Notes under the pieces: generated by a model
The model's input: the letters and a program-made list of their open reading frames with translations, nothing else
What the model was told of the DNA's origin: nothing
Database searches by the model: none
Shown: positions 1 through 64,000 of the stretch, one piece after another
How the letters are laid out: each line of letters starts with the position of its first letter
Position numbering within the stretch: the first letter of the stretch is position 1
Assembly: GCA_965219955.1 (NCBI GenBank)
Contig: OZ244799.1
Coordinates: forward strand, 2,624,001-2,688,000
Length of the DNA stretch: 64,000 nucleotides
Direction of reading: 5' to 3'
Source: a bacterium
GTDB lineage: Bacteria; UBA8248
Position numbers and translations under genes: made by a program

Positions 1-39
1 GATCACGGCGTCGGGCTCGAGTTGAGGAAGACGTGGTGA
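1..39 (+). CDS. 3' end of an upstream gene, probable outer-membrane beta-barrel protein (partial)
   Basis: Frame 1 reads DHGVGLELRKTW*, alternating hydrophobic residues with terminal aromatic, like a beta-signal; only 12 codons visible. Confidence 0.35.
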   Translation, partial: DHGVGLELRKTW

Positions 40-133
40 GGCGTGGAGGCCGTTTGAAAGTGCTTTCGGGTTTCCGGGAGAGTTGTTCGAATCTCTCCTG
101 CGGCGGCCTGTGCGCAGACGCAGGAGACCGGAT

Positions 134-1096
134 ATGACCCTGAAACGTTTTCTTTTACCGGCGGTAACACTGGCGTTGCTCTCCGCATGTGGGGGAGGAG
201 GGGGCGGCGGGGCCGCCCCGTCGGCCGTTCCGACGCCGCCTCCCGGCCCCGCCGCCGTGATCGCCACCCATCTGGAAATGACGGACCAGGTTTTCACGGT
301 TCGCGAGCCGGGGCTTCTGGTCGCGAGGGATGGCGAGTCCGAGGGTTCGCCTTCCTATGAACGCACACGGCGCGACGAGGTGGTTTGCGGGGAAGGCGTG
401 TCGTGCGTTTTCCCGGCCGGAGAAGATGGTGGACGGAACATTCTCGACGGTGAATCGCACGTGCGGGCCAGGGCGCGTGACGCCTCGATCGGGTTTCACA
501 AGAGCATCCTCGCTCGGGCAAACGTCCTCCCTGGTCGTATCGGCGGCATCCGGGCCTTCCGTGTGGATGTCCGGGAGCCCTCGGCGGAGGTCTACGGCGC
601 CTGGGGCGAATGGAGCGCCTTTTATGCCGTGTGGGAACGCGACGAGCGCGGCGCACTCGACCTGACGTGGAGCGCTGCCTTCGGGGAGAGTACCGGCGTG
701 CGGCCGACGGCGCCCGGGGGCTCGGCCAGGTGGCGGGGCGGAATGGTCGCGCGCACCCGCGCAGGCGGGGTCGAACTCGAGGGAAGCTCCTTGCTCGTCT
801 ACGACTTTGCGGATAACTCTCTCGACCTGGCGCTGCTGGGCGTCGCGCCAACAGCCCGGGCGACCGCCGGGGGCCGTGTCTACGGCGGCCCCGGAAGCTT
901 CACGTGGCGGGACCTGCCGGTCTCTCCCGATGGAACGTTCGGCTTGCTTTCGGGAGGCAACGCCCGCGCCAGCACCGACCTTCACCCGATACTGGGCCAG
1001 GTGGAGGGCGCGTTCTACGGACCGGATGCCGTGGAGGCCGCCGGCGTGTTCGAGCGCGACGGCGTCGTCGGCGCGTTCGGCGCCGATCGCGAATAG
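134..1096 (+). CDS. Surface lipoprotein with C-terminal TbpB-like beta-barrel
   Basis: RBS CAGGAGA before ATG 134; lipobox LSAC plus poly-Gly linker; C-terminal GAFYGP..EAAGVF..GAFGA motif. Confidence 0.8.
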   Translation: MTLKRFLLPAVTLALLSACGGGGGGGAAPSAVPTPPPGPAAVIATHLEMTDQVFTVREPGLLVARDGESEGSPSYERTRRDEVVCGEGVSCVFPAGEDGGRNILDGESHVRARARDASIGFHKSILARANVLPGRIGGIRAFRVDVREPSAEVYGAWGEWSAFYAVWERDERGALDLTWSAAFGESTGVRPTAPGGSARWRGGMVARTRAGGVELEGSSLLVYDFADNSLDLALLGVAPTARATAGGRVYGGPGSFTWRDLPVSPDGTFGLLSGGNARASTDLHPILGQVEGAFYGPDAVEAAGVFERDGVVGAFGADRE

Positions 1097-1530
1097 AGCG
1101 GCCCGTTCAGGACGCCCGATGCCGCATCCTCCTCATCGGTGACCGGACGGCTGCTTCATGCACGCTCAGTAAATGCGTCCTGCATGCCTTCGAACGCCCT
1201 GGGGGTTGCCCAAATGACTAGGGGATTGTGGCAAGTTACGTTTCAAGCCAGGATGCCAATCCAAGAGGCTGGAATCCATACCCTTTGTTCCCGATACCGC
1301 CGAAATAGCCTGCCCGCGCAAAATCCGGATAGACAGGAAGGGACTCGATTTGCTTATGATGCGAGACTAGAGCGGTGAGCATCCTCACTCTGGTCGGATA
1401 AGACTGCCACGGATTCAGGGAAGGACTTTCTCCACCAGCGCCGGAACGCTCTTCCGGTTCGGGCTCGTTTAGTTGTTGCAGTATTGCACCTAGCCCGGGA
1501 CAAGCGGTTCGGGCTTCACGAAGCTGCAGA

Positions 1531-1620
1531 GGGTCTGTCCGAAAATACGTGTAATCAACGGTCGTGAGCCTTCGGCTTATCCGGCTCAGCCGGATAAGCG
1601 GTCCTCAAACACAACGGACC
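1531..1620 (-). mobile_element. IS256-family right-end remnant
   Basis: GGGTCTGTCCGAAAATACGTGTAA resembles the IR of the intact IS256 (GGGTATGTCCGATTATCTGTGTAA); minus strand reads VFEDRLSG* like the transposase C-terminus LFEDRF, with a hairpin over the stop. Confidence 0.6.
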
Positions 1621-2736
1621 ACCTGCCCGATCAAGGCCACTTATTCAACAATGCAACGCTAAATACTCCCAGTCGCCTCGATCTCCGGGCCGAGAACCTG
1701 TCACCCTCATCGTTTTCCGCCGAAGGCGGCGGAAAGGTCGTGTCTTTCCAAAACGCCGCCCATCCCCTCGTGACGGGGGCCGAAGAACGCGCCCGTCACC
1801 GTACCGAGGTCCTTCCCGCTCCAAGGGTAGCCGGTTCTGTTTCCACTCAATTCGACAATCCTGTATTCCGTATCCGCCCGGTGAAACGTATTGCCCAGGT
1901 CGTCCGCGCGGATCGCGTAGCGCAGGTCGCCGTCTCCCCAAGTCGCGCCGCTCTCGAAGCGCATACCGGTGAAGTCGAGTTCACCCAGAAAATCTCCCAT
2001 GTCGAGAGTGAGCGAGGCGTCGCCGACGACCCCGCCTCCAGAGGGTGTGACCCCCACCAGCGCCCCCCGCCAGGTCACGCTCCCCGAGAGCACCGGGTTA
2101 TCGTAGAGAATGGTCGCGGGTTTGGGACCCATGGCCCAAGGCTGCGGCAGGCCGTTCCTGAAGGCGACGCCGAAGGAAACCTCCCCGGACCCGATTCCCA
2201 GGTCCCCGCGCAGGTGAAACGATGTATCGCTCCACGGCCTGAGGGTTTCCGCGGAAATCTCCTGGGGCTTCACACCGGGCGGAAAGCGGCTGTAAGCCGC
2301 GAGAAGCCCATCGCGGTCGATTGGATGGATCAGGGACCTCGGCTGCGTCCCGGGATAAAACCCCGCATCGCTGAGCGTCGATTCGTACCGCTCCGGGTCG
2401 GTGTGGCTCACGAAACCCACCGCGTGGAGCAGTTCATGGACCAGCACGTGGGTGATTTCCGCATCGCTCAAGGAACCGACTGCTTCGGTGTCGATCAGTA
2501 CTTCGGAATAGGCCGCGCCTTGTCTCGATACTTCGAGGGTTTGCGCGTCCTCGTCCTCGACGTGGTAACTTACCCTTGAGCGCCCCAGTTCCGAGGGGTC
2601 GGCGCCTTCGGGGTAGAATGGATCCGTCTTGGTGATGAAACGCACCCGTATTTCGTTAAAGATTTTCGGATAATCCGGATACGCGAACACGTCGTGGAGG
2701 CGTGGATGCAACCTGATCTGGCGCCCGAAAGGAAGG

Positions 2737-4110
2737 GAGTTACTGTCAAAAGTTGTGTATGAGTTGAATTGAAAGAGGCGGCGCATCCTGCTGAAATGGG
2801 TTTGTTAGAAGCCCGGTCATTCAGCACAAGGAGATGCGCCACCATGAGCAAAGATACGACGATTCCATTTGTAAATCCAGCATTCCGCGACGAGTTGAGC
2901 GACTTGGTACGCGAGGGCGCGCGACGAATCATCCGCCAGGCGGTGGAAGCGGAGTTGGGAGCCTTTCTGGAAGAACACGCGGACGAGCACGATGCGCAAG
3001 GCCGCCGCGCGGTGGTCCGCAACGGTTATCTGCCCTCGCGGGAGGTATTGACGGGTGTGGGCCCGGTCCGGGTCCAGGTGCCTCGGACGCGTGACCGGTC
3101 GGGTTCGGGCCGGCGCTTCCGCTCGGAGTTGTTGCCGCCGTACCTGAAGAAGACGAATCGTGTGGAGGCGGTGATCCCGTGGCTGTACCTGAAGGGGGTA
3201 TCGACGAACGACTTCGGGGAGGCGCTGCGTGCGCTGTTTGGCGAGTCGGTGGGGGGCTTGTCGCCTGCGAGCGTCGCGCGTCTCAAGGAGGGCTGGGACC
3301 GCGAGTACGCGCAGTGGCGCAAGCGGGCGTGGCGCGGCGAGGAGTTCGTATACCTGTGGGCGGACGGCATCTACGTGAACGTCCGCGGGGAGGAGCGTCG
3401 CTGTCTTTTAGTGGTTGTGGGCTGCGATGCGCGCGGCCGCAAGCGCTTCCTGGCCCTGGAGCCAGGCTATCGTGAGTCGAAGGAGAGCTGGAAGGCGGTT
3501 CTGCTGAGCCTGCGGGAGCGCGGCGTGAAGCCGGCAAAGTTGGCGGTGGGCGACGGGAGTCTGGGATTCTGGTCGGCGCTGGCGGAGGTATATCCCGAGA
3601 CCCGGGCGCAGCGCTGCTGGGTGCACAAGACGGCGAACGTACTCGACAAGATGCCCAGGAGCGTTCAGAGGGAAGCGAAGTCGATGCTGCACGAGATGTG
3701 ACCCGCGCGCATGCGAAGAACACGTTCGGACGCTTCTGCGCCACCTGGGAGGAGAAGTACCCAAAGCGGTCGAGTGCCTGGCGAAGGACGAGGAGGAGCT
3801 GTTCGCCTTCTACGACTTCCCGGGGGCGCACTGGCGGAGTATCCGGACGACGAACCCCATCGAGTCGACGTTCGCCACGATCCGCCTGCGAACGGCGAAG
3901 ACGAGGAACTGCCTGAGCGAGAAGTCGGCGCTGAGCCTGGTGCATCAACTCGCCATGAGCGCCGAGAAGCGATGGGGCCGGCTACGCGGCCTGCGTCATC
4001 TGGCAGACGTGATTACCGACGTGAGGTTCATCAACGGGGTGAACGAAAAGGAAACCGGCAGGGAGGCCGCCGAACTCAGGACGGCCATACACAACATTTG
4101 ACAGTAACTC
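2737..4110 (+). mobile_element. IS256-family insertion sequence (degenerate)
   Basis: Terminal IRs GAGTTACTGTCAAA..GTTGTGTAT; 9-bp TSD AAAGGAAGG at 2728-2736 and 4111-4119. Confidence 0.92.
2844..4101 (+). pseudogene. IS256 transposase, frameshifted
   Basis: YLWADG, VGDG, QRCWVHK and IRTTNPIES motifs spread over three frames (breaks near 3700 and 3765). Confidence 0.85.
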
Positions 4111-4751
4111 AAAGGAAGGGCCGTGTTGATGACCTCGACCGCGTCCTGCGCAAGAAGCGCAAAGCGCGAGAACCTCGTGCGTGTCTGCGGTCCGCGCGTC
4201 ACAACCAAGGTGACTACTTTCGCTTCGGGGTAGGTCGCGAGCCCCGTCACGCTTCTCTCTGAGATGTTGTGGCTCGCCGCTATCTGAAGGTACTCGACGA
4301 CGTCGGCGGCGCTCACCCCGTCCCTCACGTTTCCCCTCGATAGGGCGGCCCCGCCACGCGCGCCCGCAGCGTCGAGAGCACCGGCAGGAGGCGCAACATC
4401 GGCGCCCACGTGCAGGGATTCGCCGAATTCCAGCACCGGTGCGCCCGGCCTGAAAGTGTCCTTTCATATATAGTCCGATCTTATATGGTCTTCTAACGAG
4501 ACGCTCGGGAACTCTTCTGCCTGGGCAACCGGTGGAGGAGGGGGAGGAGTGCCTCCTCCTCCGCAGTCGGCCAAGGTGATGAAGGCAAGAAATGAAGTAA
4601 CCAAGTACAGTATGAAGGTCCGCATCGAAAAACTCCGCGCTCACTTCTGTTCTGTATATCATAAACCGCTGCATCAGGTAAAATTCGCCCCGAAACCAGA
4701 AGGCGCGCCTGGGGAATTGCTTGCTTTCGTTGCGAGCCGCCACCGCGGGTA

Positions 4752-4802
4752 CATGCGCCGCCTTCTTCAATTCAGCTCATACACAACTTCTGACAGAAAC
4801 TC
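4752..4802 (-). mobile_element. Orphan IS256 left-end remnant
   Basis: Reverse complement GAGTTTCTGTCAGAAGTTGTGTATGAGCTGAATTG closely matches the left end at 2737. Confidence 0.7.
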
Positions 4803-5112
4803 CCCCGTTGAGCGCGTGAAGCTGTGGCCATTGTTCGTCTTACGCGCCACGCTGGAGCGTCTAGATAGTGACTTTGGGGGTCTCCCATCTTGTGGTACGG
4901 CTATCGAGTTGAACGGCTACTCGATGAGGACGCGGTTGAATACTGCCCGCGCTTCACCATTTGTGGCCATGCGAATCACACGGAAACCGATCACCTGCGC
5001 TCGGCGAGCAAGGATATCTCGTCCACAACCGACATGCCGGTTCACTGGGACGGCCTCACCGGCCGCCGCATCCCGGACTGCGTGGCGGGCAGATTCGATC
5101 AGGAGGGTCTTC

Positions 5113-6279
5113 TCAGAGTATGTCCTTCGCGATGCTGGCGGCGACCCGCTCTGCGGACTCGCGCAACGATTCGCGCGCCAGATGCGCGTAGCGCGCCGTC
5201 GTCTCGATCCGGGCGTGGCCCAGCAGGCGCCCTATCATGGGGAGGCTCTCGCCCAGCGCGAGCGCGCGCGAGGCGAACGAGTGGCGCAGGTCGTGGATCC
5301 GGACGTCCTTGAGACCCGCGCGGGCGCGGAGGACCTTCCAGGCATAATCGATCCGGCCCGTGTGGGTGCCCGGCCTCATTCCCGGAAAGACCCACGGACT
5401 GCCGGGCTTTCGTGGCAGGGCGGCGAGGAGCTTGATCGCAGGCGGGGATAGCGGCACGACGCGCGCGCCTGTTTTCGCGTCGGGCAGCCGGAATGCCCCC
5501 TCGGCAAGCGACACGTTCTCCCAGCGCAGCGAGAGTATCTCGGACTTCCTGCACCCGGTCAGCATCAGGAGGCGGATAACCGCCACGCCGGAAGCTGCCC
5601 CCCCGCCCCGGCGCTCCGCCTCTGCCAGTACGCGTCCCAGGCGGGTGAACTCTTTATCCGTCAGAAACCGCTCCCGGCTGCGCTCGGGGTACCTCATGAT
5701 CGAGCGGCACGGGTTGCATCCTTTGGGCACCATGCCCCAGTTCTCGCCCAGCTTGTACATCAGCTTCAGGGTCCGGACTACGTAGTTGGCCATGAAAGGC
5801 GTCTTGTGCAGCCGCTGGTGTAGTTCAACGACCTGCGCGCGATCGAGCGCCGCCAGCGGCAGGCGGCCCAAGGCCGGCACGATGTGCCCGTACACCACCG
5901 AGCGGATCAGGCTCTCAGAACTCGGTTTGCAGCGTACCGCCACGTGTTCCTCCATGTAGCGCCACGCCAGATCGGCCACGCTCGGTCCGCCCACGGGCTT
6001 CCCCGGCCTTGAAACCCCCTCCTCGCCCGCCTTCACCCGCATGATGAGCGAGGCCGCGCGCTTTCTCGCCTCATCGGCGCTGATCACCCCGTGGCGGCCC
6101 ACCGTCACGCGCCTGGGGCCTCGAGGCCCCCGCGCCTGGGCGATGTAGACTTTGGAACCTGTGGGATAGACCCTGACCCCGAAGCCGGCGAGTTCTCCGT
6201 CCCAGTAGACGGTGTCCTTTGCGGGCTTGAGCCGGGCCACCATCCGGTTCGAGAGCCTCACCCGCTCGAGCTTCGCCAC
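5113..6279 (-). CDS. Tyrosine recombinase/integrase with N-terminal arm-binding domain
   Basis: WD..L.GFGVRV arm domain; catalytic TGCR, KTG, HDLRH, LLGH, TTARY. Confidence 0.93.
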   Translation of the reverse strand: MAKLERVRLSNRMVARLKPAKDTVYWDGELAGFGVRVYPTGSKVYIAQARGPRGPRRVTVGRHGVISADEARKRAASLIMRVKAGEEGVSRPGKPVGGPSVADLAWRYMEEHVAVRCKPSSESLIRSVVYGHIVPALGRLPLAALDRAQVVELHQRLHKTPFMANYVVRTLKLMYKLGENWGMVPKGCNPCRSIMRYPERSRERFLTDKEFTRLGRVLAEAERRGGGAASGVAVIRLLMLTGCRKSEILSLRWENVSLAEGAFRLPDAKTGARVVPLSPPAIKLLAALPRKPGSPWVFPGMRPGTHTGRIDYAWKVLRARAGLKDVRIHDLRHSFASRALALGESLPMIGRLLGHARIETTARYAHLARESLRESAERVAASIAKDIL

Positions 6280-6283
6280 CTCC

Positions 6284-7459
6284 TCATTCCCCCCGGGCGG
6301 CTTGCGTCTCGAGGTGGGACCCGATGCTCTCGCCCACCCGTTTCGCCGCCACCTTCTCCGCCCCGCGCATCAGGTGCGCGTAGCGCGCCGTCGTCGATAC
6401 CTTCGCGTGTCCGAGCAGCTTCCCTATGGCGGGCAGGCCCTCGCCCAGCGCGAGCGCCCGGCTGGCGTAGGAGTGGCGCAAGTCGTGGAGCCTGACGTCG
6501 GGGAGTCCCGCCCGGGACCGGATGCGCCGCCAGAAGCTCTCGAAACCAGGCCCGAAGCTTCCCCCTCCAGGACCCGGGAACAGGAGGGCCTCCCCCGGCG
6601 TGCGGGCAAGGCTATCTAGCACTTCGGCCACCGGCGCCGTCAGGTGGACCATGCGAGGTCCCGACTTGGCGTCCCTCAGGCGCAACTCCCCCGCCGTCGC
6701 GTCCACGTCGTCCCAGCGAAGCGAGAGTATCTCGCTCTTTCTGCACCCGGTCAGCATCAACAGACGGAGCGCCCCGATCATGGAACTCTGCTCCGTGCCC
6801 TCCGCCTCGCATTCTTTGAGCACACAGCCCAGGCGCCGGAACTCATCGAGCGCCAGGAACCGCTCGCGGGGCGGCCTCCGGTAGCGCCGCAACCCCCGGC
6901 ACGGGTTCTCGCCGGGTGGTGCGAGTCCCCATGCCTCGGCCAGCGTGAACATCCTCGACAGAACGTCCACCGCCATGTCCGCCGTCCGCGGCGTCTTCCG
7001 GAGACGGTGGTGCAGCCCCGAGACCTCGGCGCCGCCCACGTCCCCGATTCCCGACTCCCCCAGGACCGGCAGCACGTGCTTCTCGAGTATGCGGCGGTAC
7101 CACTCGATCGTGAGCGGCTTGCAGTGCTCCACGACGTGCACCCGCATGAAGCGCTCCGCCAGGGCGGCGACGGTGAGCTCTTCCGCGGGCGCTGTCTCCT
7201 CGCCCCGCCTGATGCGGTCGATGAGGGCGGAGGCGAGCTTGCGCGCCTCCTCGCACGAGAGCTCTCCGTAGCGGCCGAGCGCCCGGCGCTTCGGCCCCCT
7301 AGGGCCTCTCGACTGCACCACGTAGATCTTGCGGCCCGTGGGGTAGACGCGCACCCCGAAACCCGCCAGGTCACGGTCCCAGAATACGGCGTCTCTTCCG
7401 TCAACACGCAACGCGTTGACGGTTCGCTGCGTAAGCCTCCGTTCACTTCTTCTGGGCAT
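6284..7459 (-). CDS. Tyrosine recombinase/integrase (paralogue of adjacent gene)
   Basis: Same motif set FWDRDLAGFGVRV, TGCRKSEI, KSG, HDLRH, LLGH, TTARY. Confidence 0.93.
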   Translation of the reverse strand: MPRRSERRLTQRTVNALRVDGRDAVFWDRDLAGFGVRVYPTGRKIYVVQSRGPRGPKRRALGRYGELSCEEARKLASALIDRIRRGEETAPAEELTVAALAERFMRVHVVEHCKPLTIEWYRRILEKHVLPVLGESGIGDVGGAEVSGLHHRLRKTPRTADMAVDVLSRMFTLAEAWGLAPPGENPCRGLRRYRRPPRERFLALDEFRRLGCVLKECEAEGTEQSSMIGALRLLMLTGCRKSEILSLRWDDVDATAGELRLRDAKSGPRMVHLTAPVAEVLDSLARTPGEALLFPGPGGGSFGPGFESFWRRIRSRAGLPDVRLHDLRHSYASRALALGEGLPAIGKLLGHAKVSTTARYAHLMRGAEKVAAKRVGESIGSHLETQAARGE

Positions 7460-7887
7460 TGCTCTTCACGGGATAGACGTAATCAAATCGTTGTCGAGCG
7501 GCATCAAACCGGTGCGGATTGGAACACAGGCCTGACCGGGTTGCAAACAGGGGAAGGCGATTTGTCAGGTGATGAAAATGGTAAATGAATATAAATCTGG
7601 GGTTTTTCGTACCTGCTCTCGGTCTTTGCCCGTCTCCATCAGGGGTTGAGAAGTCAAGTACTTCCTCACGTGTCAGGGAAAACCCCGGGTTCCGGTCGAG
7701 TGTCACCTTTGCGAAGAACGACAAGTTACCGGGGGAGCAGAATTCAGACGTTCGACAAGAGCACCGGAAGACAGACATATGATTCGGAACGCAGGCGAAA
7801 CGACCGGTTTTCGTGTATGCGACGCACCGTCCTTTAAATCCTCATCCAACTACAGTTCATCGAGTACGAGAAAGACAAGAGCGGAAG

Positions 7888-8079
7888 ATGACTGTGGGCA
7901 TCCTTTACCGGACGGTAATCGCGTTGTTGAGCATGGTGCTCGGCTTTATGTTATTCGGAGTGGCGAATCAATTCTCACGAAAACCCACGCGTCCCCTGTA
8001 CACGAACCCGCCTGATTCGCCAAACCATTCGCCGATTTACACGGCAATTCGGGAGCGACTTCAGAGACAGTTCTGCTGA
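7888..8079 (+). CDS. Small putative membrane protein
   Basis: One hydrophobic segment VIALLSMVLGFMLFGV; no family recognised. Confidence 0.3.
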   Translation: MTVGILYRTVIALLSMVLGFMLFGVANQFSRKPTRPLYTNPPDSPNHSPIYTAIRERLQRQFC

Positions 8080-8636
8080 TTTGCTCGATTTCCTCTTCTC
8101 GCCCTCTCCTCTCCATATCGAGGATGATGGCCTTTGCGGTGAACATGGCGGAGGGCAACGGGTGAATCTCCGCTTCGATGCCGGGCTTTCTGAGGTAACC
8201 ACATTAGCTCGTGAGGTGATGGAGACCGTCGCAGACTTAACTGATACCACTTCGCTGGATAGGAGCAGTTCGGGGATCACAGTGTTAAATTCGATCACCG
8301 GAGTTCTCACCGACAATACGGACAAGAGCTACACGTATCAAGGAAACGCGAACGGCGCATATATGGCGGACGGAAAGGCCAGTTATTTCAAGGTGTACGT
8401 TTCGCTAACGGCCGAGTTCTAGGATCTAGGCAAAACGGGTTCGGGGACCATCGGGGGCAACGTCACGAAAATAACGGCTGGCGGGAAGCCCATTGACGGA
8501 AGCATTGAATTGCAGGAACAGGTTCTAACTGATAACCTGAGTGTCCTTTTTACAAACGTAGCCGCGGGCGTAGTTGAAGGAAACGCCGACAACGACGCCT
8601 AGAAGGGCTAGTTTTTCGGAATGAGATATGACAAAA

Positions 8637-9980
8637 GAGAGTGTCCGAAGTCTTGTGTAAGTAAGGGTCGAGGGTTCACACTTCACCAGGAGGAGGACCT
8701 TTGATGACGAGACTGAGACCTGAGCTATTGGACGAGTTGCTGTCCGGCTACGAGAAGCCGGAAGACCTGTTGGGCGAGGACGGGCTGTTCAAGCAGCTCA
8801 AGGAGGCTCTTGTGGAGCGCGCGCTGGGCGCGGAGTTGAGCGAGCACCTCGGCTACGAGAAGGGAGACCCAGCCGGACGAGGTAGTGGCAACAGCCGCAA
8901 CGGGCATTCCGGCAAGACGGTTCTGAGCGATGATGGCGAGTTGGACCTGGCGGTTCCCCGGGACCGCAACGGGACGTTCGAGCCGGCGATCGTGCCCAAG
9001 GGGGAGCGGCGCCTCGAGGGTTTCGACGAGCGCATCGTGTCGCTGTACGCGCGCGGGATGAGCGTGCGCGAGATCCGGGGCCACCTCGAGGAGTTGTACG
9101 GGGTATCGGTATCGCCGGACCTGATCAGCCGGGTGACCGACGCCGTGCTAGAGGAGGTGCGGGAGTGGCAGAACCGGCCCCTGGACCCTGTTTATCCGGT
9201 CGTGTTCTTCGACGCGCTGCGGGTGAAGATCCGCGACGAGGGCCTGGTTCGGAACAAGGCGGTCTACCTCGCCCTGGCGATTACCTCCGAGGGCGACAAG
9301 GAGGTGCTGGGGCTTTGGATCGAGCAGACCGAGGGGGCGAAGTTCTGGCTCAAGGTGATGAACGAGCTCCAGGCCCGGGGCCTGCAGGACATTCTGGTCG
9401 CGGTGGTGGACGGGCTCGCAGGCTTTCCCGACGCCATCGGCACGGTATTCCCGCGCACCGCGGTCCAGACCTGCATCGTCCATCTGATACGCAATTCGAT
9501 GTCGTTCGTCGCCTGGAAGGACCGCCGGAAGGTCATGCCCGATCTCAAGGCGGTCTACCGGGCCGAGACGCTCGAAGCCGCGGCGGCCAGGCTCGATGAG
9601 TTCGAAGCCCGCTGGGGGGAGCGCTACCCGGCGGTGGCTCCCGCCTGGCGTCGCGCCTGGGAGCATGTGGCGCCGATGTTCGCCTTCCCGCCGGCCATCC
9701 GGAAGATGATCTATACGACCAACGCCCTGGAGAGCCTGCATCGGTCGTTGCGCAAGATCATCAAGACCCGGGGAAGCTTTCCCAGCGACGAGGCGGCGAC
9801 GAAGTTGCTGTTCCTGGCGATACGCAACGCCGGAGTCCGTTGGCGCCGCCCAGTTGACTGGACCGCCGCGAAGGGGCAATTTGCCATTCTGTTCGAGGAT
9901 CGCTTTCCTGGCTCAGCTAGCTGAGCCAGGAAAGCCCAAAGACCCGAGACCGTGGCTTACACAGATAATCGGACATACCC
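8637..9980 (+). mobile_element. IS256-family element, intact copy 1 (1344 bp)
   Basis: IRs GAGAGTGTCCGAAG../..CGGACATACCC; 8-bp TSD TGACAAAA (8629-8636, 9981-9988). Confidence 0.95.
8701..9924 (+). CDS. IS256 family transposase
   Basis: VPRDRNGTFEP, VFFDAL, VVDGL, QTCIVHL, IYTTNALES motifs. Confidence 0.96.
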   Translation: MMTRLRPELLDELLSGYEKPEDLLGEDGLFKQLKEALVERALGAELSEHLGYEKGDPAGRGSGNSRNGHSGKTVLSDDGELDLAVPRDRNGTFEPAIVPKGERRLEGFDERIVSLYARGMSVREIRGHLEELYGVSVSPDLISRVTDAVLEEVREWQNRPLDPVYPVVFFDALRVKIRDEGLVRNKAVYLALAITSEGDKEVLGLWIEQTEGAKFWLKVMNELQARGLQDILVAVVDGLAGFPDAIGTVFPRTAVQTCIVHLIRNSMSFVAWKDRRKVMPDLKAVYRAETLEAAAARLDEFEARWGERYPAVAPAWRRAWEHVAPMFAFPPAIRKMIYTTNALESLHRSLRKIIKTRGSFPSDEAATKLLFLAIRNAGVRWRRPVDWTAAKGQFAILFEDRFPGSAS

Positions 9981-10673
9981 TGACAAAAAAGTTGAGGCCC
10001 CATGGATTACGGTACAAGGCTTTGTAGATGGATACACAAGCTATTTAATTGTACGCACTTCCCGGTTCGGTTGCGGGGTCGTTTTACGTCAACAAGCTGA
10101 CCGCGTCCGGAGGAGGCGTTGTCTTCATCGGGGCGTTCGGGGCGCACAGATAACAGGGCAGTACACCTATAAGGAGAGCAAATTAATAAAGGGGATTGCC
10201 CGTTGGTTGCTTCCCTCGTGCTAGAGCAAACTGTATCGTTCCTTGCTATGAGTTTGAGTCCTCGATCAGGTAGCGGGAACAATGGGCAGCCCCTGCTTGC
10301 GTTTCAGGCAAGCTGGCCGACACCCTGCCGCAGCTGGCACTTTACCTTGTGGATTGTGTCGCAGCAATTCCCGTCTTTCGCCAGCCCTGTAAGGGGTGTC
10401 GGCCTTTTTTTTTGCCCGACCCAGACGCGCTCGCAACGAAAAATGTTCTTCAACCCGGACAGCCCTTCAGAAGCGGCATTGATAACCCCCATCAGACCAC
10501 GACCGAATATATATTGCGTCAGGCGAAGCCCTGGAGAGGAAATGGTATGGACGCCTTCCCGGCAACCGAGTGCCGCGGTTCGAGAGGGTCGACATGGATC
10601 CTCGATGATCTGTGGCACCCTGAGAAGCTCAAGGGGAAGACATAGTGTCTTCCCAGGCCAACCGGAGGGTCCA

Positions 10674-11702
10674 ATGATGAAGAATGGCAGAACGGTCGTC
10701 GGTGTGGATACGGCGAAAAGCGTGTTCCAGTTGTACTGGGTCGAGGTGGAGACGGGAAAAAGGATGTCCCTGAAGCTGACGCGGGCGAGGTTCCTCGAGC
10801 ACTTCGCCAATCGCGCTCCGTGCCTGATCGCGATGGAGGCGTACGGCGGCTCGCAGCACTGGGCGCGTCGTCTGCGGAAACTGGGCCACGAGGCGAGGTT
10901 GCTTCCGGCGAAGATGGTGAGGCCCTTCGTTGCCGGCAACAAGAATGATTCGCACGACGCGCGCGTGATCTGGACGGCGGTGCAACAGCCTGGGGTAAAG
11001 GCGGTTGCGATCAAGAGCGAGGAACAGCAGGCCGTCCTGGCGCTGCACCGCATGCGCCAGCAGCTGGTGAAGTTCCGCACGGCCCAGATCAACGGCTTGC
11101 GCGGCCTGTTGACCGAATACGGAGAGGTCATGCCACAAGGCCGGGCGGGCATGCGGCGAGACATGGTCGCAGCCCTCGGCCGGATATCGGAGCGACTGCC
11201 GACGATGGTCGTGGACGCCCTGCGAGAGCAATGGGCGCGCGTGGCCCGGCTCGACGAGGAGGTTCGCGGTATCGAGCGCCGCCTGAAGCTGTGGCATCAA
11301 GACAACGCCGAGAGCCGCAGGGTGGCGGAGATCCCCGGTGTCGGTTTGCCGGGCGCGACCGCTTTGGTGGCCGCGATGGGTGATCCCGCCGCGTTCAGTT
11401 CCGGTCGGGAGTTCGCCGCCTAGCTGGGGCTGACGCCCCGCCATGTCGGGACCGGCGGAAAGGTGCGCGTGCTCGGAATCTCCAAGCGGGGCGACAGGTA
11501 CCTGCGCACCTTGCTGATACACGGCGCCCGCGCCGCAATCGTCCACGGCAAGGCGCCGCGTGAATGGGTGTTGCGCCTGGCCGGACGGCGGCCCCCGAAC
11601 GTGGTCGTCGTCGCCCTGGCGAACAAGATGGCGCGCACGATCCGGGCCCTGCTGGCCCATGACCGGGAATACCAACGAAACTTTGTCGGCCATCCTGCGT
11701 AA
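10674..11702 (+). pseudogene. IS110/IS1111 recombinase with premature TAG
   Basis: VGVDTAK, MEA, KND..DA (DEDD) motifs; REFAA*LGLTP where W is expected (TAG 11421-11423); frame continues ISKRGDRYLR..VALANK. Confidence 0.9.
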
Positions 11703-11965
11703 GTCCGGATGGCAAAAGATAACACGAAACGATGAACGGAGGTGGCACGCCGAAGGATTGCGCAAGGCAGGATAAAGTGTGATGGCTAACAGGTCAGACC
11801 GCGGCCCGCAAAGTCTGTATGGCATCGAAGGCGAAAAGCCTTGAAGAGGAAATGAGGCGCGGGTCGGCTGATTCCATCAGGGCCGGCAGGCAAGAGCACC
11901 TGCACCGAAAGGCCGAATATAAAGCTGCAACCTGACAGTCAAAAGCACCGAATCCGCCTTTGCCA
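11703..11965 (+). ncRNA. Predicted seekRNA/bridge-type guide RNA region of the IS1111 element
   Basis: Position downstream of the recombinase as in IS1111; two predicted internal loops with matches to target and donor (see findings); exact ends unknown. Confidence 0.7.
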
Positions 11966-13110
11966 CCGGGAAGGCGTCCATATAAAGGATGCCATGACCT
12001 GAAACCTCTCGTAGCGACCCGGCGGGTTCGACCCCCGCCCGGCAAAGGCCGAGCCGGCCAGCCGGAAGCGAGTCTTGCATGGCGTGCGGCAACGCGCGTC
12101 GTGAAGCGTAGACAGCAGGTGACGAAGCGGCGGGGTAAGCCTCGAAATCGGTCAATCGACGACGCCTTCATTGTTAATCGTGTGGGGGCAGCACCGGAAG
12201 CGCCGCTATCGGCGAGGCGCAACGGGTTGTCCGGGGTCGTGGACCGGCGCAAAGTCACGGGACGGGTCGCCAGGGAACCTGGGAGATCCTGCACTTGCCC
12301 GTGGGCAAGGATGCTGGGAAGGGGATGCCAGCATGCAAATCCAGAACCCGGCCCGTCGCCGGGCCTGTACGGCGGCGGGAGCGCTATATGGCGGACACGA
12401 ACCCCGCAGGCGCCCGCGGAGCCGACCGGCGAAAACAATAAGCCGAAGGACATGCGGGGGCAGGAAGTCGTAGCGCCCTGATAGTACCGCTGAGGGCGGG
12501 GAACCGTGGCCATCGGGACCCGCTGGAGGGAAGCGGGGCGTCATCTGTACAGAGCCACTGATGGGAAACGTTGGAGGAAACCCTGAGTTCCACGAACACG
12601 TACACGAAACAGCAGTGGATAGCCGAACAGGTGAGGGAGCATCCGGAACGGGTGTTCACGTCCCTGCACCACCTCATCGACGGCGAGTGGATGCGCGAAG
12701 CGTATCGCCGCACGCGCAAGGATGGGGCGAGGGGCATCGACGGCGTGAGTGCTGCCGACTACGAGAAGGACCTGGAGGCGAATCTTGACGACCTCCTGAG
12801 CCGGATGAAGTCGGGCCGCTACTTTGCGCCGCCGGTGCGCCGGCGCTACATCCCGAAGGCGGACGGCACGAAACGACCGCTCGGCATTCCGACGTTCGAA
12901 GACAAGGTGGCGCAACGGGCAATCCTGATGCTGCTGGAGCCGATTTACGAGACGGACTTTTTGACGTGCTCGTACGGCTTCCGGCCCGGACGGTCGGCTC
13001 ACGATGCCCTGGACGCACTTCGCACGGGCATCATGGAGCAGCGCCAACGATGGGTGATAGACGCGGATTTGAAAGCGTACTTCGACTCAATCCCGCACAC
13101 CCACCTGCGG

Positions 13111-14889
13111 TCATTCCTCGACCTGCGGATTAAGGACGGCGTCGTAAGGCGCATGATTGACAAATGGCTGAAAGCGGGGGTGCTCGAAGAGGGCACCGTT
13201 CACAGGCCGGTCGCCGGTACTCCTCAAGGTGGGGTCATGACACCCTGAACGCAAAAGGCAACTCTGCTCTCCGGCGCCGCCGTCGTCGGGTTCCGATGGG
13301 ATCGGACTGCCACCGGACGCCCCCGGGATCGGGATGGAATGGCGAATCGTGATCTTCTCCTCACTGACCAGCACCTCCTTGACGAGAAGCCGGACAAGGC
13401 GCTGTTGTTCGCCGGTATCCAGGCTATGGGCGGAGGAGCGAAGCCGCGCCAGGAACCCGCTCAGCGTGTCGGCGAGCCGGAGGTAGGTTTCCCGATCCTT
13501 GACCTGCTCGACAACGGACTGCAGTTCACGATGAAGAGCCTGTTCCTGACGGCGTAGCCCGGGCGTTCTCTCGCGCAGTTCGTCGATGGTGATCAGCTCC
13601 TCCTGATAGGCATTGACCAGGCGGTCGATGCTCTTTCGTGTTCTGATCAACCGGCGCCGCAAGTCGGTCTCGCGCTGCCGGTTGGGGTCGGAGTCGCGGG
13701 CCGCCTCCAGACGCCGATCGATTTCGGCGCCGATCAGCGCCGGATCCTCAAGCAGGCGAACGACTTCGCTCCAGACAACGTCGTCAAGCAGATCCTGGCG
13801 CACCGGCCGATTGTCGCATAGCGGCCCGTTGAGATGCCGCCAGGCGTCGGAGCCCAGGCAGCGGTAATAGTAAATCGTGCGCGCGCTCGTCCGGGTCGAC
13901 GTGCGATACAGGGAATAGCCGCATTTTCGGCACGAGACCAGCCCCTGCACCACGCTGGGCGTCCTGGTCCGGCGCCGCCCGAGGGCCTTGTTCATCTCCA
14001 GCCGCTCTTCGGCCAGGGCAAAGGTCTCCTCGCTGACGACCGCCGGCACCGGAATCTCGATCCATTCCTCGCGCGGTTTCTCGTGACCGCCGGTGGTGGC
14101 GCCGGCCACGCCGCCGCGCAACCGCAAGGGGCGGGTCACGGTTTTTCGCGGCATCTGGCGGGTCTTGCCGAAGCACGCCTTGCCCTTGTACGCCGGGTTG
14201 CGCAGCATCGCCCACACGGTCGAACGCTCCCAGCGTCCGCGCCCGGAGGACGTGGGTACCGCCCGCTCGTTGAGCTTGCGGGTGATCTCGCCAATGCTCA
14301 TGTGGTCATGAGTATAGTAGCGATAGACTTCGCGAACCACCGATGCCTGAGGTTCGAGCACCTCATAGTAGGCATCGCTCTCGGAAGTTTTCTTGTGGTA
14401 GCGGTAGCCATAAGGCGCGCCTCCGAGAACCGCAACTTCACCACACTGCGCACGATGACGCTTGCCGCGACGGGAACGTTCCAGTATCTGTGCGCGCTCG
14501 TATTCCGCGATCATCCCCTGGAACTGGACGAGGAGGTTGTCTTCCGGGGTTTCCATCGACGGCGCGTTCACAAACACGGTCTCAACGCCATGGCGGGCCA
14601 ACTCTTCGATAATCAGCACCTGGTGGGCGTAGCGGCGGCTCAAACGGTCCGGGGCATGGACCACCAATGTATCGAAGCGCCCTTCCGCGGCGAGGTCCCT
14701 GATCCGCTCCAGCCCCGGGCGCTCGAGAACAGCGCCGCTGCAGCCGTCATCCTCGACGAGCATCTCCGGCGCGACGCTGTAGCCGTGGTTCCTGGCGTAT
14801 TCGACCAGCGCCTCGGTCTGGCTCGCGATCGTGCTGCTCTCCCTCTGCTGCTCGCCCGAGACCCGCGCATAAAGGGCTGCGACTTTCAT
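13111..14889 (-). CDS. Large serine recombinase (resolvase + recombinase + zinc ribbon + coiled coil)
   Basis: YARVS catalytic Ser, RPGL, DRLSR, PYGY, NPAYKG, CRKCG..YYRC; ORF reads through the element boundary. Confidence 0.95.
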   Translation of the reverse strand: MKVAALYARVSGEQQRESSTIASQTEALVEYARNHGYSVAPEMLVEDDGCSGAVLERPGLERIRDLAAEGRFDTLVVHAPDRLSRRYAHQVLIIEELARHGVETVFVNAPSMETPEDNLLVQFQGMIAEYERAQILERSRRGKRHRAQCGEVAVLGGAPYGYRYHKKTSESDAYYEVLEPQASVVREVYRYYTHDHMSIGEITRKLNERAVPTSSGRGRWERSTVWAMLRNPAYKGKACFGKTRQMPRKTVTRPLRLRGGVAGATTGGHEKPREEWIEIPVPAVVSEETFALAEERLEMNKALGRRRTRTPSVVQGLVSCRKCGYSLYRTSTRTSARTIYYYRCLGSDAWRHLNGPLCDNRPVRQDLLDDVVWSEVVRLLEDPALIGAEIDRRLEAARDSDPNRQRETDLRRRLIRTRKSIDRLVNAYQEELITIDELRERTPGLRRQEQALHRELQSVVEQVKDRETYLRLADTLSGFLARLRSSAHSLDTGEQQRLVRLLVKEVLVSEEKITIRHSIPIPGASGGSPIPSEPDDGGAGEQSCLLRSGCHDPTLRSTGDRPVNGALFEHPRFQPFVNHAPYDAVLNPQVEE

Positions 14890-15043
14890 TCTCGTCTCCT
14901 ATCTCTCGTCTTCGGGCAGGGATTTTGCAGGCTTGATCGGGAACCAGTATCTCGTAGGCATTCTGGAGCCTGGCTGCGAACAGGCGATCGAAACTGTAAT
15001 CAAGTTCAACGCCGGGCAGCGAACCCGGGCGGCGCGCAGCCAT
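14747..15043 (-). CDS. Small accessory protein of the recombinase element (possible directionality factor)
   Basis: Starts immediately after the upstream gene stop and overlaps the recombinase start; function inferred from position only. Confidence 0.45.
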   Translation of the reverse strand: MAARRPGSLPGVELDYSFDRLFAARLQNAYEILVPDQACKIPARRREIGDENESRSPLCAGLGRAAEGEQHDREPDRGAGRIRQEPRLQRRAGDARRG

Positions 15044-15044
15044 G

Positions 15045-15365
15045 TCAATCCACGTCCGGGAGAAAGCGCCTCAGTGCCCGTGCGACGACGTCCCCGATGG
15101 CCTGGCCGCTGATCCTGGCGTGCGTACGCAGGGCTTGCGCCAACGCGCCCGGAATCTTGATGGTCATGGGAATCCGGGATTCGACCGGCTCGGCCGGACG
15201 GTCCATGGCCAGCGCCTGCTGAACGTAGCGGTAGGACTGCCGCTGCGATACGCCGAAACGCTGCGATAGCCGCACTACAGCCTCGTTCGTCGTGACGCCC
15301 TGTGCGAGCAGCGAGTAGGCGGCGTTGATCCGTTCGGCTTTCTGGGACTTCGATGATCGCGTCAT
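15045..15365 (-). CDS. Small DNA-binding protein (HTH-like plus RHH-like)
   Basis: LSQRFGVSQRQSYRYV HTH-like; MTIKIPGAL..L...A..SG..IGDVVARAL RHH-like. Confidence 0.7.
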   Translation of the reverse strand: MTRSSKSQKAERINAAYSLLAQGVTTNEAVVRLSQRFGVSQRQSYRYVQQALAMDRPAEPVESRIPMTIKIPGALAQALRTHARISGQAIGDVVARALRRFLPDVD

Positions 15366-15373
15366 TTGACATA

Positions 15374-15402
15374 ATAATATTACCTCTTGAGACGAAGATC
15401 AA
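15374..15402 (-). promoter_or_regulatory. Sigma70-like promoter of the recombinase element
   Basis: TTGATC-N17-TATTAT on minus strand, 8 nt before ATG 15365 (near-leaderless). Confidence 0.55.
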
Positions 15403-18116
15403 GTACCGAGCGATCCCGCCACGCCACAATCTGGCGCTCAAACTGGAAGTTGCCTTTTGCGTTCGGGGTGTCATCTCGCCGATGCTCTCGAACATCTTCC
15501 TGCACCATGTGCTGGACAAGTGGTTCGAGGAATTGGCGAAGCCGCGTCTTAACGGACGGTGCCAACTGGTGCGATACGCCGATGACTTTGTCATCGCCTT
15601 CGAAGACCGCCACAGCGGCAAGCGATTGCTTGACGTGCTGGGCAAACGTCTGGGCCGATACGGACTCACGCTCCATGAGGCCAAGACGCGCTATGTGGAC
15701 TTCCGCCGGAGGCGTCCCTACGGGCGTCACTGGATGGCGTCGGCCACGACGTTCGACTTCCTCGGCTTCACCCACGTCTGGGGGCGGTCGATGCAAGGCA
15801 AGGACGTCGTTCGCCAAATCACGGCGAAAGGCCGCTTCGCCCGCGCGCTGAAATCGGTGCACGAGTGGTGCAAGAGACATCGGCACCTGCCGGTCAAGGC
15901 GCAGCATGACTATCTCGTCCGGGTGATACGAGGCCACTGCGCATATTACGGTCTGACAGGGAACGGCAAGCGTCTTCGGTGGTTCCGCTACCAAGTGGCT
16001 CGCACGTGGCGGAAGTGGCTTGCGCGCCGCAGCCGCCTGCGCCGGATGAACTGGGACCGGATGAACGCGCTTCTCTTGCGATACCCCCTTCCATTTGTCT
16101 CGTACGTGCGTTCTCGGCAAAGCTCCTTGAGCGAACCTGTCAGGTGAGGAACCGAGTGCGTCAGTCGCGCACGCTCGGCTCTGTGGGGGGCGGGGCGCAG
16201 CAATGCCCCCGCCTACCCGTAACCATTCGGCGGCAGGGTGATGGTTTGCGCGTAGCTCATCGCGGATAATCGAAGAGATTCCCCTGAAGGGCTGGTAACA
16301 CGATCCGGCATGTGGTAATCATGTCGGCATGAAGATCTGCACGGAAGCTGTTCAGGCGGAAGTTTCGTTGGCCGAGAGGCCGGATGAGCGATGGCCTCAT
16401 TCCCCCGGGTTGCCCGCAACCGCAGAGGCCTACTGGCGTTCGCTGTACGAGCGAGAACGTGCGCGCGCGGAGTCTGCGGAGGCGCGCTGTGAGGAGTTGC
16501 GGCTCAAGGAGGTGGATTCGCGTGCGCGGGCGGGTTCGCTGAAGTGGTGTCTCGACAACTGCCGGATGAAGCTAGCCGCGAGGGTCGGGAAGTTGAAGGA
16601 AGTCCGCCGCGCGGCGAAGAAGGACGTCGAGGCGCTCGAGGCGGAAGTGGCTCGTCTGGAGAAGCAGCTTCGCAAAGCGGGAGTGGAGCCGGGCAAGCCC
16701 GGCCCGATCGAGTCGCTGCGCAAGGAAGCCGCCCGGCTGCGCAAGGAGGTCACCCGGTTGAACAAGGCTCTCTCGGGCGCGCTGCCTGAGAAGGAGGCCG
16801 CGCGGCTGCGCCGGGCCGTGGAGAAGCGGGAGAAGACGCTTGAGTCACTGCGCAAGGAGCTTGAGGGGCGGGAGAAGGATGTGGCCCGGCTGGAGGATCA
16901 ACTGGCCTGGGAGAAGATGGAGACGGCGGATCACAAGAAGACGATTCAGTATCGTGAAGAGGAGCTAATCCGGCTCTACGGGAAGTTGCGGGAATTGCGC
17001 GACGAGTTGCGTGTCTCGCTCCGGGCCGCGGGCAGAGTGAAGGAGGGGCTGAAGGAGCGGCTGTTGCGCGCGAAGGAGGCGTTGCGCACGAGGTCGTCTC
17101 GTCGGGACGCGGAACTTCGCAAGGCCCTGGGGAGGTCGCGGCGCCAGAAGACGGCGATCGGGTCGCTGTCGAGGGAGAACGGGCGGTTGCGCCGTGCGCT
17201 GCGCAAGTCGGAGGCCCGCCGTGCGCGTCTGGAGGCCGAGCTCGCGAAGCTTCGCGCGACCGGAGCGGTGCTGGCGAGGAGGCTGTTCGGGCGCAGGAGC
17301 GAGCGGCAGGAGAGGCCGCGCACCGGGCGAAGGCGCGGCGGACAGCCCGGCGCCCGGGGCCATGGCCGCACCCCGCGGCCCGCGCTCGATGAGAGGACGG
17401 AAGTCCGCAACCCGCCGGCCGGTGCGCGCGTCTGCGCCGCTTGCGGGAAGCCCTACGCGGCGAACGGCGCCCGTGTGTCGCGCATCGTCGAGATCGAAGT
17501 CTCGGCGTACAGGCGCGTCATCCACCGTACGAGGTGGCGCCGGGGGTGCGGTTGCGCGTCCTCGCCCACCGAGGTGTCGGCGCCGCCCGCGCCGCGCCTG
17601 TTCGCGGGCACGGCTTACGGGACGAGCGTGTGGGCGCGCCTGCTGTTCGAACGCTACGCCTGCTTCCGCCCGCTCAACCGGGTCGCCGCGTGGTTGTCGG
17701 ACCAGGGGCTTCCGATCTCGGCGGGGACGCTGGGCGACAGCGCGCACCGGTTCATGCCGCTGTTCGAACCGCTGAACGGGGCGATCCTCGCCCGCCAGAA
17801 CGAGGCGTCGGTGCGCCACGGGGACGAAACGACCTGGCGCGTTCAGTCGCTTCGCGAGCAAGGACGCTCGAACCGCGCCTGGCTGTGGGCCTCGCTGAGC
17901 GCAGACTCCGTCTACTTCCACGTCGACCCCTCGCGGTCTGCTGAGGTCGCGATGAAGCTCTTCGGCGCGGCCGGCTCCCATACGGTACTCGTCTGCGACC
18001 GCTACAGCGCCTACAAGAAGCTGGCGCGCAGGCCCGAGAGGAACTGGCCGCCCTGCCGGCGCAGGCGCGCGAGGGCAAGGCGCTTCGCTCGCTGCTGAAC
18101 CACCGCGAGGGGCTGA

Positions 18117-19460
18117 GGGTATGTCCGATTATCTGTGTAAGCCACGGTCTCGGGTCTTTGGGCTTTCCTGGCTCAGCTAGCTGAGCCAGGAAAGCGATCC
18201 TCGAACAGAATGGCAAATTGCCCCTTCGCGGCGGTCCAGTCAACTGGGCGGCGCCAACGGACTCCGGCGTTGCGTATCGCCAGGAACAGCAACTTCGTCG
18301 CCGCCTCGTCGCTGGGAAAGCTTCCCCGGGTCTTGATGATCTTGCGCAACGACCGATGCAGGCTCTCCAGGGCGTTGGTCGTATAGATCATCTTCCGGAT
18401 GGCCGGCGGGAAGGCGAACATCGGCGCCACATGCTCCCAGGCGCGACGCCAGGCGGGAGCCACCGCCGGGTAGCGCTCCCCCCAGCGGGCTTCGAACTCA
18501 TCGAGCCTGGCCGCCGCGGCTTCGAGCGTCTCGGCCCGGTAGACCGCCTTGAGATCGGGCATGACCTTCCGGCGGTCCTTCCAGGCGACGAACGACATCG
18601 AATTGCGTATCAGATGGACGATGCAGGTCTGGACCGCGGTGCGCGGGAATACCGTGCCGATGGCGTCGGGAAAGCCTGCGAGCCCGTCCACCACCGCGAC
18701 CAGAATGTCCTGCAGGCCCCGGGCCTGGAGCTCGTTCATCACCTTGAGCCAGAACTTCGCCCCCTCGGTCTGCTCGATCCAAAGCCCCAGCACCTCCTTG
18801 TCGCCCTCGGAGGTAATCGCCAGGGCGAGGTAGACCGCCTTGTTCCGAACCAGGCCCTCGTCGCGGATCTTCACCCGCAGCGCGTCGAAGAACACGACCG
18901 GATAAACAGGGTCCAGGGGCCGGTTCTGCCACTCCCGCACCTCCTCTAGCACGGCGTCGGTCACCCGGCTGATCAGGTCCGGCGATACCGATACCCCGTA
19001 CAACTCCTCGAGGTGGCCCCGGATCTCGCGCACGCTCATCCCGCGCGCGTACAGCGACACGATGCGCTCGTCGAAACCCTCGAGGCGCCGCTCCCCCTTG
19101 GGCACGATCGCCGGCTCGAACGTCCCGTTGCGGTCCCGGGGAACCGCCAGGTCCAACTCGCCATCATCGCTCAGAACCGTCTTGCCGGAATGCCCGTTGC
19201 GGCTGTTGCCACTACCTCGTCCGGCTGGGTCTCCCTTCTCGTAGCCGAGGTGCTCGCTCAACTCCGCGCCCAGCGCGCGCTCCACAAGAGCCTCCTTGAG
19301 CTGCTTGAACAGCCCGTCCTCGCCCAACAGGTCTTCCGGCTTCTCGTAGCCGGACAGCAACTCGTCCAATAGCTCAGGTCTCAGTCTCGTCATCAAAGGT
19401 CCTCCTCCTGGTGAAGTGTGAACCCTCGACCCTTACTTACACAAGACTTCGGACACTCTC
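18117..19460 (-). mobile_element. IS256-family element, intact copy 2 (1344 bp)
   Basis: Same ends and identical protein as 8637-9980; 8-bp TSD GGGGCTGA (18109-18116, 19461-19468). Confidence 0.95.
18173..19396 (-). CDS. IS256 family transposase
   Basis: Identical translation to 8701-9924. Confidence 0.96.
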   Translation of the reverse strand: MMTRLRPELLDELLSGYEKPEDLLGEDGLFKQLKEALVERALGAELSEHLGYEKGDPAGRGSGNSRNGHSGKTVLSDDGELDLAVPRDRNGTFEPAIVPKGERRLEGFDERIVSLYARGMSVREIRGHLEELYGVSVSPDLISRVTDAVLEEVREWQNRPLDPVYPVVFFDALRVKIRDEGLVRNKAVYLALAITSEGDKEVLGLWIEQTEGAKFWLKVMNELQARGLQDILVAVVDGLAGFPDAIGTVFPRTAVQTCIVHLIRNSMSFVAWKDRRKVMPDLKAVYRAETLEAAAARLDEFEARWGERYPAVAPAWRRAWEHVAPMFAFPPAIRKMIYTTNALESLHRSLRKIIKTRGSFPSDEAATKLLFLAIRNAGVRWRRPVDWTAAKGQFAILFEDRFPGSAS

Positions 19461-19777
19461 GGGGCTGAGCGTCTTCCTGGAGCGTCCCTCGGTACCGATG
19501 GACAACAACGCCATTGAGAGAGTGCTCAGACGTCCCGTGATCGGCAGGCGGCTCTCGTTCGGCTCCGTGAGCGAGGCCGGCGCCCGGTTCACGGCGATGA
19601 TGTACTCCGTCCTCGGTACACTCTCGTTAAACGGGGTCGATCCGCTTCGCTGGCTGGAGGCATGGCTCACGGCCTGCGCGGAGAACGGCGGCCGCCCACC
19701 CGGGGACCTCTCCGCGTGGCTGCCCTGGTCGATGGGCGCGGAGCGTCGTCGCGCCCTCACGGCGCCGGGATGACGCC

Positions 19778-39291: not shown

Positions 39292-41505
39292 TCAGAACAG
39301 GTATTTGACGGTGGCGGAAACGAAGTCGCGGTCACTCGACTGATTGTGCCTTCCGGCGCCGCCGAACATGGTGAGGCTCACGTCGAAATGCCAGCGGTTG
39401 AGATAGCTCGCGCCCATCCCGAGGGTCACCGCGATTCGATCCTCTATGAACGGCCCGCCCGGACCGGGGCTGGTGCCCTTCACGTCATGCTGGAACGACA
39501 CGCGAGGCGAAATGTTCACCGCGCCGATGGCGTTGAGATACGACAAACGCGCCAACACCCTGTAGCCGTAGGAAGTGGAACTGGCGAACCGATCCAGCGG
39601 ATCGGCTGGCAGGCCGGCGTGCGCGCCCGTAGGCGTGGAATGAAAGGGCTCCCCGCTGGTCTGCGTGCCCGGCCCCTCGAGACGCAGTTCGCTCCTGTCC
39701 GGCATGTCGTGCACGTACATGAGCGCCGCCTCTGCGACGAACGCCAGGCTGTCCGCCCCAAACGTCGGGCCGAAAACCTTGGTGGCCGTGGCCTGAATCT
39801 GGCTCACGTCGCGCTCGATATAGCCCTGGACGTAGGTTTCGGGGCCGAAGACGCCGACCTGGTTCCGGCAGTAGCTGAAGCTATTCGAGCAAGGCGTGCC
39901 GGTCACGGGGTCGAAGGTGAGCGGCGTCAGGGCCGCGAAGAACACTTCGGCGTCGTCTATCTGCAGGGGCGCGTCCAGGCGGCGCGAGTATTCGCCCTGG
40001 AGCGCCCATCCCGAGGTTCCGAGCACGGTGTTGAAGCTCAGGCCGAGGAGATGGATGTCTTCGGGATATTCGGCGAAGTAGCCCGCCGTCTTCACGTAGC
40101 GATCGATGGCGAGAGAGCCGGCGATGGTGGCGACCTGACTGGCGACCTGGCCGGGGACGATACCGGCGACTTGTCTTCGAACTTCCGCCTGAATGGCCGC
40201 AGGCGGGGTGCCGGGCGGAACTTGCGCCGTGACCGCAGCGGTGACCTGCTGCGTGACCGCCTGCGTCACCGCCTGCGTCACCGCTCGTGCGGTCGTGGAA
40301 GTGGGCGAGCCGACCGCCGCGGCCGCAAAGAGGCCGTCCTGTATCCCCTGCACCGTGCCGGTGCGCCCGCTCAAAACGGGCAGTCGGCTGTGGTACTTCA
40401 CGAAGTAGAAGCCGAATTCGGTATTGTTGAGGCCGTCTGCGAGGTAGCGCAGCGCGAGCCCCCACTGGCCGGAGTCTTCGGGTTCGTTGTCCGCCCCGCG
40501 GAACACGTTCAGGAAATGGGGGTCGAAGTCCGGCTGCGCTCTCTGGGGCAGGGGCACGAGGGTTCCCGGCGCCGTGGGGCTGGGAATACGGAAGCCCGCG
40601 AGGTCGGCATTGATCGCCGCCGTGACGGGACCAAACCCTTGACCCGTGTCGGGGATGGCCCCCCAGCCGAGCACGACCCTCCTCCCGCCCGCGCCGACGA
40701 AATCGCTCGTCGAGAAGAAGCTGCCCGGCGGGTCGATCTCGGTCTTATCCCACTTCACCTGGTAGAAACCCTCGAGGGAGACGTTCTCGTTCAGCGCAGC
40801 CGAGACGGAGACCATCGGAACCGGCACGAGCCCGTCTCGCAGCTCTGCGCCCGGCGTTCTGAGCTTCGTCACGTCGAAGGGGTTGATGACGTTGATGCTG
40901 TTCTGGATGAAGGTGCTCTCGCCCCAGCTGATGACGTGATTACCGAGCCTGAGATCCACCGCCGCGCCGCCCAGGTCGAACGAGCCGGTGAGGTAGAGAT
41001 CGAGCACCTCGAAATCTTTCCCGACCAGGTCCTTCGCCTCGTCCGAGAGTTCGCCCCGCGCCCTGTCGCCGTTTTCGTTCTCGGAGTCGAAGAACCCGTG
41101 CACGCGGGCGAAGGCGCCGAAGTTTCGGTAGTTGAGATCGAGTTCGCCGATGAATTTCGAGGCGTTGCTCACGATGCCTCTGTCGAAGTTGAGGTTGCCG
41201 TCGTCGCTGTTGACGGAGGTCGCCGCGCCGCCGTTCGTGGCGCCGATCAGGCTCTCGTCGCGATCTCCGACGCGCAGGGTGACGCCGTGCGAAAGCGTGA
41301 TGTCGAGGCTGCCCTCAAGCTCGCCGTGGCTGAAATCCTCCGCACCCGCTGGCGCGGCGCACAAGGCGAAGACCAGAGCGAGCGCGCAGGCCGCAAAACG
41401 AAGCGAGCGGGAGATGGATTCGGAATCGCCCCCCCGGGAGAGGCTGTTCATTGGTCGCCCGGCGCGGTTGCGACGGGCGAAGTGGCTGGAGTGGGCTGGA
41501 TGCAT
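39292..41505 (-). CDS. DUF1302 family outer-membrane protein
   Basis: N.DDGNLNF, ISWGESTFIQ, PGAEL, SGQWGLA, C-terminal DRDFVS..VKYLF. Confidence 0.88.
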   Translation of the reverse strand: MHPAHSSHFARRNRAGRPMNSLSRGGDSESISRSLRFAACALALVFALCAAPAGAEDFSHGELEGSLDITLSHGVTLRVGDRDESLIGATNGGAATSVNSDDGNLNFDRGIVSNASKFIGELDLNYRNFGAFARVHGFFDSENENGDRARGELSDEAKDLVGKDFEVLDLYLTGSFDLGGAAVDLRLGNHVISWGESTFIQNSINVINPFDVTKLRTPGAELRDGLVPVPMVSVSAALNENVSLEGFYQVKWDKTEIDPPGSFFSTSDFVGAGGRRVVLGWGAIPDTGQGFGPVTAAINADLAGFRIPSPTAPGTLVPLPQRAQPDFDPHFLNVFRGADNEPEDSGQWGLALRYLADGLNNTEFGFYFVKYHSRLPVLSGRTGTVQGIQDGLFAAAAVGSPTSTTARAVTQAVTQAVTQQVTAAVTAQVPPGTPPAAIQAEVRRQVAGIVPGQVASQVATIAGSLAIDRYVKTAGYFAEYPEDIHLLGLSFNTVLGTSGWALQGEYSRRLDAPLQIDDAEVFFAALTPLTFDPVTGTPCSNSFSYCRNQVGVFGPETYVQGYIERDVSQIQATATKVFGPTFGADSLAFVAEAALMYVHDMPDRSELRLEGPGTQTSGEPFHSTPTGAHAGLPADPLDRFASSTSYGYRVLARLSYLNAIGAVNISPRVSFQHDVKGTSPGPGGPFIEDRIAVTLGMGASYLNRWHFDVSLTMFGGAGRHNQSSDRDFVSATVKYLF

Positions 41506-41763
41506 GCCGAAGGCCTCCCCCTCTTGCGATCAAGGTTTTTTTAATTCCTGGATATCCATTCGTTCATTTTTTGATGTGCGCTTTGCAAGATATATTCAAC
41601 ATCTGGACGGAGTCAAGGGAAAATAAGCGGAAGACCCCGGAAAACAGCCTCTCGCGGAGAGATTTACGGATGAAGAGATGAACGCAGGAGCGGCGGCCGA
41701 CTCGCGCCGTTGCACGGGCGCGAAAGGCGCAAGACTTCTTCTAACGCTTGCTGAGGAGCGTGA

Positions 41764-42837
41764 TCAGCGAACGCGCGCTCCGTCGGGTTCGAAGAGGTAG
41801 ACGCGCTCGGAGTCGAAAGTGACGTTCAACCGCTCGCCCGCCTTGAAGCGGCCGCTCGCCTCGATGACGGCGATGGTCGGGCGCTCGGCGCCGTGCTCGA
41901 AGTAGAGCAGCGTGTCCTTGCCGAGCGGCTCGACGAGCTGGACGTCGCACGAGAAGGCGGCTTCCTGGCTCCCCACCACCACGTGCTCGGGCCGTACGCC
42001 GAGGGTGTACTCCCCTGAAGATACGCCCGCGTAGGCGTCGGGGAGCTTGAACTCGATGCCGGCGCCTGAGAAGGCGGCGGCGCCGTTCGATCCCTCCACC
42101 GTTCCCGCGATGAGGTTCATGGAGGGGCTGCCGAAGAAATCGGCCACGAAGTAGCTGACCGGGTCGTTGTAGATTTCGAGCGGCGTGCCGACCTGCTCGA
42201 TAACACCGTCGCGCATCACCACGATGCGGTCGGCGAGCGTCATGGCCTCCTCCTGATCGTGGGTGACGTAGACGAAGGTTTTCTTGAGTTCCTCGTGGAG
42301 CCTGTCGATCTCGGCGCGCATCTCGCGGCGGAGCTTGGCGTCAAGGCTCGAGAGCGGCTCGTCCAGCAGGAAGGCGGCGGGGTCGGTGATGAGGGTGCGG
42401 GCCAGCGCGGCGCGCTGCGCCTCGCCGCCCGAGCATTCGACGGGCAGCTTGTGGAGGAGGTGCGTGATGCGCACCATGTCGGCCACCTCGCGCACTTTCT
42501 GTTTGCGCGTCTCGGGCGGCACCTTCTTCATGCGCGGGCCGAACTCGATGTTCTCGGCTATCGTCTTGTGCGGGAACAGGGCGTGCGTCTGGAAGACCAT
42601 GCCGACGCCGCGGTCGCCGGGGTCTACGTCGTTCACGAGGCGGCCGTCGATGGAAATTTCACCGGCCGTTGGCTCCTCGAAACCCGCGACCATGCGCAGC
42701 GTGGTCGTTTTCCCGCATCCCGAAGGGCCGACGATGACGACGAACTCGCCTTCCTCGATGGTGAAGTCGAGGTTCTTCACGGCCTCGATGTTCCTGCCGA
42801 ATACCTTGCGTAAACCCTTGAGTTCGATTCTCGCCAT
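41764..42837 (-). CDS. Sugar-type ABC transporter ATP-binding protein (MalK/UgpC-like)
   Basis: GPSGCGKT, SGGE.QR, LLDEP, YVTHDQEEAM, TOBE-like tail. Confidence 0.95.
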   Translation of the reverse strand: MARIELKGLRKVFGRNIEAVKNLDFTIEEGEFVVIVGPSGCGKTTTLRMVAGFEEPTAGEISIDGRLVNDVDPGDRGVGMVFQTHALFPHKTIAENIEFGPRMKKVPPETRKQKVREVADMVRITHLLHKLPVECSGGEAQRAALARTLITDPAAFLLDEPLSSLDAKLRREMRAEIDRLHEELKKTFVYVTHDQEEAMTLADRIVVMRDGVIEQVGTPLEIYNDPVSYFVADFFGSPSMNLIAGTVEGSNGAAAFSGAGIEFKLPDAYAGVSSGEYTLGVRPEHVVVGSQEAAFSCDVQLVEPLGKDTLLYFEHGAERPTIAVIEASGRFKAGERLNVTFDSERVYLFEPDGARVR

Positions 42838-42844
42838 TGTCCTT

Positions 42845-43747
42845 TTACCTCTTCACCATTCCGAAAGTGAAACCTCGCACCAGGTGTTTTCGAATAAAGA
42901 TGCCGATGATCATGAGCGGCAGGGTGATGCCCACCGCCAGAGCGGCCTGATGGCCGTAGACGCGGCCCTCGTCGGAGCCTTCGTATTTCGCCAACTGGAC
43001 GGGCAGCGTCACCACGTCCACCTTGGAGAGCATGAGTGAGAGCAGATATTCGCTCCACGTCAGGATGAGGATGAACAGGAACGTCGCCACGATGCCGGAG
43101 CGTATGAGCGGGAATATCACCTCGCGGATCGCCTGCCACTTGGTGGCGCCCAGAATCTCGGCGGCCTGTTCGATCTCGACGGGAACCTCGTCCACGAAGC
43201 TCTTCGTCATCCAGACGGAATACGGCAACGTGGTGATGAAATAGACGATAATCAGCCCCAGCGCCGTGTCCATCAAATGGATCGCTGAATAATAGAGCGT
43301 CAGCGGCGCCGCCACCACAATGGGCGGAATCATCCTGAGCACAAGGAGCTGGAACATCCGTATCTCCGACAGTATCCGGTATCGAGAAACCCCGTAGGCC
43401 AGAATCGCGCCGAAGGCGACCGAAAGCGCCGTGGCGGTGATGGCGATGTAGAGGCTGTTCCAGAGCGCCTGCCAGGGCTTGTTCGCCGAGTGCGACTCAT
43501 AGCGGGCCGTCTGCGATTTCTCCTCAAGGCTTGTTCGGGGACTCTGCTCCCTGCCCCAAACCGCCTGGTAGTTGACCCAGGAGGCCTCCTGCGACCAGTA
43601 GACCGGCGGCCAGGCGTGCCACTCCCAGTCGGGTTTGAACGAGGTGGAAACGATCCAGAAAATCGGGAACGCCACGATCAGCGACCATATCAGAAGCATG
43701 GCGTAGCGGAATATGGTGAACAGGCGCGCCTTCTGTACTCGGTTCAT
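42845..43747 (-). CDS. Carbohydrate ABC transporter permease
   Basis: 6 TM; EQAAEILGA EAA-loop. Confidence 0.93.
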   Translation of the reverse strand: MNRVQKARLFTIFRYAMLLIWSLIVAFPIFWIVSTSFKPDWEWHAWPPVYWSQEASWVNYQAVWGREQSPRTSLEEKSQTARYESHSANKPWQALWNSLYIAITATALSVAFGAILAYGVSRYRILSEIRMFQLLVLRMIPPIVVAAPLTLYYSAIHLMDTALGLIIVYFITTLPYSVWMTKSFVDEVPVEIEQAAEILGATKWQAIREVIFPLIRSGIVATFLFILILTWSEYLLSLMLSKVDVVTLPVQLAKYEGSDEGRVYGHQAALAVGITLPLMIIGIFIRKHLVRGFTFGMVKR

Positions 43748-44712
43748 GCCAGGCCTCCCGGTCGCGACGTTTCATGCAGGGCGTCGAGCGCCCGCTTCTC
43801 GCGGCGCAGCACGTAGATCGCCGTGAGAACGATGAAAATCATGATGACCATGACGACGTAGGACATCGCCGCGCCCTTCGATATGTCGAACGACACCCAG
43901 GTCGTGAAATAGAGATAGATGGGCAGCGTCTCAGTGGCGGTGCCCGGCCCTCCCTGGATGAGGCCCCACGTTTTGGGAAACTCCGCCATGGCCTCCAGGA
44001 AGCGCAAAATGAGCGCCAGGAATATGACGGGGCGCAGGAGCGGGAGCTGGATCTCGCGGAAAATCTGCAAGCGGCTCGCCCCCAGGATGCGGGCGGCCTC
44101 CACCGGCTCCGTCGGCAGCGAGGAAAGACCCGCCAGCATGATGATGAAGACGAAAGGCGTCCAGTTCCATATTTCGAGCAGGATAATCGTGAAGATGGCG
44201 AAATTGGGATTCGAGAGCCAGGTGAACTTCGAGAGGTCCCCCGGCAGGAAATAGCTCAGGAACCCGTTGATGGGCCCTTTTTCATACAAGAGCATGTCGG
44301 CGGTGTAGGCGATGACCACGGGCACCGTCAGCATGGGGAGGATGAAGAGAATGTAGAAGAACGCCTGTCCCCGGAAGGGCTTGTACATCAACAGCGCCAG
44401 CGCGAAGCCGGCAATGAAGCAACCCAGCGTCGAGAGGCCCGCGAACAGGAGCGAGCGCCCCATGGCATTCCAGAAACGCCCTTCGGTCAACACCTCCTGG
44501 AACAACTCCAGCCCCACGAACTCCGCGTCGAACCAGGTGGAGAGATAGACCGTCCATGAATGGAACGAAAAATATATCTGAAGGAGAAAAACCGGTATCA
44601 GGAACGCGAATAGGAGAATCAGCGGAGAGAGCACGCTCCATTTGAATATGCGCACGCCCCGGGCACGGGTGGAGCGTCTACCCTTGGGCTGCGCAATTGT
44701 GGCTGTCGCCAT
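43744..44712 (-). CDS. Carbohydrate ABC transporter permease
   Basis: W.WTPF, EAARILGAS, GGPG..TETL. Confidence 0.93.
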   Translation of the reverse strand: MATATIAQPKGRRSTRARGVRIFKWSVLSPLILLFAFLIPVFLLQIYFSFHSWTVYLSTWFDAEFVGLELFQEVLTEGRFWNAMGRSLLFAGLSTLGCFIAGFALALLMYKPFRGQAFFYILFILPMLTVPVVIAYTADMLLYEKGPINGFLSYFLPGDLSKFTWLSNPNFAIFTIILLEIWNWTPFVFIIMLAGLSSLPTEPVEAARILGASRLQIFREIQLPLLRPVIFLALILRFLEAMAEFPKTWGLIQGGPGTATETLPIYLYFTTWVSFDISKGAAMSYVVMVIMIFIVLTAIYVLRREKRALDALHETSRPGGLA

Positions 44713-44876
44713 TCAAAAAGACTCCTGCGGTATCGAATGAATCGGAGCGTACGCCGGGAACCATTCGGAAGCGATAATCGCGTCGGCGGCCGGGGCGGGC
44801 GATTCCCCGCCGGCCCCGGCCGTCGAAACATGGAATCCCTCCCCGGAGCCTCGCCCCGGGGAGAGGAGTTTACGTT

Positions 44877-46325
44877 CTACGAAGGAACGTCCACCTTCGG
44901 CATCATGGCCTTGTAGAAGGGAATCTCCCTCTTGAGCTTGCGCTTGCCGACCTTGCGGATGATCTTGGCCCATTCGTTCTGAATGTCGCCCATGACCTTC
45001 TTGGCGCCCTTCTTGCGGCCCGCGTAGGCCTCGGAGAGGTTCCGGTCGACGACTTCCTTGAACTCCTGGTAGCCGGTCACATACGGCGGCGGGCATGTGA
45101 CGAGGAGGTTGTCCTCCACGGACTTGATTCCCGGCTTCGTGTAGACCTTCGTCACCTGCGGGTCGGTCATGTGCTTGGGATGCCAGGGGTCGTGGAAGGT
45201 GAACTTCGGATGGCCCACGACCTCTGCGCTGTTCTTGTAGGTACTCATGTACATGGCCCATGCGACGGCCTGCTTCTTGCGCGGGCTGTGCTTGTTGACA
45301 ACCATGGCCATCACGGGCGCGGAGAAGGCGCGGTGGATGAGCTTGCCGGAGAACTTCGAACCCGGAACGAGGCCGTAATGCCACATGCCCCTGGTCTTGG
45401 TCTTCGCCGTCGGGCTTTCGATGAGCGCGATAATCCCGTCCCAGTACTGGCAGGAGAAAATCTTGCCGTTGCGTATCCGCGGGATCATCTGCGGCGAACC
45501 CCAGGCGCTCGCCTCGGGGTGGGATACCTGCTTGCGGGCGAGCCAGGTGTCGAAGGCGTAATGCGCGGCAGGCGTGTTCAGCGTCGGGTTGGCGTCGTCG
45601 TCGAACGGGAAGCCGCCCGCGCTGTAGAGATACATCCAGTACCAGAAGCTGCTGTTCGCCTTGTCCCGCAGGCCGCCGAAGCCGTAGAGCTCCTTGTCGG
45701 GCCTGTGGAAGTGCTTCATGACTTCGAGTTCGTCTTCCCATGTGACCGGCCACTTCAAGGGCTTGCCGTGCTTGTCGGCGAAGGCCTTGCGCTCATCGGG
45801 ATTGTCGAACAGGTCCTTGCGGATGAACTGGGGGCAGACGTTTCCGTCCGTGGGCATCGCGTAGGTCTTGCCCTGATACTGCATGAAGGTCTCAAAGTTC
45901 CCCACCATCTTGAGGTCGAAGCCGGCGGACTTCATATAGCCGTCGAGAGGCTCGAGCATGCCCGCTGCAGCGAGGGAGGGAATCATCATGGACTCGACGT
46001 GAAAGATGTCGAACTTGCCCGAGCGCGTGATGGCCTCGGCCATGGCCCGCTGGGGAATCTGCAGGTTGGGAACGTCACTGACCTTGTCCATGGAGATGCC
46101 GGTGGCTTTGTTGAACTCGCGGTTGAGGTCGGGGTAGTTGCGCCAGTAGAGGCCCCACATCATTCCATTCAGCTTGGCGCCGCCCAGCTTCTTGCCGGCT
46201 TTGATGACGGCGTCCTCCTCGGGTCCGGCATGGGCCTTGCCGGCGCCGAGAACGGCGGGACCCGCAACAGCGGTGGCCAGACCGGCCTTGAGGAGGCTTC
46301 TTCTTTTGATCTGCTTCTCGCTCAT
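44877..46325 (-). CDS. ABC extracellular solute-binding protein with Tat signal
   Basis: KRRSLLK Tat motif, AHA cleavage site; family-1 SBP-like LEPLD..Y.GK.YAMP..RKDLF. Confidence 0.9.
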   Translation of the reverse strand: MSEKQIKRRSLLKAGLATAVAGPAVLGAGKAHAGPEEDAVIKAGKKLGGAKLNGMMWGLYWRNYPDLNREFNKATGISMDKVSDVPNLQIPQRAMAEAITRSGKFDIFHVESMMIPSLAAAGMLEPLDGYMKSAGFDLKMVGNFETFMQYQGKTYAMPTDGNVCPQFIRKDLFDNPDERKAFADKHGKPLKWPVTWEDELEVMKHFHRPDKELYGFGGLRDKANSSFWYWMYLYSAGGFPFDDDANPTLNTPAAHYAFDTWLARKQVSHPEASAWGSPQMIPRIRNGKIFSCQYWDGIIALIESPTAKTKTRGMWHYGLVPGSKFSGKLIHRAFSAPVMAMVVNKHSPRKKQAVAWAMYMSTYKNSAEVVGHPKFTFHDPWHPKHMTDPQVTKVYTKPGIKSVEDNLLVTCPPPYVTGYQEFKEVVDRNLSEAYAGRKKGAKKVMGDIQNEWAKIIRKVGKRKLKREIPFYKAMMPKVDVPS

Positions 46326-46540
46326 CTGGGTGTTCCTCCTTCATTCTTGGGGTGGCCGGGAGGCGAAAAATCTGCATTGAGCGCCCATCGCAGGATGAGA
46401 CGCTCGCCGCTGGATGGATAAACCCGCCCCACGGCCCGTATATGCAACTCATAATGCCTTTGTAACAGCGCATTTTAGGGAAGCGAAGATTTTTGTCAAC
46501 AAGCGAAGCGAGGCCATCGGCAAATGTGAAAGCACCGCGA

Positions 46541-46886
46541 AGGGGGCTGCCGAAAAAGTTCCTTTTTCAGGGGGTAGAGGGGACGCTCCTCTCGCCCTGA
46601 AAACCACCCCCCCCCTACCCCCCCTTGTCAGGGGTCAAAACCGACCGAAGAGGGAGGTTTTGCAAGACGATGTGTTTCTCGTCAATGGCTCATGCAAACG
46701 CTCGTTCATCACTCGCGTTTGACCCCTGGCAAGGGGGGGTAGGGGGGGGTGCCTTTATCCCCTGAGGAGGGGGACTTTTTGGGCAACCCCGACGAGGGGG
46801 GGTTGCTCCTTTGACAAAGGCTTCTTCAACAGCCCGCGCAAGGGGGGTAAAAGCGATGCTTCCCATCGAGGGGTTGTTCAGCAGCC
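46541..46886. repeat. MITE-like/REP mosaic cluster
   Basis: GGGGCTGCCGAAAAAG..CTTTTTGGGCAACCCC shell around inverted ACCCCCCCTACCCCCCTTGTCAGGGG pair. Confidence 0.8.
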
Positions 46887-46896
46887 GCGGACGGCG

Positions 46897-46941
46897 AAAA
46901 AAACCGCCCTCCCCGGCGCGGTTCCGGAGCCGGAGAGGGCG
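46897..46941 (-). terminator. Intrinsic terminator after usp
   Basis: CGCCCTCTCCGGC..GCCGGGGAGGGCG stem followed by T7 on minus strand. Confidence 0.65.
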
Positions 46942-46959
46942 ATGCGGTGCGGCTGGAAT

Positions 46960-47472
46960 CTAGCTCTCGACCGATTCCGCTTCCATTTCCTCCAGCTTTT
47001 TCAGGGCCACCTTGTCCCTCAGCAGGAACACCGGGCAGGGCGCGCGCCGGAGAACCTGCTCGGAGACGCTGCCGATCAGGAAGCGGCTCACCATGTTGTG
47101 GCCGTGCGTTCCCATGACGAGGAGGTCGAAATCCCCCGTGTCGGCGAACTGGACGATCTCCCTCACCGGTTCGCCGAAGACGACGAGGGTCTCGATGGGC
47201 ACGGCCGATTCGATTTGTTTCGTCATCACGTCGAGGTTGCTCTCCAGCTCGATGCGCGTATCCTCGAGCAGCCGGCTCGGAGAGATGGTGCCCACGAGTT
47301 CCGCGCCGTAGCCGCCGTATTTGGCCGCGTAGTCGGGGTTCCTGGCCACGTGGATGGCCATGACTTCCGCGTTGCGGTTCTCCCCGATCTCCGCCGCGAC
47401 CTTCAGGACGCCACGGCTGAGTTCCGAGAAATCCACGGCTGCCAGAACTTTCTTTGGGTCATATATTCGCAT
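46960..47472 (-). CDS. Universal stress protein
   Basis: KVLAAVDFSE, IHV, DLLVMGTHG..IGSVSEQVLRRAPCPV. Confidence 0.93.
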   Translation of the reverse strand: MRIYDPKKVLAAVDFSELSRGVLKVAAEIGENRNAEVMAIHVARNPDYAAKYGGYGAELVGTISPSRLLEDTRIELESNLDVMTKQIESAVPIETLVVFGEPVREIVQFADTGDFDLLVMGTHGHNMVSRFLIGSVSEQVLRRAPCPVFLLRDKVALKKLEEMEAESVES

Positions 47473-47525
47473 GGCTTTTCCCTCCGATATGAATGAAATA
47501 CTATGCGCCCGTCCGTGCGCCAAGC

Positions 47526-47699
47526 AAAAAGCGGAGCCTCCGGAGGCCCCGCTTTCAGGATGGTTCCTGTTCTTCCGCCTTCGCTTCGCGCGATGACCTT
47601 CCGGATGCCTTGCGCCGGCTATCTTTTGACATCCCCCGAGAGGCCGGCGCGCTGCTTCAGGGGACTAGACTTCATCACTCCATCAACCCCCTATGGTCT
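47526..47699 (-). ncRNA. Candidate small RNA or terminated leader upstream of usp
   Basis: Own TTGAAA-N17-TATATT promoter (47734-47706) and terminator AAGCGGGGCCTCCGGAGGCTCCGCTTTTT (47556-47526). Confidence 0.45.
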
Positions 47700-47766
47700 G
47701 TTTCAAATATAGGCCCTCATGCGCCATCTTTCAAGGAGATTCTGCGCGCAGGCGGCCCCGCATCCC

Positions 47767-48750
47767 TCAATCGATCTCCACCACCACGTTCCCGACGTTC
47801 GCGAAATTCTCCATGATCTCGTGCGCGGCGGCGGTATCCTCCAGGGAAAAGCGCGCGCCGATGTGGTGGGTGAGCGCCCCCGCCCCGCACGCGGCGTTGA
47901 TGTCGGCGCAGGCCTGGGCGATGGCGGAATCCGGCATGGTGTAGACAAACACCATGCGGATGGCCGTGTTCTCGGGCATCATCTGGTACCAGGGCAGCGC
48001 CGGCTCGGGAACGCGCGTGGAGCCGTAGGCCGCGACGGTCCCGTTCCCCTTGAGCACCTTGCGGGTGACGTCGAGGTTCTCGCCGAAATCCACCTCGCAG
48101 ATCCTGTCCACGCCCGCCCCGTTTGTGATCTCCATGATGCGTGCAGCGGCGTCCTCATCGCGGTAGTTCACGACGTGGTCCGCGCCCGCATCGCGCGCGA
48201 TCCGCGCCTTCTCCTCGTTGCTCACGGTGGCGATGACGTCGGCGCCGCCCCATTTGGCGAGCTGTACGCCGTAGCGCCCCACCGCGCCCGCCCCGCCGGT
48301 GACGAGTGCGGTCTGCCCGATGATCGGCCCGTCGAGAAAAAGCGCCCTGTGGGCGGTCATCGCCGGGATCGCCAGACACGCGCCCTGGGCGAAATCCACC
48401 GAATCCGCCAGCGGCACCGCCTGCCGCTCGGGCACGACGATGAATTCGGCCGCCGTGCCGTAGGGCCTTTGCCACTGTCCGTTGAATATCCAGACGCGCT
48501 CGCCCACGCGGGCCGCGTCCACCCCCTCGCCCGCGCTCTCGATGACGCCCGCGCCGTCGGAGTGCGGGATGACTCTCGGCCAGCCCATCTCGCCGCGCGA
48601 ACCCAGGCGCGCCTTGTAGTCCGAAGGATTCGCGCCCGAGGCGTGGAGGCGCACGCGCACCTCGCCCGCACCGGGCTCGGGGGTTTCGAGTTCACCGAAT
48701 TTCAGCACCTCTTTCGCCGGGCCATACGCTTCATACCAGACGGCTCGCAT
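47767..48750 (-). CDS. NADPH:quinone reductase (zeta-crystallin/MDR family)
   Basis: SGANPSD, IPHSDGAG, VTGGAGAVG. Confidence 0.93.
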   Translation of the reverse strand: MRAVWYEAYGPAKEVLKFGELETPEPGAGEVRVRLHASGANPSDYKARLGSRGEMGWPRVIPHSDGAGVIESAGEGVDAARVGERVWIFNGQWQRPYGTAAEFIVVPERQAVPLADSVDFAQGACLAIPAMTAHRALFLDGPIIGQTALVTGGAGAVGRYGVQLAKWGGADVIATVSNEEKARIARDAGADHVVNYRDEDAAARIMEITNGAGVDRICEVDFGENLDVTRKVLKGNGTVAAYGSTRVPEPALPWYQMMPENTAIRMVFVYTMPDSAIAQACADINAACGAGALTHHIGARFSLEDTAAAHEIMENFANVGNVVVEID

Positions 48751-48844
48751 AATCTCTCCTTCATATGATCAGTATGGATTGCCTGACAGGGTAAAGAACG
48801 GAAAACGCCTCCCGCCCATGAAAGCGCAAAACCTTGCGCCGGTC

Positions 48845-49963
48845 TTACGCCGCGGTTCGCTCGCGCTCTATCAGTTCCTTGATTCGGGGGATGAGGTCGC
48901 GCGCGGCGCGGTGGCATTCCTCCACGTGGGGGTAGCCCGAGAGGATGAACTCGTCGATGCCCAGCCGCCAGTAGCCGAGAAGCTCTTCTGCGATTTGCCC
49001 GGGCGTTCCCACGAGCGCCGAGCCGCAGTTCACCCGCACCTGGGAGATGCCGTTCCAAAGATGCGGCCCGACCCGGAAATCCTCGAACGCGCGCGCCTGC
49101 GCGGCGGCGCCCACCATGGCCGTTCCGGCCACCAGCGCGCCGCGCTGCGCTTTTACGGAATCATCCGCGCGGCTGAGCAGTTCATGCGTCTCCTCCCACG
49201 CTTCCTCCTCGGTGTCGCGCATCACCAGATGGGAGCGCACGCCGAAGACGGGCGTTCGCCCCGCCTCGGCGAAAGAGGCCCGCGCGCGCTCCAGGTGTTT
49301 TCTGGTCTCCTCCACCGGCCCTATCCAGCCGAGATAGACGTCCGACTGGGTGCCCGCGAGCTTGAGCGCGGCGGGGGATGCGCCGCCTAAATAGAATTTG
49401 GGCGCCTCTCCCGCCGGGCCGGGCGAGCAGTGCACGTCGCTCAGCTTCACGAATTTCCCGTCGAAGCTGACGGGTTCGGGCCGCTCCCATAGCTTTCGGA
49501 TGGCGGCGATGAACTCTTCCGCCCGCTCGTAGCGCGTATCGTGGTCGATCCGCTCGCCCATTTTTTCGAACTCGCCCTTGATGCCGCCGGGCACGACGTT
49601 CAAGTCCACGCGCCCGCCCGTTATCTGGCTGAGCGTGGCCGCCATCTGCGCGAAAAGGCCCGGGTTCACGAAGCCGGGGCGCACGGCGATGAGGAAGCGT
49701 ATCTTCTCGCTTCGCGCCGCGAGGGCCGTCACCATCGTCCAGGTCTCCGCCAGCGGCGCCCCCTGGTCGAAAAGCCCGTTGGCGAAGCGCGTGGGGATGA
49801 GCATGGAGTAGAAACCGTTCTCCTCCGCCGCCTTCACCACTTGGCTCAGGTATTCATACGTGGGCGGACGCTCGGCCTGCAGCGTGCCGATGTGCTCGCC
49901 GTCGCCGTCTATCGGGATGAACCAGTCGAAGCGAGGCGCCGGGCGTTCGTGATTGTTGGCCAT
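48845..49963 (-). CDS. LLM flavin-dependent monooxygenase (SsuD-like)
   Basis: WFIP..GDG, FLIAVRPG, YLGGAS, ALVG.P, FILSGYPH.EE. Confidence 0.9.
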   Translation of the reverse strand: MANNHERPAPRFDWFIPIDGDGEHIGTLQAERPPTYEYLSQVVKAAEENGFYSMLIPTRFANGLFDQGAPLAETWTMVTALAARSEKIRFLIAVRPGFVNPGLFAQMAATLSQITGGRVDLNVVPGGIKGEFEKMGERIDHDTRYERAEEFIAAIRKLWERPEPVSFDGKFVKLSDVHCSPGPAGEAPKFYLGGASPAALKLAGTQSDVYLGWIGPVEETRKHLERARASFAEAGRTPVFGVRSHLVMRDTEEEAWEETHELLSRADDSVKAQRGALVAGTAMVGAAAQARAFEDFRVGPHLWNGISQVRVNCGSALVGTPGQIAEELLGYWRLGIDEFILSGYPHVEECHRAARDLIPRIKELIERERTAA

Positions 49964-50321
49964 GCGGAATACTCCCCTGCGTTTTCAGTGTTTAGTTCCG
50001 GCGATTCTATTACAGAAGCAGGGGGCTTGAAAGGCGGGGGCGCTCCGCGATTCCAGTCGCTTCCGGACCCGCAATTACTTCACACAGCAGGGGCGGTTCG
50101 CGAACTGTGTGACAGCCCCGAGGAGGGGCTGTCACTACGGCGAATGCTGTTTTGTTCGTCATTCCGAGCGAGGAGGCTTTTTCAACAGCCCCTGCCAAAG
50201 GGGGATACCCACAAAGAATGGAGAACGAGGAACAGGCTGCTTTTGACTTCCCGGTCCAAAATCGCTAGGCTCTGTGTGGAGGACCCGTACGCTTTCTCAC
50301 TCACCGGAGGCGGGCGGAACC

Positions 50322-50936
50322 ATGCAAAAACTCTTCGATCATTTCAAAACCAACGCCGGCGTATGGACGTTCGGGCTGTTCATGGCCGCGATAGCGGGCG
50401 GCATCTATCAATTCACGGTATTCATGGTCAGCGCCCAGGTCACGCCCGTCAGCGAGCGCGTCGCCGCGGAAGTCAAGAGGCTCGACGCGGCGGACGGGAA
50501 CACGAACGGCAACTTCGCCCGCTTCGAGAAGCAGATGAACGAGCATTTCGGCCAATTGCGTGAAGCTATCGGGCAGAACAGAGAAAGAATAGACCTGCTG
50601 AATGAGCAAATCGACACGAAAACAAGTCAGTTGAACCAGACGGTCGACACGAAAATTACCCGGTTGAGCCAGAAGATCGACACGAAAATAAGCCAGTTGA
50701 ACCAGAAGTTCGATAGCAAGATAACGATGCTGGATCGGAAACTAGATAAGAAAATAGAAGTACTGGACCAGAAAATCGAGAAGAAATTCGGCCAGTTGGA
50801 TCAGAAAATCAGCCGTCTGGACGAGAAGATGGACAAGAAATTCGACCTTATGGATGCGAAAATCGACAAGAAATTCGACCTTATGGACGAGAAGTTCAAC
50901 CTCATCCTGCTGAGGCTACCGCCGCTTAAAAAATAG
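50322..50936 (+). CDS. Membrane-anchored coiled-coil protein with 11-residue KID-like repeats
   Basis: N-terminal hydrophobic helix; repeats L.QKIDTKIS.; RBS GGAGG. Confidence 0.8.
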   Translation: MQKLFDHFKTNAGVWTFGLFMAAIAGGIYQFTVFMVSAQVTPVSERVAAEVKRLDAADGNTNGNFARFEKQMNEHFGQLREAIGQNRERIDLLNEQIDTKTSQLNQTVDTKITRLSQKIDTKISQLNQKFDSKITMLDRKLDKKIEVLDQKIEKKFGQLDQKISRLDEKMDKKFDLMDAKIDKKFDLMDEKFNLILLRLPPLKK

Positions 50937-50989
50937 TTTTCAGATATCGGTCTATGAGCGCTCACGCTCGAATACCCGCCGCATAACCC

Positions 50990-51601
50990 TCAGGCCAGCG
51001 TTTCGCCGAGAGCCGCCAGTTCATCGAGCGCATCCCTGGCGAAGGAACTCTGGAAGACGGCCTCTGCGGAAGCCCCCGGATAGACGGCGCACAGCGCGCC
51101 CTCCTCGCAGAGCAGGATGGTGGTGAGAGGACGCAGGACCATCGCGCCTACGGTTTCGTGCACGTCGGGCCGGTTGCTCCACCGGCGGAACGAGGCTTCG
51201 CAGTCTGCCGCAAGTGCGAGTTCCGAGTCCCAGAGCGGATCGCCCGAATAGAAGTTCTGAAGATTCGGGCCGGCGATTTCATTCTCAAGATATGCGCGCT
51301 CGGGCGGCTGGAGGCTTTCCGTTTTCTTGTGGATTCTGAACGAATGAGAAGCCGCGCAGGCGACGCCGATCCGCATCGCGGCGGGGTTGCCGCGGGTTTG
51401 CGCGCGATACTCGAACCTCACGCTTTTGCCCGAATACCGGCCCGTCAACCGCCCGCCTTCGAGACGGGCCGTGCCCGCATCCAGAATTTCTGCCAGCGGC
51501 TTCATGCGGCGAGTCAGCCGCACGTCGCGAAAGAAGACGTAATAGACGACCGCGCCGAGAACCACCGCCAGGGCGAGGAGGCTCGGCCCGTCGATCAGCA
51601 T
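50990..51601 (-). CDS. Hypothetical membrane-anchored protein
   Basis: N-terminal TM LLALAVVLGAVVYYVFF; coupled to upstream VOC gene. Confidence 0.65.
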   Translation of the reverse strand: MLIDGPSLLALAVVLGAVVYYVFFRDVRLTRRMKPLAEILDAGTARLEGGRLTGRYSGKSVRFEYRAQTRGNPAAMRIGVACAASHSFRIHKKTESLQPPERAYLENEIAGPNLQNFYSGDPLWDSELALAADCEASFRRWSNRPDVHETVGAMVLRPLTTILLCEEGALCAVYPGASAEAVFQSSFARDALDELAALGETLA

Positions 51602-52101
51602 TCATCCTCCCGCGCATCCCGCCAGGCGGGCCGGCTACCGGGGAACATGTCCGAATCGTGAAACACCTCGATGCGGTTGCCGTCGGGGTCCAGAAAGTAG
51701 ATGCCCTCGTGCCCGCCCCAGAGGCCGTTGCTCGCATCGAGCCGCAAGGGGCCCCATACGACCTCGATGTCGGGGCGCGAGCGGATGTAGGCCACCGCGT
51801 CGTCGAACGCCCCTTGATCCGCCACCTCGAACGCCAGGTGGTGCAGGCCTACGTCGCGGCGCGGCACGGTGTCCTCTCCCTCCTCATCCACCCAGTCCTC
51901 GGGCACGCTGAAAATCGCCAGTTGGTGGTGGTAGTCGTCCAGGTACAGGAACGCCGAGCCGAACGGAGCCGCCGGGTGGCTGCCCGCCTCGTGGCGCGAG
52001 CGCAGCTTGAAGCCCAGGACTTCGGAGTAGAATTTGATGGCGCGGTCCAGATCGCGCACCTTTATCCCTAAGTGCTGCAGGCGGATGGAGCGAATCATCA
52101 A
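51595..52101 (-). CDS. VOC family (glyoxalase/extradiol dioxygenase-like) protein
   Basis: HLGIKVRDL, GLHHLAFEV, YFLDPDGNRIE. Confidence 0.9.
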   Translation of the reverse strand: MMIRSIRLQHLGIKVRDLDRAIKFYSEVLGFKLRSRHEAGSHPAAPFGSAFLYLDDYHHQLAIFSVPEDWVDEEGEDTVPRRDVGLHHLAFEVADQGAFDDAVAYIRSRPDIEVVWGPLRLDASNGLWGGHEGIYFLDPDGNRIEVFHDSDMFPGSRPAWRDAREDEC

Positions 52102-52340
52102 AGGCCTCCCGGGATTTTAATCACGAATGGGGACGCGACCCATTCATCCTGATTTGCGGCGGCGCTGCTTCATGGGGCGAGAATACGCCGTTCGCCCCTG
52201 AAAGTCATGGCGTCCGGCGCCGGAGCGGTTCAACCCCGCCATCGACTTGACGGAGCATGACGAGGCGGGATAAGGCTCGGGAACATCAACGCTCCGGCCT
52301 CACCCTCTTACCGAACTCAAGCCGTGAGGAGATACGACCC

Positions 52341-53363
52341 ATGCAGATAGGCCTCCGTATCGGACCCCAGAACGAATTCACGCCGATCCCGGAATATCTG
52401 AAATTCGTGCAGCGCGCGGAAGCGCTCGGCTTCGACCCGCTGCTGTTCTCCGACACGGTTTCCCTGTCGCACTTCCACCTGCGCGATCCCTTCGTCGTCA
52501 TGGCGCTTGCCGCCGGGGCGACCGGGCGCGCCGGGATTGGAACCGGCGTGACCGTCCCCTTCATCCGGCACCCGGCGGTCGTCGCCAACGCGTTCGGGTC
52601 GATCGATGACGCGATCGCCCCGCGGCGCACGTTCCTCGGGATCGGCTCCGGCGATACGGCGGTATACCTGCTCGGCAAGCGCGCCGCCCGTCTGGCGGAA
52701 ATGCGGGAATACCTCTCCGCAATCCGGGGGTTGCTGGACGGCGAGCCCGTAACCTACGAGGGTGCGCGTATGCGGTCCAACTGGCGGAAGCCGCACGTGC
52801 CGATTTGTCTCGCTGCCGACGGGCCGAAGATGCTGGCCGTCGCCGGAGAACTGGCCGATGCGGTCATCCTCGGAGCGGGCGCGACGCCCGAGGTCATCGA
52901 GTGGGCGCGGGGCTGCATCGCGGAGGGTGAGGCGCGCGCCGGCCGCGAACCCGGCCACGCGCCGATCTGGTTCGATTTCATCGTCAGCGTCGGCGAAGAC
53001 CGCGACGCGGTTCGCCGGGCGATTCGGTCGCGCCTGTGCAACCGGGCCAATCATAACTTTCGCATGGGCTTCCATGCGGTGCCGGAAGAGCACCTTCCCG
53101 ACGTGCAGGCATTTCGCGAGAATTATGACGAGAGCGATGTAGGCCACAAGACGAAAAACGCAAGCCTCATCACCGATTACATGGTGGACCGCTTCGCCGT
53201 CGTCGGCACGCCGAACGACGTCGTCGCCCGCTTCGAGACGCTGCACGAGATGGGGGTGGAGAAGGTCGTCGTCGCCATGCCTTTCCGGCTCGAAGAACGC
53301 TACGAAATTATCGAGACCCTGGCCCGTGAAGTCATGCCCCGCTTCGCGGAAACAGGCGCATAA
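52341..53363 (+). CDS. LLM class oxidoreductase (Mer/F420-dependent-like)
   Basis: AEALGFD, IGTGVT.P..RHP, LGIGSGD, AADGPKML..AGELADAV; RBS AGGAG before 52341. Confidence 0.88.
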   Translation: MQIGLRIGPQNEFTPIPEYLKFVQRAEALGFDPLLFSDTVSLSHFHLRDPFVVMALAAGATGRAGIGTGVTVPFIRHPAVVANAFGSIDDAIAPRRTFLGIGSGDTAVYLLGKRAARLAEMREYLSAIRGLLDGEPVTYEGARMRSNWRKPHVPICLAADGPKMLAVAGELADAVILGAGATPEVIEWARGCIAEGEARAGREPGHAPIWFDFIVSVGEDRDAVRRAIRSRLCNRANHNFRMGFHAVPEEHLPDVQAFRENYDESDVGHKTKNASLITDYMVDRFAVVGTPNDVVARFETLHEMGVEKVVVAMPFRLEERYEIIETLAREVMPRFAETGA

Positions 53364-53415
53364 GCAGCGCACGACAAAAAAGCGGGCCGGCGTCATCACC
53401 CGGGCGGGCTTCTCG

Positions 53416-53950
53416 GAGGTTGTTGAAAAAGTCCTCCTCGCCCGGAATGGACCACTGCCGACGCGGCTACGGGCTTCTCCCTTGTACTCATTGCCAATCG
53501 ACGAGAGAGAAGAAAATCACTCCCCTCAAGGAGTTGTTGAAAAACCCCTTTCCGACCTTCGAGATTGTTCGCCGTAGGGACAGGCCTCCGTGCCTGTCCT
53601 CACGAAGGACAACCACGAAAGGCAGGACAGGCGCAGGGGCCTGTCCGCTACAGAACCACCGCGCCAGTCCGTAATCACTCCCCCCTTGAGGGGGAGTCGA
53701 AGAGGCCGAGCGTTTTTTGCGAAGGCCGATTCGGTGGGGGGTGAAACGCGTTTTATCGCCACCCGAATTATCCCCCCCACCGAGTCAGCCTTCACCTGTC
53801 GGTTCGGCTTCCTCGTCTGGCTTTCCCCTCGGGAAGCCAGACCCTCAAGGGGGGAGTGATTCCTTTCTTCTCGGTTGCCGATGACTCTCAAGGGGAGAGT
53901 GGTCCCCCTCTCCTCGGACTTCCTCAACAGCCCCCTCAAGGGAGGTGGTA
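53416..53950. repeat. Nested MITE-like/REP cluster
   Basis: Shell 53530-53934 flanked by CTCAA duplication; internal GTAGGGACAGGC and CTCCCCCTTGAGGGGGAG units. Confidence 0.8.
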
Positions 53951-54098
53951 TTCCAGTCAAGCCGGGCGGTCCCCTCATGGCCGATCCCCCGCCGCTCTTG
54001 CCGAGACAGCCCAAGTGGAGTATTTCATGGAGGCACGAGCACCCATATCGGTCGATTCCGCAATTTCAGTTGTTTTTCCTCGAATGGAGGTCTTCGCC

Positions 54099-54884
54099 TT
54101 GCCCATCATCACGAACGAGACGAAAAGAAAATCCTACGCCGGTGAGGTCACCCTGGGCGCGGGCGTACGCATGGCGCGAACGGTGGAGGTCGGCCTCGCC
54201 ATGAAGGCAGCCGGCTTCGACTGGCTCTTCATCGATCTCGAGCACGGACCCTTCGACCTGGAAACCGCGCAGCAGATATCCATCGCCGCCCTGACGCAAG
54301 GGATCACGCCGCTGGTGCGCGTGGCGTCGCTCGACGGACACCTGAGCACGCGGATTCTGGACTCCGGCGCGCAGGGCATCGTCCTACCGCACGTGAACAA
54401 CGCGCAGGAGGCCGCCGAGTTCGTGAAAATCTGCAAATTCCCGCCCGAGGGCGGACGCAGCGCGGGCGGAGGGCTGGCCCACGGCCGCTTCGAGGCCATC
54501 GACGCAGCCGGGATGCTGAGCGGCATCAACGACGAGACGCTGCTCGTCGCCATGATCGAGACGCCCGAAGCCGGCGATGAGGCGGACGCCATCGCCGCCG
54601 TGGACGGGATCGACGTGCTGCTCATCGGCACGAACGATTTGAGCACGGGCATGGGCATCGTCGGCCAGCACGACCACCCCCGGGTCAACAAGGTATATGA
54701 CCAGGTGAACGCCGCGTGTCAGAAGCACGGCAAGATAGCGGGCATGGGCGGATCCTATGATCCCGAGATGATCGAGCGCAGAATCAAGGAGGGGATGCGC
54801 TTCATCCTGTCGGGCAGCGACTTGAACTTCATGATCGCAGGCGCCAGGGCCCAGGCGGGCATGATTCGCGAACTCGCGGGCTGA
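54099..54884 (+). CDS. HpcH/HpaI aldolase family protein
   Basis: GFDWLFIDLEHG, LDSGAQGI, KFPPEGGR, MIET, IGTNDL; TTG start after GGAGG. Confidence 0.92.
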   Translation: MPIITNETKRKSYAGEVTLGAGVRMARTVEVGLAMKAAGFDWLFIDLEHGPFDLETAQQISIAALTQGITPLVRVASLDGHLSTRILDSGAQGIVLPHVNNAQEAAEFVKICKFPPEGGRSAGGGLAHGRFEAIDAAGMLSGINDETLLVAMIETPEAGDEADAIAAVDGIDVLLIGTNDLSTGMGIVGQHDHPRVNKVYDQVNAACQKHGKIAGMGGSYDPEMIERRIKEGMRFILSGSDLNFMIAGARAQAGMIRELAG

Positions 54885-54929
54885 AATTCCAATTTCCATT
54901 CGCAATTTTCATGATAACGGAGAGAGAAA

Positions 54930-55772
54930 ATGAAACTGCTTACCTATGAATCGGATACGGGGCCGCGCGTCGCCGTCTTGACGGAAAACGGCGTGGAGGA
55001 CGTCGTCCCCCGGACGGGCGACGCGGCGGAAGTCATCGCCCGGGGCGGAACGCCCGAGACCAGCGGCGAGCCGGTGGCGTTCGAATCCATCAAGATGCTC
55101 GCGCCGGTGGCGAAACTCGCGCGGCCCGTCATCGCCGTGGGCCTCAACTACAAGAAACACGCCGATGAGGGCGCGCGCAAATACGGACGCCCGGTGGGCG
55201 TCTACCCCGAGATTCCGGTGTTCTTCTGCAAGTGGCCGGGTTCGCACAACAGGCCGGACGGGGAGATCATCCTCCACTCCAACGTGAACGAGTTGGATTA
55301 TGAGTGCGAACTCGTCATCGTGATCGGCAAGGAGGGGATCAACATCCCGGTGGAAGACGCCATGGACCACGTATACGGCTACACCATCATGAACGAGGTC
55401 TCGGCCCGCGACGTGCAGCGCGCCCACGGCCAGTGGTTCAAGGGCAAGGCGCTCGACAGCTTCGGCCCGCTGGGGCCGTGGATCGTCACCAGGGACGAGG
55501 CGGGCGACGGGAACAACCTGGCCGTGACCACGCGCGTGAACGGGCAGACGCGGCAAAGCTCGAACACGAACGACATGATCTTCGATATCGCCACCGTCGT
55601 CTCGGTGCTTTCGGAGAGCTTCACGCTCGTGCCCGGCGACATGATCGCCACCGGAACGCCCGAGGGCGTGGGCTTCGCTATGGATCCGCCGGGGCTCCTC
55701 AGCGTGGGCGACGTGGTGGAGTGCGAGATCGAAAACATCGGCGTGCTCAGAAGCACCGTCACCGCGCCGTAG
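54930..55772 (+). CDS. Fumarylacetoacetate hydrolase family protein
   Basis: VGLNY..H, DYECEL, NEVSARD, GK..DSF.PLGP, PGD.IATGTPEGVG. Confidence 0.94.
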   Translation: MKLLTYESDTGPRVAVLTENGVEDVVPRTGDAAEVIARGGTPETSGEPVAFESIKMLAPVAKLARPVIAVGLNYKKHADEGARKYGRPVGVYPEIPVFFCKWPGSHNRPDGEIILHSNVNELDYECELVIVIGKEGINIPVEDAMDHVYGYTIMNEVSARDVQRAHGQWFKGKALDSFGPLGPWIVTRDEAGDGNNLAVTTRVNGQTRQSSNTNDMIFDIATVVSVLSESFTLVPGDMIATGTPEGVGFAMDPPGLLSVGDVVECEIENIGVLRSTVTAP

Positions 55773-55901
55773 GGGGGTTGGTTTTCCAGTCAAGCGGGGC
55801 GTTCCCTTTCGCCGGAACGACGAGCAAAACCGCGTTCATCCGTAGGGGAAACCCATTCCCTGCTTCCGGGGGCTTTTTCAACAACCACTCCCCCCCTTGA
55901 G

Positions 55902-56305
55902 AGGCCTGTTGAAAAAGCCCCTCGATGCAGGAAAACCACCGTCATTCCGGCGAAAGCCGGAATCCATTTTCGCCTTTCGTCTTTGATCGTTATTCCGGCG
56001 TCAGCCCCGCTCGGGGCGGGAGAGAATGCGAGGTTCGGAGCCGATGAGGGCGGATACGTTCAGGCGTTTGATTGCGGCTTTGTCCGAGCATGAATCAATG
56101 CGAAAAGCAAAAGTCAAAATGGATTCCGGCTTTCGCCGGAATGACGAACAAAACCACGCCGCCTCACCCTGAGTAGCCGCCGAAGGCGGCGTATCGAAGG
56201 GCGCTCCCCTTCGAGAATCTCAGGCCCGGCTTCCGGCTCTCCCTCGTCCCTCGATACGGCGCGCAAGCGCGCCTACTCGGGATGAGGGGGTTTTTCAACA
56301 GTCCT
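55902..56305. mobile_element. MITE-like element inserted in a REP hairpin loop
   Basis: TIR AGG(C/A)CTGTTGAAAAA(G/C)CCCCTC; TGAG duplicated (55898-55901, 56306-56309); empty site is the CACTCCCCC-TTGA-GGGGGAGTG hairpin. Confidence 0.78.
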
Positions 56306-56384
56306 TGAGGGGGAGTGAATCCACTCTACTGAATTGGGAAAGACCTCAAGGGGGGCGTAATTTTCCTCTCTCGCCGATCGAACC

Positions 56385-56885
56385 TTACGTCAGCGTCAGC
56401 TTGAGGTAGGGCACGAGGCCGCCCGCCTTCACCATGTCCATGATGTGATCGGGGAGGGGCTCGGCCTGGAGCGTCTCGCCCTTGGTGAGGTTCTCGACCC
56501 TTCCCGCGATGGGATCGACGCGGACGCGGTCGCCCTGCTCAATCGATTCCGCGTCGGCGCAGATGAGCACGGGCAATCCGATACACAGCGAGTTCCTGAA
56601 AAAATTCCTGGCGAACGTCCGCGCGATGACGGCGCCCACGCCCGCGTGCTTGATGCCGCGCGGGGCCGTCTCCCGGCTCGAGCCGCAGCCGAAGTTCCGC
56701 CCGCCGATGATGACGTCGCCCGACTGCACGTTTTTCGGGAAATCGGGGTCGATGCCCTCCATGGCGTGCGCGGCCAGTTCCTCATCGGGCAGGCTCGCGT
56801 ATTTGGACGGCATGATGTAGCCCGTATCCACGTTGTCGCCGAACACCCAGGCGCCGCCCTCGATGGTTTGCGTTTCGCTGCTCAT
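56385..56885 (-). CDS. leuD: 3-isopropylmalate dehydratase/homoaconitase small subunit-like
   Basis: FGDNVDT, NFGCGSSRE, FAR.FFRN; start ATG 56885. Confidence 0.85.
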   Translation of the reverse strand: MSSETQTIEGGAWVFGDNVDTGYIMPSKYASLPDEELAAHAMEGIDPDFPKNVQSGDVIIGGRNFGCGSSRETAPRGIKHAGVGAVIARTFARNFFRNSLCIGLPVLICADAESIEQGDRVRVDPIAGRVENLTKGETLQAEPLPDHIMDMVKAGGLVPYLKLTLT

Positions 56886-58147
56886 GAGATGAACTCCCTC
56901 GGGTCGGCCACGCGGCCCTTGACGGCGCTCGCCGCCACGGTGGCGGCCGAAGCCAGGTATATCGACGCCTCCGCGCTGCCCATGCGTCCCTTGTAGTTGC
57001 GGTTGGCCGAGGAGATGCACACCTCCCCGGCTCCGAGTTGTCCCGGCCCCCGGCCCGCGCATACCCCGCAGGTGGTGGGCAGGAGCACGCCGCCCGCGTC
57101 GATGATCGCGCCGAGCGTCCCGTCGTCCATGGCCTTGCGCATGATGTCCTTGCTGGCGGGCGCGATGAGAAGCTGCATCCCGTGGGCGACCCGCCTGCCC
57201 TTCAAGACCGCCGCCGCCGCCCGCAGGTCGAGGAGCTTCGCCCCCGTGCACGAGCCGATGTGCGCGCGATGGAGCGGCGGCGAGTCCACCTCCTCGACCG
57301 GCGATACGTTGTCCATCCTGTGGGGACACGCCACCTGGGGCGACATATCCGACACGTCGTATTCATACGATGCGGCGTAGGCGGCGTCCGCGTCGGAGGA
57401 AAAGGCCTCCCAGCCTTCCTCCACCCCTGCGTTCGCCAGATACGCCGCCGTCGCCTCGTCCACGTCCATGATGGCGCTCTTGGCGCTGAACTCCGCCGCC
57501 ATGTTCGAGAGCGTCATGCGGTCCTCGACGGGAAGCTGCATGAGCGGCTCGCCCGAGAATTCGAGCACCTTGTACTCCGCCCCGTCGACCTTGAGGTCCT
57601 TGAGCGCGCGCAGCACCATGTCCTTGCCGTACACGCCTTCGGGAACCCGGCCCGTGTAGTGGACCCGTATCGTCTCGGGCACGCGGAGCCATACCTCCCC
57701 CTTGGCAAGCACGCCGATGCTCTCCGTCGGGCCTATCGCCACGCCCAGCGCGCCGAGCGCGCCCGTGTTGGTGGTGTGGCTGTCGGTGCCCGTGACGAGC
57801 GCGCCCGGGCGCACGAAGCCCTTCTCCGCCATCAGGATGTGGCAGATGCCCTCCGCGTCGTAGAAATGGGAGAGTTCCTGCTCGGACGCCCAGGCTCTCG
57901 TGACGTTCAGCACCTTCGACTGCGAGTCGCCGGTGGGCGGGTTGTGGTGGTCGGCCGTGAGCATGAAGCGATCCTTGTTCCAGATGGGAAGTCCGAGTTC
58001 GGCGAAGTCCTTCCCCATGCGGAACGGCCCCTGGTTGTCGTGCATGACGTGGGCGTCGACCTTGGCCCATACGATGTCACCCACGTCCACGCGCTCGCGC
58101 CCGCTGGCGCGGGCCAGGATTTTCTGTGTAGCGGTATCCCCGGACAA
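56882..58147 (-). CDS. leuC: 3-isopropylmalate dehydratase/homoaconitase large subunit-like
   Basis: DH, GICH, DSHT, IGSCT, C..C, NRNYKGRMG; true substrate not determinable. Confidence 0.85.
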   Translation of the reverse strand: MSGDTATQKILARASGRERVDVGDIVWAKVDAHVMHDNQGPFRMGKDFAELGLPIWNKDRFMLTADHHNPPTGDSQSKVLNVTRAWASEQELSHFYDAEGICHILMAEKGFVRPGALVTGTDSHTTNTGALGALGVAIGPTESIGVLAKGEVWLRVPETIRVHYTGRVPEGVYGKDMVLRALKDLKVDGAEYKVLEFSGEPLMQLPVEDRMTLSNMAAEFSAKSAIMDVDEATAAYLANAGVEEGWEAFSSDADAAYAASYEYDVSDMSPQVACPHRMDNVSPVEEVDSPPLHRAHIGSCTGAKLLDLRAAAAVLKGRRVAHGMQLLIAPASKDIMRKAMDDGTLGAIIDAGGVLLPTTCGVCAGRGPGQLGAGEVCISSANRNYKGRMGSAEASIYLASAATVAASAVKGRVADPREFIS

Positions 58148-58251
58148 AGAGGCTCTCCTTCAGATGAGGGGATGCGAAAACGCGACAGTCTTGTATACTC
58201 GCCTTGTCGCACACTATCGGACGCGAAGCAAGACTCGGGCGCGAGGACGAA

Positions 58252-58857
58252 ATGGCCGAAGACAAGCAAATCGACCGCAAGGCGTTCTTCAAGGAGGGCC
58301 CCCTCTCCTTCATGCGCGCCTTCATGCAGGGGGTGCACCAGGGGGAAACGAGAATCCAGCCCTCGAACCTGGAAGGCCCCGTTCTGCGCCCGCCGGGCGC
58401 GGCGGCGGAAGCCGATTTCCTGGACCTCTGCACGGGCAGTGCGCAATGCGCGCTCGCGTGCCCTGCAGACGCCATCCTCATGCTGCCCCGCGAGGACGGC
58501 TCGGGCTTGGAAGCCCCCCGCATCATCCCCGTGGACGGGGCCTGCGTGGTGTGCGACGACCTCTCCTGCATGAAGGTCTGCCCCACGGGCGCACTCACCC
58601 TCGTGCCGCGCGAGGAGATTCGGGTGGGCCTCGCGGAAGTGAACCACGAGACCTGCTACGCCTGGAACGGGACGGACGAGGAATGCAACTTCTGCGTGAC
58701 GCGCTGCCCCATCGGGGAGAGCGCGATACGGGTCGAGGAGCGAGAGGACGGAAAAGGCCCCGTCATCGGCGAGACCTGCGTGGGCTGCGGCACCTGCGAG
58801 CAGCACTGCCCCGAATACCCGGGCGCGGTGCGCGTGTTCCCCATCCAAACTTCCTGA
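58252..58857 (+). CDS. Multi-[4Fe-4S] ferredoxin (NapG/MauM-like)
   Basis: LRPPGA, four Cys clusters ending in CP. Confidence 0.85.
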   Translation: MAEDKQIDRKAFFKEGPLSFMRAFMQGVHQGETRIQPSNLEGPVLRPPGAAAEADFLDLCTGSAQCALACPADAILMLPREDGSGLEAPRIIPVDGACVVCDDLSCMKVCPTGALTLVPREEIRVGLAEVNHETCYAWNGTDEECNFCVTRCPIGESAIRVEEREDGKGPVIGETCVGCGTCEQHCPEYPGAVRVFPIQTS

Positions 58858-58916
58858 AACGGAAACGCCCGAAAAACGCCCGTGCCCTGCCCCGGACGGG
58901 GAACCCGGCTCAAGCG

Positions 58917-59413
58917 GGGGCTGTTGGAAAAGGCATCCTCATCCCGAGTAGGCGCGCTTGCGCGCCGTATCGAGGGACGGGCATGCGCCCTTCGATACGC
59001 CGCCTTCGGCGGCTACTCAGGGTGACGGAAGAAGGGTTTGTGGTGGACACGCAGGGTGAGGGGCGCGGTGGATTCGCCCCTCGGGGCGGAAGCGCGGGTC
59101 CGCCCCTGCGAAGGGTGTGGTTTTGTTCGTCATTCCGGCGAAAGCCGGAATCCATTTGCGGATGCGGACGAATGAACGACGGCGTTTCATTCCCCGCCGA
59201 TGCGCGGGAACCCTGACGAAAAGCAAAAGGCGTAAAAATGGATTCCGGCTTTCGCCGGAATGACGGGTGTTGTGATCTCTCCGGAAGGGTGTCGTAGGGG
59301 CGCTTCGTGAAGCGCCCGTTTCTCCGGCAAGGGCCGTTCTCGAACGTGGGCCGTTCACGAGAACGGCCCACTACGGAACAAACCTCTCCCTCATCGGACT
59401 TTTTCAACGGCCC
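58917..59413. repeat. MITE-like shell with REP cargo
   Basis: GGGCTGTTGGAAAAG..CTTTTTCAACGGCCC ends; inverted GTCATTCCGGCGAAAGCCGGAATCC pair (59129-59153, 59240-59264). Confidence 0.78.
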
Positions 59414-59416
59414 GGA

Positions 59417-59917
59417 TCAGGAGAATTCCTCTTTCAGGATCTCGTGGATGAACCGCTGGACGGCGAGGGGGTAGTACCGGATGTCCGGCGTGCGGACGAC
59501 GGCGGTATCGGTGGTCTCCAGGCGCGCGAGTTCGTTCAGCACCTTCTCCACCAAGACCTCCGGGCTCCACTCGTGGTGGGTGATCTTGAGGTGTTCGTTC
59601 TCGATGTTGAAATTGCCCGCCGCCACGGCGGGGAACGCGAACACGCGGCCGATGAGGTCGGAATCCATCATCTCCGAATCCTCGAAAATTTCGCCGAACG
59701 TCTTCTGCGCCTCGGCGGGCGTCCACACCAGCTTGGGAGAGACCAGCAGCTTGCCGGATATCTGGACCGAGCCCGCCTGCTCTTCCACCTCGGGGCCCAG
59801 CACCCGGTAGCCGAGTTCGTGATAGCCGGACACGATGCCCACGTAAGGCCGCTGGAGGATGCGTATCTCCTCGTTCACCTGCCTGTGGAAATCGCGCTGC
59901 ATGTCGTCGTCGAACAT
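59417..59917 (-). CDS. Hypothetical protein
   Basis: Globular-looking acidic ORF, GGAG before ATG 59917; no family recognised. Confidence 0.7.
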   Translation of the reverse strand: MFDDDMQRDFHRQVNEEIRILQRPYVGIVSGYHELGYRVLGPEVEEQAGSVQISGKLLVSPKLVWTPAEAQKTFGEIFEDSEMMDSDLIGRVFAFPAVAAGNFNIENEHLKITHHEWSPEVLVEKVLNELARLETTDTAVVRTPDIRYYPLAVQRFIHEILKEEFS

Positions 59918-60041
59918 CGAAACGTCTCCGCTGGGAACGAAAACCAAAAAACGCAGGCAGCCGTTGATACCAAATGCCGCTGCGCCGGGTCAAACAAAGC
60001 GGGACCACGGACGCGCCTCTTCTCTATTCTCTTCTTTTTCC

Positions 60042-61478
60042 TCAGGAATTGATAGTCCTGAGATCGCCGAGAATCTTCTCCGCCGCTTCACCCGCCGATT
60101 TCACGCAATCGGGAATCCCGACGCCCCGGTAGGCGTTGCCCGCGAGAGCGAGACCCGGCGTCGCCTCAATCGCGCTTTCCATGCGTTCCACCTTCTCCAA
60201 GTGGCCCACCAGATAATGCGGCAGGGATTCCTCGTAGCGGTAAAAACGGCTCGCCTCGGGTTCTCCGGTGATCCCCAGAATCGGGCGAAGCTCATCGATC
60301 AGCCGCCGGGTCAACTCTTCATCCGAAAGCCCGGCCCGGGAGGCGGCCTCGCCCCCGGCGAAGGCGCGGATGAGCACTTTCCCACCGGGCGCTCTGCCCG
60401 CGAACTTGGTGCTCGAAAACGAGCACGCGAGGAGGGTCTTGTTCTCTATCGCCGGCACGACGAAGCCCATCGCGTGGAGCGGATTCGCCACCTGCCCGGC
60501 CCGGCAGACGAGGTTTAGCGTCGCCAGAGAACCGCTCGGGATGCTCATCAACTCTCCCGAGATGGCGGGTGCTGCTTTCTCCAGCATCCGCGCCGCCGCG
60601 CGGGGCGGCAGGGTGACGCAAACCGCGTCGGCGTCCACCTCCTCTCCGTCCTGCAGGCGAACGCGCCAGCCTTGTTCTTGTCTCTCTAACGCTTCCGCCC
60701 GGCATCCCAAGCGAACCGAGACGCCCCCAATCTTCTCCGCCAGGGCGTCCGCCAGGGCGCCCATGCCGCGCGCGAAACTCACGAACAGGCCGTACCGCGG
60801 CCCGCTCGCCGAGACGCCCTCGCCCGAAACGCGCCTTTGCATCCGCTTCCTGAGTCCCAGGATGAGGCTCCTGTGCTCGCGCTCTATCTCGTGGAACTGC
60901 GGCATGGTGGCTTTCAGGCTTAAAGTTTCAGGGTCGGCCGAATAGATGCCCGCCACCATGGGCTGGGCCATTCTTTCCAACGCCTCGCGCCCGAAACGCC
61001 TGCGCACGAAATCGGCCAGGGATTCATCCGCATCCCCGCGCCTTCCGGGCAGCAGCACGTCCATCGCCATCCTGAGCTTGCCGAGCGGGCTGAAGACAGG
61101 ACTCATCAAGAACGGGCCGATCTGGTATGGCGCGAGAAGGTAATATCCCTGGGGCACGGGGAGCAGTTCGTCGCCCCTTAAGACGAAGCTGCGGCGATGG
61201 CGCTCGTTCGTGCCGATGAGTTGTTCCCCGAGCCCCAGTTCCTCGCACAGCTCGACGCCTTCGGGTTTCGAGGTGAGGAAACAATCGGGGCCTTTCTCCA
61301 TCAGGACGCCGTCTGCGAACTCGGTCTCGATGACGCCGCCGAGCCGGGAAGACGCTTCGATGAGATGAATATCCAGAGAGAGATTCTGCTCTTTGGAAGC
61401 CTTAAGGAGCCGGTAGCAGGCGACAAGCCCCGTAACGCCTCCGCCGAGCACGACCACCCGCCGGGTTTTTGCGGTCAA
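60042..61478 (-). CDS. hemY: Protoporphyrinogen/coproporphyrinogen oxidase (HemY type)
   Basis: GGGVTGL FAD motif, RLGG, EKGPD.F, GIYS.D, GVGIPDCV; TTG start overlapping hemH stop. Confidence 0.93.
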   Translation of the reverse strand: MTAKTRRVVVLGGGVTGLVACYRLLKASKEQNLSLDIHLIEASSRLGGVIETEFADGVLMEKGPDCFLTSKPEGVELCEELGLGEQLIGTNERHRRSFVLRGDELLPVPQGYYLLAPYQIGPFLMSPVFSPLGKLRMAMDVLLPGRRGDADESLADFVRRRFGREALERMAQPMVAGIYSADPETLSLKATMPQFHEIEREHRSLILGLRKRMQRRVSGEGVSASGPRYGLFVSFARGMGALADALAEKIGGVSVRLGCRAEALERQEQGWRVRLQDGEEVDADAVCVTLPPRAAARMLEKAAPAISGELMSIPSGSLATLNLVCRAGQVANPLHAMGFVVPAIENKTLLACSFSSTKFAGRAPGGKVLIRAFAGGEAASRAGLSDEELTRRLIDELRPILGITGEPEASRFYRYEESLPHYLVGHLEKVERMESAIEATPGLALAGNAYRGVGIPDCVKSAGEAAEKILGDLRTINS

Positions 61479-62434
61479 TTTCCGCTCTCCGCCATCTTCG
61501 CGCGCACCAGGTCCGAGAGCATCCCGATGAAGGCGGGGTGCGTGCCCACCGTGGGCGCGCGGTAGAAGCGTAGCCCCGCCTCCTCGGCGGCCTCGCGCGC
61601 CTCGATATCGAGATCGAAGAGCACCTCCACGTGGTCGCATATGAAGCCGACCGGAACGAGCAGGACGGCCTTTGCGCCGCCGGCGGCGCTTTCGATCACG
61701 TCCACCACGTCCGGGCCGAGCCAGGTGCCGGGAGGAACGTCCGGGCTGCTTTGAAAGCCGACCTCGTAGCCCGGCAAACCCAGCTTCTGCGCCGCGAGAG
61801 CCGCCGTCTCGCGGAATTCCTCCTCGTAAGAAGAGGCCTTCGCCATGGAAACGGGTATGGAGTGGGCGGTAAAGATGACTCTCACTTCATCCAGTCCCTC
61901 CTCTTCGGGGAGGGCCTGCCTCATCCGCTCGGCGACGGCGTCGATGAAGCCCGGATGCGTATGCCAGGGCATCTCCAGGAACTCGGTCTCGGGCGCGTCT
62001 GCGCCCAACGCCTCGCGCGCCGACGCGACGGCGCCCCGGTAGGCCTCCCAGCTTATTTTCGTGCGGTGAGGGGCCAGTATGACGCCCAGGGCGTGCCTGA
62101 GTCCGCGCCTGCCCATCTCGGCCAGCGTCTCTTCCACGTAGGGCGTCCAGAAGCGATAGCCCGTATAGACGGGAACGCCCGCGCCCGCTCGTTCGAGCGC
62201 CATCTCGAGTGCGCCCGCCTGTTTCTGGGAGAAAAACGTGAACGGCGAGACGCCGCCGAAATGTTCGTAGTGCGCGGCCACCTCTCTTATGCGTTCGGGG
62301 CCGCCCGACCTCTGTCCCACGATGCCCTCCACGTAGCAATACGCCTCGCCCGGGCATTCCTCGTAGCGGCGGCAGCAGCCCCGCGTGGGGCCGCCGAAGC
62401 CGATCATGATGACGGAATCGAACGGGACTTTCAT
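61475..62434 (-). CDS. hemH: Ferrochelatase
   Basis: GG.SP, FTAHSIP, FQS, WLGPD, GFICDHVEVLFDLD.E. Confidence 0.94.
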   Translation of the reverse strand: MKVPFDSVIMIGFGGPTRGCCRRYEECPGEAYCYVEGIVGQRSGGPERIREVAAHYEHFGGVSPFTFFSQKQAGALEMALERAGAGVPVYTGYRFWTPYVEETLAEMGRRGLRHALGVILAPHRTKISWEAYRGAVASAREALGADAPETEFLEMPWHTHPGFIDAVAERMRQALPEEEGLDEVRVIFTAHSIPVSMAKASSYEEEFRETAALAAQKLGLPGYEVGFQSSPDVPPGTWLGPDVVDVIESAAGGAKAVLLVPVGFICDHVEVLFDLDIEAREAAEEAGLRFYRAPTVGTHPAFIGMLSDLVRAKMAESGN

Positions 62435-63495
62435 CCGGTCCCCGCCTCCCATTCCTGAACGAACGCGATGAGTCTCTTGACGTTGTCGACCGGCGTGCCC
62501 GGCAATATCCCGTGCCCCAGGTTGAAGATGTGGCCCGGACGCGCGGCCCCCTGCCGCAGGATGTCCTCCGCTCGCTCCAGGATATATTCAGGCGCCGCGA
62601 ACAGGACGCACGGGTCGAGATTTCCCTGAACGCCCATATCGCCCAGACGCTCACGAGCGTCGGCCAGTTCCACCCGGAAATCCACCCCCGCCACGTCGCC
62701 GCCCGCTCCCGCGAACGCTTCGAGATAGGGCGCGGTGCCCGTGCCGAAGTGGATGACGGGCGCGCCCTTCTCGATTCCCGCGATCAGCGCGCGACTGTGG
62801 GGCAGGACGAACTCCCGGAAATCGCCCGGCGAGAGGCAACCCACCCAGCTGTCGAAAATCTGCACCGCCTGCGCGCCCGCGCGAATCTGTTCGTTCAGGT
62901 AGACGCTCAGCCCGCGCACGAGTTTTTCCATGAGCGCGTGCCACGCGCCCGAATCGGCGTACATGAGCCTCTTGGTATTCTCGAAATTGCGCGAGCCGCC
63001 GCCTTCGATCATGTACGACGCCAGCGTGAAGGGCGCGCCGCAAAAGCCGATGAGCGGAAGGGCGGGGTTCATCCCCTCCCTGGTCTTCCGGACCGCCTCG
63101 AAGACAAAGCCGAGGCTCTCGCGCGGCTCCGCTTCTCTCAACCGCTCCACGTCCCGAGCCTCCCGGACCGGGTTGTGGAGAACGGGGCCGCCCTCCGGGT
63201 ATTCCAGGTCCATGCCCATGGGTTGCAGGATGAGCAGAATGTCCGAGAACAGGATGGCGGCGTCCGCACCGATGGCGTCTAAGGCCGTGACGGCGACCTC
63301 GGCGGCCAGATCGGGCGTGCGGCAAAGCTCGATGAAGGAGACCTTCTCGCGCACGGCGCGGTACTCGCGCATGTACCTGCCCGCCTGACGCATGAGCCAG
63401 ACGGGCGTCCTCGCGTTGGGCAGCCCCCGGCAGGCGCGCATGAAGGCGGAATCCGCATGCGCGGGCGCGTTTTCCACTGCTGGGTGCGCCGGCAT
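62431..63495 (-). CDS. hemE: Uroporphyrinogen decarboxylase
   Basis: PVWLMRQAGRY, AAILFSDIL, GAPFTLASY, FDSW, FNLGHG. Confidence 0.97.
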   Translation of the reverse strand: MPAHPAVENAPAHADSAFMRACRGLPNARTPVWLMRQAGRYMREYRAVREKVSFIELCRTPDLAAEVAVTALDAIGADAAILFSDILLILQPMGMDLEYPEGGPVLHNPVREARDVERLREAEPRESLGFVFEAVRKTREGMNPALPLIGFCGAPFTLASYMIEGGGSRNFENTKRLMYADSGAWHALMEKLVRGLSVYLNEQIRAGAQAVQIFDSWVGCLSPGDFREFVLPHSRALIAGIEKGAPVIHFGTGTAPYLEAFAGAGGDVAGVDFRVELADARERLGDMGVQGNLDPCVLFAAPEYILERAEDILRQGAARPGHIFNLGHGILPGTPVDNVKRLIAFVQEWEAGTG

Positions 63496-63770
63496 GAACC
63501 CCTCCCGTGAATGAGTGAAAACCCGGCCGCCCCGGTTTTCGCTGCGGCGGCCGCAGGGGCGGTTCGCGAACCGCCCTCCTCCATCCCGTCACGTCCGCGC
63601 TTCCCGGGGAATGACGGGCCCTGGAAGGCCAGTCTAATCCAAAAGCCGCGCGCTCGCCTATCGGGAGAGCGGTATGGACATCGAGTGAGAAAACCGCCGC
63701 TCGCTGGACAACGCCGGTTCAGGTAGGATAATAAAGATTCTTGATTTCGGGCGTCACGCCCCGACACCCC

Positions 63771-63845
63771 GGCGCCATAGCCAAGTGGTAAGGCAGAGGA
63801 CTGCAAATCCTTTATTCCCCGGTTCGAATCCGGGTGGCGCCTCCA
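63771..63845 (+). tRNA. tRNA-Cys (GCA)
   Basis: GGCGCCA/TGGCGCC acceptor stem, anticodon loop CTGCAAA, GTTCGAATC T-arm, encoded CCA. Confidence 0.96.
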
Positions 63846-64000
63846 ACTGAATCCGCCGGTATTAGCCCTCTCTAACAGGCGAGGAGTCATGCAACCGAAA
63901 CCATACTTTTACATTATTTACTAGCTCTATCGTTCAACCATTCTTTGGCACGGCGAAAAGCCATTTCTTTTAAAATGGGCGGCACCTTTTTCGAAAGGGC

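Follow-up and report, generated by a model that had tools for sequence, protein, structure and literature searches.

The closest described relatives of the element considered here are ISEc11, ISPa11, ISKpn4 and ISPst6, for which the sections of Siddiquee et al. (2024, PMC11187229) available to us describe a DEDD transposase of 330-350 amino acids with the motif GL-P----S/TG, subterminal inverted repeats and a long non-coding region downstream of the gene; assignment to the IS1111 family there depends on a protein of this size whose PF02371 domain carries the motif. In IS1111 seekRNAs the match to the top strand lies 5′ of the match to the bottom strand, and the elements that encode them have a promoter at the circle junction. 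The bridge RNA of IS621 possesses target and donor internal loops, each reading left and right halves on opposite strands, with a core dinucleotide that is common to donor and target and recurs in every guide (Durrant et al. 2024, PMC11208160, in the part available to us). The same source gives a range of 7-17 bp for the subterminal inverted repeats of the IS1111 family and predicts that 93.0% of its elements carry a bridge RNA in their right end. Insertion into a conserved site of another mobile element is also on record: ISEc21 enters IS3-family transposase genes (PMC11187229), and IS4321/IS5075 are reported to enter the inverted repeats of the Tn21 family, and IS1111-attC elements the attC sites of integrons.

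Within the window, a stretch of 64,000 nucleotides from a bacterial genome (contig OZ244799.1, positions 2,624,001 to 2,688,000), there is an element of this RNA-guided kind whose mobile host is a group II intron. Our main reading, to which we assign a probability of roughly 0.85, is that this is an IS1111-family element whose right end encodes a seekRNA or bridge RNA, that it was inserted into the intron at a site matched by its guide, and that the copy is now dead. On this reading the DEDD recombinase together with the RNA would have put a circle into GGAGAGG-AG-GATGCCAT, the donor loop (CCAU and AUAUAAA) pairing with the joined ends of that circle (..CCATATA-AA-ATGG..). By analogy with the work on ISEc11, ISPa11, ISKpn4 and IS621, we infer that the RNA would be made, would bind the transposase and would direct strand exchange.

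The likeness to ISEc11, ISPa11, ISKpn4 and ISPst6 is one of features. The transposase, its motif, the subterminal repeats and the downstream non-coding region are shared, the guides follow the same order, a circle-junction promoter is predicted, and ISEc11 is likewise 1443 bp long (PMC11187229), whereas the target is another one, the present copy is a pseudogene and its RNA is predicted only. Relative to IS621, as described in the available part of PMC11208160, the RNA lies in the right end instead of the left, the guides follow the opposite order within the loop, AA or GA takes the place of CT as the core, the right guide does not extend over it, and target and element may disagree at the second core base. 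The word 'intron' is absent from PMC11187229 and PMC11208160 as available to us, the supplementary target logos and bridge-RNA tables of which might list related elements or such targets, and none of the literature titles surveyed describes such an element targeting a group II intron.

The element and its transposase

The initial annotation had called the element IS1111-type, and the protein domains, the subterminal repeats and the long 3′ non-coding end bear this out. Its main parts are as follows.

10542-11984, + strand: IS1111-type insertion sequence, its ends set by family alignment and by empty sites
10546-10562, + strand: 17-bp left subterminal inverted repeat TATGGACGCCTTCCCGG, separated from the terminus by 4 nt and conserved in relatives
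10674-11702, + strand: transposase gene, a pseudogene of 342 codons (PF01548, PF02371, NF033542)
11703-11984, + strand: right non-coding end, conserved in relatives, with a structured RNA core at about 11790-11934 marked by structure covariation
11966-11982, + strand: right subterminal inverted repeat, of which 10546-10562 is the exact reverse complement

This is a real insertion sequence of 1443 bp, of which the 4.28-Mb genome carries one full copy. The subterminal repeats match over 17 of 17 bp, with terminal extensions of 4 nt on the left and 2 nt on the right. The left non-coding end measures 132 nt and the right, downstream of tnp, 282-283 nt; 78 of 80 relatives retain 70-84% nucleotide identity over about 250 nt of the right end, and their left ends are alignable mostly over 25-49 nt only. 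In the transposase, PF01548 (the N-terminal DEDD/RuvC-like domain) occupies residues 9-149 (E 1.1e-11) and PF02371 residues 215-293, NF033542 ('IS110 family RNA-guided transposase') matches at 296.7 bits against a cut-off of 140, and the translation after the stop reads GLTPRHVGTG, a GL-P----TG motif. From its domains and ends, the element belongs to the IS1111 family of the IS110 superfamily. ISBcen4-like and other plasmid IS110-family transposases share 62-67% amino acid identity with it over 94-100% of the protein; these plasmid proteins are annotated only as IS110-family transposases.

The premature stop reported earlier, TAG at 11421-11423, is in frame and falls at Trp250: the residue opposite it is W in 81 of 85 tblastn alignments, and runs X5, X6 and X13 have G at 11422, hence TGG. 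To judge from its reading frame, the window copy is dead through this change of Trp250 to a stop, and since it is a pseudogene, activity is not readable from it.

Guides, core and junctions of the predicted RNA

In sequence and predicted folding the right non-coding end is laid out like a seekRNA or bridge RNA. Its parts are listed below, together with the core copies and the putative junction promoter.

11802-11866, + strand: predicted target-binding stem-loop, with outer stems 11802-11809/11859-11866 and 11813-11816/11855-11858 and inner hairpin 11829-11832/11838-11841
11819-11826, + strand: right-target guide ATGGCATC, placed 5′ in the loop and able to pair with the top strand of GATGCCAT
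11845-11854, + strand: left-target guide AGAGG with core AA and ATG, placed 3′ in the loop and reading the same as the left junction 10535-10544
11867-11928, + strand: predicted donor-binding stem-loop, with outer stem 11867-11870/11925-11928 and inner stems 11881-11884/11911-11914 and 11886-11890/11899-11903 (helices 5-7)
10540-10541, + strand: left core copy AA, the element's own core, placed by core concordance and by the empty site of relative L036
11985-11987, + strand: right core copy and one unexplained extra base, AAG in the window and AG in the X6 contig
11960-11965, + strand: TTGCCA, the -35 hexamer of a promoter predicted at the circle junction, whose -10 hexamer TAAAAT requires joined ends

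The outer stem and the inner hairpin AAGGC-GAAAA-GCCTT that had been proposed for the target loop reappear in the MFE fold and are backed by covariation in the family. The family structure comprises 7 helices and 34 pairs with 98.0% of cells paired, compared with 29-41% in slid-control structures, and the target stem-loop (helices 2-4) is paired to 99.3-100%, with 7 pairs changed on both sides. Both-side changes occur in 8 pairs of the whole structure, a number reached by 9 of 500 shuffles (mean 5.2), and the cells so changed amount to 58 against 17.1 in shuffles, a count that none of the 500 attains; likewise, the covariation score of the right-end structure is reached by none of 500 shuffles. 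The MFE z-scores of the window sequence taken alone are modest (-2.16 and -1.42). An Rfam search of 8000-16000 with E up to 1 returned the intron as its sole match, and the right end is therefore not covered by any curated family. No sigma-70-like promoter was found inside 10400-12100, a point against the main reading. Contigs of metatranscriptome X13 cover 11568-12049 and, because they are contigs that possibly contain DNA, give no firm sign of transcription or of RNA ends.

Both matches that had been claimed between the target loop and the flanks hold: ATGGCATC at 11819-11826 is the reverse complement of GATGCCAT at 11988-11995, and AGAGGAA at 11845-11851, identical to 10535-10541, proves to be part of a match of 10 nt, AGAGGAAATG, that runs into the left end of the IS. 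Of 2000 mononucleotide shuffles of the element's right end, 31 reach the 8-nt right match and 10 the 10-nt left match, and none has both. In favour of the main reading, neither strand of the 4.28-Mb genome holds another site fitting AGAGGAA, 0-2 nt and GATGCCAT, or GAGGAA, 0-3 nt and ATGCCAT. The covariation set consisted of 72 elements with both ends, the window included, representing 65 unique insertions and 41 guide pairs; from the 80 loci, L053, L055, L058, L068, L074, L077 and L082 were dropped because one end is absent, L072 because its left flank and L076 because its right flank is too short. Among these homologues the loop segments change with the flanks. The mean longest match of a guide to its own flank is 6.85 versus 3.78 on the right and 4.71 versus 3.46 on the left, and on neither side did any of 5000 permutations reach the observed sum. 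Some letters of the loop, ..AT[G/C] and GGAG/GAGG-AA-ATG, are constant across the clade. The left guide and the donor segment both include the core dinucleotide; the right guide in the window does not match it, which counts against the main reading, and covers it in just a subset of the relatives (L016 and L036 among them).

The core, AA or GA, is concordant among donor loop, left-target guide and left junction in 41 of 42 distinct elements. A core register shifted by one base, as well as a core of 3 nt, was considered and is ruled out by the empty site of the GA-core relative L036, which shows a single GA between the flanks, together with the donor loops of GA-core elements, which read ATATAGA. 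In the donor loop of the window, CCAT (11874-11877) and ATATAAA (11917-11923) are found where they had been placed. The C/T position of the 3′ donor segment agrees with the right end of the element in 42 of 42 cases, and the match of CCAT to the ATGG of the left end is uninformative because it is nearly invariant. The junction promoter TTGCCA-17-TAAAAT could also be reproduced at the in-silico circle junction, and in 38 of 39 distinct in-silico junctions a TTGnnn stands 16-17 nt from a junction-spanning hexamer resembling [TC]A[AG]AAT; no circle-junction contig was seen among the contigs of four runs. In the window, X1, X5 and X13 the right junction exceeds by one base what the model, given the consensus empty site, would lead one to expect; in X6 it does not, the contig omitting one base at 11984. 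This surplus base is a further point against the main reading.

The host intron and its empty site

The host is represented by two segments on either side of the element.

10513-10539, + strand: 5′ end of the host intron and left target (starts ATTGCG or TTGCG, ends GGAGAGG), joined to 11986 onward in 21 intact homologous introns
11988-13238, + strand: host intron continued, with the right target GATGCCAT, the RNA of domains I-IV and the first half of the RT ORF (RF02005, RVT_1)

The insertion point lies about 27 nt from the 5′ end of the intron, within its first 30 bases, and the paralogue L012 shows the same 5′-end arrangement. RF02005 matches at 12029-12246 with 127.2 bits (E 1.2e-36, gathering score 49), and the continuation is 94-97% identical to intact copies. 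As first proposed, the target belongs to the domain I region, in the 5′ portion of a group II intron. Its sequence is conserved owing to its position in a helix region of domain I, close to the 5′ terminus of an intron that is present in multiple copies in the genus. RVT_1 was found in both halves of the split RT ORF, an IS66-like ORF comes after the RT remnant, and for domains V/VI and an intact 3′ end there is no Rfam match at gathering score in 15000-19000. The host intron is dead, being split by the IS1111 element and by a serine-recombinase element in its RT gene.

The exact form of the target had been reconstructed as CTGGAGAGG-AA-GGATGCCAT, and this has to be revised. Intact intron 5′ ends, 21 distinct ones drawn from 9 other genomes of the class, carry a single A in 19 cases (GGAGAGG-A-GGA[T/C]G...) and AAA in 2, AA being found in none, and the consensus empty site, GGAGAGG-AG followed by the right target, is one base shorter than the reconstruction. 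The single-A empty form also occurs in contigs of runs X5, X6 and X13, and an X5 contig joins 10539 directly to 11986. Near-identical junctions between IS and intron (95-97% identity, with intact TGG) are present in runs of three other studies, and in X5 they occur beside empty intron copies. The left-junction contig of X5 runs into an upstream exon unlike that of the window; this might pass for a second independent insertion, but it was not accepted as proof of one, since with k=31 a contig can cross from one copy to another over the shared 28-nt intron segment and may be chimeric.

Landing sites of the clade and the choice of an intron

Why a guide of this clade should fit an intron can be explained in several ways, among which we give about an even chance to the view that the hit is incidental: Shine-Dalgarno-like left guides and CAT(G) right guides aim at translation starts, and GGAGAGGAGGATGCCATG in the intron imitates one. 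Judged by their flanks, most of the clade's insertions fall between a Shine-Dalgarno sequence and ATG, and the intron site resembles such a region. If a start codon is counted where it opens a same-strand ORF of at least 60 codons, 39 of the 65 unique insertions lie 3-9 nt upstream of one (ATG in 38), compared with 2997 of 13000 random positions, and 38 of the 65 left flanks end in GGAG, GAGG or AGGA. The constant loop letters point in the same direction, the ATG of the intron site is followed by ACC TGA, and the best other near-match in the genome, GCGGAGGAGGATGCCATGG (2 mismatches in 17), is a real gene start that is unoccupied. An accidental hit is, however, harder to reconcile with a guide that fits the intron site better than any gene start in the genome, and with the recurrence of the same junction across several metagenomes.

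The initial annotation had instead proposed an element specialised on another mobile ribozyme. On this account the guide would have been selected for the conserved domain I sequence, of which the intron offers many safe landing pads, and the IS would be parasitic on a retroelement. The intron matches the right guide at all five positions that vary in the family (GCATC), and also the left AGAGG; the 17-nt site is exact in 11 of the 21 intact copies and one base off in 7 more, and genomes may contain several intron copies (9 matches in G014, 7 in G028). The junctions with intact Trp in the three other studies, the empty copies alongside them in X5 and the different upstream exon there are consistent with such specialisation, as are two intron fragments of G028 with GGAAAGG in this position, perhaps a footprint. 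We nevertheless regard it as unlikely, and the claim as originally put is not sustained. The source genome has one insertion only, and a near-cognate site in it is an ordinary gene start. Of the intron 5′ ends located in 51 genomes of the class, that of the window (L096) is the sole occupied one, the other 21 distinct places being uninterrupted, and the single locus returned when metagenomes were scanned with 20 nt of the right flank, L095, is an empty diverged intron copy (GGAGATGAGGATGCC). No group II intron RT, and no copy of the window's intron, occurs within 3 kb of any of the 80 relatives, and the three nearest in the genus share one non-intron target, different from that of the window. 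The exon difference in X5 may be chimeric, as noted, and the other runs may carry an orthologous insertion in related strains.

One of these three nearest relatives, L130, bears on the main reading as well. Close homologues with the same loops at unrelated targets had been named in advance as what would speak against guidance, and L130, whose target loop is one base from that of the window, sits at the shared non-intron target, with a target-guide match of about 3/8 as read by eye from the alignment. To this extent it weighs against the main reading, but L130 is a truncated mosaic relic, which lessens its force.

A lineage homing on Shine-Dalgarno/ATG sites might also have been re-aimed by five loop letters at the intron helix, with repeated entry, occasional exit (GGAAAGG) and loops swapped by recombination (L130). 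We entertain this composite history as a speculative and rather improbable one; if true, the re-aimed lineage would be an RNA-guided parasite of a retroelement, entering different intron copies (the window as against X5). Least credible by far is the notion that the loop-flank matches are due to chance, or that the right end is merely a protein-binding terminus without RNA: the matches in the single sequence are indeed short (8 and 10 nt) and its MFE z-scores modest, but the covariation results already contradict it, with compensatory changes in 8 pairs, 58 versus 17.1 both-side cells, a donor loop covarying in 42 of 42 cases and no permutation matching the observed sums, and the two matches never coincide in shuffled right ends.

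The mechanism into which the main reading places this element is already known and is left unchanged; only the target is unusual. The 41 guide/target pairs provide a clean natural example of seekRNA loops re-aimed on a fixed scaffold, and the register of guides, core and ends is now fixed for the clade. The group II intron joins the mobile elements that serve as landing sites for RNA-guided insertion sequences. Finally, the findings suggest that in one clade the guide is partly hard-wired to the Shine-Dalgarno/ATG frame, which bears on site finding in new hosts and on the off-target rules for engineered bridge recombinases.

The element and its transposase

The element at issue and its parts are as follows.

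10542-11984, plus strand: IS1111-type element, 1443 bp, with AA at either side
10546-10562 and 11966-11982: subterminal inverted repeats of 17 bp, the left one separated from the element's end by 4 nt and the right one by 2 nt
10674-11702, plus strand: transposase frame of 342 codons, interrupted in frame by a TAG (11421-11423)
Non-coding ends: 132 nt on the left, 282 nt on the right
11819-11826, plus strand: right guide, ATGGCATC
11845-11854, plus strand: left guide, AGAGG-AA-ATG, whose 10 nt are identical to the left junction

The initial annotation had called this an IS1111-type element, an assignment borne out by the transposase domains (PF01548, DEDD_Tnp_IS110, and PF02371 both match), the motif GLTPRHVGTG in the translation downstream of the stop, the subterminal repeats and the long right non-coding end. 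The NCBIfam model NF033542, 'IS110 family RNA-guided transposase', gives 296.7 bits for the window protein against a cut-off of 140. Every sequence-level feature of the IS1111 family that was tested was found, and the family features described by Siddiquee et al. (PMC11187229, section 6) are those found in the window element. Since relatives nearly all have Trp where the window has TAG (W in 81 and F in 4 of 85 tblastn alignments), the window transposase is a pseudogene that arose by a Trp-to-stop change; contigs from sequencing runs of three further studies carry G at 11422, and hence an intact Trp codon. Of this element a single full copy was found in the window's own genome (one contig of 4.28 Mb). 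The other matches there all come from unrelated IS110-family sequence: a 36-nt match, and a stretch of 122 nt that resembles the window element at 70-71% identity in eight places (L002-L009), where another IS110-family element is present in about eight copies.

The predicted guide RNA

Among the relatives, 80 loci with 67-91% protein identity, about 250 nt of the right end can be aligned in 78, with a nucleotide identity of 70-84%, while of the left end mostly only 25-49 nt are alignable. Aligned stem positions are either invariant or change together with their partners; what varies is a pair of short loop segments, along with two positions in a second loop. In 36 distinct sequences, a structure with seven helices and 34 pairs is 98.0% paired, as against 29-41% when pairing partners are slid by 1-3 columns; two-sided changes affect 8 pairs and 58 cells (shuffled mean, 17.1 cells), and the covariation score of the stems was reached by none of 500 shuffles. 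The stems thus covary across homologues.

The initial annotation had proposed to compare the non-coding end with the flanks across homologues, and the target-loop segments do follow the flanks. The comparison comprised 72 elements with both ends, the window's included, with 41 distinct guide pairs among their 65 unique insertions; seven loci without one end, and L072 and L076, each with one flank too short, were left out. The right flank is matched in reverse complement by the 5' segment of the loop (mean longest match 6.85, versus 3.78 for non-own pairs), and the left flank is matched directly by the flank-specific part of the 3' segment (4.71 versus 3.46), the observed match sums being reached by 0 of 5000 permutations on either side. 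The top-strand match lies 5' of the bottom-strand match, the order of IS1111 seekRNAs, whereas IS110 types have the reverse (PMC11187229, abstract and section 9). According to Durrant et al. (PMC11208160), 93.0% of IS1111 elements have a predicted bridge RNA in their right end, which pairs over 8-14 nt and whose donor site is often a multi-loop, a description that the RNA predicted here fits. On sequence grounds, then, we regard the window element as an IS1111-family element with a predicted seekRNA or bridge RNA.

In all 42 distinct elements the C/T position has the same base in the second, donor loop (ATA[C/T]A[A/G]A) as in the right end (CCATA[C/T]A), and the core, AA or GA, is the same in donor loop, left guide and left junction in 41 of the 42. 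At the right junction any of the four bases (A, G, T or C) can be the second of the core, and this base is apparently supplied by the target; the empty site of L036, a GA-core relative, holds a single GA. When the window ends are joined in silico, the postulated junction promoter TTGCCA-17-TAAAAT is formed, and of 39 distinct in-silico junctions, 38 have TTGnnn at a distance of 16-17 nt from a hexamer that spans the joined ends.

Some relatives lie in unusual surroundings. At L054 the right end adjoins a second, partial right non-coding end beginning at the left guide AAATGAGGCG, and at L032 such a partial end next to the element begins in the donor loop; these may reflect either self-targeting of the guide gene or tandem partial duplication. 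In one Rhodospirillales MAG and a relative (L022-L030, L032, L037), at least nine copies occupy a repeated palindrome, ..CCCCCTTTGGGG-AA-GAGGGATGCGGAGG.., which is a REP-like target; such targets are known for other IS110 elements.

The host intron and its junctions

At least four mobile elements are nested at this locus. The neighbours of the IS are listed here.

8701-9924: Mutator/IS256-family transposase gene, upstream of the IS
12029-12246: match to the Rfam group II intron D1-D4 model, 127.2 bits, E 1.2e-36
12571-13248: intron reverse transcriptase (RT) frame, RVT_1
13239-15466: element of 2228 bp splitting the RT frame, with terminal inverted repeats of about 23 bp, ACACCC[T/C]GAACGCAAAAGGCAAC
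13111-14889, minus strand: large serine recombinase, 592 aa, sole gene of the 2228-bp element
16329-18098: IS66-like frame, after the RT remnant

The D1-D4 match and the RT frame together confirm that the host is a group II intron; domain V/VI gave no match in 15000-19000. The 2228-bp element is single-copy in the window's genome and is lacking from the intact intron copies L102 and L099; in genome G014 (L107) it occupies the same site in reverse orientation, and part of it is present in G017 (L100).

The intron occurs in 10 of 51 genomes of the class, the window's own included, its close copies there being 87-96% identical. At 21 distinct places its 5' end is uninterrupted, reading ATTGCGCCAGGC[G/T]AAGCCCTGGAGAGGAGGATGCCATGACCTGAAACC in 11, GGACGCCAT in seven and GGATGAGAT in one; from these ends it follows that the IS lies about 27 nt into the intron and that the empty site is GGAGAGG-AG-GATGCCAT. 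The target first reconstructed, CTGGAGAGG-AA-GGATGCCAT, is accordingly one base too long, 19 of the 21 copies having a single A and none having two. In two intron fragments of G028 (L119, L121) the IS target reads GGAGAGGAAAGGACGCCAT, with two additional A relative to the consensus, which may be a footprint or a mere variant; the IS itself found no match in G028.

Public sequencing runs also cover the site. One X5 contig joins 10539 directly to 11986, and loose ends in X6 and in the metatranscriptome X13 read ..CTGGAGAGG and then 11986. At the right junction (11984-11986) the window, X1, X5 and X13 have one A beyond the model's prediction from the consensus empty site; an IS-intron junction in X6 is without one base at 11984, giving CCATATA-AG-GATGCCAT, the product expected from that site.

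The intron begins (A)TTGCG in the window (10513-10518) and in all 21 homologues; group II introns usually begin GTGYG. The exon sequence before it is a ATCACCCCACGACCGAACGGTT-like homing site that is conserved but has degenerated in the window copy.

Intron or translation start as target

Is the guide of the window element aimed at introns? The intron matches all five clade-variable right-guide positions, plus AGAGG on the left, and on neither strand of the window's own genome does any site fit AGAGGAA, 0-2 nt, GATGCCAT or GAGGAA, 0-3 nt, ATGCCAT. The target site is, moreover, conserved in a multi-copy intron. Contigs of runs from the three further studies carry the IS across the right junction at 95-97% identity, none of the differences listed for them falling within 11775-11956, and X5 has IS-bearing junctions alongside empty intron copies. 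An X5 left-junction contig with an upstream exon unlike the window's was discounted because of k=31 assembly across a 28-nt shared segment.

Against this, the window's own is the only occupied intron 5' end, the other 21 places in the class and L095, an empty diverged copy from a metagenome, being uninterrupted, and within 3 kb of the 80 relatives neither an intron RT (tblastn, E 1e-5) nor the 5' part of this intron was found. Taken together, the members of the clade (L015-L094) insert mostly between a Shine-Dalgarno-like GGAG/GAGG and a start codon: of 65 unique insertions, 39 have 3-9 nt downstream a co-oriented start codon (ATG in 38) of an ORF of at least 60 codons, compared with 2997 of 13000 random positions (23%), and GGAG, GAGG or AGGA closes 38 of the 65 left flanks. 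The constant guide-loop letters appear to encode this Shine-Dalgarno/start-codon frame, within which about five letters determine which gene is hit; the intron's GGAGAGGAGGATGCCATG imitates a Shine-Dalgarno-to-start region. The best other near-match in the window's genome (G000:C1, at about 4067956) differs at 2 of 17 positions, GCGGAGGAGGATGCCATGG; it is the start of a real gene, GCGGAGGAGGATGCCATGGCT.., which matches the right guide fully and the left partly and is unoccupied.

The nearest relatives in the genus (G031, where L127 = L015, G027 and G026) occupy a shared non-intron site, with some 36-50 nt of flank in common; homologous sequence lies upstream of the paralogous intron in the window's genome. 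L130, in G026, is a 5'-truncated relic at an L127-type target, whose target loop TATGGCAACGA is one base from the window's and does not match its own flank. Up to and including that loop its right end is window-like (89/94 and 70/75 identical), and from the donor loop on it is L127-like (78/85 and 29/32), so that guide modules may have been exchanged between resident copies. It comes close to what the initial annotation named as refuting its proposal, the same loops at an unrelated target, but is a truncated mosaic relic. Of the intron specialisation proposed there, the match of guide and intron stands, whereas the absence of the intron near any relative and the single occupied place speak against it.

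That this superfamily can use other mobile elements as landing sites is already on record: members reportedly target Tn21 repeats and attC sites, and ISEc21 goes into IS3-family transposase genes (PMC11187229). The word 'intron' does not occur in the main text of PMC11187229 or PMC11208160, and a literature search at title level found no group II intron as an IS110/IS1111 target. For the window element the group II intron is an unusual target, and possibly a recurrent one.

What the first reader, a model, noticed from the sequence alone, without database searches (positions are those of the whole stretch)
13237..15474. Minimal serine-recombinase element that parasitises the conserved PQGGVISP motif of a group II intron RT and can excise scarlessly
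Seen: the RT is cut at GGT GGG GTC AT|C TCG CCG, with AT at both junctions (13237-8, 15473-4). The element ends are 27-bp inverted repeats with one mismatch, so the circle junction would be a near-perfect palindrome centred on AT (..GCGTTCGGGGTGTC-AT-GACACCCTGAACGC..). Removal restores a 446-aa RT in frame. The only cargo is an HTH/RHH protein, a small ORF and the recombinase. Established: large serine recombinases cross over at a 2-bp core, and PQG..SP is among the most conserved group II RT motifs. Inference: a hyper-parasite using introns as multi-copy safe harbours, acting as a reversible off-switch for intron mobility; the symmetric AT core would allow either orientation.
Basis: partly seen in the sequence, partly recalled or inferred. 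Interest (0 to 1): 0.88.

Follow-up and report, generated by a model that had tools for sequence, protein, structure and literature searches.

The report
Integrase element that targets intron RTs
A 2.2-kb mobile element with its own serine integrase sits inside the reverse-transcriptase gene of a group II intron, and its relatives in many bacterial phyla sit at the same conserved codons in either orientation, so it is a parasite of another selfish element.

Summary
A 2,238-bp element (13237-15474) bounded by 27-nt inverted repeats splits a group II intron RT between PQGGV and ISP, with AT at both junctions.

It carries three genes: an HTH plus ribbon-helix-helix protein, a small conserved ORF and a large serine recombinase (LSR).

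In 80 public loci holding 81 homologous elements (58-81% LSR identity, many phyla), 133 of 146 readable ends abut RT coding DNA. Of 66 elements with both ends readable, 46 split an RT at these codons: 24 in one orientation, 22 in the other.

Copies within one genome are 98.4-100% identical, while the flanks of copies in different introns are about 53-62% alike. Another metagenome holds the window's element at this RT site inverted, and contigs join the RT across the site.

A structure model places the small ORF product at the zinc-domain/coiled-coil junction of the LSR, where directionality factors bind.

Not shown: excision, a circle junction, or any effect on intron mobility. The two junction dinucleotides differ in 18 of 46 pairs, which canonical LSR chemistry does not predict. 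Eight literature searches found no description.

The parts
12029..12246 (+). Group II intron RNA, domains I-IV region of the host intron
   Evidence: Rfam RF02005 group-II-D1D4-6, 127.2 bits (gathering 49), E 1.4e-36
12571..13236 (+). N-terminal half of the intron RT, ending ...GTPQGGV
   Evidence: ORF; Pfam RVT_1 9.6e-18 on profile positions 1-127 of 205; frame open for 225 codons up to the junction
13237..13263 (.). Left terminal inverted repeat (recombinase-side attP arm). 13237-13238 (AT) is the inferred crossover dinucleotide. On the minus strand the repeat also encodes the conserved LSR C-terminal motif YLLRSG (SCLLRSGCH in this copy).
   Evidence: the repeat finder I1, 27 nt, 96%; C-terminal motif shared by the listed homologues; arm plus 14-nt outer motif conserved in 80 loci
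13239..14889 (-). Large serine recombinase, 550 element-encoded residues. The ORF continues to 13111 in the flank (592 aa) because the element supplies no stop codon.
   Evidence: Pfam Resolvase/Recombinase/Zn_ribbon_recom; phrog_95 integrase 5.7e-96; S11 and C320/C323/C344/C358 invariant in 42 homologues
14747..15043 (-). Small ORF (98 aa here; conserved part about residues 10-40, motif FDRL..KL..Y..LVP) that overlaps the recombinase start. Candidate recombination directionality factor.
   Evidence: Kept in the same frame in 71 of 76 elements, with spacer lengths mostly stepping by 3. 57-sequence alignment with F18 D19 R20 L21 K25 L26 Y30 P35 nearly invariant and L33 invariant. Complex model score 0.76 against best control 0.01.
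15045..15365 (-). DNA-binding protein, N-terminal three-helix HTH plus C-terminal ribbon-helix-helix (106 aa here, 109 aa in most relatives)
   Evidence: AlphaFold2 model pLDDT 89.6 with helices 6-21, 26-37, 41-53, 73-86, 90-101. Foldseek has no hit at E<=0.001; partial likeness to CopG 1ea4_B (TM 0.81 of target over 39 columns) and to HTH domains. phrog_6506 Arc-like repressor E 0.022 at residues 67-102. Public annotation of homologues: 'ribbon-helix-helix protein, CopG family'.
15374..15402 (-). Promoter-like site upstream of the HTH/RHH gene (TTGATC, 17 nt, TATTAT), inside the right end
   Evidence: The only sigma-70-like match in 13100-15600; shuffles give a mean of 0.3. Consensus match only.
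15448..15474 (.). Right terminal inverted repeat (HTH-side attP arm). 15473-15474 (AT) is the second copy of the core dinucleotide.
   Evidence: the repeat finder I1; junction read
15475..16147 (+). C-terminal half of the intron RT, starting (I)SPMLSNIFLHH...
   Evidence: Pfam RVT_1 4.4e-14 on profile positions 124-204; frame open for 224 codons from the junction
16147..16222 (+). Intron domains V/VI (weak match)
   Evidence: Rfam RF00029 34.4 bits, below the gathering score of 40, E 7.3e-4

Best explanation
This is a compact, IS-like integrative element of about 2.24 kb. Its only machinery is a large serine recombinase, a small partner protein and an HTH/RHH DNA-binding protein.

Its two 27-nt terminal inverted repeats would, once joined in an excised circle, form a roughly 54-bp near-palindromic attP. 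The LSR recombines this attP with an attB that is the DNA encoding the conserved RT block G-T-P-Q-G-G-V-(I/V/L/A)-S-P-x-L-A/S-N of group II intron reverse transcriptases. Crossover is placed at the first two bases of the codon after GGV; these two bases lie at the centre of symmetry of both sites.

The core is usually the symmetric AT (sometimes GC), so the element can enter, or flip, in either orientation. Insertion splits the intron's RT.

Shown here: the anatomy, the target specificity across phyla and intron classes, both orientations, near-identical copies in unrelated introns, and an orientation difference between samples.

Inferred: the circular intermediate, the exact crossover, conservative (scarless) excision, the small ORF as directionality factor, the HTH/RHH protein as regulator of the operon, and loss of intron mobility while the element is inserted.
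For: 1. Target specificity. In the 81 elements they hold, 133 of 146 readable ends abut RT coding DNA: 103 by tblastn with the window's RT halves, 30 by motif only. Of 66 elements with both ends readable, 46 have an RT N-half on one side and a C-half on the other. The RT-N match ends at residue 222 and the RT-C match starts at residue 1.

2. Host diversity. 29 of 36 loci scanned have group II intron RNA matches at gathering score. These belong to six different D1-D4 Rfam families: RF01998, RF01999, RF02001, RF02003, RF02005 and RF02012.

3. Orientation. 24 N>C against 22 C<N. A118 integrase work shows that the 2-bp core alone sets polarity and that symmetric cores recombine in both orientations (PMC3556126, abstract and passages read).

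4. Recent movement. Copies within a genome are 98.4-100% identical, while the flanks of copies lying in different introns are about 53-62% alike in global alignment. Seen in records CAVYXX, OY762456 and CAWIIK.

5. In run X5 both junctions of the window's element are joined to the opposite RT flanks (joints 13245/15465 and 13246/15466 on opposite strands, depth about 30 each). In X1 contigs span both junctions as in the window. Contigs in X5 and X9 join 13233 to 15470, skipping 2,236 bases.

6. Intact enzyme. S11 and four zinc-ribbon cysteines are invariant in 42 homologues.

7. Small ORF. It is conserved in frame in 71 of 76 elements. The complex model scores 0.76 against a best control of 0.01. 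That mark was reached by 58 of 80 solved complexes and 2 of 110 mismatched pairs; the counts hold only roughly because my own alignments were used. The three runs agree in at least 87% of contacts and the partner pLDDT is at least 68. The interface covers LSR residues 363-397 and 479-521. This is the DBD2/coiled-coil junction where verified RDFs are predicted to bind (PMC12286644, passages read).

8. Off-target copies lie in unrelated genes, one at a site that partly resembles the RT site (L013). This fits recognition at the DNA level.
Against: - In 18 of 46 N/C pairs the dinucleotides at the two junctions differ. Eight of these are AT against GT. Published LSR work requires identity of the two core bases. 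So either mismatches are tolerated, or flanks have been swapped between copies, or the crossover is not where I place it.
- No circle junction appeared among the joints listed.
- The empty-site joints have sides of only 25-30 letters at 90% likeness. They may come from paralogous introns rather than from excision.
- Only 22 of 46 host RTs are open on both sides.
- The element is single-copy in its own genome, which has no other RT of this kind.
- The complex result is a model only. An integrase-RDF complex of a distant relative (SPbeta, 9dxd) is solved, so a pass may reflect likeness to that structure.
- RF00029 in the window is below its gathering score.
- 7 of 36 loci scanned gave no intron RNA match. 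Some targets may therefore be decayed introns or other RT genes.
Confidence: 0.85

Rival explanations
1. A domesticated developmental or regulatory gene-interrupting element (like the skin or fdxN elements). It would be kept by the host or the intron to switch RT expression on by programmed excision, and would not be a selfish transposing parasite.
For: It interrupts a coding sequence precisely and in frame, and it carries an LSR plus a candidate RDF, as skin-type elements do. NCBIfam gives a distant XisF match of 97 bits.
Against: The XisF match is far below the cut-off of 375 bits. Near-identical copies lie in several unrelated introns of one genome and in non-RT genes. Both orientations occur equally. 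Half of the host RTs are decayed. The element spans many phyla and conjugative plasmids.
Confidence: 0.06
2. A loosely specific 'multi-targeting' LSR transposon (TnpX/TndX type). It would be found in introns only because introns are abundant and tolerated insertion sites.
For: Some copies are in other genes: a CheB/CheR/PAS sensor gene, a DHDPS gene, a permease and a SpoIIE phosphatase. By the Durrant criterion (more than 3 target clusters at 50% identity) it would be binned as multi-targeting (PMC10083194, passages read).
Against: 133 of 146 ends are RT, and all at the same codons. No DUF4368 domain was found by Pfam. The readable off-target site in L013 retains part of the RT-site sequence.
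Confidence: 0.04
3. Passive cargo of the intron. The three genes would spread only by intron retromobility, and the recombinase would serve another role such as inversion or resolution.
For: Identical intron-plus-element units of about 4.5 kb occur at two places in one genome (L020 and L021). Cargo in domain IV is tolerated by engineered introns (recalled, not checked).
Against: The same element lies in introns whose flanks are only 53-62% alike, in both orientations relative to the RT. The inverted repeats end exactly at the junction in all loci. The L020/L021 pair is equally explained by two insertions into identical intron copies.
Confidence: 0.03
4. The window's copy is an immobile relic of a family that was once active.
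For: It is a single copy, there is no other target in the genome, and no circle junction was seen.
Against: All three ORFs and both repeats are intact. A 95%-identical LSR and 99-100% identical contigs occur in other samples. The copy in run X5 has the opposite orientation in the same site.
Confidence: 0.1

Closest known systems
Phage-type large serine integrases (A118, Bxb1, phiC31, SPbeta SprA with RDF SprB)
   Same: Same three-domain enzyme. The best solved relative is SPbeta integrase, E 5.8e-13. The att sites are short and imperfectly palindromic, with an inner arm of about 12 bp and an outer motif. A 2-bp crossover is inferred. A small partner protein is predicted at the DBD2/coiled-coil junction.
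   Different: There is no phage or other cargo: the whole element is 2.24 kb. attP is formed by terminal inverted repeats, as in an IS. The core is naturally symmetric, so polarity is lost; in A118 this was seen only with engineered cores. The target is another mobile element's RT. The LSR gene has no stop codon of its own.
LSR transposons Tn4451/Tn5397 (TnpX, TndX) and the DUF4368 'multi-targeting' clade
   Same: LSR-driven excision and integration of a non-phage element into many sites (PMC10083194, passages read; TnpX catalytic domain hit 2mhc, E 1.8e-7).
   Different: No DUF4368 domain. The target is one long conserved coding motif rather than a short degenerate one. There is no resistance or conjugation cargo.
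IS607 family (the recognised serine-recombinase insertion sequences; recalled)
   Same: Minimal, IS-sized element moved by a serine recombinase.
   Different: IS607 TnpA is a small recombinase with an N-terminal HTH and usually a TnpB partner. Here NF033518 scores 37.7 against a cut-off of 110, the enzyme is a 550-aa LSR, and there is no tnpB.
Gene-interrupting excision elements (skin in sigK, fdxN element with XisF)
   Same: An LSR plus directionality factor interrupts an ORF and could restore it on excision (PMC5025042 seen in the search listing and abstract start only; XisF match).
   Different: Those are single-locus, host-integrated developmental switches. This family is multi-copy, spread across phyla, orientation-neutral, and targets a selfish gene.
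Mobile elements that home to other mobile elements (Tn5053/Tn402 'res hunters', IS1111-attC elements, group IIC-attC introns, twintrons; all recalled, not checked here)
   Same: A conserved sequence of another mobile element is used as the landing site.
   Different: The chemistry differs (serine integrase) and so does the target (a protein-coding RT motif shared by several intron classes).

Membership tests
Large serine recombinase (LSR) family | N-terminal resolvase-type catalytic domain with the serine nucleophile | tested here: met
   PF00239 3.3e-34 at residues 4-150; Y7 A8 R9 V10 S11 invariant in 42 homologues
Large serine recombinase (LSR) family | Recombinase domain (DBD1) followed by a zinc-ribbon domain (DBD2) | tested here: met
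   PF07508 1.2e-19 at 181-298; PF13408 5.2e-09 at 315-376; C320, C323, C344, C358 invariant
Large serine recombinase (LSR) family | Coiled-coil inserted in DBD2 | tested here: inconclusive
   No direct test was made. The complex model used residues 300-535, with pLDDT 81-82 for that chain and contacts on 379-397 and 479-505.
Large serine recombinase (LSR) family | attP x attB recombination with a 2-bp staggered crossover and a conservative product | not testable with these tools
   Inferred from the junctions. The dinucleotide is equal at both junctions in 28 of 46 pairs and unequal in 18.
IS607 family | Small serine recombinase TnpA passing the family model, usually with TnpB | tested here: not met
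   NF033518 37.7 bits against a cut-off of 110; no further ORF in the element
TndX/TnpX-like multi-targeting LSRs | DUF4368 domain (present in 63% of that clade according to PMC10083194) | tested here: not met
   Pfam lists only three domains and no DUF4368
SCC cassette recombinases / XisF | Score above the NCBIfam equivalog cut-off | tested here: not met
   CcrB 101 against 900, CcrC 77 against 900, XisF 97 against 375
Prophage with serine integrase | Phage structural or replication genes between the att sites | tested here: not met
   2,238 bp with three ORFs. PHROGs gives only the integrase, and weak hits for the HTH/RHH protein.
Group II intron (the host element) | RT ORF in domain IV, flanked by intron RNA domains | tested here: met
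   RVT_1 on both halves; RF02005 127 bits. Domains V/VI reach only 34.4 bits against a gathering score of 40.
Recombination directionality factor (functional class, no sequence family) | Binds the cognate LSR at the DBD2/coiled-coil junction and switches it to attL x attR | tested here: inconclusive
   The model supports binding of the small ORF product (0.76 against best control 0.01) at the expected region. Activity was not tested.

The most novel reading that the evidence does not exclude
A widespread, previously undescribed family of IS-sized serine-integrase elements is an obligate hyperparasite of group II introns. It recognises the DNA of the most conserved RT block across intron classes and phyla. 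It inserts or flips in either orientation because its crossover core is naturally symmetric, and it tolerates a mismatch at the first core base. It carries its own 40-50-residue directionality factor, so the intron RT is switched off and back on reversibly. Its copies also drive large chromosomal inversions between introns. It would be the smallest natural self-contained LSR + RDF + att system.
Probability: 0.3. Interest if true: 0.85.

Novelty: new variant of a known kind. Interest (0 to 1): 0.74.

Why it matters
1. It adds a trophic level to bacterial mobile DNA: a DNA-recombinase element whose niche is the coding sequence of a retroelement. It may limit intron spread and it scrambles chromosomes through inter-copy inversions.

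2. It is a natural case of an LSR with a symmetric core and apparent tolerance of a core mismatch. This bears on how strictly these enzymes check the crossover bases.

3. The whole system (integrase, candidate RDF, regulator and about 54 bp of attP) fits in 2.2 kb. It occurs in culturable, non-pathogenic bacteria such as Bradyrhizobium elkanii USDA 76, Mesorhizobium sp. AR02 and Nitrococcus mobilis Nb-231. It is therefore directly testable and of interest as a compact integrase toolkit.

4. Genome annotation currently splits these loci into 'RT domain protein', 'CopG family', 'recombinase family protein' and 'maturase domain protein', without recognising the unit.

Tried and rejected
**Searches and tests that gave nothing usable**

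- Circle junction: no 'goes back' joint across 15474 to 13237 is among the joints listed (four joints were not shown). All runs were Logan contigs, which drop rare forms, so this says nothing about excision.
- Depth is higher on the RT flanks than on the element. The tool warns that depth sums other organisms, so I draw nothing from it.
Nothing can be said about expression.
- NCBIfam and PHROGs gave nothing usable for the small ORF, and only weak hits for the HTH/RHH protein.
- Foldseek against the PDB gave no hit at E<=0.001 for the HTH/RHH model.
- The Atlas gave only unnamed clusters at 0.86-0.87 for the small ORF, below the 0.9 lead level.

**Analyses that did not settle a question**

- Alternative crossover registers: shifts -3 (GT, 30 of 44) and +6 (CC, 41 of 44) show more identity between junctions than shift 0 (27 of 44). 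They reflect likeness of the attP and attB half-sites and lie off the centre of symmetry, so I kept shift 0. This is an argument, not a proof.
- The L020/L021 identity over 4,537 bp was considered as evidence that an element-bearing intron retrohomed. I rejected it as undecidable, because two insertions into identical intron copies give the same picture.
- Anchor-based end calls were wrong by one base or mis-set in L017, L019, L024, L029 and L083. L017 and L024 were dropped; the others stay in the tallies as called by the script.
- The Nitrobacter (41%) and Acaryochloris (38%) plasmid relatives lack the HTH/RHH gene, the small ORF and RT flanks. The family boundary therefore lies between about 41% and 49% identity.

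**Literature**

- Eight full-text searches listed no paper describing a serine-recombinase element in intron RT genes. I judged these by titles and abstract starts.
- I read passages of PMC4853749 (unrelated, on the fdxN element) and of PMC10083194. The main text of PMC10083194 has 0 occurrences of 'reverse transcriptase'.

Full report
**Observation.** The region is as described. The repeat finder gives one long inverted repeat in 13100-15600: arms 13237-13263 and 15448-15474, 27 nt with one mismatch. The sequence reads ...GGT GGG GTC AT|GACACC... on the left and ...GGTGTC AT|C TCG CCG... on the right. Pfam RVT_1 covers profile positions 1-127 on the upstream ORF and 124-204 on the downstream ORF. 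Read across the site, the frame is open for 225 and 224 codons. Intron RNA lies on both sides: RF02005 at 127 bits, and RF00029 at only 34.4 bits against a gathering score of 40. The element is single-copy in its 4.28-Mb genome, and that genome holds no other RT of this kind.

**Anatomy.** All genes are on the minus strand. Going in from the right end:
- a sigma-70-like promoter match at 15402-15374;
- a 106-aa protein;
- a 98-aa ORF that starts two bases after the 106-aa gene's stop codon and overlaps the next gene;
- a large serine recombinase with Resolvase, Recombinase and Zn_ribbon_recom domains, which also matches phrog_95 integrase at 5.7e-96.

The recombinase ORF has no stop codon within the element. 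It reads through the left repeat, which encodes the family's conserved C-terminal YLLRSG motif. It ends in whatever flank it meets, which explains the 469-829-aa lengths of the close homologues.

**Target specificity.** The protein search returned thousands of LSRs. The best 120 are 61-95% identical, and their tails fall into classes that are antisense or frame-shifted RT. They come from Alpha- and Gammaproteobacteria, Binatia, Acidobacteriota, Gemmatimonadota, Spirochaetia and Verrucomicrobiota.

In these loci the gene order and the length of about 2.22-2.26 kb are constant. Of 146 readable ends, 133 abut RT coding DNA: 103 by tblastn with the window's RT halves and 30 by motif only. The other 13 do not. 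Of the 66 elements with both ends readable:
- 46 have an N-half on one side and a C-half on the other;
- 10 have the same half on both sides (7 N/N, 3 C/C);
- 8 are mixed RT and non-RT;
- 2 lie wholly in other genes.

For the 46, the two flanks read together give G[T/V]PQG..[I/V/A/L]SP.L[A/S]N in 44; the other two were mis-anchored by one base. Rfam found intron RNA in 29 of 36 loci scanned, from six D1-D4 families. The target is therefore the RT block itself, across intron classes.

**Orientation and crossover.** The 46 split 24 to 22 between the two orientations. The attB consensus has dyad symmetry about the two bases between the flank and the 10-nt arm. The joined arms are palindromic about the same two bases, so I place the crossover there. 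The dinucleotide is equal at both junctions in 28 of 46 pairs: AT 18, GC 4, GT 3, CT 2, TT 1. It is unequal in 18, of which 8 are AT against GT. The second base matches in 39 of 44 pairs and the first in 29 of 44.

For A118 integrase, the two core bases must match and alone set polarity, and symmetric cores give both deletion and inversion (PMC3556126). The symmetric AT and GC cores therefore explain the 1:1 orientations. The unequal pairs are not explained. A tolerated first-base mismatch resolved by replication would give exactly the AT/GT and GT/AT pairs seen. Flank exchange between copies is an alternative.

**Activity.**
- Within genomes the elements are 98.4-100% identical. The RT flanks of copies lying in different introns are only about 53-62% alike in global alignment, as in records CAVYXX, OY762456 and CAWIIK. 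In CAVYXX, three 100%-identical copies lie in three different introns, in both orientations.
- In Nitrococcus mobilis an identical copy lies in a CheB/CheR/PAS sensor gene.
- Contigs of public runs were laid on the window. X1 contigs span both junctions as in the window without a difference.
- In X5, one 312-letter contig joins the recombinase-side arm to the RT C-flank, and one 1,936-letter contig joins the HTH-side arm to the RT N-flank. Nine letters are shared at each joint. X5 therefore holds the same element in the same site, inverted.
- X5 and X9 also hold contigs that join 13233 to 15470. The sides are only 25-30 letters, so these may be paralogous intact introns.

**Accessory proteins.**
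- *HTH/RHH protein.* It is 109 aa in most relatives. It models at pLDDT 89.6 as a three-helix HTH, a linker and two C-terminal helices. Foldseek finds nothing at E<=0.001; the C-terminal part overlays CopG (1ea4_B) and the N-terminal part overlays HTH domains. Public annotation of homologues reads 'ribbon-helix-helix protein, CopG family'. I read it as the operon's regulator; this is inference.
- *Small ORF.* It is kept in one frame in 71 of 76 elements. The spacer between its neighbours mostly changes in steps of three, and residues 18-35 are nearly invariant. The complex model with LSR residues 300-535 supports binding: score 0.76 against a best control of 0.01. That mark was reached by 58 of 80 solved complexes and 2 of 110 mismatched pairs, roughly, because my own alignments were used. 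The runs agree in at least 87% of contacts and the partner pLDDT is at least 68. The contacts (363-397, 479-521) lie at the DBD2/coiled-coil junction, and one strand pairs with 508-521, as described for verified RDFs (PMC12286644). A distant integrase-RDF complex is solved, so the pass may owe something to that. I rate 'RDF' at about even odds.

**Range.** Conjugative and other plasmids of Rhizobium, Bradyrhizobium elkanii USDA 76 and Mesorhizobium carry the element at 60-65% identity. Plasmids of Streptomyces and Rhodococcus carry it at 49-50% identity, with the same genes, ends and RT flanks. Relatives at 41% and 38% identity do not.

**Comparison with what is known.** The enzyme is a member of the LSR family; the defining domains and residues were tested and met. 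The element is not an IS607, not a DUF4368/TndX-type transposon, not an SCC or XisF recombinase by NCBIfam cut-offs, and not a prophage. It works like a phage attP x attB system reduced to IS size. Its target choice is like that of elements which home to other mobile elements. Eight searches of the open literature found no description.

**Limits.** Excision, the circle, the crossover position, the RDF role and any effect on intron mobility are inferred. Only 22 of 46 host RTs remain open on both sides, so 'reversible switch' may hold for recent insertions only.

Noticed in passing
window 10203-11702 and 16329-18098: The interrupted intron lies between other mobile-element genes. Upstream is an IS110-family transposase in two pieces (DEDD_Tnp_IS110 1.9e-11; Transposase_20 on both ORFs). 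Downstream is an IS66-family transposase (DDE_Tnp_IS66 2.7e-28). This is a nest of mobile elements.
   Followed up: partly
L059:4-4932 (Nitrococcus mobilis Nb-231) and L090 (Nitrobacter hamburgensis X14 plasmid 3): A copy 100% identical to the RT-borne one sits at the 5' side of a CheB/CheR/PAS/HisKA sensor gene. An LSR only 41% identical, on a Nitrobacter plasmid, also lies next to a gene annotated as chemotaxis protein CheB. This may be a secondary target or a coincidence.
   Followed up: partly
L020-L024 (one Pseudomonadales genome, six copies): Flanks of different copies match each other in inverted order (for example L020 2971-4420 against L024 4445-2996, 99.7%). Across all loci, 10 of 66 elements have the same RT half on both sides. 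This fits large inversions between element copies.
   Followed up: partly
window 15374-15402 and the equivalent place about 70 nt inside the HTH-side end of the loci: A third, looser copy of the 14-nt outer repeat motif (up to 3 mismatches) lies over the promoter-like site and ribosome-binding region of the HTH/RHH gene in many loci. It may be an operator.
   Followed up: no
window 13111-13238 and the circle form: The recombinase has a target-dependent C-terminal tail when integrated (42 residues of antisense RT here). If the ends were joined, my own reading of the sequence gives a fixed tail of about 28 residues ending at a TAA near the HTH gene's ribosome-binding site. This was not computed by a tool.
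   Followed up: no
L008:1430-4960: One element has about 3.5 kb inserted between the small ORF's first 40 codons and the recombinase (tblastn pieces). An element within the element.
   Followed up: no
L020-L024 ends: In this genome the two 10-nt inner arms of each element differ at 5 of 10 positions, yet the copies are 98.4-100% identical to each other and lie in several introns. Inner-arm symmetry is therefore not required.
   Followed up: no
G000:C1:1950093-1950721 (L005): A second stretch 74% identical to the 5' part of the intron RNA lies elsewhere in the genome. tblastn finds no RT match at E<=1e-5 anywhere else in the genome. It may be an ORF-less or decayed intron.
   Followed up: no
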